From Dehalococcoidia bacterium (GTDB taxonomy: Bacteria; Chloroflexota; Dehalococcoidia; UBA6926), in assembly GCA_963666115.2 (NCBI GenBank), contig CAXXET010000006.1:384001-448000 (forward strand): a DNA stretch of 64,000 bases. The letters run 5' to 3'. Every line of letters begins with the position of its first letter. The stretch's first letter is position 1. This document shows positions 1-64,000 of the stretch, piece by piece. Below the pieces are notes generated by a model that ran no database searches, was not told the origin of the DNA, and saw nothing but the letters and a program-made list of their open reading frames with translations. The position numbers and the translations under genes were made by a program.

Positions 1-382
1 TAACCTGAGCGGCCTGACGGACGGCGTGCCCTACGTCTACCACGCCTACAGCGACTCCGCCTGCGCAACCCCCATCGCCCGCGTAGCGTTCACCACCACA
101 CTCTACCCGCCCACGGGCGTCTCCCACAGCTCGAATTGCAGCCCGTTTACGTGCGGGACAACTGTGAACTGGAGCCGAAACAGCAACACAACCGGATCCG
201 TCGGCTACGAAGTGCAGTTCACCGACTACGACAATTCCAGCTGGACTCACTGGCACACGGAGCAGCCAACGACAGACTCGAGCTTGAGTGACTACGGCAG
301 CTCCAGCCACAACTTCAACGCCCGCGTCCGCGCCTTCCGTACCACCAGCGGCGTCACGGTCTACAGCGCCTGGGTAGAATAA
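1..382 (+). CDS. C-terminal part of a large surface protein with fibronectin type III-like domains (5' end outside window)
   Basis: Frame open from position 2 (NLSGLTDGVPYVYHAYSD...). FN3-like motifs PPTGV..VNW..GYEVQF..RVRA..YSAW. Confidence 0.6.
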   Translation, partial: NLSGLTDGVPYVYHAYSDSACATPIARVAFTTTLYPPTGVSHSSNCSPFTCGTTVNWSRNSNTTGSVGYEVQFTDYDNSSWTHWHTEQPTTDSSLSDYGSSSHNFNARVRAFRTTSGVTVYSAWVE

Positions 383-391
383 CCCCCGCGC

Positions 392-733
392 CTACCCCCC
401 GCCCCCCTCCGAATCCCTCGCGCCGCCTTCCGAATCCCCCCGTTCACCCCTCATCACGCGCGCAGTTTCCGCCACTCGCGCCTCTGCCTGCGCGAGCCGC
501 ATGATGGCGTCCGCGAGATCACTCGGCGCAACATCCCGGATAACCAGCTGCTCCCCGTCCCGCCCGATCCCCAGAGATTGGCAAGAATCGGCGATGAGCG
601 TCCGCTGTTTCGGCAATTTGCCGTCGTCGCCGGTTCGGGTTAGCAGCCAGCCTGTGGCATCGCCAAAATCGTCGCACCGAAAGAGCGACGGCATCGACGA
701 TGTCAACTGTTCCCGAAGTTCTTCGACAGTCAC
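392..733 (-). CDS. DUF1828-like protein, apparently internally deleted
   Basis: GGAGGAGG RBS before GTG at 733. Motifs LFRC / DFGDATGWL / KQRTLIADSC / LADAIMRLAQA resemble DUF1828, but the usual TPFLYPDGD segment is absent. Confidence 0.45.
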   Translation of the reverse strand: MTVEELREQLTSSMPSLFRCDDFGDATGWLLTRTGDDGKLPKQRTLIADSCQSLGIGRDGEQLVIRDVAPSDLADAIMRLAQAEARVAETARVMRGERGDSEGGARDSEGGGG

Positions 734-855
734 GGCGATACCTCCTCCACACGGAATCGCTGGGCAAACCGCATGACGCTCTGCGCCTCCCACGTGATAT
801 CCCGCTCAATAACCTTGCTGGTGTCAGCAACGATGGCGAGAACGTCTGAGGGTGG

Positions 856-1368
856 TCATTTTGGCCAATCCACTACGCCACAGATGGCGAGGAAAATTAC
901 AACCCCTAAGGCCGTGTGCAACCCGACAAACAGAATCGGTACCCCTCGCTCGATGGTTGTTACTGCTCGATAGCCCCTGTCCTGGCTCTCCGCAATCACC
1001 TGCCACTCATATTGATACACTGCCGCCGGCAAGTGCTCCTCCAACTCATGGATAATGTCGAACTTCACGCGGTTTAGGTCGGCGTGTGACTTGATGATCA
1101 GGAACCAGAGCACAGAGACGAGAATCCCGATGACGGGAATCAGCAGTATCCAGGAGCTCTGGCCAATGCCGGTGGATTGAATCCCGTAAAGCGCGACTAT
1201 AGCTGCATTCAGGGTCAGCAGGTAGCGGCTGGATTGGACGCGGCGGGCGCTAACGTTCTCTGCAGACTGCACGTAAAGCTTGTACTGCTCAAGAAGATCC
1301 GTATGGAAAGAGCCGGCGTAGTCATCTACACTATGCCGTAACAAAGATCGTTGCCCTTGCCTAGTCAT
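856..1368 (-). CDS. 3-TM membrane protein, putative oligomeric pore effector (resembles proteins annotated 'RipA family octameric membrane protein')
   Basis: LLEQYKLYVQSAENVSARR..LTLN, LWxxIIxSxxxLNxxKFxIIxELE and YxxEW motifs; three hydrophobic segments. ATG overlaps the TIR stop (ATGACTAG). Confidence 0.65.
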   Translation of the reverse strand: MTRQGQRSLLRHSVDDYAGSFHTDLLEQYKLYVQSAENVSARRVQSSRYLLTLNAAIVALYGIQSTGIGQSSWILLIPVIGILVSVLWFLIIKSHADLNRVKFDIIHELEEHLPAAVYQYEWQVIAESQDRGYRAVTTIERGVPILFVGLHTALGVVIFLAICGVVDWPK

Positions 1369-1759
1369 AGTCCACCCTGGCATTGGTGATCAGTTCTCTT
1401 AGGATTGACCATTTCCAGGGATGTATCTTCTTCTTGAGCGCTGTCTTAGGCGGCGTGCAGGTCTTATTCTTGCGTCCCTTCAACAGAAAATACGGCTTCC
1501 TCTCCTCTTGCGTAATCGTAACCTCACCTGCTACCCCGGAGGCTTGGTGGGTCTGTTCACCGCAGATAACGATGACAAGGTCGCACCGGTGTATCCGCGA
1601 GCGAACTTCATCACGCCATTTCGCGTCGACAGCTTTCTTCAGAGACCTGTCCCGTATGCTGAAGGGCGAATCCGGTCTGCTGGCCTGATGCACGAGATTT
1701 CCCGGCAGGTCATTATCGTTGTCGTAGTCGAAGCTAATGAATACGCTCTTCGTCGCCAT
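1361..1759 (-). CDS. TIR-domain protein, ThsB/MTH538 (DUF1863)-like
   Basis: VFISFDYDND, DRSL, RSRIHRCDLVIVICGEQT, GVAGEV (putative catalytic Glu), PYFLLKG and PWKW motifs. Confidence 0.8.
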   Translation of the reverse strand: MATKSVFISFDYDNDNDLPGNLVHQASRPDSPFSIRDRSLKKAVDAKWRDEVRSRIHRCDLVIVICGEQTHQASGVAGEVTITQEERKPYFLLKGRKNKTCTPPKTALKKKIHPWKWSILRELITNARVDYD

Positions 1760-1779
1760 TTCTGCTCGCCAATCGCTCC

Positions 1780-2136
1780 TCATCGCCTCGGCCGCGGCGC
1801 AGGCCGCAACGTCTCATTGACCGGGTCGACGGTCAGCCTCAGACCTTCCAGGGCATATGCGCCCAAAAGCGGCTCCACATCGTCCGAACCAAATGCGACG
1901 ATGGTCGTCACGCTGCGGCCGTTGATGGCTGCTCGCGCCTCTGCGATGCCTCTCTCAACGACGCTGCCATCGGCCAACTCAAACTGCTCGATCTCGATTG
2001 GCGCAAGCCCGATCTCACGAAGAAGCGACTCCGGCAAGTGCGTATAGAACGAGCCCGTGTCGGTCATGACCATGATTTCCCGTTCTTCGCCGCCGGCGGG
2101 GTTCGAAATACGCAGTGGAATCCTGAACATACTCAT
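1780..2136 (-). CDS. Retropepsin-like (clan AA) aspartyl protease
   Basis: DTGS catalytic motif, LADG flap, PLLGAYALEGL. Confidence 0.85.
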   Translation of the reverse strand: MSMFRIPLRISNPAGGEEREIMVMTDTGSFYTHLPESLLREIGLAPIEIEQFELADGSVVERGIAEARAAINGRSVTTIVAFGSDDVEPLLGAYALEGLRLTVDPVNETLRPAPRPRR

Positions 2137-2157
2137 GCCCTCATTCTACTACGGCCA

Positions 2158-3549
2158 TTAACTCCCCACAGGCAGCCTAATCCAAAAAACCGACCCCCGC
2201 CCAAGCTCGCTCTCCACCCCCACCTCGCCGCCGTGTGCCTCCACGATTTGCCGCACGATGGCCAGCCCCAGCCCGCCTCCCCGCATCCCGCTCTCATCGC
2301 CTTGCCCGACGCGGTCCATGAGTATCGCGACGTCCTCCCGTGAGATTCCGATGCCCGTATCCCTCACGTGGATGCGCACAGAACTGTCGCCACTGTCCGC
2401 CGAAACGGTTACGCGCCCGCCCGCCGGCGTGAACTTGATGGCGTTATGCACAAGATTCACCAACGCCTGGTGAAGCCGGCCCGGGTCCGCGTTGATCTCC
2501 GGCAGCCCCTGCTCCAGGTCGACAACCAACTCGATATCCGCCCGCCCCGCCATCGACGTCATCATCCCAACGCAGCGGTCGATTGCGTCCCCAACGGCGA
2601 TTGGCTGCAACGCCAGCCGCGTCCATCCCATCTCCAGCCGTGAGAGGTCGAGCAGGCTCTCCACGAACGTCGTCAGCCGCTGCACCTCCACGAGCGCGCT
2701 TGAAACGAAGGGCCGCGCCGCATCCGGATCATCGATTGCGCCCAGGTCCAGCGTCTCAAGCGTCGCCTGCACCCCGGCCAGCGGCGTGCGAATCTCGTGT
2801 GACGCGTTCGCCAGGAATTCGTGCCGCAGCCGCTGCGCGCGCCGCTCCTCGGACACGTCATACGCTGCCAGCAGCACCCGCCGCTCAGCCCCCTCCATAT
2901 AGGGAGAGGCCACGAGCCGCGTTGTCCGAATCCGTTCGCCGCTGTGCGTGATTTCGCCCGTTGCCGTTGCGGATTCCCGCAGCGCCCGCCGCGCGATCTC
3001 CGCTGCCTCATAATCCCGCGCCAGCCCGATGAGTGTCGTCGTCTCATCCACGCGCTGCGTGAACTCGAACAACTGCGCCGCCGCCGCGTTCGCCAGCAGC
3101 ACGCGCTCATCCTCCGCAAGCACGATGACCCCAACGCTCAGGTTGTCCAGGATGGAGGCCAGCCGCGTCTGCTGCGTTTCGACGACGCTGCTAATGCCGC
3201 GCTCCTCCTGCATCAGCCGGCCGATCAACAGCGCGACGTCGCGCACGTCGGATGTCGCCGTGGCGAAATCCTCCGCAGCCGGCGCCTGGCCTGCCCGCAG
3301 CGTCCGCGCGAGATGCCGCAGGGGCGCAGCCGTCCGCCGCGCGGCAACCACCAGCAGCAAGACGATGAGGACACCCGCGGCAAGCGACGTGGACAGCAGA
3401 AGCCGCCGGTACGGTTCGGCGTCCGCCGCCCCCGTGTCCTCTCCGATGCGTCCAAGCTGAACCCACGAGAAGATAAAGATCGCGATGAGGCCGAGAACCA
3501 GGCCGCCCCACAGGGCCAACCCGATGCGGCCCTGCGTTATCCGGGGCAT
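2158..3549 (-). CDS. PhoR-like sensor histidine kinase
   Basis: 2 TM segments, PAS-like region, H-box FLANASHEIRTPL, N-box NLVHNAIKF, G boxes DTGIGI and GLGLAIV. Confidence 0.9.
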   Translation of the reverse strand: MPRITQGRIGLALWGGLVLGLIAIFIFSWVQLGRIGEDTGAADAEPYRRLLLSTSLAAGVLIVLLLVVAARRTAAPLRHLARTLRAGQAPAAEDFATATSDVRDVALLIGRLMQEERGISSVVETQQTRLASILDNLSVGVIVLAEDERVLLANAAAAQLFEFTQRVDETTTLIGLARDYEAAEIARRALRESATATGEITHSGERIRTTRLVASPYMEGAERRVLLAAYDVSEERRAQRLRHEFLANASHEIRTPLAGVQATLETLDLGAIDDPDAARPFVSSALVEVQRLTTFVESLLDLSRLEMGWTRLALQPIAVGDAIDRCVGMMTSMAGRADIELVVDLEQGLPEINADPGRLHQALVNLVHNAIKFTPAGGRVTVSADSGDSSVRIHVRDTGIGISREDVAILMDRVGQGDESGMRGGGLGLAIVRQIVEAHGGEVGVESELGRGSVFWIRLPVGS

Positions 3550-4242
3550 TCACGCCTCCAGTTTGTAGCCGACGCCCCGCACGGTGAGGAGAATCTTCGG
3601 GCGCGCCGGATCATCCTCGATCTTCTGCCGCAGCCACCGCATATGCACGTCAACCGTGCGGCTCCCCTCCGGGTAGGAGTATTTCCAGACCCGGTCCAGC
3701 AGCGTTTCACGCGTGAACACGATGCCGCGATTCTCCCCCAGGAACGATAGCATTTCGAACTCGAGCGGCGTCAGCGTGACCTCTTCGCCCTTGTGAGTGA
3801 CGCGGTGCGCCAGCCGGTCGATGACCGTCTCCCCAAACTCAATTGTGTCTGTCTTCGCTTCGGCCTCCTGCGATGAGCGGCGCAGGATCGCCTTGATGCG
3901 CGCAAGCAGCTCGCGCATGGAAAACGGCTTGGTCATGTAATCGTCGCCGCCCATCTCCAGCCCGACGATCTTGTCCACCTCGGACTGCCGCGCCGTCAAC
4001 ATGAGGATGGGCACCGAACTGCGGCTGCGAACCCGCCTGCACAGTTCCAGGCCGTCCGCGTCCGGCAGCCCCAGGTCGAGGACGATGAAGCTCGGCATCT
4101 GCCGTTCCATCTTGGTGAGCGCCTCTGCGGACGTGGCTGCGGAACTTACCGCGTACCCCTCGCGGCTCAGCGAATAGGTCAACGCCTCCCGCAGCGCGGG
4201 CTCGTCATCAACGATCAGAATGCTTGTCTCGGCGATTGTCAT
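3550..4242 (-). CDS. OmpR/PhoB-family response regulator
   Basis: IVDDE, LDLGLP and KPF receiver motifs; winged-helix end RTVDVH..TVRGVGY. Confidence 0.93.
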   Translation of the reverse strand: MTIAETSILIVDDEPALREALTYSLSREGYAVSSAATSAEALTKMERQMPSFIVLDLGLPDADGLELCRRVRSRSSVPILMLTARQSEVDKIVGLEMGGDDYMTKPFSMRELLARIKAILRRSSQEAEAKTDTIEFGETVIDRLAHRVTHKGEEVTLTPLEFEMLSFLGENRGIVFTRETLLDRVWKYSYPEGSRTVDVHMRWLRQKIEDDPARPKILLTVRGVGYKLEA

Positions 4243-4384
4243 GTCGCCTTCCGTTAAGCGAAGCGCCCTCTGTACTGCCATGATACAAGGGCGCGCAAAG
4301 CCTTAACCGTCAGGCGCATTAAGGCGCTGTAAAGAATGAGGGGAGCCGTCAGGCCCCCCTCAATAGTCGCAATCTCGTTGCGGA

Positions 4385-4834
4385 TTAGTGGGCGTGAGCG
4401 TGTTCAGCCCCCGCTTCCGCGTTCTCCTCATGTCCGCACGCGCAGGCTCCCGCGCCGGCTCCGCCGCACGCGCACGCCCCGGCCCCTGCGCCGTGACCGC
4501 CGCATGCGCACGCTCCACCGCCGCCGCACGCGCCTCCGCAGCCGCCCCCCATGTTCGGGTTGCGAATCGTGAAGCCCGTCTGCTCCAGGCTGTCGATGAA
4601 GTCAATTTCGGAGCCGATCACCCACGGGAGGCTGTCCTCGTCGACGACAACCGTGACGCCAAAGGCCTCGATCACCTCGTCCGAGTCGCTCGGGTCAGGC
4701 TCGATGGCCATGCCGTACGCGGGCTGCCCGTTGTCGCCGCCCTTGACGAACACGCGCAGCGAAGCCCCCTCGGATTCCTGCTCCTTGAACAGGTCCAGAA
4801 TCTTCTCAGCCGCCGACTCAGTGAGTGTAACCAC
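4385..4834 (-). CDS. HesB/IscA-family Fe-S assembly accessory protein with Cys/Gly/His-rich tail
   Basis: LTESAAEKI, LRVFVKGG, GSEIDF..GFTIRNPN, then repeated CACG units and HAHAH. Confidence 0.85.
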   Translation of the reverse strand: MVTLTESAAEKILDLFKEQESEGASLRVFVKGGDNGQPAYGMAIEPDPSDSDEVIEAFGVTVVVDEDSLPWVIGSEIDFIDSLEQTGFTIRNPNMGGGCGGACGGGGACACGGHGAGAGACACGGAGAGACACGHEENAEAGAEHAHAH

Positions 4835-4971
4835 GATTGCCCCTCCACTGACGCGAACATTCGACGCAGCGTCAATTTAAGGCAGTATACAGGCAGGCCC
4901 GCGAAAGTGTCCACGCATGGACGCAACGCCCGCCGAATGAGTCCGCAAAATCAAGCAGGAGAGTGCAGGGC

Positions 4972-5358
4972 ATGAATCTTTATCCGGGACGGTTTGTAAT
5001 CGAGCGCTCAGAGGAAGAGGGCGACGTGTGGGCCGAGGTGGTCCCCGGCGGCGTCAACATCATGCGCGGGCGCGCCACCCAGCCCGATGACGGCGAAGTC
5101 ATCCTCAACGTCCGCCCCGACCAGATCGAGCGGCTCGATGCGTGGGCGCACCAGGAGGGCTTGGTCGTCTCATTCAGCGGCGTCCTCGCCAGGCAGATCA
5201 AAGACCTGGCGCGTGGCGTGGGCCTCTCCCCCCAAAACTTCGTCCTCGAAGCCCTCAACGCCTTCATCCAGGCCGGTGAGATGGCCGCGCACGCTCACGC
5301 CCAACCCCAAACCCCGCCCCCAGCCCAACCCATAGAACTGGAAGGGCCGCCCAGCTAG
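4972..5358 (+). CDS. Hypothetical protein, possible ribbon-helix-helix-like C-terminus
   Basis: Clean ORF with purine-rich RBS and genome-typical codon usage. Confidence 0.55.
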   Translation: MNLYPGRFVIERSEEEGDVWAEVVPGGVNIMRGRATQPDDGEVILNVRPDQIERLDAWAHQEGLVVSFSGVLARQIKDLARGVGLSPQNFVLEALNAFIQAGEMAAHAHAQPQTPPPAQPIELEGPPS

Positions 5359-6695
5359 AGCAGCAGCAGGCTCGGCCCCTCCAAGACCCGCCGCACCTCG
5401 TTCATGAACTGCGCGCCCTCCGCGCCATCTGTCGCCCGATGGTCCGCAGAAAGCGTCGCCGACATAATCTCTGCTACGTCGATTTGGCCGTCCTGCGCCA
5501 CCGGCGTCGAACGCACAGACCCAACCGCGATAGCCCCCGCGTTCGGCGGCGTGATGATCGCCTTAAAATCCTTCACGTCGTACATGCCCAGGTTGGACAC
5601 TGCGAACCCCACACCGCTCACCTCGTTCGGACGCAGCCGCCCCTCCCGCGCCCGCCCCGACAAATCCCGTGAACGCGCCGCGATGTCGATCAGGCTCGCA
5701 TCCCCAACATCCGGCATCGACGGCGCGATCAGCCCGCCCCCGTCCATTGCCACCGCAATAGACACGTCGATGGTTGGATTCGGAATGATGCCCACGGCCT
5801 GCACCGTCACGTTGAAATGCGGATGAGAATGCAGTGCCATGGCGACGGCCTTGATGACCAGGTCATTCACCGTGACGCGGCGAGCTGCGTCCAACTCCTC
5901 GTTGATTTCAGCGCGCATCCGAACGGCGCGTGTCATGTCGATCTCCACCGTCACGTAATAGTGTGGAGCCGTCAGCTTGCTCAGGGACATTCGCCGCGCA
6001 ATCGCTTGCCGCATGGGCGGCAGACCCGCCGGCACGACGATCCCAACGGCGTCCGGCGCAGGCGGCTCAACAACCGTGAACCCGCCGCCCGGTACCGGCT
6101 CCGGCTCAACCGATTCCACCGGCGTAGGCGTCTCAGCCCTGACCGGCTCAGGCTGCGCAGCGCCCCGCGCCTCCAAATAGGCTTCAACGTCGCCCCGCGT
6201 GATCCGTCCGCCCGGACCCGTTCCGGTCACGTTGTCCTGAATCTCAGCCACGGGGACGCCCTGTTGCTCCGCTATTCTCCGCGCCACCGGCGTCACGGGC
6301 GAGCCCGTTGACGGCGCATCTGCCCTGACCGTTTCCACGGGGGCGGCAGCCTCAACAGGCGGCGGTGGGGCAGGGGGCGTAGCCGGAGTGGAAACTGCGG
6401 GCGGCGCTGTGGCGGCTGGAGTAGGCGCGGATGCTGAGATGTCCGATATATCCTCCCCCGGCGCGGCAATCAACCCAATCGTCTCACCGACGGGCACCAT
6501 GACGCCCTCCGGCACCAGGATGCGCGCCATCACGCCGGACTCATACGCCTCAAGCTCAACGGTCGCCTTATCCGTCTCGATCTCCGCGATCGTCTCCCCG
6601 CGCGCAACAGTATCGCCCTCGCGCTTAAGCCACCGCACGACCATTCCCTCGGTCATGTCGAAGCCCATCTGCGGCATGATTACGTCGCTTGCCAC
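5355..6695 (-). CDS. pdhC: Dihydrolipoamide acetyltransferase (PDH E2)
   Basis: Lipoyl motif ETDKA, E3-binding GTGPGGRI, catalytic DHRATDG. Confidence 0.93.
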   Translation of the reverse strand: MASDVIMPQMGFDMTEGMVVRWLKREGDTVARGETIAEIETDKATVELEAYESGVMARILVPEGVMVPVGETIGLIAAPGEDISDISASAPTPAATAPPAVSTPATPPAPPPPVEAAAPVETVRADAPSTGSPVTPVARRIAEQQGVPVAEIQDNVTGTGPGGRITRGDVEAYLEARGAAQPEPVRAETPTPVESVEPEPVPGGGFTVVEPPAPDAVGIVVPAGLPPMRQAIARRMSLSKLTAPHYYVTVEIDMTRAVRMRAEINEELDAARRVTVNDLVIKAVAMALHSHPHFNVTVQAVGIIPNPTIDVSIAVAMDGGGLIAPSMPDVGDASLIDIAARSRDLSGRAREGRLRPNEVSGVGFAVSNLGMYDVKDFKAIITPPNAGAIAVGSVRSTPVAQDGQIDVAEIMSATLSADHRATDGAEGAQFMNEVRRVLEGPSLLLL

Positions 6696-6720
6696 GTCTG
6701 CCTCCCCCTTACGATGCCGC

Positions 6721-7692
6721 CTAGAACAGGCTCCGAACCTTATCCGCCACCGTCTCCGCCGTCGGAATCGTCAGCAACTCCAGCGGGCGTGAATACGGCG
6801 TCGGCACGTTCGCCCCGCCGACACGCAGCGCAGGCCCGTCCAGCGAGTCAAACGCCTTCTCGTTGATTTGCGCGATGATCTCTCCCGCGAACCCGCCGAA
6901 CTCCCATGTTTCCTCGACGACGACGGCCCGGTTCGTCTTGTGAACGGAATCGATGAATGTCTGCGTATCCAGCGGCAGCAGGGAGCGCAGGTCGATGACC
7001 TCGGCGTCGATGCCGTCATCCTCCAGCAGTTCCGCCGCCTGCAGCGCGATGGGCACCATCCTCAGGTATGCGATGATGCTGACGTCCGTCCCGCTGCGCG
7101 CCACCCGCGCCGAGCCGAAGGGAATCGTGTAGCGCTCGTCCGGCACCTCCGCGCGGCTCCCGTACAGCAGCGAATGTTCAACGTACATCACGGGATTCGG
7201 ATCGGCGATGGCAGACCGCAGCAGGCCCAGCGCGTCCGTTGCATTGGACGGCGTCACCACCTTGAGTCCCGGCACACGCGCGTACCATGCTTCAAGGCTC
7301 TGCGAGTGTGTGGCGGCGAGCATGTTGCCCCCGCCGCTCACCGTCCGAATCACAACCGGCACGCTGATCTGCCCGCCGGACATATAGCGCGCCTTGGCGG
7401 CGATGTGGACGATCTGATCCATCGCCAGCAGCGAGAAGTTGATGGTCATGATCTCGACGATCGGACTCATGCCCGCAATCGCCGCCCCGATTCCCGTGCC
7501 GACGAAACCCGATTCGGCAATCGGCGTATCGATGATCCGCTCCTCGCCGTACTTCTCCATGAATCCCTTGGTCACGGCATAGGAGCCGCCGTACGCGCCC
7601 ACGTCCTCGCCCATGATGAACGTCTCCGGATTGGACTGAAGCGCCTCCTCCAGCCCCGCCCGGATCGCCTCTCGGTATGTCAGTTGCGTCAC
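6721..7692 (-). CDS. pdhB: Pyruvate dehydrogenase E1 beta
   Basis: GEDVG, DTPIAE, HSQSLE, IDLRSL; operon context. Confidence 0.93.
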   Translation of the reverse strand: MTQLTYREAIRAGLEEALQSNPETFIMGEDVGAYGGSYAVTKGFMEKYGEERIIDTPIAESGFVGTGIGAAIAGMSPIVEIMTINFSLLAMDQIVHIAAKARYMSGGQISVPVVIRTVSGGGNMLAATHSQSLEAWYARVPGLKVVTPSNATDALGLLRSAIADPNPVMYVEHSLLYGSRAEVPDERYTIPFGSARVARSGTDVSIIAYLRMVPIALQAAELLEDDGIDAEVIDLRSLLPLDTQTFIDSVHKTNRAVVVEETWEFGGFAGEIIAQINEKAFDSLDGPALRVGGANVPTPYSRPLELLTIPTAETVADKVRSLF

Positions 7693-7702
7693 GTCCAACC
7701 CC

Positions 7703-8683
7703 TCACGCGTAGATGTCCGTATGCAGTTCGTCCGGCGTGGGGAAGGGCGATTCCAGCGCGAACCGGATCGCCTCGTTCACCTCGTTCTCCACGTCCTCGT
7801 CGATGGCATCGATCTCGCCCGCCGTCGTCAGGTCATTGTTGAGCAGGTGATTGGAAAACAGCGCGATGGGGTCCAGGTCCAACCACGGCTCCACTTCATT
7901 CTGGTGGCGGTACTCAATCGGGTCGGCCATTGAATGTCCGCGGAAGCGGTACGTCATGACCTCCAGGAAAAACGGCCCGTTTCCACCCCTGATATAGTCG
8001 ATGGCCTCCAGCGTCGCCTCCCGTACCGTCAGCACGTCCTGGCCGTTTTCCACGCGCTGGCTGCGAACGTTGTGGCGGTCCGCCAGCTTGTGGATGATCG
8101 GCTGGGCCGATGCCCGCTCCACCCGCGTCCCCATGCCGAACCCGTTGTTCTCCAGCAGGAACAGGACCGGCAGATTCCAGAGGGAAGCTAGGTTCATCGA
8201 CTCGTGGAACTCCCCCTCGTTGACCGCCCCGTCGCCCAGGAAGCACACCACGAGGGAGTCCTCCCCGCGATAGCGATTCGCGAACGCCAGCCCCACCGCC
8301 AGCGGCAACTGCCCGCCGACGATTGCATGGCCCCCCATGAATCCCCTGGAAACGTCGAAGAAGTGCATGGAGCCGCCCTTGCCGCTGCTGACGCCCGTCG
8401 CCTTGCCGAACAACTCCGCCATGCACGCCGCCGTGTCCATCCCGCGCGCCAGCGCATGGCCGTGGTCGCGGTAATGCGTCACGATCTTGTCGTCGTCCCG
8501 CAAGGGTGAGATCACGCCGACCGCGACGGCCTCCTCCCCGATGTACAGGTGCAGGAAGCCGCCGATGTTCCCGCGGCCGTAATGCTCGGCGCTGCGTTCC
8601 TCAAAACGGCGGATCAGCTTCATCGTCCTGAGCAGTGTCAAAAGCTCGGAACGTGACGGCGTAGAGTCTGGTGATGTGCTCAC
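7703..8683 (-). CDS. pdhA: Pyruvate dehydrogenase E1 alpha
   Basis: GFLHLYIGEEA, GKGGSMH, GDGA..NN TPP motif, YRFRGHSMAD. GTG at 8683 with GGAGG RBS. Confidence 0.93.
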   Translation of the reverse strand: MSTSPDSTPSRSELLTLLRTMKLIRRFEERSAEHYGRGNIGGFLHLYIGEEAVAVGVISPLRDDDKIVTHYRDHGHALARGMDTAACMAELFGKATGVSSGKGGSMHFFDVSRGFMGGHAIVGGQLPLAVGLAFANRYRGEDSLVVCFLGDGAVNEGEFHESMNLASLWNLPVLFLLENNGFGMGTRVERASAQPIIHKLADRHNVRSQRVENGQDVLTVREATLEAIDYIRGGNGPFFLEVMTYRFRGHSMADPIEYRHQNEVEPWLDLDPIALFSNHLLNNDLTTAGEIDAIDEDVENEVNEAIRFALESPFPTPDELHTDIYA

Positions 8684-8709
8684 AAGCGGTTTGCCTCCAT
8701 ACACAGAGT

Positions 8710-10086
8710 CTACATGTGTATGGCCTCGCCGAAAGCGGCAAGCGACGCCTCCATCAGCGTTTCGGACAAGGTGGGGTGGGGATGAATGGCGCGCCCGATC
8801 TCCAGCGGCGTCGCCTCCAGCAGCTTTGCGACGGACAATTCGCCCAGCAGTTCTGAGCACTCCGGCCCTACCATCTGCGCCCCCAGCAGCGCCCCCGTCT
8901 CCGCGTCGCTCACCACCTTGATCATCCCCGCGTAGTCGCCCAAACTTAGCGCCTTGCCGTTTGCGCGGTACGGAAATCGTCCCACGTTGACGGCGATGCC
9001 GCGTTCAGCTGCCTGCGCCTCTGTGATTCCCATGCTCGCAACTTGCGGGTGGCAATAAACCGCCCGGGGAATGTCATCCTTGATCAGCGGCTGCGTGTCG
9101 CGGCCCGCGATGGCCTCCGCCGTCAGCGCCCCCTGCGCCATTGCCGCGTGTGCCAGGAGCGGCGGCCCTGTGACGTCGCCGATGGCATACACGCCCGGGA
9201 TATTCGTCTGCATCGTCTCATCGCACGCGATATAGCCGCCCGGCCCCGTTGCCACTCCTGCCGCCTCAAGACCAAGGCCCTCTGTCCGCCCCTGCATCCC
9301 CACCGCCACGAGTGCCATGTCGAACGGGATGACACGCGATGCGCCCGCGAGGTCCACTTCCGCCGCGCCGCCGGTCACCCGGTTCACGCGGCTTTCCGTC
9401 AGAACTTCGATGCCCTGCCGCGTGAGAGAGTCGTGCAGCATAGCCGTAATCTCCGTGTCCTCCCCCGGCAGCAGGTTCGGCATCAGCTCGACGAGCGTCA
9501 CGGCGCTGCCGTATGAGCGGTAGAAATACGCGAACTCGCATCCCGTCGCCCCGCCGCCGACGATCAAAACTCGCTCCGGCAGTTCGCGCCGTTCCAGCGC
9601 ATGCCTGCTCGTCACAATCGTTTCGCCATTGACGTCAAGCCCCGGAAGCGCGCGCTCCTGCGCCCCCGTTGCAATCACAATCGCCTTGTTCGCCTCCAGC
9701 GGCTCCGACTCCGTATCCACCCAAACTCTGCGCGAGTCCAGCAGCGCCCCGCGCCCTGTTACAACGGTGACATTGTTCGAACGCATGAGGCTCCCAACTC
9801 CCCGGACAAGCCGGTGGACAACCCTGCGTGACCGCGTGACCGCCTCATCCAGGCTCGCCTCGACCAATCCAACCGTAATGCCGAAATCCGCGGCGGCATT
9901 GATCGTATTCAGCACGTCGGCGTTGCGGAGCAGGGCCTTTGACGGAATGCATCCCCAGTTCAGGCACAGGCCGCCCAGTTCGTCCGGCTCCACAATCGCC
10001 GCGCTCAGCCCCAGTTGCGCCGCGCGTATCGCGCAAACATACCCGCCGGGGCCCGCCCCAAGAACAATCACGTCATATGCCGCCAT
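8710..10086 (-). CDS. lpdA: Dihydrolipoyl dehydrogenase (E3)
   Basis: GAGPGGY, CLNWGCIPSK, HPHPTLSE. Confidence 0.95.
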   Translation of the reverse strand: MAAYDVIVLGAGPGGYVCAIRAAQLGLSAAIVEPDELGGLCLNWGCIPSKALLRNADVLNTINAAADFGITVGLVEASLDEAVTRSRRVVHRLVRGVGSLMRSNNVTVVTGRGALLDSRRVWVDTESEPLEANKAIVIATGAQERALPGLDVNGETIVTSRHALERRELPERVLIVGGGATGCEFAYFYRSYGSAVTLVELMPNLLPGEDTEITAMLHDSLTRQGIEVLTESRVNRVTGGAAEVDLAGASRVIPFDMALVAVGMQGRTEGLGLEAAGVATGPGGYIACDETMQTNIPGVYAIGDVTGPPLLAHAAMAQGALTAEAIAGRDTQPLIKDDIPRAVYCHPQVASMGITEAQAAERGIAVNVGRFPYRANGKALSLGDYAGMIKVVSDAETGALLGAQMVGPECSELLGELSVAKLLEATPLEIGRAIHPHPTLSETLMEASLAAFGEAIHM

Positions 10087-10173
10087 CTGCTTGCCTGCCT
10101 TGTTTGCCTAAAAGGGTGTATGCTATTGCCATCGGGGTAAGTTTAGTGCATTCTTGGCTTATGGGAGGCGCAA

Positions 10174-10485
10174 GTGCCGAATACTGTTACTGAAGAGCAG
10201 GTAATCGACGTTCTGCGGACGTGCTACGATCCTGAAATCCCGCTGAACATTTATGACCTTGGTCTCATCTACGATGTGGACATTCGCGAAGATTGTGTCT
10301 ACGTCACCATGACGCTCACCGCGCCCGGCTGCCCAATGGCGGGCACCGTTGGCCCGGAAGTCGAAAATCGTATCCTTGAACTGGAAGGCGTCAACGATTC
10401 CCAGGTTGATATCGTCTGGGATCCGCCGTGGACGCCGGAGATGCTCAGGCCGGAAGCCAAAGAGCTTCTCGCGGGCCTAATGTAG
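10174..10485 (+). CDS. DUF59/SufT (MIP18) Fe-S cluster assembly protein
   Basis: DPEIPLNIYDLGL, TLTAPGCP, WDPPWTP. Confidence 0.9.
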   Translation: MPNTVTEEQVIDVLRTCYDPEIPLNIYDLGLIYDVDIREDCVYVTMTLTAPGCPMAGTVGPEVENRILELEGVNDSQVDIVWDPPWTPEMLRPEAKELLAGLM

Positions 10486-10520
10486 ATTGCGCGAGTCGTA
10501 GCTGGGAGGGTGAGGAAAAA

Positions 10521-11438
10521 GTGACACAGTTACTCGGCGAAAGTTCCCTGGGGATATCTCTTGATGCGAGAACCTCTGTTGTGGTCGCGCTTGCGACGGC
10601 CGCGTCCGTGCGTGATGAGGCGGCCATGAGGCTGGCGGTCTCCGATGCGCTGGCCGCCGGCATCAACAACAACGAAATCCTGGACATCATGACGGTATCC
10701 GCGCGCATCCAGCAGACCATCAGCCTCAACAACATCCTCCAGGGATTGGGGAGCGCTCCCGCCGTTAGCGTCGGCCCGGCCAGCGCCGGCACCGGTCGCC
10801 GCAGGCGTGGCCGTCCCCCTGGACGAAGACCCGCCGCCGCGCAGGAGCCAGCGCCCGCCCCCGAGCCCGAGCCTGAGCCGGAACCCGCGCCGGCGCCTGC
10901 GGAAGACATCCCCGCCGCTTTCGAGTCGCGAGACGATTTCTGGAACCAGCTCGTCGCCAGCTTCCAGGCCAGGATGCCGGACGCCCGCCTCTCCCGCACG
11001 GAGGGGCCGCGTGAGCGCATCGTCCGCATGGGCCGCGGCAAGATCGGCCTCAACTGGGCATTCCGCCGCCGCGGACGCTTTGCCGTCCAGATCATCCTCA
11101 ACAACGAGTCCATAGAATCTCCCGACCTTGAAGGGATACGGCAGACCGTGGCCGACTACACCGGCGAGACCGTCGAGCTTGAGGGCAGGGGAGCGAACCA
11201 CTCCACCATCGCCATCTACGGGCCCGAGCAAGAGAGCGACATGACCCAGGCCTCCGTTGATTGGGGCGCGGTCACGATGGGCCGCATCTATGAGGCGCTG
11301 CGAACCATCGAGGGCCGTCGCCGCGGCCGCCGCGGCCGCCGTCGCCGCCGCCCGGAGGAGGGCAGCATCGAATCCCAGCTCCTCGACAGGCTCGGCCCAT
11401 ACGTGGTTCGCCGCTCCGCCGCAGTAGCAGCAGAGTAG
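10521..11438 (+). CDS. Multi-domain hypothetical protein (CMD/AhpD-like helices, AT-hook-like motif, DUF4268-like domain, Arg-rich tail)
   Basis: GTG at 10521 after GAGG; RRRRGRPP; PE/PA linker; FWNQL..MGRGKIGL..AVQIIL; RRRGRRGRRRRRP. Confidence 0.6.
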   Translation: MTQLLGESSLGISLDARTSVVVALATAASVRDEAAMRLAVSDALAAGINNNEILDIMTVSARIQQTISLNNILQGLGSAPAVSVGPASAGTGRRRRGRPPGRRPAAAQEPAPAPEPEPEPEPAPAPAEDIPAAFESRDDFWNQLVASFQARMPDARLSRTEGPRERIVRMGRGKIGLNWAFRRRGRFAVQIILNNESIESPDLEGIRQTVADYTGETVELEGRGANHSTIAIYGPEQESDMTQASVDWGAVTMGRIYEALRTIEGRRRGRRGRRRRRPEEGSIESQLLDRLGPYVVRRSAAVAAE

Positions 11439-12003
11439 CGTCGTCGACAGGATACGCTCGCCCGTCGTCCGTGCCCTTGCCGCTGTCGGCGTTCGCCCCA
11501 ACCACCTGACTGTCCTCGGCGCGCTTATCGCCGTGGCGGCGGGTTATGCCGCGAGCCAGGGCGCGCTGTTGCCCGCCGGCCTCGTATTCCTCGCCGGAAG
11601 CCTGATGGACGGACTGGACGGCGCGCTTGCCCGCCACACCAACTCGGCCTCCCGGACCGGCGCATTCCTGGATTCCGTGTTGGACAGGGTAGGGGAGGCG
11701 ACGCTCCTCATTGGACTGAGCCTCTACTTCGCCGCGAAAGATGATTATCTCGCCATCGGGGCGACTGCCGCAGCCCTTGCCCTCGCGATGCTGGTGAGCT
11801 ACGCGAGGGCAAGGGCGGAGAGTCTGGGCCTGAATCGCGGCGGCTTTATCCCCGCCCCGCGCCCCATCCGCGTCGTCATCCTGTCCCTCGGCCTGATCGT
11901 TGGTCAGCCGCTGATCGCCGTCATCCTCGTCGCCGTGCTCTCCGCCGTTAGCGCCGTCCAACGAATCATCGCCGCCATGAGCGGCGGCGAAACGCAGGAC
12001 TAG
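11428..12003 (+). CDS. CDP-alcohol phosphatidyltransferase (start uncertain)
   Basis: DGLDGALAR..GAFLDSVLDR signature. The family N-terminus GVRPNHLT lies in frame upstream of the track start at 11533. Confidence 0.85.
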   Translation, partial: QQSSVVDRIRSPVVRALAAVGVRPNHLTVLGALIAVAAGYAASQGALLPAGLVFLAGSLMDGLDGALARHTNSASRTGAFLDSVLDRVGEATLLIGLSLYFAAKDDYLAIGATAAALALAMLVSYARARAESLGLNRGGFIPAPRPIRVVILSLGLIVGQPLIAVILVAVLSAVSAVQRIIAAMSGGETQD

Positions 12004-12021
12004 CCGCGAACCTCTCCGCGC

Positions 12022-12687
12022 CTACTCCGGGTCAATCGTCAGCGTTGCCCAGAAGAACAGGATCGGCCCCGCCCACGCGCTGTACAACGATGTCGGCCCG
12101 GAGGAGATGATCATGAATGCCTCCCGGTCGTCACCCTCCCCGCGAAACACCACGGCCGTCTCGCCCGTCGTTTCGGCCTCCGCGTCTTGCGAAACCCAAT
12201 TCGCGTGATACGCCGGCGTCCCGTCCGCCAGCGTCGTTTCCGTCTCATCCAGGATGACCAGGCTGGGTTCCAACCGCTGGAAGAACCGCATGCGGGCGCT
12301 CCCATACGACATGAAGTCGATCTGGGGGGGCGGCAAGTCGCGTTCGATGTCCATCGTGACCGTCTGCTCCGGCGACACCAGCGAGACGACGATTCCCTCC
12401 GTATCGGGAGAATCGCTGATCAGCCAATCGTCCGGGTGCCGGAAGCTGAAACCCAACTCATCGTCCCGGTACTCAACCTCCTCCGTGCCCGGAATCAGAT
12501 ACGGGTTCGGCGTCGGAGTTGGGTTCGGTGTCGGAGTCGGCGCCTCGCGGAAGAAGCAGCCGGACATCGCCGTTGCAGCGGCAAGCAAGGCGAGCAGGGC
12601 GGCAAGACCAACGAGCCGCCGCGTCTCCCTCCTGCCAATCAGCCCCGTCACGGCTACCGCTCTCTCCCCACGGATTCCCGCAGCCAC
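12022..12687 (-). CDS. PsbP-like lipoprotein
   Basis: Signal peptide with lipobox-like MSGC, PT linker, GFSFRHPDDW. Confidence 0.65.
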   Translation of the reverse strand: MAAGIRGERAVAVTGLIGRRETRRLVGLAALLALLAAATAMSGCFFREAPTPTPNPTPTPNPYLIPGTEEVEYRDDELGFSFRHPDDWLISDSPDTEGIVVSLVSPEQTVTMDIERDLPPPQIDFMSYGSARMRFFQRLEPSLVILDETETTLADGTPAYHANWVSQDAEAETTGETAVVFRGEGDDREAFMIISSGPTSLYSAWAGPILFFWATLTIDPE

Positions 12688-13759
12688 GTCGTCAGGAACG
12701 GGTCCAGCTCTCCCGCCAGCACGGCGTCCGGATCAGGCTCCTCATGCCCCGTGCGGTGGTCCTTGACCATCTTGTACGGGTGGAGGACGTAGGTGCGAAT
12801 CTGGTTCCCCCCACTCCGGCGCGATGAACTCCCCGCGCAGCCGCATCTCCTCTTCACGCCGTTTCGCCATCTCCCGTTCGACTAGGCGTGCCGTCAGGAT
12901 TCGCATTGCGATCTCTCGATTCCGCCCTTGTGACCGCTCATTCTGTACGGACACGACAAGCCCCGTCGGGATATGCGTCAGCCTCACCGCCGTCTCGTTC
13001 TTCTGCACGTTCTGACCGCCGGCCCCGCTGCTGCGGAACGTATCCACTCGCAAGTCCTCCGGGCTGATCGACACGTCAACGGCGTCATCCACGATGGGCA
13101 GCACCTCCACCAGCGCGAACGACGTGTGCCGCTGGTGCTGGTTGTCGAACGGCGAGAGGCGAATCAGCCGGTGTACCCCCGCCTCCCCTTTCAGGTAGCC
13201 GTACACGTTCGGCCCGTCGATCTCCAGGTCCGCCCGCTTGATGCCCGCCTCGTCGCCGTCCATCCAGTCGAGAATTCGCGCCCTGTGGCCGTGCGCCTCC
13301 CCCCACCGCCGGAACATCGTCACCAGCATCTGCGCCCAATCCTGCGAGTCGATCCCGCCCGCGCCCGCCTGGAATGACACGATTGCCGAACGCCCGTCAT
13401 GCGGCCCGCTCAACATCGCCTGCGCCTCGAGGCCCTCAAGAGCCTTCTGCACGTCCGCAAGCTCCGTCTCGAGTTCGGATTCCAGTTCCGACGCGTCCTC
13501 CGTGAGCGCAAGCTCGGCAAGATCCGCCAATGAACGCGCGCGCCGTTCCAGCGATTGCCACGTCGCGATTTCGTCGCGCAGCGTTGAGGCTTCCCTCAAA
13601 ACGCCCTGCGCGCGCTGGGCGTCGCTCCAGAAGTCCGGCTTGGCCGACTCAATGTCCAGTTGCGACACCCGGGACTCTTTGCCCGGCAGATCAAAGACGC
13701 TCCAGGTACGTCGCGATCCGATCGAGAAGCTGCTGAGCGCCGTTCCTCACCTCTTGCAT
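12654..13759 (-). CDS. prfB: Peptide chain release factor 2, with programmed +1 frameshift and a probable sequencing frameshift near 12810
   Basis: MQEVRNG..YLERL then CTT-TGA-T at 13696-13690; SPF and GGQ motifs. C-terminus [11 protein letters not shown] is in another frame after a G6 run. Confidence 0.95.
13690..13703 (-). promoter_or_regulatory. prfB autoregulatory +1 frameshift site
   Basis: GGAG-cgt-CTT-TGA-T: SD-like element, slippery CTT T, in-frame UGA. Confidence 0.9.
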
Positions 13760-13817
13760 AAGAAAAGTGGCTCCAGGTCGGTTAGTGTTGTCTACAGTGT
13801 GATTTATTTTACAGGTT

Positions 13818-14499
13818 TTACAGGAGCGGTTCCCCCGCTGCGGCGCGATGCGCCAGGCGCGTCGGCACGGGAACGCGGTAGCGCGGCGAACACGCCAGCG
13901 CCCACCTCACGGACGATTCAAGATCGATGTTGTTCCCCGGTGAAACATAGATCGGCCTCACACCCGTCCGCGTCCGCACGACCGCCCCGATGAAGTTTCC
14001 ACGGTGTTCCAGCGGAGCCCACGCCCCCTTCTCCTCGTTCGGCTCCTGGTGCTGTCCGACCAATCGCGATTTCGCACACCCGATGATTGGCACGTCCACC
14101 GCCAACCCAAGATGACACGCAATTCCGAACCGGCGCGGATGCGCCGTCCCCTGTCCGTCAACGAGAATCAGGTCAGGCGTCACGCTCAGCCCCGCCAACG
14201 CTTCGAGCAAAATCGGCGCCTCCCTGAACGACAAAAGCCCCGGCACATAGGGGAAATCCGCCATCCCCTCCGCCGTTGAGACCTCGACCACCTCCAGCGA
14301 TGGCCACGCCGTCACGACAACGGCCCCGCGAACGCGCCCTGACTCCACGTCCGGTGGGGAGAGGTCCACGCCCGCAACCGTCTCCACCGCGCTCTCCGGC
14401 ACGCCCCGGTCCAACCGCAGGTGCCCGGCCAGCTCCCGCTGCAAAGCCACCCGCCGCCTGTGGCGATATATCCCATTCATGCAGCTGGTGAATACGCAT
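13818..14499 (-). CDS. nfi: Endonuclease V (probable sequencing frameshift near 14451)
   Basis: MRIHQLHEWDISP start in one frame; AGVD, FPYVPGLLSFRE, VDGQG..HPRRFG, GCAK in the next. Confidence 0.92.
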
Positions 14500-14572
14500 G
14501 AAACCATCCTACGACGGCGCGTGAACTGCTTGCGCCCCACACGCTCCGCGAGTATCATGCCCAAACGTCGGT

Positions 14573-14649
14573 CGGGGTGTAGCGCAGCCCGGAAGCGCAC
14601 CTGCATGGGGTGCAGGGGGCCCCCGGTTCAAATCCGGGCACCCCGACCA
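14573..14649 (+). tRNA. tRNA-Pro(GGG)
   Basis: Acceptor CGGGGTG/CACCCCG, anticodon arm CCTGC-atGGGgt-GCAGG, GGTTCAAATCC, 3' ACCA. Confidence 0.95.
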
Positions 14650-14691
14650 TCGATACGTTTCTCCGCAATTGACCCGGATAGAGGACCAATC

Positions 14692-15096
14692 ATGGATGTT
14701 GCCTTCTCGTTCGTCTGCGATTACGCCGACAACTCGTCCAAGCTGACCGCCGTCGGCATCGGCTTCGACACCATCTACGCCCCGGAGATTCCGCTAACCC
14801 ATCCCGTGTTCTATGTCGTCGCCGCATTCCGGTTCAGCGCGGTGGAGACCGGCCAAAAAACCGTTGAAGTCCACATCATCGACGCGGACGGCGGCGACAT
14901 CGTGCCGCCTCTGAGGACGCAGATCGACGTGGGACGCCCCGCCGCCGGCTACAGGCACACTGTCCGGCGGATGGCTCTCGGCCTCCACGGCGTCACCTTC
15001 TCCGAGTACGGCGACTACGAAATCGCCTGGCTAATCGACGGCCACCAGGCCTCCCTCATCCCCCTAAAAGTCGCCCCGCCCCCCAACGAACCCTAA
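14692..15096 (+). CDS. DUF6941-like protein
   Basis: FVCDYA..KLTAVGIGFDTI..F..YGDY pattern; GAGG RBS. Confidence 0.65.
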   Translation: MDVAFSFVCDYADNSSKLTAVGIGFDTIYAPEIPLTHPVFYVVAAFRFSAVETGQKTVEVHIIDADGGDIVPPLRTQIDVGRPAAGYRHTVRRMALGLHGVTFSEYGDYEIAWLIDGHQASLIPLKVAPPPNEP

Positions 15097-15120
15097 CCCC
15101 CCAACGAACCCTAACCCCCC
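15079..15120 (+). repeat. 18-bp tandem duplication CCCCCCAACGAACCCTAA spanning a stop codon
   Basis: Two adjacent copies plus a partial third. Confidence 0.8.
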
Positions 15121-15137
15121 GATTCACCCAGCCCCCC

Positions 15138-15161
15138 GTTCACCCTGAGCTTGTCGAAGGG
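15138..15161 (+). repeat. REP-like repeat family A (GTTCACCCTGAGCyTGTCGAAGGG)
   Basis: Related copies at about 22873, 33301 and 36042. Confidence 0.75.
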
Positions 15162-15214
15162 CGCAAAACCAAAAACGCCGCCCTTTGGGCGGCGTCTCGC
15201 TCCTCAGAGTGAAC

Positions 15215-15595
15215 CTACGTCGTAATCGGAATCTGCTCGTGGTTCTCCATGTCGAACTCAAGCCACGGCTGCTCGGCGGCCTCATGCGCCCACCAAAAGC
15301 CGAAGTTGTTGTCCTTGGCTGCCAGGTAGTCGGTATCGCGGTCGCCCATGTGATAGTAGGCGTCCGCCGGATTCTCCCGCTTGACCTTGCCGAGCTGGTG
15401 CTTGGCGGAAACAAACGCGGGCTCAAGCTCCATGTCCTGCCATATCTTGCGTTGCACGCTCAGGGGCTTGTCTGAACAACTGCCAATGATGAACCCAACC
15501 TCATGTGCTTTGCGAACCATCTCCGTCGTGACGCCGCCCGGCGGGTCCCCAAGTTCGAGGGTTCCGTCAATGTCAAAGCTCAGAAGTATCGCCAT
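15215..15595 (-). CDS. Small HAD-superfamily hydrolase
   Basis: FDIDGT motif I, CSD, HMGDRDTD motif IV. Confidence 0.8.
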   Translation of the reverse strand: MAILLSFDIDGTLELGDPPGGVTTEMVRKAHEVGFIIGSCSDKPLSVQRKIWQDMELEPAFVSAKHQLGKVKRENPADAYYHMGDRDTDYLAAKDNNFGFWWAHEAAEQPWLEFDMENHEQIPITT

Positions 15596-15626
15596 ACTTT
15601 CCACCCCATGTGCTCCTTGTTAGTAG

Positions 15627-15662
15627 TGCGACTCCCTGCCGAGACATCGGCAGGGAGTCGCA
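15627..15662. terminator. 16-bp stem hairpin downstream of thiolase copy B
   Basis: TGCGACTCCCTGCCGA-gaca-TCGGCAGGGAGTCGCA. Confidence 0.55.
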
Positions 15663-15693
15663 TCATGACTCCCGTATAGTATGACAGAAGTCT

Positions 15694-16985
15694 CTAGTCG
15701 GGTGAAGTGGCCATCACCACGGTGCCCGCCGTGATCGGCAGCACCCCGTGCGTGACCGCGACATCCGCCTTCGTCGTGATCTGGCGGTCGCCCGCCCGGC
15801 CCTGCAGCTGCTCGAGCGGATCGGTGATGAACACGGTGCGCATGCGGCCCGTGCCCATGTTGCCGCCGCCGGAGTTCAGCGGGTTCGGGCCCTTGAGGCT
15901 GATGTCGCCGGCGTAGAAGTCGTGCGCTTTTCGCCGCGCTTGACGCCGCGCCAGCCGAACGCCTCGATGTAGTACTGCGTGAACACCGCGAACCCGTCGT
16001 ACGGCGCGAACACGTCGATGTCCTCGGGCTTCAGGCCGGAGCCGTTGTACGACCGCTGCGCCTGGATGTCCGTCCACTCCTCCGTGTCGTCGATGGTCTG
16101 CACCAGGCTGCGCGGCGTGAACTGGCTCTCCGTGTGGTCCAGGATGTAGACCGGCTTCTGCTTCATGTCTGCGGCCTTTGCAGCAGTTGTCATGATGTAC
16201 GCCGCCGCCGCCAGCACCGGCCGGTCGCAGTCGAAGATGCTCAGGTCGCGCGCGATCATGCGCCCGTTCAGGTAGTCCTCTTCGGTGAACTCGCCCGGCT
16301 CGTGCTGCGCGTAGTAGCTGTGCTCCCACAGCAGCCCGTTCTTCCGCTCCTGCACCACGAACGGCGCCATGCGGTCATGGTTCGTCCCGTACTTCTGGCA
16401 GTACTGGTTGAACGTGAAGCCCTGGCCGGAAAGGCCCCAGCCCCACGTGTTCGGCCACACGGCCATGCCGCGCGCCTCGTTGGACGGGTCCTGGTGATAC
16501 CGCCCGGGCAGGTTCCCGTTTGGGTACGTGACGACGACCGTCTCTGCGCGCCCGTCGGCGATGGCCTGCGCGGCCTGCCCGATGAGGTTCCACACGGGGT
16601 CGCCGTGGTTGTTGATGTACTTGAGATTCTTGAACCCCATCTGCTGTTGCAGCCACTGGCCGGTGACGTGCGTCAGGCCGTCTTCCGAGTGGTAGGGCGG
16701 ATCGAAGTACGGGCGCGGGCCCCACACGTCGCTCAGCGGCGCGCCGTTGCCCTGGCCGCCGGCGGAGCCGACGATGCCGTCCACGTCATCAACGGTGATG
16801 CCGGCGTCATCCAGCGCGTTCTGCACGGCGATCATCATGTATGCGCCGAGGGACTTCTCAAGCGTCTCCCCGTCCCAGCGGCGATCCGTCGGGGAATGCC
16901 CCCGCGCGACGAGCGCAGACTTGCCGCGGCCGTTCCAGATGCCGACTGGGTCGTGATTGCGCTCCCAATTGACTTCACGTGCCAT
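15694..16985 (-). CDS. Thiolase-fold (Ltp2/SCPx-like) protein, copy B; frameshift at about 15930
   Basis: Close paralog of 17690-18976. GAAAAGCG versus GAGGCG in the paralog means +2 A in a homopolymer. Confidence 0.85.
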
Positions 16986-17045
16986 CTTTGTCCATTCCTT
17001 TCTGACTGATGCGCTTCGCGTGTCTGCTTTGAAAGCTGCTCAGCT

Positions 17046-17477
17046 CTACTTGACGATCTTCCACTCCGGGATCATGCGCCCCGGCGCCGCCTCGACGAAC
17101 TGCACCTCGCAGGTCGCGCCGACGGGAATATCGGGCTCCTCGGCGAGATTGGTGCCGAAGTCGTCGATGAGGTTCGTATGGAAGTTGATCACCGGGTCCT
17201 CCTCGAGCGCCACGATGACGTTGAGGAACGGCTGCAGCGGATGCCACTGGACCAGGCGGGAGTCGTACGTGATGGAGTAGCCGACGATCTTCGCCCGGCC
17301 GCTCGTCTCCTCCCAGGTCATGTGGAAATCAAAGCCGCAATCCCGGCAGGTGGGCTCCGGCGGATACTGCCGCCGGTCGCAGATCGAACAATACTGGACG
17401 ATGAGCTTGCCTTCGTTGCATGCGTCCCAGAACGGCTGGCTCACCGGATCCGGAACAGGAACAATCGGTCGTGCCAT
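17046..17477 (-). CDS. Zn-ribbon/OB-fold (DUF35, ChsH2-like) protein, copy B
   Basis: PFWDAC..CxxC..YPP..CxxC..SGRAK. Confidence 0.9.
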   Translation of the reverse strand: MARPIVPVPDPVSQPFWDACNEGKLIVQYCSICDRRQYPPEPTCRDCGFDFHMTWEETSGRAKIVGYSITYDSRLVQWHPLQPFLNVIVALEEDPVINFHTNLIDDFGTNLAEEPDIPVGATCEVQFVEAAPGRMIPEWKIVK

Positions 17478-17633
17478 TATCTCCCCCCACTCCTGTACTG
17501 ACATTGGTATGCCGTGCGGAATGTAGCATGGCGGCAAAGCGCATGTCAACGGAACGCGAGGGCACGGGATAGACGCGCGCAAGTATCGGCAAGAGCGTAT
17601 TTAAAAACAGGTTTTTGACCATCCACCAAAAAC

Positions 17634-17665
17634 AAATAGCCCCCGCCAACCGGCGGGGGCTATTT
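17634..17665. terminator. Intrinsic terminator after thiolase copy A
   Basis: AAATAGCCCCCGCC-aacc-GGCGGGGGCTATTT, followed by a T-rich tract on the minus strand. Confidence 0.75.
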
Positions 17666-17689
17666 CTGCCTGCGAATTCGCTGTCTGAA

Positions 17690-18976
17690 CTAGCCGGGGT
17701 TCGTGCTCATCACCACCGTGCCAGCCGTGATCGGCAGCACGCCGTGGCTCACCGCGATCTCCGCCCGGCCCGTGATCTGCCGCTCGCCTGCGCGGTTCTG
17801 CAGCTGCTCCAGCGGGTCCGTGATGAACACGGTCCTCATGCGGCCCGTGCCCATGTTGCCGCCGCCGGAGTTCAGCGGGTTCGGCCCCTTCAGGCTGATG
17901 TCGCTCGCGTAGAAGTCGTGCGCCTCGCCGCGCTTGACGCCGCGCCAGCCCCACGCCTCGATGTAGTACTGCGTGAAGACGGCGAAGCCGTCATACGGCG
18001 CGAACACGTCGATGTCGTCCGCCGTGATGCCGGAGCCGTTGTAGGACCGCTGCGCCTGGATGTCCGTCCACTCCTCGGTGTCGTCGATCGTCTGCACCAG
18101 GCTGCGCGGGGAGAACAGGCTCTCCGTGTGATCCCAGATGTACACCGGCGTCTGCTTCATGTCCGCAGCCTTCTCAGCCGTCGTCATGACGTACGCCGCC
18201 GCCGCCAAAACCGGCCTGTCGCAGTCGAAGATGCTGAGGTCGCGCGCAATCATGCGCCCGTTCAGGTAGTCCTCTTCGGTGAACTCGCCCGGCTCGTGCT
18301 GCGCGTAGTAGCTGTGCTCCCACAGCAGCCCGTTCTTGCGCTCCTGCACGACGAACGGGGCCATGCGGTCATGGTTCGTGCCGTACTTCTGGCAGTACTG
18401 GTTGAAGGTGAACCCCTGGCCGGACAGACCCCAGCCCCAGGTGTTCGGCCACACGGCGCCGCCGCGCGCCTCATTGGAGGGGTCCTGGTGATACCGCCCG
18501 GGCAGGTTGCCGTTCGGGTACGTCACCACGACGGTCTCTGCGCGCCCGTCGGCAATGGCCTGCGCGGCCTGGCCGATCAGGTTCCAGATAGGGTCGCCGT
18601 GGTTGTTGATGTACCTGATGTTTGTGAAGCCCATCTGCTGCCGGAGCCACTGGCCGGTGACGTGCGTCAGGCCGTCCTCCGAGTGGTAGGGCGGGTCGAA
18701 GTACGGGCGCGGCCCCCAAACGTCGCTCAACGGAGCGCCGTTCGGCTGCCCGCCGGCGGAGCCGACGATGCCGTCGACGTCATCAACGGTGATGCCGGCG
18801 TCATCCAGCGCGTTCTGCACGGCGATCATCATGTACGCGCCGAGGGACTTGTCCAGCGACTCGCCGTCCCAGCGGCGGTCCGTTGGGGAGTGCCCGCGGG
18901 CGATCAGCGCCGACTTGCCGCGGCCGTTCCAGATGCCGACGGGGTCGTGATTGCGTTCCCAATTCTCACGTGCCAT
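17690..18976 (-). CDS. Thiolase-fold (Ltp2/SCPx-like) protein, copy A
   Basis: ALDDAGIT..DVDGI, DCDRP, PYDGF, NSGGGNM, QLQ.RAGERQ; adjacent to DUF35. Confidence 0.88.
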   Translation of the reverse strand: MARENWERNHDPVGIWNGRGKSALIARGHSPTDRRWDGESLDKSLGAYMMIAVQNALDDAGITVDDVDGIVGSAGGQPNGAPLSDVWGPRPYFDPPYHSEDGLTHVTGQWLRQQMGFTNIRYINNHGDPIWNLIGQAAQAIADGRAETVVVTYPNGNLPGRYHQDPSNEARGGAVWPNTWGWGLSGQGFTFNQYCQKYGTNHDRMAPFVVQERKNGLLWEHSYYAQHEPGEFTEEDYLNGRMIARDLSIFDCDRPVLAAAAYVMTTAEKAADMKQTPVYIWDHTESLFSPRSLVQTIDDTEEWTDIQAQRSYNGSGITADDIDVFAPYDGFAVFTQYYIEAWGWRGVKRGEAHDFYASDISLKGPNPLNSGGGNMGTGRMRTVFITDPLEQLQNRAGERQITGRAEIAVSHGVLPITAGTVVMSTNPG

Positions 18977-19013
18977 CTACGTGTGTCCTTTCCTGTTGGC
19001 CTGTGTGCCGCGC

Positions 19014-19445
19014 CTACTTGACGATCTTCCACTCCGGGATCATGCGCCCCGGCGCCGCCTCAACGAACTGCACCTCGCAGGTCGCGCCGACCGGAATGTC
19101 GGGCTCCTCCGAGAGGTTCGTGCCGAAGTCGTCGATGAGGTTCGTGTGGAAGTTGATCACCGGGTCCTCCTCAAGCGCCACGATGACGTTGAGGAACGGC
19201 TGCAGCGGATGCCACTGAACCAGGCGGGAGTCGTACGTGATGGAGTAGCCGACGATCTTCGCCCGGCCGCTGGTCTCCTCCCAGGTCATGTGGAAATCAA
19301 AGCCGCAATCGCGACAGGTGGGCTCCGGCGGATACTGCCGTCGGTCACAGATCGCGCAGTACTGAACGATGAGCTTGCCTTCGTTGCATGCGTCCCAGAA
19401 CGGCTGGCTCACCGGATCCGGAACGGGAACAATCGGTCGTGCCAT
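19014..19445 (-). CDS. Zn-ribbon/OB-fold (DUF35) protein, copy A
   Basis: Two CxxC pairs; near-identical protein to copy B. Confidence 0.9.
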   Translation of the reverse strand: MARPIVPVPDPVSQPFWDACNEGKLIVQYCAICDRRQYPPEPTCRDCGFDFHMTWEETSGRAKIVGYSITYDSRLVQWHPLQPFLNVIVALEEDPVINFHTNLIDDFGTNLSEEPDIPVGATCEVQFVEAAPGRMIPEWKIVK

Positions 19446-19542
19446 TTCTACCCCCTTAGCGCCGTGTTGTTGCCGTCGAAACGTAGCATCCGCGCTTTCA
19501 CCCTGTCAAACTGTTTCATTGCCGCTGAAACGAGTGTCACAC

Positions 19543-21537
19543 ATGTCGCAGTCGCCCACATTCGCCGATCTTTTGACGGAATACATGGAGCGCACGGGCA
19601 TCGGCGACGCCGAGCTCGCCCGCCGCATCAACGTCAACCGCCTTACCCTCATTCGCTGGCGCGAGGGCGTGACCGAGCGTCCCCGCCACCGTGAGGACGT
19701 CGCCCGCTGTGCCGATGTTCTCCGCCTTACGCCGGAGGAGCGCGACGAGTTTCTCTCAGCCGCGGGCTTCGAGCCCGAATCGTCGTCGGAACCTGCCGTC
19801 GCAGCCGATGACAGTCCCCCCGGTGAACCCGCTCGCAACCGCAAGTGGACTCTCGCCATCGCCGCAGTAGCCGCCGTTGTTCTGCTAGGCGCAGGATTGG
19901 CAGTCGCCGCAAATACGCTGGACCTCCTCGCCCCTGATCCAACGCCGGTGCCCGCCACTCCCACGCCTGTCCCCACGCCCACCGCGACGAACACGCCCGC
20001 CCCAACGCCGACTCCCACTCCCAGGATGCCGACGCCCACGCCGCTGCCCGCCACCGTTGCGGCAGAGGGCGAATCCCTCATCCTGCTCGCCCCGTTCGCC
20101 AACTACACCGCCGGCGCGCAGGGCTACAACGTCTCAGGCCGCCTCCGCGAGCGAATCGACACGGAGCTGCGTCTTTCCGGACTGCCGAACGCGCGTACGT
20201 TCCTGTGGCCGGACATCATCCGGTCGGAGAGCGAGGCGAGGCGCGTCACTGAGAGGACCGGCGCGCTGCTCACGATCTGGGGTGAATACGACAGCGGGCG
20301 CGTCCTGGCCCGCTTCACGACTGCTCAAAGTCCCGATGGAACGGGTGGACAGCCCGTCGTCAACATCGCCTCCTCGCCGTCGGAACTTCCGACAACCATC
20401 AACGTGAGCCTGACCGGCGCCGTTCGGTATGTGGCCCTGGTGACCTCGGGGCGCGTTTACCTGGATCAGGGCGACTATGACCGCGCCAAAGCCGTCCTCA
20501 GGCGGGCGATTATCCCGCCGCCCGAGGACCCCGCCGCACTGGTGGATGTCCGCTACCTGTTGGGTATCGCATACCTGGGCGGCGAGCGATTCGACTACGA
20601 TGAGTCCATCGCCTGGTTCTCCCGCGTCCTGGAAGTGGAGCCGCGCTCAGTCGAAGCCCTGAATGGCCGTGCCGTCGCCTATATGCGCCGGGGCAGGGAC
20701 GGCGATATCCAGTTGGCGCGCACCGACCTGTACCGTGCCGAGTCCATCTGGCCTGACCACGCCGAGACCCATACAAACAGGGGCCGCGCACACATGCTCC
20801 ATGCCGGAATCGATAACCTCTACCAGGCCGTCAGCTCGTTTTCACGGGCCATTGAGCTTGCACCGGGCAACGCAATTGCCTACGTCGACCGCGCCGGCGC
20901 GTACACCGCCCGCAGCCAGGCGTCCGACCTGGCGCTTGCCCGAACCGACCTTGACCGCGCGCTGGAACTGGAGCCGGACCTCGTGGAAGCCTACGTCGCT
21001 TCCGGCCTGCTGTTTGTGGTGCATGAGGGCCGGGTGGAAGTCCTCCGTAGCATCACCGAGTACACCCGTGCCATCGATCTGGCGCCCGAATCGCCGGATG
21101 CCTGGTTCCACCGTGGCCTGGCCAACTCCCAGCTCGGCTTTCTCGCCGAATCGGCCGCCGACCTTGAGATGGCCACGCAACTCGCGCCAAACAACCTTCA
21201 ATACATGGACGCTGCCTGCCGCGCCCTCATCGTCGCGGGAGACGCCCCCGCCGCGCTCAACTACTGCGATGCGGCAGTGCAGGGCGGCTACGAAAGAGCG
21301 CTCTATTCCCGAACGCTGGCAAACGCCATGCTAGGCCTTGCTGACGACGCGGAACAGGACCTAGCCAACTATACCGCATGGGCAGAATCCCCGGAGCAGA
21401 GCCAGTGCCGCGCCCCCCTCCTCAACGCCGCCGAAACGCTCGAAGCCCCCATCGCCACCGCCCGAGGCGAAGCCGACATGTGGAACCTCCTGGACTTCCG
21501 CCCCCGCGCCACCATCCCCGGCCGCCCCGCGTGCTAG
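19543..21537 (+). CDS. XRE-HTH + TM + PT linker + TPR-repeat membrane protein
   Basis: ELARRINVNRLTLIRWREG HTH, one TM helix, PTPTP linker, multiple TPRs (RAIELAP, RALELEP, RAIDLAP). Confidence 0.85.
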   Translation: MSQSPTFADLLTEYMERTGIGDAELARRINVNRLTLIRWREGVTERPRHREDVARCADVLRLTPEERDEFLSAAGFEPESSSEPAVAADDSPPGEPARNRKWTLAIAAVAAVVLLGAGLAVAANTLDLLAPDPTPVPATPTPVPTPTATNTPAPTPTPTPRMPTPTPLPATVAAEGESLILLAPFANYTAGAQGYNVSGRLRERIDTELRLSGLPNARTFLWPDIIRSESEARRVTERTGALLTIWGEYDSGRVLARFTTAQSPDGTGGQPVVNIASSPSELPTTINVSLTGAVRYVALVTSGRVYLDQGDYDRAKAVLRRAIIPPPEDPAALVDVRYLLGIAYLGGERFDYDESIAWFSRVLEVEPRSVEALNGRAVAYMRRGRDGDIQLARTDLYRAESIWPDHAETHTNRGRAHMLHAGIDNLYQAVSSFSRAIELAPGNAIAYVDRAGAYTARSQASDLALARTDLDRALELEPDLVEAYVASGLLFVVHEGRVEVLRSITEYTRAIDLAPESPDAWFHRGLANSQLGFLAESAADLEMATQLAPNNLQYMDAACRALIVAGDAPAALNYCDAAVQGGYERALYSRTLANAMLGLADDAEQDLANYTAWAESPEQSQCRAPLLNAAETLEAPIATARGEADMWNLLDFRPRATIPGRPAC

Positions 21538-21629
21538 CCGCAACACAAGAAACCCGCCCTGCCGCAAACGGCAGGGCGGGCCTCCCCCTCCCCTTCGTCT
21601 TTCCCGACCCCCTCCTTTTTCCCGCGAAA

Positions 21630-22850
21630 GGAGACCTTTGCATAACTCTCTCACTCAAGCCAAAATTGGGGTGAGCGCGGATGGAGAGAGAGGAGGGTGA
21701 GCGATGCATCGTCAGATGGGGCAGCCGTCACTGGCGGAGACGTTGTTGCCGGAGAAGCTCGGCAGGAATACGCGCCTGGAGCGCATCGGCGCAGAGATCG
21801 ATTGGGATCGATTCGCCACGTTGGTGGATGACATCTATTCGGCGTCGGAGGGTCGCCCCAGCTACCCGCCGCTGACGATGGTGAAGGTCCTCCTGTTGCA
21901 GCAGTGGTACAACGCCTCGGACCCCCAGATGGAGGAGGCGCTGACGGACCGCATCTCGTTCCGCCGCTTCGTGGGGCTGGGACTTGAGGATGACGCGCCG
22001 GATCACTCGACGATCAGCCGTTTCCGCACGGAGCTGGGGCGGCGCGGTTTGGCGGAGACGCTCTTCCAGGAGTTGGGCGCGCAGCTGGACAAGCGGGGAT
22101 TGCTCGTCAAGTCGGGGACATTGATGGACGCCACGCTGGTGGAGGCGCAGGTCAAACGCCCTCCGATGAGCGCGGGGCCTGGCGCGCGGAGCGAGACGGA
22201 CCCGGACGCGGGCTGGAGCCGCACCGGCCGCGGGTCACGAACGCACTTCGGCTACAAGGCGCACGCCGGGGTGGACGAGGGGACGGGCATCGTGCGCCAG
22301 GCGGAATTCACATCGGCCGTGGTGTATGAGAGCGAGGTGGCGGACGAATTGATCAGCGGGGATGAGCGAGCGGTGTACGGCGACCGCGCCTACGAATCGA
22401 AAGCGCGGCGACGGCGGCTGAAGGAGATGGGCATCAAGGACAGGATCATGCATCGGGCGAACAAGCATCAGCGGGTGCTGCCGCCGCGACTCCAATTGCG
22501 GAATGACCTGATTGCGCCGCGCCGCTCCCCGGTCGAGAAGGTCTTTGGGACGCTCAAACGGAGCTACGGCTACAGTCGTGTGCGCTACCGGGGCTTGCGA
22601 CGCAACAGGGTGGAGATGTACCTGAAGCTGATGGCCTACAACCTCAGGAAGATGATTCACCTCGTCCCCGCCCCGGCCTAAGCGGGCACGACCCTACAAT
22701 CCGAGAGCCGGATACCGCCAGACCACTGAAATCGCGCTCATCTAGCCGACCAGACAGCCGGTCAAGCACCGTCGATTCTCGACAGAGCGCACGCCTTCTC
22801 GCCACCTGCGTCCCCAAAACAGACAAGGCCGCAGTTGCGCAAAGGTCTCC
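21630..22850 (+). mobile_element. IS5-family insertion sequence with terminal inverted repeats and target duplication
   Basis: Left end GGAGACCTTTGCATAACT, right end AGTTGCGCAAAGGTCTCC. GAAA duplicated at 21626-21629 and 22851-22854 (or CGAAAG if each end is 1 bp shorter). Confidence 0.92.
21704..22681 (+). CDS. IS5-family transposase
   Basis: GRPSYP, PDHSTISRFR, MDATLV, FGYKAH, GDRAY, RSPVEKVFG. Confidence 0.95.
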   Translation: MHRQMGQPSLAETLLPEKLGRNTRLERIGAEIDWDRFATLVDDIYSASEGRPSYPPLTMVKVLLLQQWYNASDPQMEEALTDRISFRRFVGLGLEDDAPDHSTISRFRTELGRRGLAETLFQELGAQLDKRGLLVKSGTLMDATLVEAQVKRPPMSAGPGARSETDPDAGWSRTGRGSRTHFGYKAHAGVDEGTGIVRQAEFTSAVVYESEVADELISGDERAVYGDRAYESKARRRRLKEMGIKDRIMHRANKHQRVLPPRLQLRNDLIAPRRSPVEKVFGTLKRSYGYSRVRYRGLRRNRVEMYLKLMAYNLRKMIHLVPAPA

Positions 22851-22916
22851 GAAAGCGGGAATCCAGCCCCCCGTTCACCCTGAGCCTGTCGAAGGCTGAA
22901 CGGGGGGGCGCCTAAC

Positions 22917-24704
22917 CTAGTTGCTGTACCCGGATGACGGCCTCCCCGGCCACTCCGGCAAATCCCGCACCATCTGCCCTAGCACGTAGCGGAAGTCCCT
23001 GTACGAATCCAGCCCGCCAAGCTCTCCATCAAGGGATTCGAGCCGGTCCCAAAGCACGGACAACTCGTGTTGCACAACCTCGGCCCCGCGCGCGTCCGTG
23101 TAGGGCAGGCTCGCGTACCGATCTGCCGCCAGCGCCACGATCGCCCCGAACTCCACGTACGCGTCGCCGCCCCTGCCGAGCCGCCGGTCCAGCCGAACGT
23201 CCATCCACTCCGACTGCTGAAGCGACGCCCCGTTGACCGGATCGACCCAGCGCAGGTCCACAGTCCCAAGGTCGGCGGCCCGGTCCAGCCGCGAGCGCAT
23301 GTCGTCACGCAGCCGCACCTCGAAGAACACCGTTGTTGCCGCGCCCGCCGGAATCTCCGCGAACTCCTTGCGATTCTCAGTGAACGACTGGTCGGACGTA
23401 ACCCGGTTCTCGTACCCGATCATGCGCCACGAATCCACAACGTCCGGGTTCCACCGCACCTGCGCCCTCGTCTGGTCCGCGAACGGCTTTGAGATGGCCA
23501 GCCAATTGTCCCGCCGGAACGTCTGCTTCGCATGATCGACGTCGTTCAGGTAGCGGTACCAGCCGTTGCCGTGTTGCGCCAGTTGCTCCAGCAGCACGTC
23601 GTTGTAATTGCTGATGCCGACGCCGATGGTGATCAGCCGCAGCGGGTTGCGCGCGTTCCGATCATAGGCGCTCTCAAGGATGGCGAACGGGTCCGTCGCG
23701 TCAACGTTCGCCACGCCGTCGGACATCAGGATGATGTAGTTGTACGCATTCGGCCTGTCGCGCCGCGCCCGGTCCGCAAGCCACACGCCCTCATTCAGCC
23801 CCGCCTGCACGTTGGTGCTGGCGCGCGGGGTCAGCTGGTCGATGGAACGCCGCACGTCACGGTCGTCCGGGTCCGTGTGCTCAACCGTCAGGTCGTTGAT
23901 GACGTCCGACGAGAAATGCACGACGGCCATGCGGTCACGGCTGCTAAGGCTCTTGCGAATCGCCTCGGCCGCCTCCCGCGCAATCTCAACACGGTTCCCG
24001 TCCCCCATCGAGCCGGACGCGTCCAGCACGAGCGTCACGTTGACCGGAATGTTGTCCTCAACCCGGGGTGCCTGGAACCCGAGCCGCACCATCTGAAACG
24101 CGCTGTCCAGCGGATGCTCGAACACGTCGGTCGTGATGCCGAACGAGTCGTCGTGGGACGGCTGCGGGTAATCGTAATTGAACGCGTTGATCCACTCCTC
24201 CGCCCGCACCGAATCCGGGTCGATCTCATACCCGGACTGCGCCCAGTTCAGCGCCAGCGCGAACGACGTGCGATCCGTATCCAGGCTGAACGTGGACATG
24301 TTGTCCTGGTCTGCCCAGACCCACCCCGACTGCACATAGTCGTTGAAGGTTATCGGCCCGCCCGGCGCGACCGGCGGCTCCTCGTAAGCCGACTCATAGG
24401 ACCTGGTCATTGGAACAGTCGTCGCGGCTGGCGCGGACCCGGTGATGACGATGGCCGTGGCGGTGGGTTGGGAAGCGGTGATGGTGATGGCTGTGGAAGT
24501 AGGCCAAACCTCATACGACCTCGACGATTCCTCGTAGCGGTCATAGTCCTCATTCTCGTTAGCGCTTCCGCACCCGGCTGCCATCACGGCGATGCCGATG
24601 ACCACGATGATCGCTGCAAGCGCCGCGTGCCTGCCGGCGTGAAAAACCCCCGTGAGTGTCGTGCTCCTGCCGATGCTGGTGAGCGCTGTCAGTGTTGTAC
24701 GCAT
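22917..24704 (-). CDS. vWA-domain lipoprotein (YfbK-like)
   Basis: Lipobox AAGC, STFSLDTD, VRAEEWIN, MIDAS DASGSM, SDG, IGYENR. Confidence 0.88.
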   Translation of the reverse strand: MRTTLTALTSIGRSTTLTGVFHAGRHAALAAIIVVIGIAVMAAGCGSANENEDYDRYEESSRSYEVWPTSTAITITASQPTATAIVITGSAPAATTVPMTRSYESAYEEPPVAPGGPITFNDYVQSGWVWADQDNMSTFSLDTDRTSFALALNWAQSGYEIDPDSVRAEEWINAFNYDYPQPSHDDSFGITTDVFEHPLDSAFQMVRLGFQAPRVEDNIPVNVTLVLDASGSMGDGNRVEIAREAAEAIRKSLSSRDRMAVVHFSSDVINDLTVEHTDPDDRDVRRSIDQLTPRASTNVQAGLNEGVWLADRARRDRPNAYNYIILMSDGVANVDATDPFAILESAYDRNARNPLRLITIGVGISNYNDVLLEQLAQHGNGWYRYLNDVDHAKQTFRRDNWLAISKPFADQTRAQVRWNPDVVDSWRMIGYENRVTSDQSFTENRKEFAEIPAGAATTVFFEVRLRDDMRSRLDRAADLGTVDLRWVDPVNGASLQQSEWMDVRLDRRLGRGGDAYVEFGAIVALAADRYASLPYTDARGAEVVQHELSVLWDRLESLDGELGGLDSYRDFRYVLGQMVRDLPEWPGRPSSGYSN

Positions 24705-24887
24705 GACGATTGCCTCCTTCGTCTGCTGCCTCAGGCCCGGCCGCTGCCGAACCCACAGCTACAATCGCCCTGACAGGAGTACGCAACCGACTACAACACT
24801 GCTACATTCAACTCAAAACACGCCTCAAAAACGTCACATTCACCCGCGTCCAACCCCAGCCCAAAAGCCCTCCGGCAACAACCCTCC

Positions 24888-24959
24888 GTCATTCCCGCGC
24901 ACGCGGGAATCTAGCACTAAATTGCGAGGCGCGTGTCATTCTGAGCGCAGCGAAGAATC
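24888..24959 (+). repeat. CGTC-type palindromic repeats
   Basis: GTCATTCCCGCGCACGCGGGAATC (24888-24911) and GTCATTCTGAGCGCAGCGAAGAATC (24935-24959). Confidence 0.8.
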
Positions 24960-25042
24960 CAAAGCCTCAACTGACCAACCACTGGCCGGAACGTTGGTTG
25001 ACTTGATGCGCTGCGACCTACAATCTTAACTGCGTTGTTCAA

Positions 25043-27088
25043 GTGAAAAGCGGCGTAGGGGTCAGGGCGGGAGAAACACTGATGGGTTACGGTCACGCAT
25101 CATCTGTTGACGAATTCTTGCGGACTGACGACGACAAACTAATCGGGAAGCTGGCTTCGCGCGTTGCTGACATTGGGATTCCTGATCAAAGCAGCGCGCA
25201 AATCGAAGCCTGGCGGGCCGAGATTCAGTTGCTCAAGAAACAGCTGAAGGGTTCGAAGTTCAAGCGCTGGTCCATCGTTCTGGAGTATGAGATACCCCGT
25301 CGGTCTCGCAGACCGGACGTAATTCTCCTGTCCCCGGAAGCCATCTTTGTTGTGGAGTTCAAGATGGGTGCTCAGGCATACGATGCGATGTCTCGCTGGC
25401 AAGCTAATTCCTATGCCCGCGACCTCAGGGACTTCCACGCAGAATCCCACCGGCGCAGGATCGTGCCAATCCTATGCGCAACTGACGCCCAGGGAGGGTC
25501 TGCACCCAAGTCCTACCCTTTTCGTTCGGAAGCTGAAGTTGCTGATCTCGTCCGAACCAACGGATCAGGCCTCGGCTCATGGTTGCTAAAGTGCGACCAA
25601 CATCGCTATTCCGATTCCCCCGCTGGTGCAATAGCTCGGGAACAATGGCTGGAGTCTGAATATCGGCCGACCCCGACAATTATTGAAGCCGCTTCTCGCC
25701 TCTACGAGGGGCATGGAGTACGCGAGATCTCGCATCGATACGCGCATAACCTCGACGAAACTACGGAAATGCTGCTGGGAGAAATCAAGGAGGCTCGCAA
25801 GCGAAAGCGCCGGGTGATCTGTTTTGTCACGGGTGTCCCGGGGGCCGGGAAAACGTTGACAGGGCTCAATGTCGTGCACAGCCCCGGCCCGCGGCGAGGA
25901 AAACGTTTGGGGGCGATTTTCCTTTCTGGCAACGGCCCCTTGGTAAGGATCATTCAAGAGGCATTAGTCCTCAGCGAAGGCAATGGAGGCCGCAAGAAAG
26001 GTGAGGCCCGGCGTGAGGCCACCACGTTTATTCAGAACGTCCATAATTTCTTGGGCTACCACTTCGAGCGGCCGGGAGAGCGTCCACACGAGAATGTCGT
26101 GGTGTTCGACGAGGCTCAAAGAGCCTGGGATCAAAACCAGATGCAGCGCAAGCAAGGCAAAGATGCCTCTGAAGCGACCCTCTTGCTGGACGTGATGGAG
26201 AGATTACCTGATTGGGCGGTAGTCATCGCCTTGGTGGGCGGCGGACAAGAGATATTCAATGGAGAGGCGGGATTGAGCGAGTGGGGCAACGCCTTGGAGA
26301 ATCGCTCAGCCTCTTGGCGGGTGGTCGCCTCTCCGGAGGTGCTCATCGGCGGGGAGAGTGTCGCTGGCAAGAAGCTGTTTGAAGGCGCCATCCCCAAAAA
26401 CGTCACATACCATCAAGAAGACCTGGCGCACTTGGACGTTGTGGTCAGAAATCACCGAGCACAGCGCTGGGCCGAATGGGTAAATGCGCTGCTCTCATCC
26501 CAATATGACTCCGCTCAAGTGCTTTTTCCGGACGGCGATGAATTTCCCTGTGTTGTCACGCGTGACTTGGAGAAGGCACGGGCTTGGCTGCGGAAGTACC
26601 GTTCTATTGATGAAGAGGAAAGATCTGGGCTGGTGGCAACCTCGAAGGACCATCGCCTAAGGGCTTACGGCATTGAGCGATCTAGTTCACTGCTCACGAA
26701 CTTTCCTTTCGAGAAATGGTTTTTGAGTCCCAGCACTGACGTCCGCTCCAGCTTTCAGCTGGAGGTCGCGGCATCTGAATTCGAATGTCAGGGGCTTGAG
26801 CTCGACTGGGTTGGGCTCTGTTGGGGTGGCGACCTCACACCATCGGAAGGTTCCGCAGGCTGAGAGTATCAGAAATTCCGCGGCGACAAGTGGCAACAAG
26901 TAAGGAAGGAGTCCGAACAGGAATACACGGTGAACAGGTATCGCGTGCTACTGACTCGTGCTCGCAAGGGCCTAGTTATCTGGGTTCCGAAGGGTGATCC
27001 CAATGATCCTACGCGCGAACCTGAGCGGTACGATCGAGTATACGATGCGCTCCGTGTGGCAGGAGTGCCCCTGCTTGAGGAAGAGTAG
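25043..27088 (+). pseudogene. DUF2075/Schlafen-group-3-like helicase with N-terminal nuclease-like domain; internal TGA at 26861
   Basis: PDVIL..VEFK, Walker A GVPGAGKT, FDEAQRAW, QGLELD. Frame continues after TGA with FRGDKW..YRVLLTRAR to TAG at 27088. Confidence 0.8.
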
Positions 27089-27097
27089 GCCCCCAGC

Positions 27098-27128
27098 AAA
27101 AAGCCCCCAGCAAACGCCGGGGGCTTTT
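27098..27128. terminator. Bidirectional intrinsic terminator
   Basis: AAAAAGCCCCC...GGGGGCTTTT between convergent genes. Confidence 0.8.
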
Positions 27129-27144
27129 GTGCCTCACTAGAGGT

Positions 27145-28311
27145 CTACGACGGTATCTCCGTCGCAAGCACAAGCGACGACATGTCGCTTATGTATCCCC
27201 GTCAAGTGTTCACGAACGCCACGTCGTGCTTCGGAACCTGGTGATTCTCCGCCCGCCCCATGAGTTGCCGCACGGCCTCCACAACCTGCGTCGTGCCGGC
27301 CGTGGACTGCCCGTTGGATAGCTGCCCGCCGCCCGTATTCACGGGGAAGTCGCCCTTCCACGTCGTGTCATGCTCCGCGTAGAACGGCCCGGACTCGCCC
27401 TTCGGGAAGAACCCGGAATCCTCCAGCGTGACCATCACCGTGATCGTGTAGCAGTCATAAATCTGGGCCATGTCCATGTCGTGCGGCCCAAGCCCCGCCA
27501 TGCGAAACGCGTCCCTGGCCGACACGACCGCAGGCGACGTGGTGATGCGGTCAACCCAGTCCACGCCGTGCTCGGCGCGGAGATTGTGGTGAGCCGCCCC
27601 AAGCAGGTACACGGGCGGGTTGCGCAGCATCCTGGCCCTCTCTGGCGTGGTGACGATGGTTGCCGCCGCGCCCTGGGCGGGCATAACACACTCCAACAAG
27701 TGCAGAGGATCGGCCACAAGGCGTGAGTTCAAAATATCTTCCTCGTTGGCGGGTTGGCCGTTGAAGAAGGCGTTTTCGTTGCCCTGCGCGTTGAACCGCT
27801 GGTCCGCCGCCACGCGCGCCCGCTGAAAGTCCGTCGTTCCGTATTCCCACGTATGGCGCCGCGCAATCTGCGCGTACCAGCCGTTCGCCGCGATGACCGG
27901 CCCGTACGGCTCGATGAACTGGGGGTCAACGTGGTCGGTATTCGGCGCGTACATGCCCGGAATCTCTGAGACCGGCCCCGCGCCGTTGATGCAGAGAACC
28001 GTGTCCGCGTAGCCGGCGTGGATGGCGGCTGCCGCGACGGAGATGAACGTAGCGGCGTTCTCGTTGAGGGCGGTCGCGAAGTTCGGCTGAACGCCGATGT
28101 ACTCGGCGAAGTCATACGCGAAGCCGAGGCTCGGCAGGCCGAACGGCGGCTCGGCGATGATGCCGTTGATGTCTTCCTTGCGGATTCCCGCGTCCACGAT
28201 GGCCTTTGCCGTCGCCTCCGCGTACATCCCCATGAAATGGCGGCCGGCATATGAGCGGCGATGCTGTAGCTCGCTAAACCCAACGATGGCAGCCTTGCCC
28301 CGAATACTCAT
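27145..28311 (-). CDS. Thiolase-fold protein with in-frame UGA at 27204-27202 (candidate selenoprotein)
   Basis: Thiolase motifs YDCY, NTGGGQLS, EAVRQL. AFVNT-TGA-RGYISDMSSLVLATEIPS-TAG; hairpin follows the UGA. Confidence 0.8.
27169..27193 (-). promoter_or_regulatory. Putative SECIS hairpin
   Basis: CATAAGCGAC-ATGTC-GTCGCTTGTG, a 10-bp stem starting 8 nt after the UGA. Confidence 0.5.
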
Positions 28312-28409
28312 CTCGCTTCTCCTAAGCCGCGCCCCGCGTTTCGCGCGCGAAGCGCGCCCTCAACCGACGTATCCGCTAAAGCGTATAGTGCGCTCCTCGT
28401 CCGCCCCTG

Positions 28410-29714
28410 TCAACGTACCTCGCGGCGCGTCATCTTGTACCCCTCTCGGTAGGCCCTGCGCGGCAGGGCGATAAAAGCCCGTCTTTGCCGCCCGCTGAAC
28501 ACGAGGATAAGCACAACGACGCCGAAATAGATGAATGAGAAGACAAGCCGGACAGCCGCCAGCGGCAGGACCAGCTGCGCCGTGAACAGCACGAAGAGCG
28601 CAAGCGCGCCCCGCGGGCCAAGATGCAGTGTCGCAAGCAGGACAACGGCGAACAGTGACTGCGCGGCGGTCAGCAATACCTCCTGCGCCTGGCGGTCGTC
28701 CAGCGGGAGGGCCGCCGGGCTTCCAACGGAGGCCGAATAGACGATCGGCAAGCTGCCCACCAGCAGCGACCACTGGTTGACCTTTGCCGATACGAGCAGG
28801 CCGAGCGCCGAGGATGAATCGCCCCGTATCGCAAAGATGCACGCAACGACGATTTCCGGCGCTTCCGACGCGAGCGGCGCAACCCACTGGATCAGCAGGA
28901 ACTCGTCGATTCCAATGCTCTTGCCCGTCTCGATCATGCCCTCGGCAAACGGCTCAGCCGACAGAAAGATGACGGCTGCGGAGAAGACGAACGATACCAG
29001 CACGACCGCGCGCCGGCGCTCAGGCGTCAGGCTGCCAATCAGCGCCGCCGGGCCCACCAGTTCCGGCTCCACCACTGCCGCCCGCGAACTGACGTACATG
29101 TACGTCACAAACAGCCCGATGAGCGCCACCGCGTCCAGGAGGTCGATCTGCCCCTTGAGCGGGATCGTGAACGCGTAAATCGTCGCAGCGGCCAGGAACG
29201 TAAGCTCGATGGTCTGGCTCTTGTTTAGCCGGACGCGGCTGTACCGGTGTTCCAGGAAACCGGCGCGCATTTCCTCTCGCTGCCGCCGTATCCGCCGCAG
29301 CCCCTTGAACCAGACGATCCCCACGATCAGCGGCCATGCAAGGCCGATCAGCAAACGATTCGCCCCCGTCATGTTCGCGACTGCATACCCCGCGTATTCA
29401 GGGTCCGTGCCCGCCTTCCAGACGAGGCTGAAATCGACGGCGTACTCCGGCAGCACCGTGATGATCGCCACCAGCGCAAGCGCCAGCCCGTGCGATATAT
29501 CATGTTGGAACGCCTCCGCCGCCCATGACAGCAGGAATGCGGCGCTGAGGATGCCGAGGCCGTAGATGAACGAGTTGGCAAGCGGGTGAACGTGCGTGCC
29601 CTGCGTCTGGCCCAGCGTGAAGAGAACAATAGCGGGAACCGTGCCGGCGATGGCGGCAGCAATGAATAGTCGATTCCGGTCTGAGACAAGTGACACGGCG
29701 ATGCCGCCACACAT
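28410..29714 (-). CDS. Sodium:calcium (CaCA) antiporter family protein
   Basis: Alpha repeats VLPEY..ANMTGAN and ASEAPE..SAKVNQ; many TM helices. Confidence 0.85.
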   Translation of the reverse strand: MCGGIAVSLVSDRNRLFIAAAIAGTVPAIVLFTLGQTQGTHVHPLANSFIYGLGILSAAFLLSWAAEAFQHDISHGLALALVAIITVLPEYAVDFSLVWKAGTDPEYAGYAVANMTGANRLLIGLAWPLIVGIVWFKGLRRIRRQREEMRAGFLEHRYSRVRLNKSQTIELTFLAAATIYAFTIPLKGQIDLLDAVALIGLFVTYMYVSSRAAVVEPELVGPAALIGSLTPERRRAVVLVSFVFSAAVIFLSAEPFAEGMIETGKSIGIDEFLLIQWVAPLASEAPEIVVACIFAIRGDSSSALGLLVSAKVNQWSLLVGSLPIVYSASVGSPAALPLDDRQAQEVLLTAAQSLFAVVLLATLHLGPRGALALFVLFTAQLVLPLAAVRLVFSFIYFGVVVLILVFSGRQRRAFIALPRRAYREGYKMTRREVR

Positions 29715-29774
29715 TCCTTTCGCCCGCGCTTTGGACTACGACAACGCGCGTCCTATCGGAGTATACTAGTTTCG

Positions 29775-31658
29775 ATGAACCCTCGGATATTTCGCAACAG
29801 CTTCATATGGGTGCTGGTCGCCGTTGCCCTCGTTGCCATCCTCTTTACCCTCCTCCAGAGCTCGGGCGGGCAGGGCAACCAGTCGCTCGGCTGGCTCATT
29901 GACCAGGCCCGGGGCGGCAACATCACGTCCATCGAAGTCTCCAACGACTCCTTAAAGGTGATGACGGTGGACAACCGTGAGGTCACCGTCAACAAGGAGC
30001 CGGACATCTCCGTCTTTGAGATGCTCACCGCCAGCGGTGTTGAGGTTGGCGAGGGCGCGGGGCAGGTGGACCTCCGGCCGCGCGGCAGCAGCGGCCTCGG
30101 CAGCCTGTTCGGCCTCTTCATCAACTTCCTGCCGCTCATCTTCTTTGGCGCAATCCTCATCTTCTTCATGCGGCAGGCGCAGGGCGGCAACAGCCAGGCC
30201 CTCAACTTCGGACGCAGCCGCGCCCGCATGTTCATGGGCAACCGCCCCGCCGTCTCCTTCTCCGATGTTGCCGGTGTCGAAGAGGCCAAGATCGAGCTTG
30301 AAGAGGTTGTCGAGTTCCTCAAGTACCCGGAGAAATTCGCCAGCCTCGGCGCGCGCATCCCGCGCGGCGTCCTCCTCGTCGGCCCCCCGGGCGGCGGCAA
30401 GACCCTCCTTGCCCGCGCGGTGGCGGGAGAGGCCGGCGTGCCGTTCTTCTCCATCAGCGGTTCTGAATTCGTGGAAATGTTCGTCGGCGTCGGCGCAAGC
30501 CGCGTCCGCGACCTCTTTGACCAGGCCAAGCGCAACGCGCCCGCCATCGTCTTTGTCGATGAGATCGACGCCGTCGGACGCCACCGCGGCGCGGGTCTTG
30601 GCGGCGGGCACGATGAGCGGGAGCAGACCCTCAACCAGATCCTCGTTGAGATGGACGGCTTTGACAGCTCCACCAACGTCATCGTCATCGCCGCGACGAA
30701 CCGCCCGGATATTCTCGACCCGGCCCTCCTGCGCCCCGGCCGTTTCGACCGGCGCGTCACCATCGACTTGCCGGACGTTCGGGGGCGAATCGCGATCCTC
30801 GATGTCCACGCCCGCGGCAAGCCCCTCGACCCCGATATCGACATGGAGGTGGTGGCCAAGCAGACGCCCGGATTCAGCGGCGCCGATCTTGCCAACCTTA
30901 TTAATGAGGCCGCGATTCTCGCCGCCCGCCGCGACAAGAAGCTGGTCATGTACGACGAGCTTGCGGAAGCCGTTGACCGCGTCTTTGCCGGGCCGGAGCG
31001 CAAGAGCCGTCTCATTACCGAGCGTGAGAAGCGCACGACCGCCTACCATGAGGCCGGGCACGCCGTCGTCGGTCACCTTGTCCCCAACGCCGATCCCGTG
31101 CAGAAGGTCACCATCGTCGCGCGCGGCATGATGGGCGGCTACACGCGGTTCCTGCCCAGGGAAGAGTCGATGCTGCGCACGCGCTCGCAGTTGCTGGACT
31201 CCATCAAGGCTGCGCTCGGCGGGCGGGCTGCGGAAGACATCGTCTTTGGCGACGTGTCCACCGGCGCGTCCAACGACATTGAGCAGGTCACGCGCATTGC
31301 CCGCAGCATGATCACAACCTACGGGATGAGCGAGAAGCTCGGCCCCCTCACGCTCGGCAAGCGCGAGGAGATGATCTTCCTGGGACGTGAAATCTCCGAG
31401 CAGCGCAACTACGGCGAGCGTGTGGCCGACGTTATCGACCAGGAGGTCAACGACATCGTCTTTGGGTCCTACGACGAGGCCAAGCGCATCATCAACGAGA
31501 ACCGGCATATCCTTGACCGGCTCGCCGAATACCTGATCGTTGAAGAAACGGTGGAGGGCGATGACCTCCAGAAACTCCTCAACGATGAGCCTCTCGATCC
31601 GAAGGATGAGACCGGCGACCCTGCGCCGCCTGATCCCGTCCCCGTTGCAGCCGTATAG
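29775..31658 (+). CDS. ftsH: ATP-dependent Zn metalloprotease FtsH
   Basis: 2 TM segments, [25 protein letters not shown]. Confidence 0.97.
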
Positions 31659-31661
31659 CCC

Positions 31662-32426
31662 GTGCGTGACATCCTTCAGGCCCTCGCCGACGGAGAGATA
31701 ACCACGGACGAGGCCCAACGCCGCCTCAACCTCCACGCAATCCGCGAGGTTGGCGACGTTGCCAATCTCGATTTAGGCCGCATGACCCGAACGGGAAAGC
31801 CGGAGATCGTCCGCTGCGCCGGAAAGAGTGTTGACCAGGCCGTCGAACTCGCGCTCCCATTCCTTGAGGAGCCGGGCGTCGTCGCCCTTTCGACCGCGAC
31901 TGCAAACCATAAGGCAGCCATTCAAGCCGCCCGCCCCGATGCCCGTATTCGCTTTGAACCGTTGGCCGGTATCCTCATTGCCCGCAGCCCGGACAAACCG
32001 GAACCGGAAAGACTCGGCAGCGCCGCCATCATCACCGCCGGCACGTCGGATATGCCCATCGCCCTGCAAACGCAACTCATTGCAGAGATGCTCGGCGTGG
32101 AAACCACGCTGCATTCGGACGTTGGCGTCTCCGGCCTCCACCGTCTTTTCCCCGCGTTGCAGGAGGTCGTCGAATCCGATCCGGACGTCGTCGTCGTAAT
32201 TGCAGGGCAGGAGGGCGGCCTCGCCCCCGTCGTGGCAGGCCTCCTAGATCTACCCATCATCGCGGTTCCCACATCAACGGGAACAGGCTACGGCGGCGAA
32301 GGCGTCGGCGCCCTCTCCACAATGCTCCAGTCCTGCTCCCTGGGCCTGGCCGTAGTCAACATAGACAACGGAATAGCCGCAGCAGTAATGGCCGCCACAA
32401 TAACCCGCCGCGCCAACCGCCCTTAA
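31662..32426 (+). CDS. larB: Nickel pincer cofactor biosynthesis protein LarB
   Basis: GKPE..GK, TAGTSD, DVGVSGLHR, AVPTSTG.GYG, VVNIDNG. Confidence 0.88.
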   Translation: MRDILQALADGEITTDEAQRRLNLHAIREVGDVANLDLGRMTRTGKPEIVRCAGKSVDQAVELALPFLEEPGVVALSTATANHKAAIQAARPDARIRFEPLAGILIARSPDKPEPERLGSAAIITAGTSDMPIALQTQLIAEMLGVETTLHSDVGVSGLHRLFPALQEVVESDPDVVVVIAGQEGGLAPVVAGLLDLPIIAVPTSTGTGYGGEGVGALSTMLQSCSLGLAVVNIDNGIAAAVMAATITRRANRP

Positions 32427-32469
32427 TCCCCCGCCCACCCCCCCTTCCCCCGTCATTCCGCCCCCCTCC

Positions 32470-32600
32470 GTCATTCCCGCGCACGCGGGAATCTGAATCA
32501 CATAGCGCCAACCAAACCCCGTAGCGCCGCCCCTCCCCTTTTTCCCGCGAAAACGGGAATCCAGTACCCCCCCCGTATCCCCTGCGCAGGCGGGGGTGAC
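32470..32600 (+). repeat. Cluster of palindromic ATTCCC-N8-GGGAAT-type repeats
   Basis: GTCATTCCCGCGCACGCGGGAATC at 32470, TTTCCCGCGAAAACGGGAATCCA at about 32541, degenerate copy at about 32575. Confidence 0.8.
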
Positions 32601-32639
32601 GCTTGACGTACAACGTACATATTGTTAGGCTGAGCCAAC

Positions 32640-32921
32640 ATGATACTGAGTTTCCGGGATCGGCGAACGGAGCGATTCGCGGCGGGCGAATTTGTAAGGG
32701 AATTCCAGTCGTTCGAGGCGCAGGCGGAAAGACGACTGGCCATTCTGAATGCGGCGCCGTCATTGCGTACGCTGGCCGAGTTGCCAGGGAATCGGCTGGA
32801 GGCGTTGCAGGGAAACCGTGAGGGGCAGTACTCGATTCGGATTAATCGCCGGTGGCGCATCTGCTTCTCCTGGCCCGATGGACCCGGGCCGACTGATGTA
32901 GAGATCGTGGACTACCACTAG
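32640..32921 (+). CDS. higB: HigB (RelE-family) toxin
   Basis: MILSFRD, PGNRLEALQG.REGQYSIRIN..WRICF..IVDYH. Confidence 0.92.
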   Translation: MILSFRDRRTERFAAGEFVREFQSFEAQAERRLAILNAAPSLRTLAELPGNRLEALQGNREGQYSIRINRRWRICFSWPDGPGPTDVEIVDYH

Positions 32922-32956
32922 TCGTAGAGCGGGCGTAACGGGAAAGAAGGCGTGCA

Positions 32957-33247
32957 GTGATGTTTAGACGGGCTGTGCATCCGGGTGACATTCTGAGGGA
33001 TGAATTGGCAGAGATCGGGATTACGCCGACGGCCTTGGCGCGAGAAATCGACGTGCCGCCCAACCGGGTCAGCCAAATCATCGCGGGCAGACGGTCAATC
33101 ACGGGTGATACGGCGCTCCGGCTTGGCCACTGGTTCGGCGTGGAGCCTCAGTTCTGGCTGAATCTACAATCGCAGTACGATCTGGCGCTCGCCGAACGGG
33201 AGGCAGGAGAAAGGGTACAGGCGCTGCCGACGGCGGCTGGCCGGTAA
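32957..33247 (+). CDS. higA: HigA antitoxin
   Basis: HPGDIL, HTH, ITGDTALRL, FWLNLQ. Confidence 0.92.
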   Translation: MMFRRAVHPGDILRDELAEIGITPTALAREIDVPPNRVSQIIAGRRSITGDTALRLGHWFGVEPQFWLNLQSQYDLALAEREAGERVQALPTAAGR

Positions 33248-33283
33248 GGGTAACGCGTCTCCATAGCTTGGCGGCACTCATCC

Positions 33284-33361
33284 CGTTCACCTTCGCCCCC
33301 GCTCACCCAGAGCCCCATCGAAGGGTGCCCCCTGCGTCATTCCCGCGCACGTGGGAATCCA
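33284..33361 (+). repeat. Mixed repeat cluster (family A plus CGTC-type palindrome)
   Basis: GCTCACCCAGAGCCCCATCGAAGGG and GTCATTCCCGCGCACGTGGGAATCCA. Confidence 0.7.
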
Positions 33362-33462
33362 GAAGCCGAGTTTCAGACTAGATAAACTGATAGGGTTGAC
33401 AACCCAACAAGGGGGATGGAGTAGAATGATTGTACATAGGTTCTAGCGCGGGAGGCTTTTCA

Positions 33463-34383
33463 ATGTCGGAGTCGGATTCCTTGGCAGAACGTTCAACGGC
33501 GGGCGCCCTTATGCGTGCCGGTGGCTTGGCCGCGAATGCTTCAGTCGTAGGCGTCGCAGGCGTCAGCCAGTTGATATCAGGCATTGGAATCGCCTACAAG
33601 CCCCTTTTCCAAGAAGTCGATCGGATGACGGCGAGCATGGGCATTGTCAACAGACTACTGGCGAACTCCTTCTTGAACTGGGGTGTGGTAAACGTAATGC
33701 GTGCATTCGACCAGCAATGGGCGAAGCAACAACGCGACTGGAATCGTCAAGCCAATCTCATGGCGCTCAGCACGAGAACCATCGCCACCGAGATGAATAT
33801 GGCTGTAAACGCTCTGGCAAACTCTGCTTCGCTACTCAGTGCAATGCCAAAGGCTCACGCCGCCTTGCCACGTGTTGATACCGTGAGCATCATGCGGCCT
33901 GTGATCACACGGAGTAGCAGATCATCCTGGTCCGACGCAGTATCCGAGGAAGATGATCCGCTGACATATTCTGACGTTAGCTTGGACGCAACTCTGCTGA
34001 ATACGCTGGAGCAGTCACATTATCACGTGTCCACAAGGGAGTTCCGTGAGTCCTTTCGAGATCTGCACAGAGAACCTTACCCCGACCTTACCGGTGCAAT
34101 ATCGCATGCCAATGCAGGATTTCTTTCCGTTGCGAGGGCGATTGATGGCAACAGCGGAGCCAATCCACGTGAAATCGTGGCACGTCATCGTGATCTGTTT
34201 CCGAAACCCCTAGACGAGGCAGTCCTGAAGCACTGGGGGTTCTCTTCTCAATATGGCCGCAAGGTAAGCGAGGGCAAAATCGCTGAGTATCATCAGGCTG
34301 AGGCGGCAGTTTACGGTATCGCACTAATCACGCTGTCGCTGGTTCGTGGAGCCCGAAAAGCTGGGCTGATAACCCACCCATGA
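33463..34383 (+). CDS. Hypothetical protein with Abi-like (AbiJ-related) C-terminal domain
   Basis: DL.REP.PDLTGAI.HA..PKPLD.AV.K.WGFSS..GRK..EG; visibly lower GC; ATGA overlap with the methyltransferase. Confidence 0.5.
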   Translation: MSESDSLAERSTAGALMRAGGLAANASVVGVAGVSQLISGIGIAYKPLFQEVDRMTASMGIVNRLLANSFLNWGVVNVMRAFDQQWAKQQRDWNRQANLMALSTRTIATEMNMAVNALANSASLLSAMPKAHAALPRVDTVSIMRPVITRSSRSSWSDAVSEEDDPLTYSDVSLDATLLNTLEQSHYHVSTREFRESFRDLHREPYPDLTGAISHANAGFLSVARAIDGNSGANPREIVARHRDLFPKPLDEAVLKHWGFSSQYGRKVSEGKIAEYHQAEAAVYGIALITLSLVRGARKAGLITHP

Positions 34384-36032
34384 CAACACCAACCGATTGG
34401 CGCAACAAACTCCATTTCGGAGACAACCTCCCCATCATGCGGGAGCACATCCCCGATGAAAGCGTTGACCTCATCTATCTTGACCCCCCCTTCAACTCCA
34501 ACGCGACGTACAACGTTCTCTTCCGCGAGCACGACAGCAGCGAATCCGCTGCCCAAATCCAGGCATTCGACGACACCTGGCACTGGAGCACGGAGGCCGA
34601 ATGGGCATACCAGCAGGTCGTCACGAGCGGCCCCAAGCGACTCGCGGACATGCTCCAGGCCATGCGAACATTCCTCGGCCAGAACGACATGATGGCCTAC
34701 CTCACCATGATGGCCCCGCGCATGGTGGAGTTGCACCGCGTCCTCAAGCCGACGGGCAGCATCTACCTCCACTGCGACCCCACCGCCAGCCACTACCTCA
34801 AGTTGCTCATGGACGCGGTTTTCAGCAACGCGAATTTCCGGAACGAGATCGTGTGGCGACGGACTTCTGCAAAGGGCTTAGCGTTCACGAGGTATCCCCG
34901 GAACCACGACGTACTGCTCCACTACTCCAAGAGCGAGGAAGTTATTTGGAATCGCCCGTACCGTCCCCATAATGCCGAATATGTAGCGAAAGCCTACAGG
35001 CACATAGAGCCCGAAACAGGACGGCGATACCGACTGGACAACTTGGCGAACCCGAATACCAACAGACCAAATCTAACTTATGAATTCCTCGGTGTAACCA
35101 GAGTTTGGCGCTGGACCAAAGAGAGGATGGAGGCAGCCTACCGCGACGGACTGATTGTTCAAACCAGACCAGGTGGTGTGCCGAGCCTCAAGAGGTATCT
35201 CGACGAAATGGAAGGGAGCGCTGTCGACACGATCTGGGAAGACATTCTGCCCGTACAGTCCCACAGCAATGAACGCCTCGGCTATCCCACCCAAAAGCCC
35301 GAGGCCCTGCTTGAGCGCATCATCAATGCCTCCAGCAACGAGGGTGATGTCGTGCTTGACCCCTTCTGCGGCTGCGGCACGGCCATCGCCGTCGCGGAGC
35401 GGCTCAACCGCAAATGGATCGGCATCGACGTTACTCACCTCGCCATTTCCCTGATGAAGAGCCGCCTGCGCGACTCGTTCGGCGATGACCTGTCCGACTA
35501 TGAGGTCGTCGGCTCGCCCGCGGACACTGAAAGCGCCCGCGCCCTCTCGCTTGAGGGCGGCAACACCGGCCGCTACCAGTTCGAATACTGGGCGCTTGGC
35601 CTGGTAGAGGCGCGTCCTGCGAATGACCGTCGCAAGGGCGCAGACTCCGGCATCGACGGCTATATCAACTTCTTCGACGACAACTCCGGCAAGGCCAAGA
35701 CCGTCATCGTGCAGGTCAAGAGCGGGCAGGTTGGCCGCAACGTCATCGCCACCCTCAAGGGCGACATGGAGCGTGAGAATGCGGAAATGGGGCTGCTCAT
35801 CACCCTTGAGCCGCCCACCAGGCCAATGATCGACGAGGCCACTGCCGCAGGGTTTTACGTGCCGGAGGCATTCCCGGACAGGCAATTCCCGCGCGTCCAG
35901 ATCGCCACGATTGAGGACATCCTGAACGGCAACGGCCCCGCCATCCCCCAGCTCGGCCTCTCCCAGTCCCCCACCTTCCGCCGCGCCCCCCGTCAACGCC
36001 GCGCCCAACCCCGCCCCCAGCGAATGGTGTAG
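34380..36032 (+). CDS. Beta-class N6/N4 DNA methyltransferase fused to a Mrr-like endonuclease domain
   Basis: YLDPPF precedes YPTQKP and DPFCGCGT; C-terminal DSGIDG..VQVKSG. Confidence 0.9.
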   Translation: MTTPTDWRNKLHFGDNLPIMREHIPDESVDLIYLDPPFNSNATYNVLFREHDSSESAAQIQAFDDTWHWSTEAEWAYQQVVTSGPKRLADMLQAMRTFLGQNDMMAYLTMMAPRMVELHRVLKPTGSIYLHCDPTASHYLKLLMDAVFSNANFRNEIVWRRTSAKGLAFTRYPRNHDVLLHYSKSEEVIWNRPYRPHNAEYVAKAYRHIEPETGRRYRLDNLANPNTNRPNLTYEFLGVTRVWRWTKERMEAAYRDGLIVQTRPGGVPSLKRYLDEMEGSAVDTIWEDILPVQSHSNERLGYPTQKPEALLERIINASSNEGDVVLDPFCGCGTAIAVAERLNRKWIGIDVTHLAISLMKSRLRDSFGDDLSDYEVVGSPADTESARALSLEGGNTGRYQFEYWALGLVEARPANDRRKGADSGIDGYINFFDDNSGKAKTVIVQVKSGQVGRNVIATLKGDMERENAEMGLLITLEPPTRPMIDEATAAGFYVPEAFPDRQFPRVQIATIEDILNGNGPAIPQLGLSQSPTFRRAPRQRRAQPRPQRMV

Positions 36033-36070
36033 TGCTCCCCCGCTCACCCTGAGCCTGTCGAAGGGCGCCC

Positions 36071-36868
36071 CTACTCCCCCCCGCCCATATACGTCAGGTC
36101 AGGCACAATCGTCACGAACCGGTTCAACGAATCATTGAAAATATCCGCCATTTCAAGGTGCGGAAAATGCCGCGAGAGCGGAATCGTATCAAAGGACGCA
36201 TGCTGGATCGCCCCCAGCAGCTGCCCCGCCTGCTCCACCAGCGGATCATCCTCCCCGTAGACGATCAGCGTTGGCGTCTGGATGGATCCAAGCCGCGAGG
36301 TCGCGTCCCACTTCGCCGCCGCCACGAAATCCCGCATCGATGACATGGGGCGTTGTGCCGCCCGCGCCGCCGTGAGCGCCTCAGCCGGCAAGGGCATGTG
36401 CGGCTCGCGCAGGCCCCGCAGCGCGTGGTCGCGAAGGAATCCGTCGGGGTCTTCCAGCAGGTCCGCCGCCGTATCCGCCGCCCATGGGAACGTGATTCCC
36501 GTCCCGATCAGCGCCAAACCCTCAACCAGCCGCGGGTGCCGGCTCGCATACTCGATGGCGATTGCCCCGCCAAGCGAATGTCCCACGAGCACCACGGGCG
36601 CGAGCCCCAGCGTGTCGATGAACTCGTGCAGGAACGACGCCCAGTCCGGCACGTCCTCCAGCGCCTCTCCGCTCGATTGTCCGTGCCCTAGCAGGTCGAG
36701 GGCGATGGGTGTCTGGGACGGCGCGAAGAACCTCATCTGGTCGGCGAAGAGCCGGTGATCCGCCCCCGGCCCGTGGACAAAGAGGATGCGCGCCCCCGGC
36801 GTGGCCCCGCCAAGCTCATGGGGGCACTCGTAGTAGACGGACTCCCCGCCAAAATTCACGTGCGGCAT
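36071..36868 (-). CDS. Alpha/beta hydrolase
   Basis: FVHG, DLLGHG, GHSLG nucleophile elbow, GEDD, C-terminal H. Confidence 0.9.
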   Translation of the reverse strand: MPHVNFGGESVYYECPHELGGATPGARILFVHGPGADHRLFADQMRFFAPSQTPIALDLLGHGQSSGEALEDVPDWASFLHEFIDTLGLAPVVLVGHSLGGAIAIEYASRHPRLVEGLALIGTGITFPWAADTAADLLEDPDGFLRDHALRGLREPHMPLPAEALTAARAAQRPMSSMRDFVAAAKWDATSRLGSIQTPTLIVYGEDDPLVEQAGQLLGAIQHASFDTIPLSRHFPHLEMADIFNDSLNRFVTIVPDLTYMGGGE

Positions 36869-36954
36869 AACCCCTCTACTCTACATGACGCAAGCGCCCG
36901 CTATACTTGAATCACCGCCGCCGTCACGCGGCGCAATCGGAGGGCAAGGATTTC

Positions 36955-37998
36955 ATGTCAACATCGGAACAGGTCAGACTCACGAGCCTGTCCCACTGCG
37001 CCGGTTGAGCGGCCAAACTCGGCCCCGCCGAGCTTGCGCAGGTCCTGCGCAATCTGCCGCCAATCAGCGACCCCAATCTGCTGGTCGGAATCTCGACTGG
37101 TGACGATGCCGCCGTCTATCGCCTCACCGACGACATCGCGCTCATCCAGACCATCGATTTCTTCCCGCCCGTCGTCGATGACCCATACGACTTCGGCGCG
37201 ATTGCCGCCGCCAACGCGCTCAGCGATGTCTACGCGATGGGCGGCCACCCCATTATCGCCCTCAACGTTGCCGCGTTCCCCGACGCGCTCGATAAGGACA
37301 TCCTTGGCCGCATCCTTAAAGGAGGCGCAGACAAGGCAGTCGAGGCGGGCGTGCTCATCGCCGGCGGACACACCATCGAAGACCCTGAGCCCAAGTACGG
37401 CCTCTCCGTGACCGGCATCGTGCAGCCCGGCCACCAGGTCGCCAACGTTGGCGCGCAGCCCGGCGACGCCCTGGTGTTGACAAAGCCGCTCGGCTCCGGC
37501 GTGTTGACGACGGCGCACAAGAACGGCGCGCTCGATGATGCAACCCTCGCCGAGGTCGTTGACGTCATGTCCCAGCTCAACCGCGGCGCCTCCGAGGCGA
37601 TGATCGAGGTCGGAGTAAACGCCTGCACGGACATAACGGGGTTCGGACTGCTCGGACACCTTAAGGGAATGCTGGACGGCAGCGGTGTTGGCGCGACACT
37701 GTCTCTGTCGGACGTCCCGACGATTCCCGCTGCGTGGGAGATGATCGAAAGAGGCTTTATACCCGGCGGAACGGGGCGTAACCAGGTCTACATTGAGAAT
37801 TTTGTCACAGCACATCCGGAGGTGAGTGAGGCGGGCAAAACCAATCTGATGGACGCGCAGACGTCGGGGGGTCTGCTCATTTCAGTCCCCCAAAGCAAGC
37901 GAGACGCCCTCATCGCCGCCCTCCGCGCCCGCAACACAAAAACAGCCGCAATAATCGGCCAAATCACCGAAAATAAAGAACTAATTATCCAACCATAG
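36955..37998 (+). CDS. selD: Selenide, water dikinase; Sec-containing (UGA codon 18 at 37006)
   Basis: MSTSEQVRLTSLSHCAG-U-AAKLGP in frame with DDAAVY, TIDFFPP, GGHT, TKPLG, TDITGFG, DAQTSGG. Confidence 0.95.
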
Positions 37999-38015
37999 CC
38001 CAACGGAGCGTACCA

Positions 38016-38501
38016 ATGGCCGTACTTGAAATACCCCGACAATTCATTGATGAGATGATTGCCCACGCCCAGGAAGATGACCCAAACGAATGCTGCGGCA
38101 TCCTGATTGCCGAGAACGGCGCTGTCATTTCAACGCGCCGGGTCACCAATATCGTCGATGAAAAAAACAAGCCGTTCCGATACCAGATGGCGCCGCTTGA
38201 ATATGCGTCCATCGATGAGGAGTGCTCCGCGAACGGCTGGACGCTATGGGGTTTCTATCACTCCCACACGCGCTCCCAGGCCTATCCCTCGAAGACCGAT
38301 CAGAACCTGGCATTCTGGCCCGGAACAAAGGACCCCATTTGGCCGGACTCCTACTATCTACTCGTTTCTCTTGAAGACAAGGATGCGCCTGTTGTTCGGG
38401 CCTATTCCATTTCGCCGCCGGACGCGGACACGGACGGTGATTTCCGGGTCGATGAATACGAACTCCGCGTAACCGAATCTCCAACCCCCAACTCTGCCTG
38501 A
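38016..38501 (+). CDS. JAMM/MPN+ metallopeptidase (Mec-like)
   Basis: PNECCG, YHSHTRSQAYPSKTD (HxH..S..D). Confidence 0.9.
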   Translation: MAVLEIPRQFIDEMIAHAQEDDPNECCGILIAENGAVISTRRVTNIVDEKNKPFRYQMAPLEYASIDEECSANGWTLWGFYHSHTRSQAYPSKTDQNLAFWPGTKDPIWPDSYYLLVSLEDKDAPVVRAYSISPPDADTDGDFRVDEYELRVTESPTPNSA

Positions 38502-38854
38502 TGTGCCTCATCGCTGCCGTCATCGCCGCGGCCATCGGCTGGATCACCTTGGCCGGTACCATAATCTGGTATCGCCTTGTCGTCGTCCCTGACCTCTACG
38601 TTGGCGATAGCATCCTGCCGTTCGTCGCGGTTATGACAATAGGCGCGCTTGCATTTCTGGGCGTCCTTGTGGGCGCAATCCGCCGCACACAAGGCAAAGC
38701 GGACGGCCTCCCCACAATGATCATCGCCGCATTCGCTCTGGTGGCCATCATCTTCAGTTCCCTAACAACAACCGGAGTCCTAATCATCCCCGGCTTCCTA
38801 CTATCAACCCTGGCAGCATCCCTGCCGCCAAACAGGCCATGGGAAAAAACGTAA
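38501..38854 (+). CDS. Small 4-TM membrane protein
   Basis: Hydrophobic ORF with TGATG overlap to the upstream gene. Confidence 0.6.
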   Translation: MCLIAAVIAAAIGWITLAGTIIWYRLVVVPDLYVGDSILPFVAVMTIGALAFLGVLVGAIRRTQGKADGLPTMIIAAFALVAIIFSSLTTTGVLIIPGFLLSTLAASLPPNRPWEKT

Positions 38855-38899
38855 GGGCAGGCCGCAGCCTGCCCCTGCTATTTGCGTGTCACACCTTGT

Positions 38900-39475
38900 C
38901 TAGGTGAGATCATCATCCTCCAGCCAGCCATGCCGCTTCGCAAGGTTTACCCATAGCTGCTGTGTGTAGCGCGCGTCACGCCGCATTTCCTCAAGCGTCT
39001 CGGTTAGAGTTTCCATCACCGTCTGATGAGCGCCTAGCAGTCTGGTGTGCTCTTCTTGTATCCGTCGAGTCTGAAGCCCGTCGCGCTGACCCTCCTCAAT
39101 CGCCGATGTTAGAGTTTCCATCGCCGTCTGATGCGCGCCAAGCAACCGTGATTGTTCTTGTTGTAGCCGGGCTTGCTCTTCTTGTCTCTCTTGTGTTCGA
39201 AGCCCGTCGCGCTGGCCCTCCTCAATCGCGGTTGTTAGAGTTGCCATCGCCGTCTGATGCGCGCCAAGCAACCGTGACTGTTCTTGTTGTAGCCGGGCTT
39301 GCTCTTCTTGTCTCTCTTGTGTCCGGCGCGCATCACGCCGCACCTCATCGAGCATCGTCGTCAGAGTTTCCATCATCCGGGCGTGCTCTTCCTGACGCTC
39401 GTCGAGCCTTTCGACGATTCCCTCTAGCCGGTCAACACGATTCTCAAGATCTGTCATCTCAGTGTTCCTTGCCAA
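38900..39475 (-). CDS. Coiled-coil protein with internal 126-bp tandem repeat
   Basis: 42-aa unit twice; DNA match between 39121 and 39247. Confidence 0.75.
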   Translation of the reverse strand: MARNTEMTDLENRVDRLEGIVERLDERQEEHARMMETLTTMLDEVRRDARRTQERQEEQARLQQEQSRLLGAHQTAMATLTTAIEEGQRDGLRTQERQEEQARLQQEQSRLLGAHQTAMETLTSAIEEGQRDGLQTRRIQEEHTRLLGAHQTVMETLTETLEEMRRDARYTQQLWVNLAKRHGWLEDDDLT

Positions 39476-39508
39476 GCCAGCTTACCACTTTACGACGCGA
39501 CCCGTTCC

Positions 39509-40405
39509 CTACCGGCCGTCTCCCCCCTCATTCCGTCGCGCGGTGAGCCAGGAGTCGACGATCTGCTGCAGCAGTTCCAGCTCCTGCACCTTGAGCTTGC
39601 CCGCGGCCTTGAGGGCTTCGGCGAGCATATTTTGTGACTGCGCCTCCTGCATCGTCGTGCCCGCGTCGAGGCTGCCCTGGGATTTCCACCACAACTCGAT
39701 ATCGGAATCGTCGGCGTGCTCAATGTCTTTCTCAATTAACCTCAGAAAGTGTGTCCGCATGTACTGTGTCACGCGCTCCTCTTCACCCTCCGGCGTCTGA
39801 ATCCAGAGCACGCTTCCGTCCGCGCGCACGTATCGGCTCTGCGGCCCGGCATCATTGCGTGATGCAGTTGGCGGTTGGTTAGATTCTGCCGGCGGACGTG
39901 GCGCCGATGTGCTTCCCGACGGCGAGTAGCGCGGCGCGGGCGGCAACCCTCCACCGCCCGGCTGGTAGCGCGGCGGCGCGCCAAGCGGGCTCGTGCTTGG
40001 CGGCGGGACAGGGCGATCAAGGGGGCGCGCGGCCTGCCGCGCGGGAGTCTCGCGGCCTTGTTCGTTTGCGGGGGCGGCCATCGGCGACTGATTTAGCTCA
40101 TCCTCAAGCGGATCGCTGGGGTTTATCACCTGGGGCAGGTTCAGGATTTTGAGTTCGCGTGTGACCATGTCCGTTGCAGACTCGGTGGGGAGCTTGTCCG
40201 TGACGCGCTCGCCGGTCTCGTCTTCTTGCGACCGCAGCTCAAAGAATTTTTCGACTTGCGCATCCGTTGCCTCTTCCGGCGTCGCGCCTGTCAGGCGATA
40301 GAAGTGCATCCGGTTGACGCCAGCCATGGCGACCTCATCGCCATCCTTGGCAAAACGCGCGACGCCATTGTCGCCCCGTTCAAAATACTTGCTTGGCGGG
40401 GCCAT
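39509..40405 (-). CDS. Hypothetical protein with Pro-rich linker
   Basis: Long ORF starting 1 bp after the cimA stop. Confidence 0.65.
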   Translation of the reverse strand: MAPPSKYFERGDNGVARFAKDGDEVAMAGVNRMHFYRLTGATPEEATDAQVEKFFELRSQEDETGERVTDKLPTESATDMVTRELKILNLPQVINPSDPLEDELNQSPMAAPANEQGRETPARQAARPLDRPVPPPSTSPLGAPPRYQPGGGGLPPAPRYSPSGSTSAPRPPAESNQPPTASRNDAGPQSRYVRADGSVLWIQTPEGEEERVTQYMRTHFLRLIEKDIEHADDSDIELWWKSQGSLDAGTTMQEAQSQNMLAEALKAAGKLKVQELELLQQIVDSWLTARRNEGGDGR

Positions 40406-40406
40406 G

Positions 40407-42032
40407 CTACGCCCCTTCGGCTGCCTTTGCCGTGGATCCCCAGTTCAGCAGCCAGTATTCAAGCGAATCCGCGAGAGCCATCCAGGACGCGTGAATTATA
40501 TTGGTGTGGCTGCCCACCGTGCGCCAAACATGGTCGCCGTCAGTTGACTCGATCAGCACACGCACCGTCGCCGCCGTCGCGCTCTCCTGGTTCAGGATGC
40601 GGACCTTGTAGTCCGTCAACCGCACGACGCCAATCTCCGGGAATCGGCTCCGCAGGGCCTTCCTGAGCGCCTCGTCCAGCGCATTGACGGGGCCGTTGCC
40701 CTCCGCCGCAGTGTGGTATTGCTCCTCGCCAACGCGCACCTTGACGACAGCCTCCGACAGCGGATCATCGTCGTCTCCGGCGGAATCGATGGACGGCCTC
40801 CGCCGCCACGTTTCTACAACGGTCATAAAATCCTGGAGCATGAACGCCGGCGTATAATCGGGCAGAGCGCGGCGCACCAGCATTTCGAAAGACGCCTCCG
40901 CGCCTTCGTATTGGAAGCCCGCCGCCTCCGCGTTCTTCACCTGTTCGAGGATAGAGCGCGCCGTGTCAGGCTCGACGTCAATCCCCATCGCCTGCGTTGC
41001 CGCCAACACGTTGCTGCGTCCGGAAAGCTCGGAGACGACGACGCGCCGCGCATTGCCCACCGTCTCCGGGTCCATGTGCTCGTAGCTGCGTTCAACTTTT
41101 GCCACGGCAGCGGCGTGCAGCCCGCCCTTGTGCGTGAATGCCCGCGCGCCCACGTACGGCTGCGACGGGTTCAGCCCCATGTTCACGATTTCCGCAATCT
41201 CCTGCGAAACGGTCGTGAGGCGGTTCAGTTGCTCATCTGAAACGACACGGATGCCCATCTTGGTCTGTAGGCCGGGGATGATTGAGCAGAGATTCGCGTT
41301 GCCGCACCGCTCGCCGTAGCCGTTGATCGTTCCCTGCACCTGCTCGATGCCGTGCTCTACTGCGGTGATGGAGTTCGCGACGGCAAGCTCGCCATCGTTG
41401 TGAACGTGGATGCCAAGCGGAATGGTGATGGTCTCTCGCAGCGCGTCTACCACTTCGCCAAGCCGCTGCGGCAGAACGCCGCCGTTTGTGTCGCAAAGGT
41501 GAATCACGTCCGCGCCGGCATCCTGCGCCGCCCTGAGGCATTGCACGGCGTACTCACTGTTGGCGTTATAGCCGTCGAAGAAGTGCTCGGCATCGAAATG
41601 CGCTTCGCGTCCCTGGCTCTTCAAATACGCGATGGAATCGCTGATCATCAGCAAGTTCTCTTCAAGGCTTGTCTCCAGCACCTCCGTCACGTGCAGATCC
41701 CACGTCTTGCCCACCAGGGTGACGATGGGCGCCTCGGACGCGATGAGCGCAAGAAGGTTGCCGTCCTGCTCAGCCGTGATGCCTGCGCGGCGTGTGGAGC
41801 CGAACGCGGCGACGCGGGCGGTCTTGAGGCTCAGCCCTTTGACCCGTCGGAAGTATTCTTCGTCCTTCGGGTTGGAGAACGGCCAGCCGCCCTCGATGAT
41901 GCCGACGCCAAGCTCGTCCAGCCTGACCGTAATGTCCAGCTTGTCCTTGACGGTGAGGGAGATGCCCTCCTGCTGCGTGCCGTCCCGCAGGGTGGTGTCG
42001 TACAGGATTACCTGTGGCGTTGCCGATGTCAC
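40407..42032 (-). CDS. cimA: Citramalate synthase
   Basis: [41 protein letters not shown]. Confidence 0.92.
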   Translation of the reverse strand: MTSATPQVILYDTTLRDGTQQEGISLTVKDKLDITVRLDELGVGIIEGGWPFSNPKDEEYFRRVKGLSLKTARVAAFGSTRRAGITAEQDGNLLALIASEAPIVTLVGKTWDLHVTEVLETSLEENLLMISDSIAYLKSQGREAHFDAEHFFDGYNANSEYAVQCLRAAQDAGADVIHLCDTNGGVLPQRLGEVVDALRETITIPLGIHVHNDGELAVANSITAVEHGIEQVQGTINGYGERCGNANLCSIIPGLQTKMGIRVVSDEQLNRLTTVSQEIAEIVNMGLNPSQPYVGARAFTHKGGLHAAAVAKVERSYEHMDPETVGNARRVVVSELSGRSNVLAATQAMGIDVEPDTARSILEQVKNAEAAGFQYEGAEASFEMLVRRALPDYTPAFMLQDFMTVVETWRRRPSIDSAGDDDDPLSEAVVKVRVGEEQYHTAAEGNGPVNALDEALRKALRSRFPEIGVVRLTDYKVRILNQESATAATVRVLIESTDGDHVWRTVGSHTNIIHASWMALADSLEYWLLNWGSTAKAAEGA

Positions 42033-42071
42033 TGCGTTGTCCTCTGACTGATTGCCCTGATCAACTATAGG

Positions 42072-43217
42072 CTATAGCGGCCGGGGCACTCGCGCCCGCT
42101 CCGGGTTCTCGATTCTCTCGATGACCGCGTCCGCCATCTCTGTTGTCTTGACCACCCGCGTATTTGAATCAGCAGAACCGACGCCCGCAACGTCTGCCGT
42201 CCGGTAGCCTGCCGCCAGCGTCGCGTCCACCGCCGCCTCAACGGCGTCCGCCTCCTCGTTCAGTCCGAATGACAGGCGCAGCATCATGGCTGCGCTGGAG
42301 ATGGCCGCCAACGGATTCGCGATGCCTTGTCCGGCGATGTCCGGCGCGGAACCGTGAATCGGCTCATACATCCCGTACAAGCCGCCGCCCCGCTTGCGAA
42401 TCTTCTTCGTGCCCAGGCTGGCCGAGGGCAGCATACCCATGGAACCCGCGAGCACGGACGCCTCATCGGTCAGGATATCGCCGAACATGTTCTCCGTGAC
42501 GATGACATCGAACTCCGCCGGGCGCTGGATCAGCATCATCGCGCAAGCGTCGACGAGGATGTGGCTCACGGACACGTCCGGGTTTTCCTCCGCCATTTCC
42601 TGCGCCACCTCGCGCCACAGCCGCGATGATGCCAGCACGTTTGCCTTATCGACGGATGCCAGCCGTCCGCGCCGTCCCCGCGCAAGGTCAAATCCGACTT
42701 GCAATACCCGGCGGATTTCCTTCTCCGTGTACTTGAGCGTATCGACTGCCTTGCGGCCTTGTGAGTCATCCCAGCGCCTCTTTGGCTCAGCGAAGTACAG
42801 CCCGCCCGTCAACTCGCGCACGACAATCAGGTCGACGTCGTTGATGACCGGCCCCTTGATCGGCGACGCGCCCACCAGTTCGGGAACGACCTTGACGGGC
42901 CGGAGGTTGGCGAACAGTCCCATGCCGCGGCGCAGGGCGAGCAGGCCCGCCTCGGGGCGCGTGGCAGCGCGCGGGTCGTCCCACTTTGGGCCGCCGACTG
43001 CGCCGAACAGGATGGAGTCGGACTGCCTGGCGATGTTGAGCGAATCGTCGGGCAGGGCGCTGCCTGTGGCATCGATGGCCGCGCCGCCAACGAGCGCCTC
43101 GCGGTACTCAAAGGAATGACCGAATCGCTCGCCAATGGCGGCGAGCATCCGCACGGCCTCCGTGGTGACTTCTGGGCCGATGCCGTCGCCCGGCATCAGC
43201 GCGATCGAGTAATTCAC
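42072..43217 (-). CDS. leuB: 3-isopropylmalate dehydrogenase
   Basis: [32 protein letters not shown]. Confidence 0.95.
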
Positions 43218-43822
43218 GTGGTTTCAGAGGCGACGGGTTCAAGCCCCATGCGCTCCTCGAACTTCGCGATGTCGTCTTCGTGCTGCAACGTCAGGCCGAT
43301 GCTGTCCAGCCCGTTGAGCAGGCAGTGCTTGCGGAACGGATCAATCTCAAAGTACGCCTCGAACCCCTCGCGATCCGAAACAAGCTGCTTCTCGAGGTCG
43401 ATGGTCAGCTCATAGCCGGGGCGAATGCGGTCGAGAATCTCGCGAACGGTCTCCTCCGGCAGTTGGACGGGCAAAAAGCCGTTTTCAAAGGAGTTGTTGT
43501 AGAAGATGTCCGCAAAGCCGGACGAAATGACGGCCTGGAATCCGAACTGCTGCAATGCCCACGGCGCGTGCTCACGGCTTGAGCCGCTGCCGAAATTCGG
43601 CCCTGCCACGAGGATTGTCGCTTCGCGGTAGCCCGGCTTGTTCAGCACGAACTCCGGGTTCTCACCGCCGTCCGGCGTGTAGCGCCAATCAAAGAAGAGG
43701 AAGGGGCCGTAGCCCGTTCGCTCCACGCGCTTCAGGAACTGCTTTGGAATGATCGAATCCGTGTCCACGTTTGAGCGATCCAGCGGCGCCGCCGCTCCCG
43801 TGTGTGAAATGAACTTTTCCAT
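43214..43822 (-). CDS. leuD: 3-isopropylmalate dehydratase small subunit
   Basis: [23 protein letters not shown]. Confidence 0.96.
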
Positions 43823-43842
43823 CGTGTCCCCCGTATGCGGCG

Positions 43843-45264
43843 CTATGCCGGCGCTGCTTCCCAGTCGCGAATATCGACGAATCGACCGGCGATGGCCGCC
43901 GCAGCCGCCATCTGCGGGCTGACCAGGTGGGTGCGGCCGTCCTTGCCCTGCCGCCCCTCAAAGTTGCGGTTGGACGTGGACGCGCAGCGCTCCTGCGGCA
44001 TCAGGATATCCGGGTTCATGCCGAGGCACATGGAGCACCCGGCGGCGCGCCACTCAAAGCCTGCCTCCGTGAACACGGCGTCCAGTCCCTCCTTCTCCGC
44101 CTGCCACTTGACCAATGCGGAGCCGGGCACGACCATCGCGCTCACGTTCGGGTGAACCTGCCGCCCGCGCACCATGTCCGCCGCCGCGCGCAGATCGGCA
44201 AGCCGCGAGTTGGTGCACGAGCCGATGAATACCCGGTCGATTTCGATGTCCTTGATGCTCGTGCCCGCCTCAAGGCCCATATAGGCCAGCGCGCGCTCTG
44301 CCGCCTCGCGCTTGTCCACCGGCAGGGCGGCGGGATCCGGCACCGAGTCCTCGATGGTTACGACCTGCTCGGGATTCGTGCCCCAGGTCACGTGCGGGCG
44401 GAGTTCACCGGCGTCGAGGACAACGACTTCGTCGTATTCCGCGCCCTCGTCTGTGGCGAGTTCCTTCCAGCGTTCGACAGCCTCATCATATTCTTCGCCC
44501 TGCGGCACGAATTTGCGGCCTCGCAGCCACTCAAAAGTCGTCTCATCGGGGGCGATCATGCCGGCGCGCGCGCCTCCCTCGATCGACATATTGCACACCG
44601 TCATGCGGCCTTCCATCGAGAGCGCGCGGATAGCCTCGCCCGTGTACTCGATCACGTAGCCCGCGCCGCCGGACGTGCCGATCTTGCCGATGATGCCGAG
44701 GATGATGTCCTTGGCCGTCACGCCCGGGGGCAGTTCGCCGTCAACGCGAACCTCCATCGTCTTCGGCTTGAACTGGCGCAGGGGTTTGGGTGGCCAGCAC
44801 GTGCTCAACCTCAGACGTGCCGATGCCGAGCGCGAACGCCCCGAACGCCCCGTGCGTGGCCGTGTGGCTGTCGCCGCAGACGATGACCTTGCCGGGCTGT
44901 GTGTGTCCCAGCTGCGGGCCGATCACGTGGACAATGCCCTGGTTCTCGTCATGCATGTCGTAGTACGTGATGCCGAAGTCTTTCGTGTTCTGTGCGAGGG
45001 TCTCGATCTGCTGCTTGGAAATGGGGTCTTCAATCGGCAGCGAGCGGTCAGTCGTTGGGACGTTGTGGTCAACCGTGGCGATAGTCAAGTCCGGTCGCCG
45101 CACATTGCGCCCCGCCAATCGCAGGCCCTCATACGCCTGCGGCGACGTCACCCTCGTGAACCAGGTGCAAGTCCACGTAGATCAGAGACGGTTCCCCCGC
45201 CTCTTCGCGGACAAGGTGCGCGTCCCAAATCTTCTCGAACATCGTTCGTGGGGGGCGTCGCCAT
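43843..45264 (-). CDS. leuC: 3-isopropylmalate dehydratase large subunit (3 probable sequencing frameshifts)
   Basis: TMFEKIW, HEVTSPQA, DSHT, GSCTN, CSMC, STSNRNF across frames; +1 insertions near 45252, 45152 and 44782. Confidence 0.92.
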
Positions 45265-45307
45265 TCGGTCTCCTCTTGCGATGATTTTCTTTAGCTGCGC
45301 CTGCCCG

Positions 45308-46854
45308 CTATGCCATCACGCTTGTGGCACGCTGCTTGGATGCAAGCAGGCGGTTGAGCGAATCGACGTAGGCGCGCGCGCTTGCGACGACGATGTCGGT
45401 GTCTGCGCCGCGCCCGATGTAGTTCGTTCCTTCGTGCTCGATTCTCAGGGTCACGTCGGCGATGGAGTCCAGACCCTCGGTGACCGCCTCCACGCGGTAT
45501 TCAACGAGGTGGTTGTTCACGGCGACGATGTGCGTGATGGCCTGGTAGACGGCGTCCACCGGGCCTGTTCCGACCGCGCTCGCGGTCTGCGCCTCTCCCT
45601 CAGGGTCAATGAGCCGCACCGTGGCTGTCGGAACTGCCGGGGAGCCGCTCAGGGCCTGCACGTGGTCCAAGATGTAGATTTCGTCGCCTGTGGTGCGCCG
45701 ATCCTCACCCATCAGCGTTTCAAGATCACGGTCCGTCACGCTCTCCTTCTTGTCGGCGAGGTCCTTGAACGCGACGTAGACTCGCCCCAGGTCTTCCTTG
45801 GAGACGTCATAGCCCAATTCATGGAGGCGAGCCTCCAGCGCGTGGCTGCCGCTCTGCCGGCCCAGCACCAGCGCAGTGCCGGGCACGCCAACGGACTGCG
45901 GCGTCATGATTTCAAACGTGATTGGCGCCTTGAGCATGGCGTCCTGGTGGATGCCGGACTCATGGCGGAACGCGTTCAGTCCGACGATGGCCTTGTTCGG
46001 CTGCACGGCGAAGCCGGTGTAATCGCTCACCATCCGGCTTGCGCGATAGATCTGGGTTGTGTCCACGCCCGTGGTGAATCCAAGCAAGTCCTCGCGCGTG
46101 TGGATGGCCATGACCACCTCTTCCAGCGAGGCGTTGCCCGCCCGTTCGCCGATGCCGTTCACGCAGACTTCCACCTGCCGCGGCGCCGTTCTGGATGGCG
46201 GCGATGGAGTTGGCGGACGCAAGGCCCAGATCGTTGTGGCAGTGGACGCTGACGGTGGTCTTGTCGATGTTCTTGACGTTCTCAAACACGCCCGCGATGA
46301 GCCGCCCGAATTCGTCCGGTATCGCATAGCCGACCGTGTCCGGGATATTGATGGTCGTCGCGCCGGCGTTGATCGCCTCGGTCACGAGGCGGTAGATGAA
46401 ATCCCAGTCCGTGCGGGTGGCGTCCATGGGCGAGAAACTCAACGTTGTCGCAGTAGCTCTTCGCCCGTTCAACGGATGTAATGGCCTGTTCCATGACCTC
46501 TTCGGGGCTCTTGCGGAGCTGGTGGGTGAGGTGAATATCGGAACTGGAGATGAAGACGTGGATGCGCGGCTTCTCCGCCACCTGGACGGCTTCCCACGCC
46601 GCGTCGATGTCACCGGGCACGCAGCGCGCCAGCCCGGCGATGACCGGTGTCCGCACTTCGCGCGCGATGCGCTGAACGGTTTCGAGATTTCCCGGGGATG
46701 ACGCGGGGAAACCGGCTTCGATAACGTCCACGCCGAGACGCTCAAGCTGGCGGGCTATTTCCAGCTTCTCCTCCCAGTTGAGGCCCGCGCCCGCAGCCTG
46801 CTCGCCGTCGCGGAGCGTGGTGTCAAAGATCGTTATTCGTTCCTGCTCAACCAT
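45308..46854 (-). CDS. leuA: 2-isopropylmalate synthase (2 probable sequencing frameshifts)
   Basis: [31 protein letters not shown]; +1 insertions near 46436 and 46182. Confidence 0.92.
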
Positions 46855-46885
46855 GACTGATGTCCTTTAGTGGAATCGTGTCCGG

Positions 46886-47886
<1,001 letters not shown>

Positions 47887-47934
47887 TGCGCCCTTCCTGC
47901 CCTGTCTAATCCTGTGCGGCAGCCGTTGCCGGCC

Positions 47935-48488
47935 CTACCCCCGGTGTGATGGCGCGCCCACGAGAGCCGGGGCGCGAAACTTGCCGTCTTGCGGAACCTC
48001 CTCGTCTTTCGTGAGGGCCACAAGCCCCCGTGCGCATCAACTCGAGAATCCCGTAGGGTTCCAGCAAGTTCAGCAGGCTCTCAACCTGCTCCGTCGGCCC
48101 CGTTATCTCGATGATGACGGTGCTCGGAGAGACGCTCACAACCTGCGCGCCCCGGAAAAAGGTCAAGAATCTCGACGATGTGGCCGCGGTTCTCCTGGTT
48201 CGCCCGCACCTTGATTAGCGCGGTCTCGCGCGCCACGTAGTCTTCGTCCGTGATGTCCATCACTTCGACGACGTCCACGACGTTCCATAGCTGGGACGTG
48301 ACCTGCCAGAGCGCCGATTCCGGCACGTTGTCCACGACGATGGTCATGCGGGAGAACTCAGGCTTCTCCGAGTGGCCGACGGCAAGGCTGGCGATGTTGA
48401 ATCCGCGCCGCCTGAACATGCTTGCCACGCGGTTGAGCACGCCCGGCCGGTCATGCACCAGCGCGGAAATGACCCGGCGCATCGTCAT
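47935..48488 (-). CDS. ilvN: Acetolactate synthase small subunit (2 probable sequencing frameshifts)
   Basis: PGVLNRVASMFRRRGFNI, RE.ALIKV, ELMRTG; +1 insertions near 48158 and 48027. Confidence 0.9.
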
Positions 48489-50208
48489 CGCGCGACCGTT
48501 CCCAGCGGCTGCTGTTGGGTCCACGGGTCCTCGACCATCTCATTGACGGGACTGGCCTGCCGGAATCATCGGGTACACCAACTCGTCGATTTCCACCAGG
48601 AAATCGACGATGACCGGCCCGTTGTGATCCTGCGCGCGCTTGATGGCGGAATCGACGTCCTTGATGTCCTCGACGCGGATGCCCAGCATCCCGTATGCCT
48701 CCGCCAGCTTCACGAAATCAGGCCCTGTCGTGTCGATTTGGCTGTAGCGCTTGTCGTAGAACAGCGTCTGCCATTGGCGCACCATGCCGTGGTGGAAGTT
48801 GTTCATGATCGCGAACTTGACGGGCGCGTTTTCGTCACGAATCGTCGCGAGTTCCTGCAGCGTCATCTGGAAACCGGCGTCGCCGCAGATCGACCACACC
48901 TGCTCATTGGGCAGGCCCATCTGCGCGCCCATCGCGGCGGGAACTTCGTAGCCCATCGTGCCCAGGGCCGCCGGACGTGATGAAGCTGTTTGGCCTGTCC
49001 GTGACGTAGTGCTGCGCCGCCCACATCTGGTGCTGACCGACGCCGGTCACGATAAAGGCCTTGCCGTTGGTCATGTCATGGATGCGCTTGATCACGTACT
49101 GCGTGGACGGCTTGCCCTCGAAGTCCCGGACGATCAGCGGGTGCTCCCGCCGCAGGTCGTCCACCCGGGAGAGCCACTCCGTCCTCGTCTGCTTGTCAAC
49201 TTGAGGCAGCAGCGCCTTGAGCGAGTTCTTGGCGTCGCCGATCACCGGCGCATCCGCGAAGATGTTCTGGTGAATCGCTGAGCGGTCGATGTTCAGATGG
49301 ACGATCTTCGCGTTCGGCGCAAAGTCGCCTACCCGGCCGATGATGCGGTCGTCGAACCGCGACCCCACGTTGATGAGTAGGTCGCACTCGTCCACAACGA
49401 GGTTGGCGAATGCGGAACCGTGCATTCCCATCAGGCTCAGGTGCAGGTAGTGATTGCCCGGGAACGAGCCGATGCCCAGCAGGGTAGGGATGACGGGAAT
49501 CTGCGCCTTCTCGGCCAGCTTCTGCAACTCTTTTTCAGCGCCGGCCACCAACACCCCGCGTCCCGCAAGGATGACCGGCCTCTTTGCCGAGTTGATCAGC
49601 TCAGCAGCGGCTTCTACCTGCACTGGGTCCGGGTGCGTGATCGGCCTGAATCCGGGCAAGTCGTCGACGGTCTCCGGGTAGCCGGTGAACTCGCCGAGCT
49701 CCTGCAGCACGTCGCGCGGCAAGTCCACGAGCACCGGGCCGGGCCGCGCTGAACGCGCGATATGGAACGCTTCTTTCATCACGCGCGGAATATCGGTTGC
49801 GCTCAGAACCAGGTAATTGTGCTTGGTGACGGGTATCGTCACGCCCGTCACGTCCGTCTCCTGGAAAGCGTCCTTGCCGATGGCGGGCCGTGTCACCTGT
49901 CCGGTGATTGCCACAATCGGCGTGGAGTCCATGAACGATGTTCCGAGTCCGACGGCAAGGTTGATTGCGCCGGGGCCGGAGGTGGCGATGCAGACGCCCA
50001 CCTTGCCGGTGGCCCGCGCATAGCCGTCCGCCGCGTGCGCCGCGCCCTGTTCATGCCGGGTCAGGACGTGGTGAATGGACGGATACTTAAGGATGTGGTC
50101 ATAGAACGGCAGGATCGCGCCGCCAGGGACGCCGAAGACGAGATCGACGCCCTCGGCCTGCAACGACTCGCACACAAACTCTCCGCCTGCCAGCAATCTT
50201 CCCGTCAT
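48485..50208 (-). CDS. ilvB: Acetolactate synthase large subunit (2 probable sequencing frameshifts)
   Basis: RHEQGA, GMHG, RFDDR, VGQHQM, GDAGF..NN; +1 insertions near 48966 and 48549. Corrected stop overlaps the ilvN ATG (ATGA). Confidence 0.92.
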
Positions 50209-50227
50209 TGTTCTCCTCGCTGCCATT

Positions 50228-50322
50228 AAAAAAAACCCGTCCCATGAAGGGACGGGAGCTTGCGCATTCCCGCGGTGCCACCCTCCTTTAGACTGCCGTT
50301 ACTACTCCCCTTCGTAGCAGCA
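50228..50322 (-). promoter_or_regulatory. Truncated T-box-like leader: antiterminator plus intrinsic terminator
   Basis: AAGGAGGGTGGCACCGCG...CGTCCC antiterminator; CCCGTCCC-ttcat-GGGACGGG-T9 terminator. Confidence 0.75.
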
Positions 50323-50325
50323 TCA

Positions 50326-50354
50326 ATTTTGCCATTCCCAGCTAGGAGTGTCAA
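50326..50354 (-). promoter_or_regulatory. Sigma70-type promoter of the ilv-leu operon
   Basis: TTGACA-17 nt-CAAAAT. Confidence 0.55.
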
Positions 50355-50413
50355 CATGAATCCTATTGGACGCCAATTGAGCATGCCCTCCATACAGACT
50401 GTCCCCCAACGCC

Positions 50414-51061
50414 ATGAAACTACGCGACTTTGCAGACGCAGCTCTTCGCCTGCTGTTCCCGCCCCGCTGCGTTCTCTGTGGACGGGAAGGCGATTTGATC
50501 TGCGAACCATGCCGTCGTTCGTTTCCCCAACGGCTTGATGCGGACGCTATTCCCAAGCCGTCCGGCATTCGCTCCGCGCGCGCCGTATGGCCGTATGAGG
50601 GCAACGTCCGCGAGATTGTTCGACACTACAAGTACAACGGCCTCCGCTCACTCGCGCCATCGCTCGCGTCCGAAATGGGTCACGTCCTCGACGAATGGAG
50701 TCCGGCCATCGACCGGATCATCCATGTTCCCGTCCACCCTGCGCGACTGCGCGAGCGCGGATTTGACCAGTCGGAACTCCTGGCGCGAGAACTCTCCCGC
50801 GCTGCCGGGATACCGTTCATTGCCCCCTTGGCGCGCGTGCGCGAGACAGCCGTCCAGGCGCGGGCGATGAATGCGGCGCAGCGTTCCGAGAATGTGCGCG
50901 GCGCGTTCCACGTCCCCAATCCTGATGGACTTGGGCGCTCTAGTATCCTCCTCATCGACGACGTATTGACCACGGGGGCGACACTCACGGAAGCCGCTCG
51001 CGCTCTTCGCCGCGCCGGCGCGAGAGCCGTCTACGCGCTCACCTTGGCCCACGAGACATAA
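50414..51061 (+). CDS. ComF family protein
   Basis: CxxC..CxxC, RERGFDQ, PRTase motif IDDVLTTGAT. Confidence 0.92.
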   Translation: MKLRDFADAALRLLFPPRCVLCGREGDLICEPCRRSFPQRLDADAIPKPSGIRSARAVWPYEGNVREIVRHYKYNGLRSLAPSLASEMGHVLDEWSPAIDRIIHVPVHPARLRERGFDQSELLARELSRAAGIPFIAPLARVRETAVQARAMNAAQRSENVRGAFHVPNPDGLGRSSILLIDDVLTTGATLTEAARALRRAGARAVYALTLAHET

Positions 51062-51116
51062 GCCTGTTGCGTATGCGGTTACTCTCGGCAGACCCAAAGC
51101 GGGTGATAATGTCAGC

Positions 51117-52124
51117 ATGACAGACGCGCATGATGCTCCCCTCACCATTGGCAAGCTCCCCCCCAAGCTCCTTGCCAAACTCCTCGGGCAGGCCGATTTA
51201 ACAGACCCCAGCGTCATTCTCGGGCCGCGGATGGGAGAGGACGCGGCGCTCATTGACACCGGCGCGGATGACTACCTGGTTGTCAGTTCGGACCCGATCA
51301 CGTTCGCGGCGGAGCAGATCGGCTGGTACGCCGTTCACGTCAACGCAAATGATATTGCCGCAAGTGGCGGGACGCCCAAATGGATGGTGATGACCGTCAT
51401 CCTGCCGGACGGCTCTCCACCGCAACTCGCCAGGGACATCATGCGCCAAACACTGGACGCCTGCGCGGAGATTGGGGCTACGCTCGTGGGCGGCCACACC
51501 GAAGTGACTCATGGGATTGACCGCCCAATCGCCATCGGCACGATGATCGGCCAAGTTCGCAAGGGCAGGGAAACGCCAACCTCTGCGGCGCTGGAGGGCG
51601 ACGCCATCATCCTGACCAAGGGCGCCGGCATCGAGGGCACGGCCATTGTTGCTATTGAACGCGCCGACCGGCTTCGCGCCGCAGGCGTTTCCGATGGCGC
51701 CATCCGGCGCGCCGCTGATTTCCTGTACAACCCTGGTATCAGCGTCATCCGCGACGCCCAGATTGCCCTCCGAACAGCTCCCATCCACGCCATGCACGAT
51801 CCGACGGAGGGCGGCGTCGCAACGGCCCTCCATGAGATGGCGGATGCATCAGGCGTTGGCATTGAGATTGACACCCGCATGATCGAGACGATGACCCTCC
51901 CTGAGACTGTGGAAATCTGCCGGGCGCTTGACGTCGATCCCCTCGGGCTGATCGCCGCAGGCGCCCTTCTCATGGCGGCCACTTCCGACGATGCTCCCAG
52001 GATCATCGCCGCTCTGAAAGAGTCGTCGATACAGGCCGCCGTGATCGGCCGCGCTGTGCCGCGCTCCCTGGGCGTCAACGTGCCGCGCTTCCTGCGCGAT
52101 GAATTAGCGAGCGTTTTGTCGTAA
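51117..52124 (+). CDS. AIR synthase-like (PurM/HypE fold) protein
   Basis: GKLP, GEDAA, SSDPIT, NANDI, GGHTE, MHDPTEGG. Confidence 0.88.
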   Translation: MTDAHDAPLTIGKLPPKLLAKLLGQADLTDPSVILGPRMGEDAALIDTGADDYLVVSSDPITFAAEQIGWYAVHVNANDIAASGGTPKWMVMTVILPDGSPPQLARDIMRQTLDACAEIGATLVGGHTEVTHGIDRPIAIGTMIGQVRKGRETPTSAALEGDAIILTKGAGIEGTAIVAIERADRLRAAGVSDGAIRRAADFLYNPGISVIRDAQIALRTAPIHAMHDPTEGGVATALHEMADASGVGIEIDTRMIETMTLPETVEICRALDVDPLGLIAAGALLMAATSDDAPRIIAALKESSIQAAVIGRAVPRSLGVNVPRFLRDELASVLS

Positions 52125-52147
52125 TGACTGGCTGATGCGGCCGGCGG

Positions 52148-53611
52148 CTACGCCGCTTCCGGCATTGATTCCAGTATCAGTTCCGCGTACTGCAAGAGGT
52201 GACGATCCGGCAGGAACAAGTCGCGGGTGCGCTCCCGGGCCGCAGCGCCCATCTGCGCGGCTTTTTCCGGATTCATGAGCAAGTCCCTGATAGCGCGGCC
52301 GCACGCCTCGACGTCCGATGCGTCCGGCAGCAAGATACCGGTTTCTCCATCGATGACCTGTTGCCGGATGCCGCCCACTGCGCTCGCCACGATGGGTTTG
52401 CCCTTCCACATCGCCTCCGTCACCGTCAGCCCGAACCCTTCGGCCAGGCTCTTCTGCACGATGACCGTGGCATGGCTCTGGATTGCATTGATGACGGCTG
52501 CGTTTTCCTCACGGTCGTCCATCGGCACGCTCACCAGGTGAACTCGCCGGCGAATATCGTCCGGCAGCGACCGCCACTCGGCAGTACACTCCTCCAATAC
52601 CATCTGCGCCTCCGGGTCGTCCGCCACACCGCTCACCGCCGGTCCCACCAACCACAAGTGGGCGTTGCGCGGCGCGTCCGCCATTCCTGCGAACGACCGC
52701 ATCACCCCCGCCATGTCCTTGAGGCTGTCCCAACGGGCAACTTGCACAACGGTCGGGTCCTGCGGGCGGGGCAGGGCGCCCTCCGTCACGGCCTCGACGT
52801 GATGGGCAAACGTCCCGAGTGTGCCGTCATCTCTCGAAAACCGCGGCGGCGTGATAGGAATGGGGCCGTTGAGAAGGCCGGCCTTCACGAGGATGTCAAC
52901 TGCGGAGTTGCTGATGTCCGTGTTCTTTGGGCTAGCGGGATCGATGGACGGATTGATGACGCGGACGCAGGCCGGGTCGAGCCACGGCGGCACGTATTCC
53001 GGCAGGCTGAAAATGCACAAGTCCGCCTGCTCGACGTATGGGCGCAAGAACTCCCACGCCCCGGCCACGAGCGCATCATGCTGTTCATGGCCGATGTGAG
53101 ACCGCCAGATGACTCGCGCGCCTGCCCGGAGCAATTCCCCGGCCATGCCGGCGGTTTGAGGGTCGTGCAGGATGACGATGTCTCCGCTCCGTACCTGCGC
53201 CGCGATGTTGGCAGCGTTCCGGGCCAATACCTGCTCATAATGCGCGCGCTCCGTTTCGCCCAACGGCCCGCCGTCGCCCGCCTCTCCGTGCAGATTGTTG
53301 TGAATCCGCTTTGTTATGCGAAAAAACTCACTGTCTCCGTTGATGACGAGCCAGCGTGAATCGACGCCCGCCCCCTTTGCATAGCCGCATAAGCCCTGCA
53401 CGAGCTCGGCCACGCCGCCGCCCCTGGCTGTGGAGTTCACGTTGATGACGGCGCGCCCCCGCAATGCGCGGCTGACCGTCTCCGCCGCATCCGCAATCGC
53501 AGATCGACGCTCCTTACTGACGAACGGAACTAGCAGGTCAAGCGACCGAGGCGGCACCTCGACTTCCATGACCTTGCCCGCCTCAACAACCCTGCCGACT
53601 GATGTTGTCAC
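52148..53611 (-). CDS. TreT-like GT4 glycosyltransferase (trehalose synthase)
   Basis: NSTARGGGVAE, TKRIHN, HDPQ, WRSH, RWDSLKD, EGFGLTVTEA. Confidence 0.85.
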   Translation of the reverse strand: MTTSVGRVVEAGKVMEVEVPPRSLDLLVPFVSKERRSAIADAAETVSRALRGRAVINVNSTARGGGVAELVQGLCGYAKGAGVDSRWLVINGDSEFFRITKRIHNNLHGEAGDGGPLGETERAHYEQVLARNAANIAAQVRSGDIVILHDPQTAGMAGELLRAGARVIWRSHIGHEQHDALVAGAWEFLRPYVEQADLCIFSLPEYVPPWLDPACVRVINPSIDPASPKNTDISNSAVDILVKAGLLNGPIPITPPRFSRDDGTLGTFAHHVEAVTEGALPRPQDPTVVQVARWDSLKDMAGVMRSFAGMADAPRNAHLWLVGPAVSGVADDPEAQMVLEECTAEWRSLPDDIRRRVHLVSVPMDDREENAAVINAIQSHATVIVQKSLAEGFGLTVTEAMWKGKPIVASAVGGIRQQVIDGETGILLPDASDVEACGRAIRDLLMNPEKAAQMGAAARERTRDLFLPDRHLLQYAELILESMPEAA

Positions 53612-53666
53612 AATTCACCCCGCGCGCTTTCTGCGACCTCAGTACGATCAATTTAATTGTACGTGT

Positions 53667-54548
53667 CTAGTCATTTTCTACCAGAGAACTCCTCGGGTAC
53701 GAACCCAGCAGGCGGATGCGCTTGCAGATCGTCCCCAGCCCCGCCTCGACCTCCGCGAACGCCTGCGCCAGTCCCGCGTCACTGATATGGCCCAGGTATT
53801 CCACGATGAAGGTGTATTCCCACAGGCCCTCCTGCTGATCAAGTCGGGATGGCCGTGACTGAAGCATGGTTGCGTTCAGTCCGCGTGAAGAGAACAGGTT
53901 GAGCACCTTTACGAGGGCGCCCGGCTGATTCTCGACGTCGAACAGGATCGTCGTCTTGTCCCCGCCCGTTGCTTCGGGCACATGATCCTTGCTCAGCACC
54001 CAGAAGCGTGTCGCGTTCTCAGCCCCGTCCTCCATGTTCTCGCGCACAACTTTCAGCCGGTAATACATTGCTGCGATTGCGTTGGCCAACGCTGCCGCCC
54101 CGGGGTCTTCGGATGCCGCCACGATCTCCGCGCCGCGTGCCGTGCTCGACTCCTCGATGACCTCGATCTCGCGCCCCAATTCTTCCGACAAGCGCCGGAT
54201 ATTGCGGCGGCACTGGCTCAGCGCCTGGGCGTGTGAATAGATGCGCGTCACCTGCTCCAATGATGTCTTGGTCAGGAGGTGGTGGTGAATGGGCAAGAAG
54301 ACTTCAGCCACCACGTTGATGCCCTCCGTCGCGCCCACGAAATCCAGCGTCGCGCCCACGGTTCCTTCAAGGAGGTTCTCGATGGGCAGCACGCCGTATT
54401 CAATCTCACCCTGCTGGACGGCCTGGCAGATTGCCTCCGACTCCATCGGCTCGAAAATGGCGTCCCGGCCAAAGTGGGCAATGGCCGCCAGGTGGGTAAA
54501 CGTGGCCTCCGGCTGGAGAAATCCTACACTGGGTCTATCAAAGCTCAT
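53667..54548 (-). CDS. pheA: Prephenate dehydratase
   Basis: PIEN..EG.V, SHAQALSQC, NATRF, C-terminal ACT domain with SRP and LGSY. Confidence 0.92.
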   Translation of the reverse strand: MSFDRPSVGFLQPEATFTHLAAIAHFGRDAIFEPMESEAICQAVQQGEIEYGVLPIENLLEGTVGATLDFVGATEGINVVAEVFLPIHHHLLTKTSLEQVTRIYSHAQALSQCRRNIRRLSEELGREIEVIEESSTARGAEIVAASEDPGAAALANAIAAMYYRLKVVRENMEDGAENATRFWVLSKDHVPEATGGDKTTILFDVENQPGALVKVLNLFSSRGLNATMLQSRPSRLDQQEGLWEYTFIVEYLGHISDAGLAQAFAEVEAGLGTICKRIRLLGSYPRSSLVEND

Positions 54549-56584
54549 GCGCGCTCCACTTTCATCCGCACAAATCCACGCTTGCCCATTTTAACAATTG
54601 CTCCCTCCACGTCCTCCGGCGAGAGTTGGAGAGTAGGCTCGGTGTGGCGATGGTCGTTGATCTCAAGGCCGCCCTGCTGGATCAGCCGCCTCGCGTCTCC
54701 GCGGCTGGTGGCGAGGCCAGTCCCCATGGCTACGTCCAGAATCGTCAGAGACCCGTTTGAAGGCTTAAAGGAAACCTCATCCACGTCCTGCCGCATGTTC
54801 CCTTCATCCACCACGCGGGTGAACTCTGCCTGCGCCCGCTGTGCCTCATCAGCGCAGTGCAGCCTCTCGGTCACCGCCCGCGCGAATTGTTCGCGGGCGT
54901 CCTGCAGATTGGACTCTGTGGACAGGCGGCGGCGAACCTCCTCGATCTCCTCATCCGGCGTATCCGTGAGCACGCTCATGAACATCGGCAGCAGTTCATC
55001 GCTGACCTGCGTCAGCTTGAAGAACATGTCGACGGGGTTCTCTGTGAGGTCGACGGTATTCCCGTAGGACTTGCTCATCTTGCGGCCATCCAGCCCCGGG
55101 ATGAGTGGTGTCATCAGCACGTGCTTTGTCTTGCCGTTGTAATTCCGCACAAGGTCTCGGCCCACCATCATATTGAACATCTGGTCACGGCCGCCAAGCT
55201 CCGCGTCCACGCTCATCGCCACTGAGTCGTACCCCTGTAGCAGAGGGTACAGCGTTTCATGCAGGTGGAGGGGCCGCTGCTGCGAGAGCCGTTCCTGGAA
55301 CATATCGCGCTCAATGAGCTGCTGCACCGTGACGTTCGCGGCAATCTCGATCATGTCTCGTAGCGAGAGGGAATCCAGCCATTCCCCGTTCCACTTGATT
55401 TCAACAGGATTGTCTCCGCCCAGATCGAGCACGGCCGCAATCTGGTCGCGCCACGTCTGGGAATTCGCGACCACCTCGTCGCGTGTCAGTTGACTGCGCT
55501 CTGCCGACTGCCCCGTTGGATCGCCGATCCTTGCGGTGAAATCACCAAAGAGAAAGATGACACGGTGGCCGTGCAGTTGGAACCATCGCAGCACGCGCAG
55601 CGAGAGATAGTGGCCGATATGGAGGCTCGTGCTCGTCGGGTCGAATCCCTGGTAGATGGTGAGCCGGCGTCCGGAGTCCAGCGCCTCTTGCAGTTCCTCC
55701 TCGACGATTACGCCATCCAGGATTCCGCGGCGCAACAGGTCTGATAACGACCACGAGCGGAGCGCTTCATCCGCCGGCGGGGCGGGGTACGGCTTGGCGC
55801 CGTCGTCTGCCGACTCACGGGGAAGCAGGGCGGTGGCCGCTTCAACGTCTTTCACCTGCGTTAGTGAAGCATCATCCTTGGACAACGACGTCTTGTCTGC
55901 GCTTACGTAGCCGTAGGAAACGTCTCCGCCGAGCGCCGCCTTGACCAGCAGCGCCAGTTCCTGCGTCGCCGCCTCCACGCGCTCAAGAGTCGCATCGCTG
56001 AAACCGTCGACGGGAAAGACCATCGCGCGGCTTTCCGGCGTCGTCATGGCGTTCTCCGCCTGCCGCCACACCCAGCGCCGCGTGCGGATTTCGTTTCCGC
56101 TTGCATAGACCGGCTCGCCGGGGGGCAGGTTCTCGGTATCGTCACCGGCGGAGGCCGCAAATGTGTCTCCCTCCCGGCTCAGTCGCACGGCAATGTCGCC
56201 GGGGAGTCGATCCACGTCATGCGCGCCAACCGGCACGAGATGTTTCAAGGAGATGAGGTTGGCGATATCGGCAGCCGGGTTGATTGAACGAACATAGTCG
56301 CCGCGCAGGCATCGCTGGGCGAGGGCCGTGACAGAGGGCATGTGAGTCCGGGGGTTGATTCTCTCCGACTCGAACGCTGCCTCCCACCTGGCGATGGCCG
56401 GATGGCCGTGCAGACCGGCCCCGCCAAGCCGCCAGGGCACAGCCTGTGCCGCCTCGCGCAGCGTGCGCTGGAGCGCGCCGACGTCTTCTGGGGAGGGCGC
56501 AGTCGCGTCATGTACGAATACAACACCCACAACATACGTTGGGCGCCGCGCCAGCAGGTCGTCTGAAAGCTCAAACACCATCAC
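54545..56584 (-). CDS. tyrS: Tyrosyl-tRNA synthetase with N-terminal B3/4 (PheRS-beta editing-like) domain
   Basis: N-terminal INPAADIANLISL..PVGAHD..RRWVWRQ. C-terminal GFDPT..HIGH, YPLLQGYD, GGRDQ, KMSKS, S4 domain. One continuous frame. Confidence 0.92.
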   Translation of the reverse strand: MMVFELSDDLLARRPTYVVGVVFVHDATAPSPEDVGALQRTLREAAQAVPWRLGGAGLHGHPAIARWEAAFESERINPRTHMPSVTALAQRCLRGDYVRSINPAADIANLISLKHLVPVGAHDVDRLPGDIAVRLSREGDTFAASAGDDTENLPPGEPVYASGNEIRTRRWVWRQAENAMTTPESRAMVFPVDGFSDATLERVEAATQELALLVKAALGGDVSYGYVSADKTSLSKDDASLTQVKDVEAATALLPRESADDGAKPYPAPPADEALRSWSLSDLLRRGILDGVIVEEELQEALDSGRRLTIYQGFDPTSTSLHIGHYLSLRVLRWFQLHGHRVIFLFGDFTARIGDPTGQSAERSQLTRDEVVANSQTWRDQIAAVLDLGGDNPVEIKWNGEWLDSLSLRDMIEIAANVTVQQLIERDMFQERLSQQRPLHLHETLYPLLQGYDSVAMSVDAELGGRDQMFNMMVGRDLVRNYNGKTKHVLMTPLIPGLDGRKMSKSYGNTVDLTENPVDMFFKLTQVSDELLPMFMSVLTDTPDEEIEEVRRRLSTESNLQDAREQFARAVTERLHCADEAQRAQAEFTRVVDEGNMRQDVDEVSFKPSNGSLTILDVAMGTGLATSRGDARRLIQQGGLEINDHRHTEPTLQLSPEDVEGAIVKMGKRGFVRMKVERA

Positions 56585-56620
56585 ACGCGCCTCTCGGGCA
56601 TTGTGAAACAGGGGCTGGAG

Positions 56621-56706
56621 TGGTGGCAGGAGAGGGATTCGAACCCCCGTAGCCCTAGGGCGCCAAGTTTACAGCCTGGTGCGTTTGTCCACTCCGCCAT
56701 CCTGCC
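56621..56706 (-). tRNA. tRNA-Tyr(GTA)
   Basis: Acceptor GGCAGGA/TCCTGCC, anticodon loop ctGTAaa, long variable arm, GGTTCGAATCC, ACCA. Confidence 0.95.
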
Positions 56707-56799
56707 AGTGCTACGCATTCTACCGACCATCGCCATTTCACGTCATGCCCCGTGCCATGTTGTTGCGAGTGTTGCCAAGGGCCTTGAGGCTCCCGTGCC

Positions 56800-57822
56800 C
56801 TAGACCTTCCGCCCAATTGCATTCGCGATGCTGTGGATCTCCTTGTGCAACTCGGGCAGCCACTCCATGGGCAACGACTGCGCCCCGTCAGAGAGCGCCA
56901 TCGTGGGGTCCGGGTGCGCTTCGATAATGAGCCCGTCCGCCCCTGCGGCAACCGCAGCCTTCGCCATTGGCATCACCAGGTCGCGCTCACCCGTGCCGTG
57001 GCTGGGATCAACGACGACCGGCAGGTGGCTTTCGCGCTTGAGGATCTGTACCGCGGTCAGATCAAGGACGTTGCGAGAGAATTCATCGTCGAAGCTGCGG
57101 ATGCCGCGCTCGCACATGATCACGTTCCAGTTGCCCTCGCTGATAATGTACTCAGCGCTCAGCAGCCACTCGCGGATGGTGGCATGGAATCCGCGCTTCA
57201 GCAGGACCGGCTTGCGCGTCTGCCCCACTGTTTTGAGCAGCCGAAACGCGTGCATGGTGCGAGCGCCGATCTGGAGGATGTCCGCGTACTCCTCGCACAT
57301 TTCCACGTCCATCTCGGACATCACCTCTGTGATGACCATGAGGCCGAACTCATCCGCGACGTTTCTCAGGATGCGCAGCCCTTCCAGCCCCAGCCCCTGG
57401 AACGTATACGGGGAGGTGCGCGGCTTGAACGCGCCGCCGCGAAGAATGGTGAAGCCGAGTTGCTTGTCCATCTCGGCAATCTGCCTCACCTGTTCCTCGG
57501 ACTCCACGGCGCAGGGCCCCACCATCATGGCCACGGGCGCGCTTGGCCCGATCTTCACACCATTCGGCAAGTCGATTATGGTGTCCCGCTTTCGGAAATC
57601 CCGGCTCACGTGCTTGTACGGCTTCATGATGCGGACCACGTGGTCCACACCCGGCAGGATTCTCAGGACGTCATCGCCCCCTGCCGTGGTATCGCCAATG
57701 ACGGCAACGACACTGGTGAAGTCGCCCGGCTCCACGTCCGCCCGGTAACCAAGCTCCTGGATCTTCTCGACGACGCCGTCCACGTCTTCCTGTGTCGCGT
57801 CAGTCCGCATTACGACGATCAT
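56800..57822 (-). CDS. aroF: DAHP synthase type I-beta
   Basis: N-terminal regulatory domain, GPCAVES, KPRTSPY, IGAR, LKRG, DPSH, SDG.Q. Confidence 0.93.
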   Translation of the reverse strand: MIVVMRTDATQEDVDGVVEKIQELGYRADVEPGDFTSVVAVIGDTTAGGDDVLRILPGVDHVVRIMKPYKHVSRDFRKRDTIIDLPNGVKIGPSAPVAMMVGPCAVESEEQVRQIAEMDKQLGFTILRGGAFKPRTSPYTFQGLGLEGLRILRNVADEFGLMVITEVMSEMDVEMCEEYADILQIGARTMHAFRLLKTVGQTRKPVLLKRGFHATIREWLLSAEYIISEGNWNVIMCERGIRSFDDEFSRNVLDLTAVQILKRESHLPVVVDPSHGTGERDLVMPMAKAAVAAGADGLIIEAHPDPTMALSDGAQSLPMEWLPELHKEIHSIANAIGRKV

Positions 57823-57879
57823 TGCGTGCGCTTTCCTCCGGCCGCGCGGCCTGTGTCCTCTCCACCTGTCCTGATAATC

Positions 57880-57911
57880 GAAAGCCCCCCCGCATCAATC
57901 GGGGGGGCTTT
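57880..57911 (-). terminator. Attenuator hairpin upstream of aroF
   Basis: AAAGCCCCCCC-gattgatgc-GGGGGGGCTTT. Confidence 0.65.
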
Positions 57912-57937
57912 GCCTTTTCCTTTACTATGCGCGTCAA

Positions 57938-58015
57938 TCAGACGAGCAACACCGGCGGCCCACCCCGCAGGGGGCGGCTAAAATCGTAATAGCGATAGCC
58001 GACGCCGATCATCAT
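57938..58015 (-). CDS. Tyr/Phe-rich leader peptide MMIGVGYRYYDFSRPLRGGPPVLLV
   Basis: YRYYDF codons upstream of aroF-tyrS-pheA. ATG lies 6 nt after TTGACA-18-TAGGAT (58051-58022). Confidence 0.7.
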   Translation of the reverse strand: MMIGVGYRYYDFSRPLRGGPPVLLV

Positions 58016-58087
58016 GCCAAAATCCTACTGACGTCCTATTGAATCTGTCAAGTCTTTGAACCCGGTTTGAAACCGTTCTTAGACTGC

Positions 58088-58117
58088 TTGACATTTCCGC
58101 TGCCGCGCGAATAGACT
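58088..58117 (+). promoter_or_regulatory. Sigma70-type promoter
   Basis: TTGACA-18 nt-TAGACT, then GGAGG RBS. Confidence 0.55.
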
Positions 58118-58137
58118 GACCACGCTCCGGAGGCAGA

Positions 58138-58368
58138 ATGGCACGCGGCAAAACCAAGCTAATGAAGCAGGTGGAGGAGCGCTATGGGCGCCCCTTGGAG
58201 CAGCTTTTGCCGGAACTGTACAACGAACTGGGACTGCCCGGCATGTCCGAAGAACTCGGCATCAGCAAGGGAACTCTCTGGTACTGGCTCCTCAAGATGA
58301 ATCTCACCGTCAAGCGCGTTGCGCTCGCCCCCGGCGAGAGCCTGGAAATCAAGCGCGAAGCCTCCTGA
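58138..58368 (+). CDS. Small HTH DNA-binding protein
   Basis: MSEELGISKGTLWYWL; strong RBS. Confidence 0.75.
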   Translation: MARGKTKLMKQVEERYGRPLEQLLPELYNELGLPGMSEELGISKGTLWYWLLKMNLTVKRVALAPGESLEIKREAS

Positions 58369-58396
58369 GCGCCGGCGGCCCCGCCAAGGCCCCATT

Positions 58397-58858
58397 GTGC
58401 GACGGTTCACCAGGGAACTTTCCGCCCTCGTCGTCATCATCGTCCTGATTGGACTTGCGATCCTGCTTGCGCCCACCGTTCGCGGCATCCTCGCCGAACG
58501 CGCTCATGACGCGGACCGTTCGCTGCTGCAAGATGCCGTTCCTATCTACCAGGAGGCGCGCGTCTTTCCCCAGCCGGAGTGGCCGACTCTATCCGGAGAA
58601 ATCGGCGCGCCTCGTGAAGGGAACACAGCAGGCTATCAATGCGACGGCTCAGATGCTGGAGAAATCTGCTCTTGGCTCGCCCTGGAACTGCTTGCGGACC
58701 ACGGAGGGCTGGAGTCCACAGCCGCCGTCACGTCGGCTGAAACGACACTCAATGTTGGCGCAACGAACGCTCCGAGCGGCAATTATGGTTGGTACATTGA
58801 TGCCACAGGACAGATTGCATCCGAGCCAGTGTTCAACAGGGATGTGGGGTATCCCTAA
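58397..58858 (+). CDS. Pilin/pseudopilin-like protein with divergent N-terminus
   Basis: RFTRELSALVVIIVLIGLAILLAP helix, D..LLQDAV..Y, Cys pair. Confidence 0.45.
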   Translation: MRRFTRELSALVVIIVLIGLAILLAPTVRGILAERAHDADRSLLQDAVPIYQEARVFPQPEWPTLSGEIGAPREGNTAGYQCDGSDAGEICSWLALELLADHGGLESTAAVTSAETTLNVGATNAPSGNYGWYIDATGQIASEPVFNRDVGYP

Positions 58859-58863
58859 CAGTC

Positions 58864-59352
58864 CTATTCCCCCGCCAGCAAATCCACGAAGTCTACGCCC
58901 AGAGCGTTCGCTATGGAAGCTAGAGTCTCCAGTCGAGGCGCTTGCTCACCCTTCTCGATGCGCGCTAGGGTTACCCGACCAATGCCCGCCCTGCTTGCTA
59001 GCGCGACCTGCGTCATTTCAGCCGCCTGCCTGTGGCGACGAACTCGCTCAGCGATTGCGCGCCGCCCCTTCTCCATAGTCACTGCCGTCCGGGCCCCAAA
59101 AGACTCGTCGCAATGCCATCGGACGAAGTCCCATGGAAGTTCTTCGTGCGAACCATCCGAAAGAACCAGAACGATCTCATAGGGATTGGGCAGTTCGAGA
59201 CTGCTAACAGCCGCGCGTCCGTCAATGCCATTGATTGCGCCAAATGGCACTACCCCCGACGCCCCGTCCGCGTACGTCACGGAGATGCCGCTATCGCGGA
59301 TGTCCGCGGCAATCATCATCTGCTCCGCGTTCCGAACGGCCACCGCGCTCAT
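58864..59352 (-). CDS. XRE-HTH protein with N-terminal DUF2442-like domain (putative antitoxin)
   Basis: ISVTYADG..VPF; MTQVALASRAGIGRVTLARIEKG. Confidence 0.75.
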   Translation of the reverse strand: MSAVAVRNAEQMMIAADIRDSGISVTYADGASGVVPFGAINGIDGRAAVSSLELPNPYEIVLVLSDGSHEELPWDFVRWHCDESFGARTAVTMEKGRRAIAERVRRHRQAAEMTQVALASRAGIGRVTLARIEKGEQAPRLETLASIANALGVDFVDLLAGE

Positions 59353-59355
59353 CGT

Positions 59356-59592
59356 TCATTCCCCGTGAATCTCATTCCATGCCTGCCGAATCTCAGCGAC
59401 GTGCCGCAAAAATGCCGCCATGATGGCCCGATAATTCCCCGGTGGCGGCTCGTCCATGTAGACTCCGCCGCGCAACTCGATGCGGCACAGCGACTCATTC
59501 CCTTCCCAGACATGAACATGCGGCGGCTCTCGCGGATTTTCCCTCGTATTGACGACAAACCGGAATCGTCCCTCGACCGCAACTGTCGGCAT
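59356..59592 (-). CDS. DUF4160-family protein (putative toxin)
   Basis: MPTV..RF..E..EPPHVHV..AWNEIHG. Confidence 0.85.
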   Translation of the reverse strand: MPTVAVEGRFRFVVNTRENPREPPHVHVWEGNESLCRIELRGGVYMDEPPPGNYRAIMAAFLRHVAEIRQAWNEIHGE

Positions 59593-59738
59593 ACGATTAC
59601 CCTGGAGTGTATCACGAACGATACACAAAATCGAAATACACTTCGCCTACCACACCTTAAACGAAGACGGGCAGCCGCCCGGCACCGCCGGATTGCTGCC
59701 CGTCCATCAACTTCTCTCGTGCGGCAGCGCGGGAGTGA

Positions 59739-60233
59739 TTACGCCGGATACACGATCTCCCCGCCGGAGGTCTGGCGCGAGGGCTGGCGGGTGGTGTCCG
59801 CGCCCTTGGTGGCCCAGAAAATCTCGGAGATCTCCTGAACCGTCGCGACCAGGGCCTGCGCGTTGTCCATGCTCACGCTCTGGCGCGCAGCGGAACCCTG
59901 CTTCATCGCCGTGAAGAAGAGGTTGTGCAGGTTCGGGTGCTGCTCCAGGTGCTCCGGGCGGAAATAGTCGCCCCACAGGATGCGCAGCTCCTTCTTGGCA
60001 AGCTCGGCGTGCTCCTCCTTGACGGCGATGTAGCGGATGAGCTTGTTGCGCGACTCCGCGTCCGAAATCTCGCCGAGGTCTGTGATCAAATTCACCATCC
60101 TGACCACCGTGTGGGCCGCAATCTGCGCCGCGTGCGGGTCATAGATGCCGCAGGGGATGTCGCAGTGGGCTTGGACTGTCGGGGCCGGCGAAACCTTCTC
60201 GAGCAGTCGCAGGGCTATACTCAGAGCGGACAT
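59739..60233 (-). CDS. sodN: Nickel superoxide dismutase precursor
   Basis: Propeptide followed by the nickel hook HCDIPCGIYDP; KEEHA, ILWGDYF. Confidence 0.95.
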   Translation of the reverse strand: MSALSIALRLLEKVSPAPTVQAHCDIPCGIYDPHAAQIAAHTVVRMVNLITDLGEISDAESRNKLIRYIAVKEEHAELAKKELRILWGDYFRPEHLEQHPNLHNLFFTAMKQGSAARQSVSMDNAQALVATVQEISEIFWATKGADTTRQPSRQTSGGEIVYPA

Positions 60234-60334
60234 TATTTCCTCCCGTCGATTCTCGCGCTAGTGACGCGCCAAAGCTGTCTCAAACGTGAACGATGGTACA
60301 GTAGCCCTTGCGCGCCACGCAAGGAAAATCGCAC

Positions 60335-60937
60335 ATGAAGACGATTGGCCAAATTCTCATTATGTACTGGCTGTGCCTCCGGATGATCTGGCTGCGGATC
60401 CGGATGGTCAACCTGTACATCACGATGTACGTGAGGCTGTACCTGCTCTACATCGAGCGCGCCTTCCTGGTCACGCAGTTGTACGGCTTCAGGGCGGCCG
60501 TCGCGGTCTCGGGGCGGCGGCGCGTGCAAGGGCACAGTATGCAGCCCACTCTCCGGGAAGGCGACTTTGTCATCGCCCAGCGCCTGAAACCAAAAGCGCC
60601 GGTTAGTCGGGGCGACATCCTGATCTTCTCCACGCCGAATGAGGACAGCAGCTCATTGAAGCGGGTGTGCGGGTTGCCGGGCGAGACCGTCTCGCTGAGT
60701 CGCGAGGGCCTCATCGTCGATGGCGAGACCATACCCGAGCCGTACCTCAATCACAGGTTCAACCCCCAAGGCCCCCATGATTCCTTCTCATGGACGCTGG
60801 GGCCGGACGAGTTGATTCTGCTCGGGGACAACCGCTTCGACAGCCTGGACAGCCGCTCATACGGCCCGGTGCCGCGGTCTGCCGTGGTGAGGCGCGTTGT
60901 CATGGACCGGGAGGGAGCCATCACGCGCTTGCCCTGA
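60335..60937 (+). CDS. S26-family peptidase, probable NiSOD maturation protease SodX
   Basis: GHSMQPTL (Ser), LKRV (Lys), GDNR..S.DSR.YG; divergent from sodN. Confidence 0.8.
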   Translation: MKTIGQILIMYWLCLRMIWLRIRMVNLYITMYVRLYLLYIERAFLVTQLYGFRAAVAVSGRRRVQGHSMQPTLREGDFVIAQRLKPKAPVSRGDILIFSTPNEDSSSLKRVCGLPGETVSLSREGLIVDGETIPEPYLNHRFNPQGPHDSFSWTLGPDELILLGDNRFDSLDSRSYGPVPRSAVVRRVVMDREGAITRLP

Positions 60938-61013
60938 CATGAGCGGGATTAGGCTATACGATGGGTGTGCAACGCCCGCCGCATAGACGAGGGGAAGAGG
61001 GAGAGATCACGAC

Positions 61014-61478
61014 ATGACGACGCCGGAGATTGGACAACAGCTGCCGGACCTAACCTTTACGTCCGGATTTCGAGAAACGATCAGCACGGCGGATCTGAAG
61101 GGCGAGGAGAACCTTGTCATCGCGTTCTATGCCGCCGCGTTCACAGGCGGTTGAGAGCGGGAGCTGCGGGAGTTCGAGCGTCTGCACGACGAATTCCGAA
61201 AGCTAAACACCCAGGTCTGGGGTTCAAGCGTTGATCTGATTCCGAGCCAGGCCGCGTTCGCGCAGCATTGCGGTTTGAGTTACCGCCTCGTCAGCGGCTA
61301 CCCGAACCACGAGGCGGCCAAGACGCTCGGCGCGTGGAACGACGAGCGGAGCATGATGAGCCGCGTCACCTACGTCATCGACAAGGAGGGCGTCCTGCGC
61401 CACGTCATCGATGATCCCGGCGACATGGAGCGACACGCGAACGAGGCGCTGGAGGTTATCAAGGGCCTGAGTTCCTGA
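61014..61478 (+). CDS. Peroxiredoxin (AhpC/BCP family); Sec-containing (UGA codon 47 at 61152)
   Basis: MTTPEIGQQLPD..VIAFYAAAFTGG-U-ERELREF..SVD..RVTYVIDKEG in a single frame. Confidence 0.92.
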
Positions 61479-61487
61479 CCGTCATCC

Positions 61488-62999
61488 TCAGCCGCCGCGC
61501 TGCGGCCTCGCGCGCGGCGGCGGGTCCTTGCCCCGCAGGATGGACACGACAATCGCCGCCACCAGGGTCACAAGCATGATGGTCAGCACATCCTGGAATC
61601 CCTTTTCGACGGAGAGGCTGAGGGCCTCTCCTGCTTCAACGCCAAGTCCCAGCAATCGCGACTCCTCGTTGCTCTGTATTACCGCATAAAGGGTTCCGGC
61701 AACGGCTATGCCCGTCGCCGTGCTGATCTGCCGTACCGTCCCGAGCATGGCTGATGCAGTGCCGAGATGGGAGGGCGGCACCGAACCCATGATGGCGCTG
61801 TTGTTGCCCGGGCCGAATATCGAACTGCCCGCCCCCTCGGCCAGCAGCAGGGTAATCAGGATCGCGATGGGTGTATCGACGCCGATACTCCGGAGCCCAA
61901 AGTACGCGCCTGTCATGACGAGCAGACCGAAAGTCGAGACCGTCCGCGACGACATCTTGTCCGCTGCCCAGCCGGCAGCCGGCGCGACGACAAGCCGCAC
62001 AATGGGCAGCGTGACCAGGATTAATCCCGCTTCTGTCGCCGAGATTCCGCGCCCGGTAATCAGGAAGAACGGCAGCAGGATGATGATTGCGCCCTGGCTC
62101 AGGAATTGCAGCGCGTTTACGCTGTTTGCCATGGAGAACATGCGATTGCGGAACAGGCTCAACTCCAGGACGGGCAGGTGGTCTCTCATGACGCGGATGC
62201 CCCTCATGTGTATCTCTACTATCGGTAGCCATTGGCGGGATTCCACGAAGAGAAACACGAGGAAAGACAAGAGCGCAGCCGCGCCCAGCCCAATGATGAG
62301 CGGCTCCGTCCATCCGAGAATCGGGCCGCGATTGAGGCCCAACAGGAACGCCGAGACGAAGCCGAAGAGCGCCAGCGCGCCAAGGACATCGACACGCGCA
62401 TGCCGGCCCTCCTGCCGGTCGCTCCGCAGGAAGATCAACCCCATGACGAAAAACACTGCCATGAACGGCGCGCGGGTGTAGAACAGCGATTGCCATCCCC
62501 AAAGGTCGAGCAGAAAGCCGCCCAATGGCGCCCCGCTGGCGAGGCCGACGCCGACAAAGGCGTTCTCCATGCCGAGAGCCCGGGCGCGTTCCGTGTCCGG
62601 GAATGCGTCTACGACAAGGGCGTTTCCGTTGGCGAGGATCATCGCCTGTCCTATGCCCTGCACGACGCGGCCAAACAACAGCATCGGCAGAGTCGTGCTC
62701 AGAGGAGTGATGATCAGCCCAACCCCGAACACGAGGAACCCGGCCAGGAAGACCTGCTTGCGGCCGATGGCATCACCGAGACTGCCGAGTGTCAGCATCA
62801 GCCCGATGCTGGCAAGCAGATACGCGACGCTCACCCACAGGATGACGCTCGCATCTACACCGAACACTTTCTCAAGCTCCGGCAGCGCGATATTCGTGAT
62901 GGAGCCGTCGACCGTGCTGGTCAGAATGCCAAGCCCAACGGTCACAAGCACCAGCCACTTGTACCGAGGACCTGAGCGGATTCTTTGGCCGAGAGTCAT
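61488..62999 (-). CDS. MFS transporter, DHA2-like
   Basis: D.SITNIALP, GSLGDAIGRK, about 14 TM helices. Confidence 0.92.
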   Translation of the reverse strand: MTLGQRIRSGPRYKWLVLVTVGLGILTSTVDGSITNIALPELEKVFGVDASVILWVSVAYLLASIGLMLTLGSLGDAIGRKQVFLAGFLVFGVGLIITPLSTTLPMLLFGRVVQGIGQAMILANGNALVVDAFPDTERARALGMENAFVGVGLASGAPLGGFLLDLWGWQSLFYTRAPFMAVFFVMGLIFLRSDRQEGRHARVDVLGALALFGFVSAFLLGLNRGPILGWTEPLIIGLGAAALLSFLVFLFVESRQWLPIVEIHMRGIRVMRDHLPVLELSLFRNRMFSMANSVNALQFLSQGAIIILLPFFLITGRGISATEAGLILVTLPIVRLVVAPAAGWAADKMSSRTVSTFGLLVMTGAYFGLRSIGVDTPIAILITLLLAEGAGSSIFGPGNNSAIMGSVPPSHLGTASAMLGTVRQISTATGIAVAGTLYAVIQSNEESRLLGLGVEAGEALSLSVEKGFQDVLTIMLVTLVAAIVVSILRGKDPPPRARPQRGG

Positions 63000-63000
63000 T

Positions 63001-63744
63001 TCAAGAATCTACACCCGAACGGCGGTTCCATGCCTGGCTGAAACCCTCGGCCAAAGCGCGCGCGACATCTCCAAAATCCGGGGTGACGTCCAGCGCTCTC
63101 GCCAGTGTGCCCGCGCGGTCATTCAGATCACGGCGGAGTCGCTCTCGACGCCCCGGGTCAAGGCGCAGAAGGTCGGCCAGTCCCGAACCCGTCTCTGCAA
63201 GCGGTATTGTCCCGTGCTGGAGAACGACGCCTGCCGTGCGGCGCTGCGCGCCGGCCACCATCTTGCGTCCGGCCCAGTACACCTCGTGCCGCCCTGGTGA
63301 TTCGAAGCACCCGAAATCCACGCCTGTTTCAGGCCAGACGGGCGCGGGATCACGCACGGCGGCGCGAATGCCCAACAGTCCCAGTCCGGCAACGAGCGCC
63401 TCGTTGACTGCGGCATAACTCGCCAGGACATCATGAGAGAACGGCGGTTGATCGACGGGAGCGATCACGCTGTACGTCACGTCGCCTACGGAGTGCAGAA
63501 TGGCCTTGCCTCCGGTCGGGCGTCGCACGACCTCGATTCCCGAACGCTCACAGCTCTGAACGTCAAGCAGCGGCTCAGTCTTTTGATGCCGGCCCAACGA
63601 CACTGCGGGGCAGGGCCATGAATAGACACGAATGACCGGCGCGAACCTGCCCCGGGCCACCTGCGCGGCAAGCTCCTCATCCAGCGCCATGTTTTCCTGG
63701 CCGGTTCGTCTCGAATCCAAAACCGGCCGCCATTCGTCGCTCAT
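63001..63744 (-). CDS. Lipoate-protein ligase/octanoyltransferase (LipM-like)
   Basis: NMALDE, RRPTGGKAILH, CF, GRK..GAQRR, LQHGT. Confidence 0.88.
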   Translation of the reverse strand: MSDEWRPVLDSRRTGQENMALDEELAAQVARGRFAPVIRVYSWPCPAVSLGRHQKTEPLLDVQSCERSGIEVVRRPTGGKAILHSVGDVTYSVIAPVDQPPFSHDVLASYAAVNEALVAGLGLLGIRAAVRDPAPVWPETGVDFGCFESPGRHEVYWAGRKMVAGAQRRTAGVVLQHGTIPLAETGSGLADLLRLDPGRRERLRRDLNDRAGTLARALDVTPDFGDVARALAEGFSQAWNRRSGVDS

Positions 63745-63850
63745 GTCAAACACGATACCGCCAAACAGGGGAAATCGAATGCGCCGCGCCGCCAATGCGG
63801 TGTATACTTGCCGTATCACCGTGCGCTCAGGCGCAACGTCAGGGGACTTG

Positions 63851-64000
63851 ATGCTCCAGGAGCCCGTCGAGGGAAGTCAGCAGGAATCGCAACGGCCGGA
63901 AGATAGCGAGATGGCTCGCCTGTTGGAGGCCGAGGGACAGAATATGCCCGTTCTCCGCCGCGGTGAAGCGGTGGAGGGGATTATCGTTCACGTTGATGAT
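63851..64000 (+). CDS. rpsA: 30S ribosomal protein S1, N-terminus (partial)
   Basis: MARLLE..LRRGEAVEGIIVHVDD, typical of a first S1 domain. Confidence 0.7.
   Translation, partial: MLQEPVEGSQQESQRPEDSEMARLLEAEGQNMPVLRRGEAVEGIIVHVDD

What the first reader, a model, noticed from the sequence alone, without database searches (positions are those of the whole stretch)
27145..28311. Candidate new selenoprotein: thiolase-fold enzyme with UGA at the catalytic CxG position
Seen: the ORF track stops at AFVNT-TGA (27204-27202), before the final beta-strand. The frame continues RGYISDMSSLVLATEIPS-TAG, which looks like the normal family ending, and the terminator lies just past that TAG. A 10-bp hairpin (CATAAGCGAC-ATGTC-GTCGCTTGTG) starts 8 nt after the UGA, followed by a second (CGACGG-AGATA-CCGTCG); selD in this window also has two tandem hairpins after its UGA. 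Established: AFVNT-U-RG aligns with GLATL-C-IG, the C-terminal acid/base Cys of classical thiolases. Seen: this protein has no Cys at the N-terminal nucleophile position, and selD and Prx here carry Sec codons. Inference: a Sec-dependent thiolase-superfamily enzyme, a fold I do not recall among described selenoproteins. The apparent assembly errors in this window are insertions, not substitutions.
Basis: partly seen in the sequence, partly recalled or inferred. Interest (0 to 1): 0.88.

Follow-up and report, generated by a model that had tools for sequence, protein, structure and literature searches.

The report
Selenocysteine in a thiolase-fold enzyme
A gene for a thiolase-fold enzyme in a marine Dehalococcoidia bacterium almost certainly reads an internal UGA as selenocysteine at the position where classical thiolases carry their catalytic base cysteine, which appears to add an undescribed selenoprotein family that gene callers currently cut short.

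Summary
The gene (28311..27145, minus strand) has an in-frame TGA at codon 370. It continues for 18 conserved codons to TAG and carries two hairpins after the UGA. Among 118 distinct homologous genes, 49 have TGA at this column; the rest have Asn 53, Ser 11, Thr 3, Gln 2, and none has Cys. The TGA genes form one clade. A second recoded column lies at the catalytic Cys of the YDCY motif, with 25 TGA and 80 Cys. Of the 120 best database hits, 80 are truncated exactly at codon 370. The genome has tRNA-Sec, SelA, SelB and a Sec-containing SelD. The closest solved relative is the Sal-Shy(DUF35) bile-acid aldolase, not a true thiolase. The catalytic Tyr/Cys dyad is kept and the nucleophile Cys is absent. 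Sec370 maps to the thiolase CxG cysteine position. The chemistry of the Sec is inferred, not shown. No thiolase-fold selenoprotein appeared in the literature I could search, including a 2026 review table. It is a likely new selenoprotein family, and interest is high.

The parts
27145..28311 (-). Full reading frame of the Sal-like, thiolase-fold selenoprotein: 388 codons including UGA370, then the TAG stop
   Evidence: PF22691 matches to residue 383. The AF2 model has pLDDT 89.3, and TM is 0.90 to 9myr_A.
28318..28323 (-). Shine-Dalgarno-like AGGAGA, 6 nt before the ATG
   Evidence: Read directly.
27202..27204 (-). UGA codon 370, read as selenocysteine. It occupies the position of the C in the thiolase CxG motif (here U-R-G)
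   Evidence: TGA at this column in 49 of 118 distinct homologous genes, which form a clade. No difference is listed in contigs of runs X1 and X2. Position mapping.
27148..27201 (-). 18 codons after the UGA (RGYISDMSSLVLATEIPS): the last beta-strand of the thiolase C-terminal domain
   Evidence: Model strand 376-383. Across 10 window-clade genes, the first 15 of these codons show 14 synonymous codon variants against 6 amino-acid variants, and all 49 U370 genes have 0 stops in frame.
27169..27193 (-). SECIS-like hairpin 1: 10-bp stem, loop AUGUC, starting 8 nt after the UGA, with the apical loop 22-26 nt from the U of UGA
   Evidence: L064 carries a compensatory double change in the stem, C->U with G->A, both synonymous. 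Covariation at pairs 20-28 and 21-27.
27146..27166 (-). Hairpin 2: 8-bp stem, loop AGAUA, overlapping the TAG stop
   Evidence: It is kept in 8 of the 9 distinct window-clade tail sequences printed; the exception is L064.
27100..27127 (-). Terminator-like GC-rich hairpin with a U-run, just past the TAG. The gene is monocistronic, with no DUF35 gene downstream
   Evidence: z = -4.57. It was not flagged by the consensus scan.
27451..27459 (-). Codons Y285-D286-C287, the YDCY motif, which is the catalytic Tyr302/Cys304 dyad of CtSal. C287 is TGA (Sec) in 25 of 118 homologous genes
36976..37899 (+). selD (selenophosphate synthetase), itself with an in-frame UGA at U17 in the CAGU motif. It is part of the Sec machinery and lies in the same window
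   Evidence: (386.6 bits, 1 TGA), and (two tandem hairpins after the UGA).

Best explanation
The gene encodes a genuine selenoprotein of the thiolase superfamily. It belongs to the Sal/SLP-like, SCP2-thiolase-related branch, whose characterised members are DUF35-associated retro-aldolases acting on hydroxyacyl-CoA thioesters.

UGA370 is decoded as selenocysteine by SelB and tRNA-Sec. Decoding is directed by a stem-loop that starts 8 nt after the UGA, inside the last 18 codons.

The protein lacks the thiolase nucleophile Cys. It keeps the Sal catalytic dyad (Tyr285, Cys287), the two Gln that hold the Cys thiolate (Gln330, Gln335) and the oxyanion-hole Gly (Gly372).

Sec370 sits two residues before that Gly. 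This is the position where classical thiolases carry their general-base Cys (CxG) and where its non-Sec relatives carry Asn, Thr, Ser or Gln.

Inferred, not shown: the selenol(ate) lies next to the alpha-carbon of the bound acyl-CoA and next to Cys287. There it acts with Cys287 as a chalcogen pair in proton transfer, or possibly in nucleophilic catalysis, during C-C bond cleavage or formation on a CoA thioester. In paralogues the Cys287 position is itself Sec, giving a Sec/Sec active site.
For: Recoding:
- TGA sits at column 370 in 49 of 118 distinct genes, and at column 287 in 25 of 118, where 80 others have Cys.
- Every internal stop reported in the own-genome and class-level searches was TGA.
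- The U370 genes form one clade of 51 rows plus L077. Three members have secondarily changed to Asn.
- Downstream codons are under coding constraint: 14 synonymous against 6 amino-acid variants, and no in-frame stops.
- The region +10..+42 after the UGA is more structured in Sec-type genes than in non-Sec homologues. At site 370 the median MFE is -11.7 against -7.3, MWU p = 1.6e-8. At site 287 it is -9.4 against -6.85, p = 1.1e-5. Rows are related, so these p values overstate the effect.
- The named helix is paired in 70.8% of cells, against 32-46% when slid, and shows AU/UA and GC/CG swaps.

Machinery:
- tRNA-Sec scores 68 bits and is the only UGA-reading tRNA among 47.
- SelA, SelB and a Sec-containing SelD are present.
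- All 5 other Sec-type genomes tested have SelA (3 genomes) or SelB (the 2 without a SelA match). Only 1 of 5 non-Sec-type genomes has SelA.

TGA is not an error: 10 distinct window-clade genes keep it, and so do contigs of two other runs.

Fold and active site:
- 9myr_A Sal-Shy(DUF35) aldolase is the best structural match (TM 0.90, 39% identity), followed by 4u4e and 6ok1 Ltp2.
- Tyr302 and Cys304 are essential in CtSal. Gln347 and Gln352 stabilise the thiolate, and the Gly391 NH forms the oxyanion hole. All are conserved in every Sec-type gene.
- CXG = NGG in the structure-based alignment of MsTLP1.

Context:
- A DUF35 gene lies directly downstream in 10 of 10 tested Sec-type loci outside the window clade.
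- Neighbours include CoA-transferase III, SDR and acyl-CoA dehydrogenase genes.
Against: - No homologue has Cys at column 370 (0 of 118; 0 of 39 full-length database hits). This is unusual for Sec sites.
- RNAalifold found no consensus structure on the 47 post-UGA segments, because subgroups place the hairpin in registers 4 nt apart. SECIS support therefore rests on per-sequence folds and a structure I named myself.
- bSECISearch was not available.
- The window gene differs from Sal at several active-site positions. His344 is Gly, Gln161 is Ala, the nucleophile loop has a 3-residue deletion and the loop after GQS has a 2-residue deletion. It also has no adjacent DUF35 gene, so Sal-type aldolase chemistry may not apply.
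- The distance between Sec370 and Cys287 was not measured, because model coordinates are not returned.
- SelA was not found in G090, which is 95% complete and has a two-TGA gene. SelB is present there.
- There is no protein-level or expression evidence.
Confidence: 0.8

Rival explanations
1. Sec is inserted, but its role is redox rather than acid/base. Sec370 and Cys287 (or Sec287) would form a reversible selenenylsulfide or diselenide. This bond would either gate the active site as a redox switch or carry out a reductive step on an acyl-CoA bound at the alpha-carbon.
For: The two columns co-vary as chalcogen pairs: (C,U) 24, (U,U) 25 and (S,S) 11, against (C,N) 51. No U370 gene lacks Cys or Sec at 287. 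Both positions are inferred to face the same substrate alpha-carbon. His344 is replaced by Asp, or by Gly in the window clade, in 47 of the 49 Sec-type genes, which suggests altered chemistry. Most known selenoproteins are redox enzymes according to the review abstracts seen.
Against: No thioredoxin-like or reductase gene is among the recurrent neighbours. What recurs is DUF35, CoA-transferase III, SDR and acyl-CoA dehydrogenase. The Sal catalytic set is fully retained. In CtSal the Cys at 287 acts as a proton donor, not a redox centre. The co-variation is confounded by phylogeny.
Confidence: 0.25
2. UGA370 is a real stop. The functional product would be the 369-residue protein, and the downstream conservation would reflect RNA structure (terminator or attenuator) rather than translation.
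For: Gene callers report 80 of the 120 best database hits as ending exactly here. The downstream region is strongly structured.
Against: The truncated product would lack the last beta-strand of the domain, which is modelled at residues 376-383. The downstream frame stays open in all 49 U370 genes, while the other frames carry stops (means 0.78 and 0.22). The amino-acid pattern GGxxSxMxxLVLGSE is kept across genes only about 42-52% identical to the window protein and matches the full-length Asn-type homologues. A second TGA mid-gene at codon 287 in 25 genes cannot be a functional stop.
Confidence: 0.03
3. UGA370 is read through by something other than Sec: near-cognate Trp, Cys or Arg insertion, or a reassigned code.
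For: None directly. No Cys homologue exists at this column.
Against: The only UGA-reading tRNA in the genome is tRNA-Sec. Non-Sec homologues, including other Dehalococcoidia, often end in TGA, so TGA is a normal stop in this group. Hairpins sit at SECIS distance. The recoded genes were found only in genomes with SelA or SelB, in 6 of 6 tested including the window's own.
Confidence: 0.04
4. The TGA is a sequencing or assembly error, or the gene is a pseudogene.
For: The window shows signs of a split gene elsewhere: the Schlafen-like helicase is broken between 26863 and 26930.
Against: The same TGA occurs in 10 distinct window-clade genes from different assemblies and in contigs of two further runs. 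Differences from those contigs between 27265 and 27328 fall only on third codon positions, which indicates purifying selection.
Confidence: 0.01

Closest known systems
CtSal, steroid side-chain aldolase of Comamonas testosteroni, in complex with Shy DUF35 (PDB 9myr; PMC12329534)
   Same: It is the best sequence and fold match: E = 9.3e-79, 39% identity, TM 0.90. Both have no nucleophile Cys. The YDCY motif with catalytic Tyr and Cys, the two thiolate-holding Gln and the oxyanion-hole Gly are all conserved. Paralogues of the window gene are followed by a DUF35 gene.
   Different: CtSal has Thr389 where this protein has Sec370. His344 is Gly here (Asp in most Sec-type genes), and Gln161 is Ala. 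The Sal-type genes with Thr (Comamonas, Pandoraea, a Pseudomonadales MAG) lie in the other half of the tree. The window gene has no adjacent DUF35 or hydratase gene, and its substrate is unknown.
Classical thiolases (Zoogloea ramigera type: CxS, NEAF, GHP, CxG fingerprints)
   Same: Same fold. Sec370 occupies the CxG cysteine position, which is the general base Cys378 (plus mapping through).
   Different: The nucleophile Cys (CxS) is absent, NEAF is replaced by YDCY, and the GHP His is absent in the window clade. A thiolytic mechanism through an N-terminal acyl-Cys intermediate is therefore not possible.
TcLtp2-ChsH2(DUF35) aldolase (PDB 6ok1) and the TbSLP / SCP2-thiolase-like proteins
   Same: Thiolase-fold proteins without thiolase chemistry. 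The catalytic Tyr of the YD(H/C)F motif is conserved.
   Different: Ltp2 uses Tyr294 and Tyr344 and has His at the Cys287 position. The Tyr344 equivalent here is Gln335. None of these proteins contains Sec.
Described bacterial selenoproteins with a coding-region SECIS, such as the SelD of this same window
   Same: In-frame UGA followed within about 10 nt by a stem-loop, here two tandem hairpins as in selD. Dependence on SelA, SelB, SelC and SelD. Cys/Sec alternation at site 287.
   Different: At site 370 Sec alternates with Asn, Ser, Thr or Gln and never with Cys. The scaffold is a CoA-thioester C-C lyase/transferase fold, not a thiol-oxidoreductase. The family is absent from the family table of the 2026 review PMC13188914.

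Membership tests
Bacterial selenoprotein (SelB/SECIS-dependent UGA recoding) | In-frame UGA conserved among orthologues, with a conserved open frame downstream | tested here: met
   49 of 118 genes have TGA at column 370 and 25 of 118 at column 287. The tail codons are under coding constraint.
Bacterial selenoprotein (SelB/SECIS-dependent UGA recoding) | Stem-loop immediately downstream of the UGA, with the apical loop about 16-37 nt away and a G in the loop (the bSECIS model; these numbers are recalled) | tested here: met
   Per-sequence folds. Comparison of U-type with non-U homologues. Pair counts with covariation. However, RNAalifold gave no consensus, and bSECISearch was not run.
Bacterial selenoprotein (SelB/SECIS-dependent UGA recoding) | Cys-containing homologues at the Sec position | tested here: not met
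   Site 370 has N 53, S 11, T 3, Q 2 and no Cys. The database hits show N 36, S 2, K 1. The feature is met for the second site, 287: C 80, U 25.
Bacterial selenoprotein (SelB/SECIS-dependent UGA recoding) | The genome encodes tRNA-Sec, SelA, SelB and SelD | tested here: met
Bacterial selenoprotein (SelB/SECIS-dependent UGA recoding) | Selenium is present in the protein | not testable with these tools
   This needs 75Se labelling or mass spectrometry.
Sal/SLP-type thiolase-like aldolase | Thiolase fold without the nucleophile Cys | tested here: met
   TM 0.90 to 9myr_A. There is no Cys in residues 78-100.
Sal/SLP-type thiolase-like aldolase | YDC(Y/F) motif with catalytic Tyr and Cys, two Gln holding the thiolate, and an oxyanion-hole Gly | tested here: met
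   Y285, C287, Q330, Q335 and G372 align with Tyr302, Cys304, Gln347, Gln352 and Gly391.
Sal/SLP-type thiolase-like aldolase | Gln161 (second oxyanion-hole donor) and the His of NTHGG | tested here: not met
   In the window protein these are Ala and Gly respectively.
Sal/SLP-type thiolase-like aldolase | DUF35 partner protein | tested here: inconclusive
   There is no DUF35 gene next to the window gene. One orphan DUF35 gene lies at G000:C7:102442-102639. Paralogues and 10 of 10 tested Sec-type loci have one directly downstream.
Sal/SLP-type thiolase-like aldolase | Retro-aldol cleavage of a 3-hydroxyacyl-CoA | not testable with these tools
   This needs an enzyme assay.
Classical thiolase (EC 2.3.1.9 / 2.3.1.16) | CxS nucleophile Cys, NEAF Asn and GHP His | tested here: not met
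   There is no Cys in the nucleophile loop, YDCY replaces NEAF, and NTGGG lacks His.
Classical thiolase (EC 2.3.1.9 / 2.3.1.16) | CxG general-base cysteine | tested here: inconclusive
   U-R-G occupies this motif. The mapping runs through CtSal Gly391 and the MsTLP1 NGG = CXG equivalence. It was not verified on coordinates.

The most novel reading that the evidence does not exclude
This would be a non-redox selenoenzyme family in the thiolase superfamily. Selenocysteine would have been recruited to the ancestral catalytic-base position (CxG), which its relatives fill with Asn, and in many members also to the catalytic YDC cysteine. The result would be Sec/Cys or Sec/Sec catalytic pairs that perform C-C bond cleavage or formation on CoA thioesters. 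One possible route is a selenolate nucleophile forming an acyl-selenoester, which would substitute for the lost N-terminal thiolase cysteine. The family would be widespread in marine and subsurface Dehalococcoidia and is systematically mis-annotated as truncated 'acetyl-CoA acetyltransferases'.
Probability: 0.3. Interest if true: 0.9.

Novelty: new variant of a known kind. Interest (0 to 1): 0.78.

Why it matters
- Selenoproteins are overwhelmingly thiol-oxidoreductase-like. A Sec placed at the catalytic-base position of a thiolase-fold CoA-thioester enzyme would extend Sec use to carbon-carbon bond chemistry. The fact that it alternates with Asn rather than Cys makes this more unusual.
- Methods that find selenoproteins by Cys/Sec alignment would miss such a site. 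That would explain why 80 of the 120 closest database entries are truncated at this codon.
- The family is abundant in Dehalococcoidia. The window genome alone has three such genes carrying four Sec codons, so selenoproteome counts and metabolic reconstructions for these common marine and subsurface bacteria are affected.
- The natural Cys/Sec toggling at the known catalytic Cys of Sal-type aldolases gives a ready-made experiment on what selenium does for acid/base catalysis.

Tried and rejected
- RNAalifold on the 47 post-UGA segments returned no consensus structure. The cause is a register shift between subgroups, so I relied on single-sequence folds, a comparison of U-type with non-U genes and a helix I named myself. 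The last of these leans towards the structure I chose.
- The consensus terminator scan did not flag the hairpin after the TAG. Direct folding did.
- The phylum-level genome sample added little: 8 of 401 genomes matched at E <= 1e-70, and the only TGA forms were in the window's own genome.
- Searching for a conserved neighbourhood of the window clade found only a Na/Ca-exchanger gene upstream. It gave no functional clue.
- I considered the orphan DUF35 gene on contig C7 as the partner of the window protein, but binding could not be tested.
- Sequencing runs: no RNA holder was listed, so nothing can be said about expression. Parts of the gene without contig cover in runs X2-X4 mean nothing.
- Model coordinates are not returned by the tools, so I could not measure the Sec370-Cys287 distance.
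- The BSepDB list of 111 families and all paper supplements were not visible. The family could be listed there under another name.
- The Clostridium kluyveri 'selenium-containing thiolase', which contains selenomethionine, is recalled from memory only. It is a different phenomenon.
- The '1 TGA' reported for G086 (locus L023) is simply its normal stop codon.
Full report
**What is in the sequence**

On the minus strand an ORF starts at ATG 28311-28309, behind an AGGAGA box. It runs 369 codons to ...VAFVNT and meets TGA at 27204-27202. Read through, the frame continues for 18 codons (RGYISDMSSLVLATEIPS) to TAG at 27147-27145.

Pfam Thiolase_C_1 matches up to residue 383, profile position 143 of 144, so the extension is the ordinary end of the domain. 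NCBIfam gives only generic 'acetyl-CoA acetyltransferase / lipid-transfer protein' models, all below their cut-offs.

MFE is -26.9 kcal/mol, z = -4.23, and 0 of 200 shuffles fold as well. A GC-rich hairpin with a U-run follows the TAG.

**Is the TGA real and conserved?**

- Of the 120 best hits in the 5.8-billion-protein collection, 80 are called as ending exactly before this column (VNG 70, VNT 9, INT 1). 39 are full length, with Asn 36, Ser 2 and Lys 1 at the column. One is unclassifiable.
- In the window's own genome three Sal-like paralogues carry in-frame TGA: one, one and two codons.
- In a class-level sample, 38 of 121 genomes had a match at E <= 1e-60. Every internal stop reported was TGA.
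- I then took all loci that covered the query nearly end to end. I dropped identical proteins and partial matches, meaning those with query start above 12 or query end below 375. That left 118 distinct genes, which I aligned.
- Column 370 holds Asn 53, Sec codon 49, Ser 11, Thr 3, Gln 2 and no Cys.
- A second recoded column appeared at residue 287: Cys 80, TGA 25, Ser 11, Ala 2.
- The joint states are (C,N) 51, (U,U) 25, (C,U) 24, (S,S) 11, (C,T) 3, (A,N) 2 and (C,Q) 2.
- One further 'TGA' (L023) is just the normal stop.
- Contigs of two other public runs from different studies cover the TGA, and no difference is listed there. Their listed differences between 27265 and 27328 fall only on third codon positions.

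**Is the tail translated?**

In 10 distinct window-clade genes, the 15 codons after the UGA show 14 synonymous codon variants against 6 amino-acid variants. The 15 codons before it show 13 against 13. All 49 U370 genes have 0 stops in frame over 16 codons, while the other two frames average 0.78 and 0.22. The downstream pattern GGxxSxMxxLVLGSE of Sec-type genes matches the GGxxSExxSLxLG of full-length Asn-type homologues.

**SECIS-like structure**

- Each of the 47 distinct post-UGA segments at site 370 folds into a hairpin. It begins 8-15 nt after the UGA, and its 3-7-nt apical loop lies about 20-26 nt from the UGA. The loop nearly always contains the G of an AUG or GUU.
- The stems differ in sequence between subgroups, with matching changes on the other arm. 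Even within the window clade, L064 carries a C->U plus G->A double change that keeps the stem, and both changes are synonymous.
- On a helix I named (columns 15-21 with 27-33, plus a second helix), 70.8% of cells pair, against 32-46% for slid controls. Pair 20-28 is AU 19 / UA 12 and pair 21-27 is GC 13 / CG 12. 0 of 500 shuffles reach the observed pairing or covariation score.
- RNAalifold found no consensus. One subgroup uses a register 4 nt away.
- As a family-internal control I folded the segment +10..+42 in Sec-type and non-Sec homologues. At site 370 the median MFE is -11.7 (n = 39) against -7.3 (n = 68), MWU p = 1.6e-8. At site 287 it is -9.4 (n = 25) against -6.85 (n = 92), p = 1.1e-5. 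Rows are related, so the p values overstate the effect.
- Site 287 has its own hairpin with a CGUGU/CGUGA loop.
- selD of this window has UGA at the CAGU motif, followed by two tandem hairpins at similar spacing.

**Machinery**

- The genome (100% complete, 9 contigs) has tRNA-Sec at 68 bits against a cut-off of 47. It is the only tRNA of 47 with a UCA anticodon.
- It also has SelA (452 bits), SelB (330 bits, over the cut-off) and SelD.
- Of five other genomes with TGA-type genes, three have SelA. The two without a SelA match, G090 and G016, have SelB over the cut-off.
- Of five genomes with only non-Sec forms, one has SelA.

**What the protein is**

An AlphaFold2 model built on 64 sequences has pLDDT 89.3 and pTM 0.91. 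Its best PDB match is 9myr_A, the Sal-Shy(DUF35) aldolase of Comamonas testosteroni (TM 0.90, 39% identity). Next come 4u4e, a putative thiolase of Sphaerobacter, and 6ok1, the Ltp2-ChsH2(DUF35) aldolase.

I read the abstract, Results section 9 and part 1 of 2 of the Discussion of the CtSal paper (PMC12329534).

- Tyr302 and Cys304 of the YDCY motif are essential; the C304A, C304S and C304H variants are dead.
- Cys304 is the proton donor to the acyl-CoA enolate and contacts the alpha-carbon.
- Gln347 and Gln352 stabilise its thiolate.
- The oxyanion hole is the backbone NH of Gly391 plus Gln161.
- Gly89 replaces the thiolase nucleophile.

In the phmmer alignment, chain index equals CtSal number plus 24. 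I checked this on Tyr302, Cys304, Gln347 and Gln352. These residues map to Y285, C287, Q330, Q335 and G372 of the window protein, and CtSal Thr389 maps to U370. All of them except position 370 are invariant in all 49 Sec-type genes.

Sec370 therefore lies two residues before the oxyanion-hole glycine. I read passages of the MsTLP1 paper (PMC3406046). Its structure-based alignment equates the thiolase CXG fingerprint (378-380, Cys378 being the general base) with an NGG motif, and NEAF with YSCF. The family here reads N-G-G or U-G-G (U-R-G in the window clade) and YDCY. It rests on alignments, not on coordinates.

**Evolution**

I built a FastTree tree of the 118 genes with the two trait columns removed.

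- All U370 genes fall on one side, which has 63 rows and support 97.
- They form a clade of 51 rows (support 89), plus the long-branched L077.
- Three members of that clade changed secondarily to Asn. They are L084, and the pair L003 and L085, which also lost residue 287 to Ala.
- The Ser/Ser clade of 11 rows also lies on that side, though the fork joining it to the U370 clade and L077 is unresolved.
- The other side has 55 rows and holds the Cys/Asn forms (Binatia, deltaproteobacterial, Syntrophomonadaceae, Dehalococcoidia and other MAGs), the Cys/Thr Sal genes of Comamonas and Pandoraea, and two Cys/Gln genes.
- Site 287 needs at least 10 changes and site 370 at least 6. Cys and Sec toggle repeatedly at the known catalytic Cys, while Sec370 is old and rarely lost.
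- By record title, the Sec-type genes come from Dehalococcoidia, SAR202 or Chloroflexota MAGs. The one exception is labelled Actinomycetota (L066).
- Sec-type genes also differ at the His344 position: Asp in 37, Gly in the 10 window-clade genes, His in 2.

**Context**

- Outside the window clade, a DUF35 gene (OB_ChsH2_C plus zf-ChsH2) lies directly downstream in 10 of 10 loci tested. A cluster of such ORFs covers 25 of 33 such loci.
- Recurrent further neighbours are CoA-transferase III, short-chain dehydrogenase and acyl-CoA dehydrogenase genes.
- The window gene is different. It is monocistronic, lying between a Na/Ca-exchanger gene and a Schlafen-like helicase gene.
- The genome has five strong DUF35 genes. 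Four sit next to the other four Sal-like genes. One is an orphan on contig C7, between recQ and a zincin gene.

**How it most likely works**

Shown or strongly supported: UGA370 is translated, most likely as Sec through a coding-region SECIS. The protein is a Sal/SLP-like thiolase-fold enzyme that retains the Tyr/Cys dyad and lacks the nucleophile.

Inferred: both Cys287 (by homology to Cys304) and residue 370 (by homology to thiolase Cys378) face the alpha-carbon of the bound acyl-CoA. They should therefore lie within a few Å of each other. I favour a catalytic chalcogen pair for proton transfer or nucleophilic attack in C-C cleavage of a CoA thioester. The whole Sal catalytic set is retained, the neighbours are CoA-ester enzymes, and Sec replaces a proven acid/base Cys at site 287.

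A redox-active Se-S or Se-Se pair is the main rival and is not exclusive. The pairing of states (S,S / C,U / U,U) and the His-to-Asp change speak for it. The absence of redox partners in the neighbourhood speaks against it.

**Novelty**

- Full-text searches for selenoprotein with thiolase found 54 papers, and none of the 20 listed concerned a bacterial Sec-containing thiolase.
- Searches for selenocysteine with acetyl-CoA acetyltransferase and selenoproteome, for selenoprotein with Chloroflexi and SECIS, and for selenocysteine with SAR202 found no description either.
- The 2026 review of the prokaryotic selenoproteome (PMC13188914; passages only) has a family table with Pfam and NCBIfam identifiers. 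It contains none of: thiolase, aldolase, lipid, acetyltransferase, ketoacyl, SCP, PF22691, PF02803, PF00108.
- The BSepDB paper (PMC13326102; section 11 and passages) reports Dehalococcoidia MAGs with 46-49 selenoprotein genes. Its main text does not name such a family. Its list of 111 families and all supplements were not visible.
- NCBIfam release 20 has no specific model for it.

I therefore rate this as a probable new selenoprotein family: a new variant both of selenoproteins and of thiolase-like aldolases.

**Limits**

There is no protein or expression evidence. SECIS support comes from folding rather than from a dedicated program. No coordinates were available to measure active-site distances. 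The tree used FastTree only. The statistical contrasts involve related sequences.

Noticed in passing
window 36958-37998 (+): selD carries an in-frame TGA at residue 17 of the translated stretch (motif SHCAGU-AAK). Two tandem hairpins follow the UGA. This makes SelD itself a selenoprotein here.
   Followed up: partly
G000:C6:336594-339918 (loci L004/L003), about 45 kb upstream of the window: A tandem array: a Sal-like gene with two TGA codons (U287, U370), a DUF35 gene, a Sal-like paralogue that has lost both Sec sites (Ala287, Asn370) but keeps NTDGG, and a second DUF35 gene. The same pairing occurs in other genomes (L085, L096, L103, L111). It may encode a heteromer of an active and an inactive subunit.
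   Followed up: partly
G000:C7:102442-102639 (-), locus L141:6382-6723: An orphan DUF35 gene lies between recQ and a zincin-like peptidase gene. The called ORF starts inside the zinc-ribbon domain, at profile position 10, so the true start is unclear. The upstream frame has no ATG, GTG or TTG, and there is an in-frame TGA about 37 codons further up. It is a candidate partner for the window's orphan Sal-like protein.
   Followed up: partly
window about 15950-19300 (G000:C6:399951-403283): Two weaker thiolase-fold matches (30-31% identity) and two weak DUF35 matches lie close together. This may be a thiolase / HMG-CoA-synthase / DUF35-type cluster.
   Followed up: no
window 25043-27088 (+): The Schlafen-group-3-like helicase (DUF2075-type) ORF ends at 26863. 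A separate 52-codon ORF at 26930-27088 looks like the usual C-terminal end of such helicases. The gene seems split by a frameshift or an insertion.
   Followed up: no
window 21704-22681 (+) and 34380-36032 (+): A DDE transposase (DUF772 plus DDE_Tnp_1) and a DNA methylase fused to an Mrr-like endonuclease domain flank the region. This suggests a mobile or defence-rich neighbourhood.
   Followed up: no
protein P0007: A 385-residue database protein is near-identical to the window clade in its N-terminal half. Its C-terminal half is Asn-type: YDC, NTHGG, VNGNGG. This could be a chimeric assembly or a natural recombinant between Sec-type and Asn-type genes.
   Followed up: no
loci L014, L017 (first gene): Nearly all Sec-type genes end in TAG or TAA, and only these two end in TGA, whereas Asn-type homologues often end in TGA. 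Sec-type genes may avoid a UGA stop close to the SECIS.
   Followed up: no
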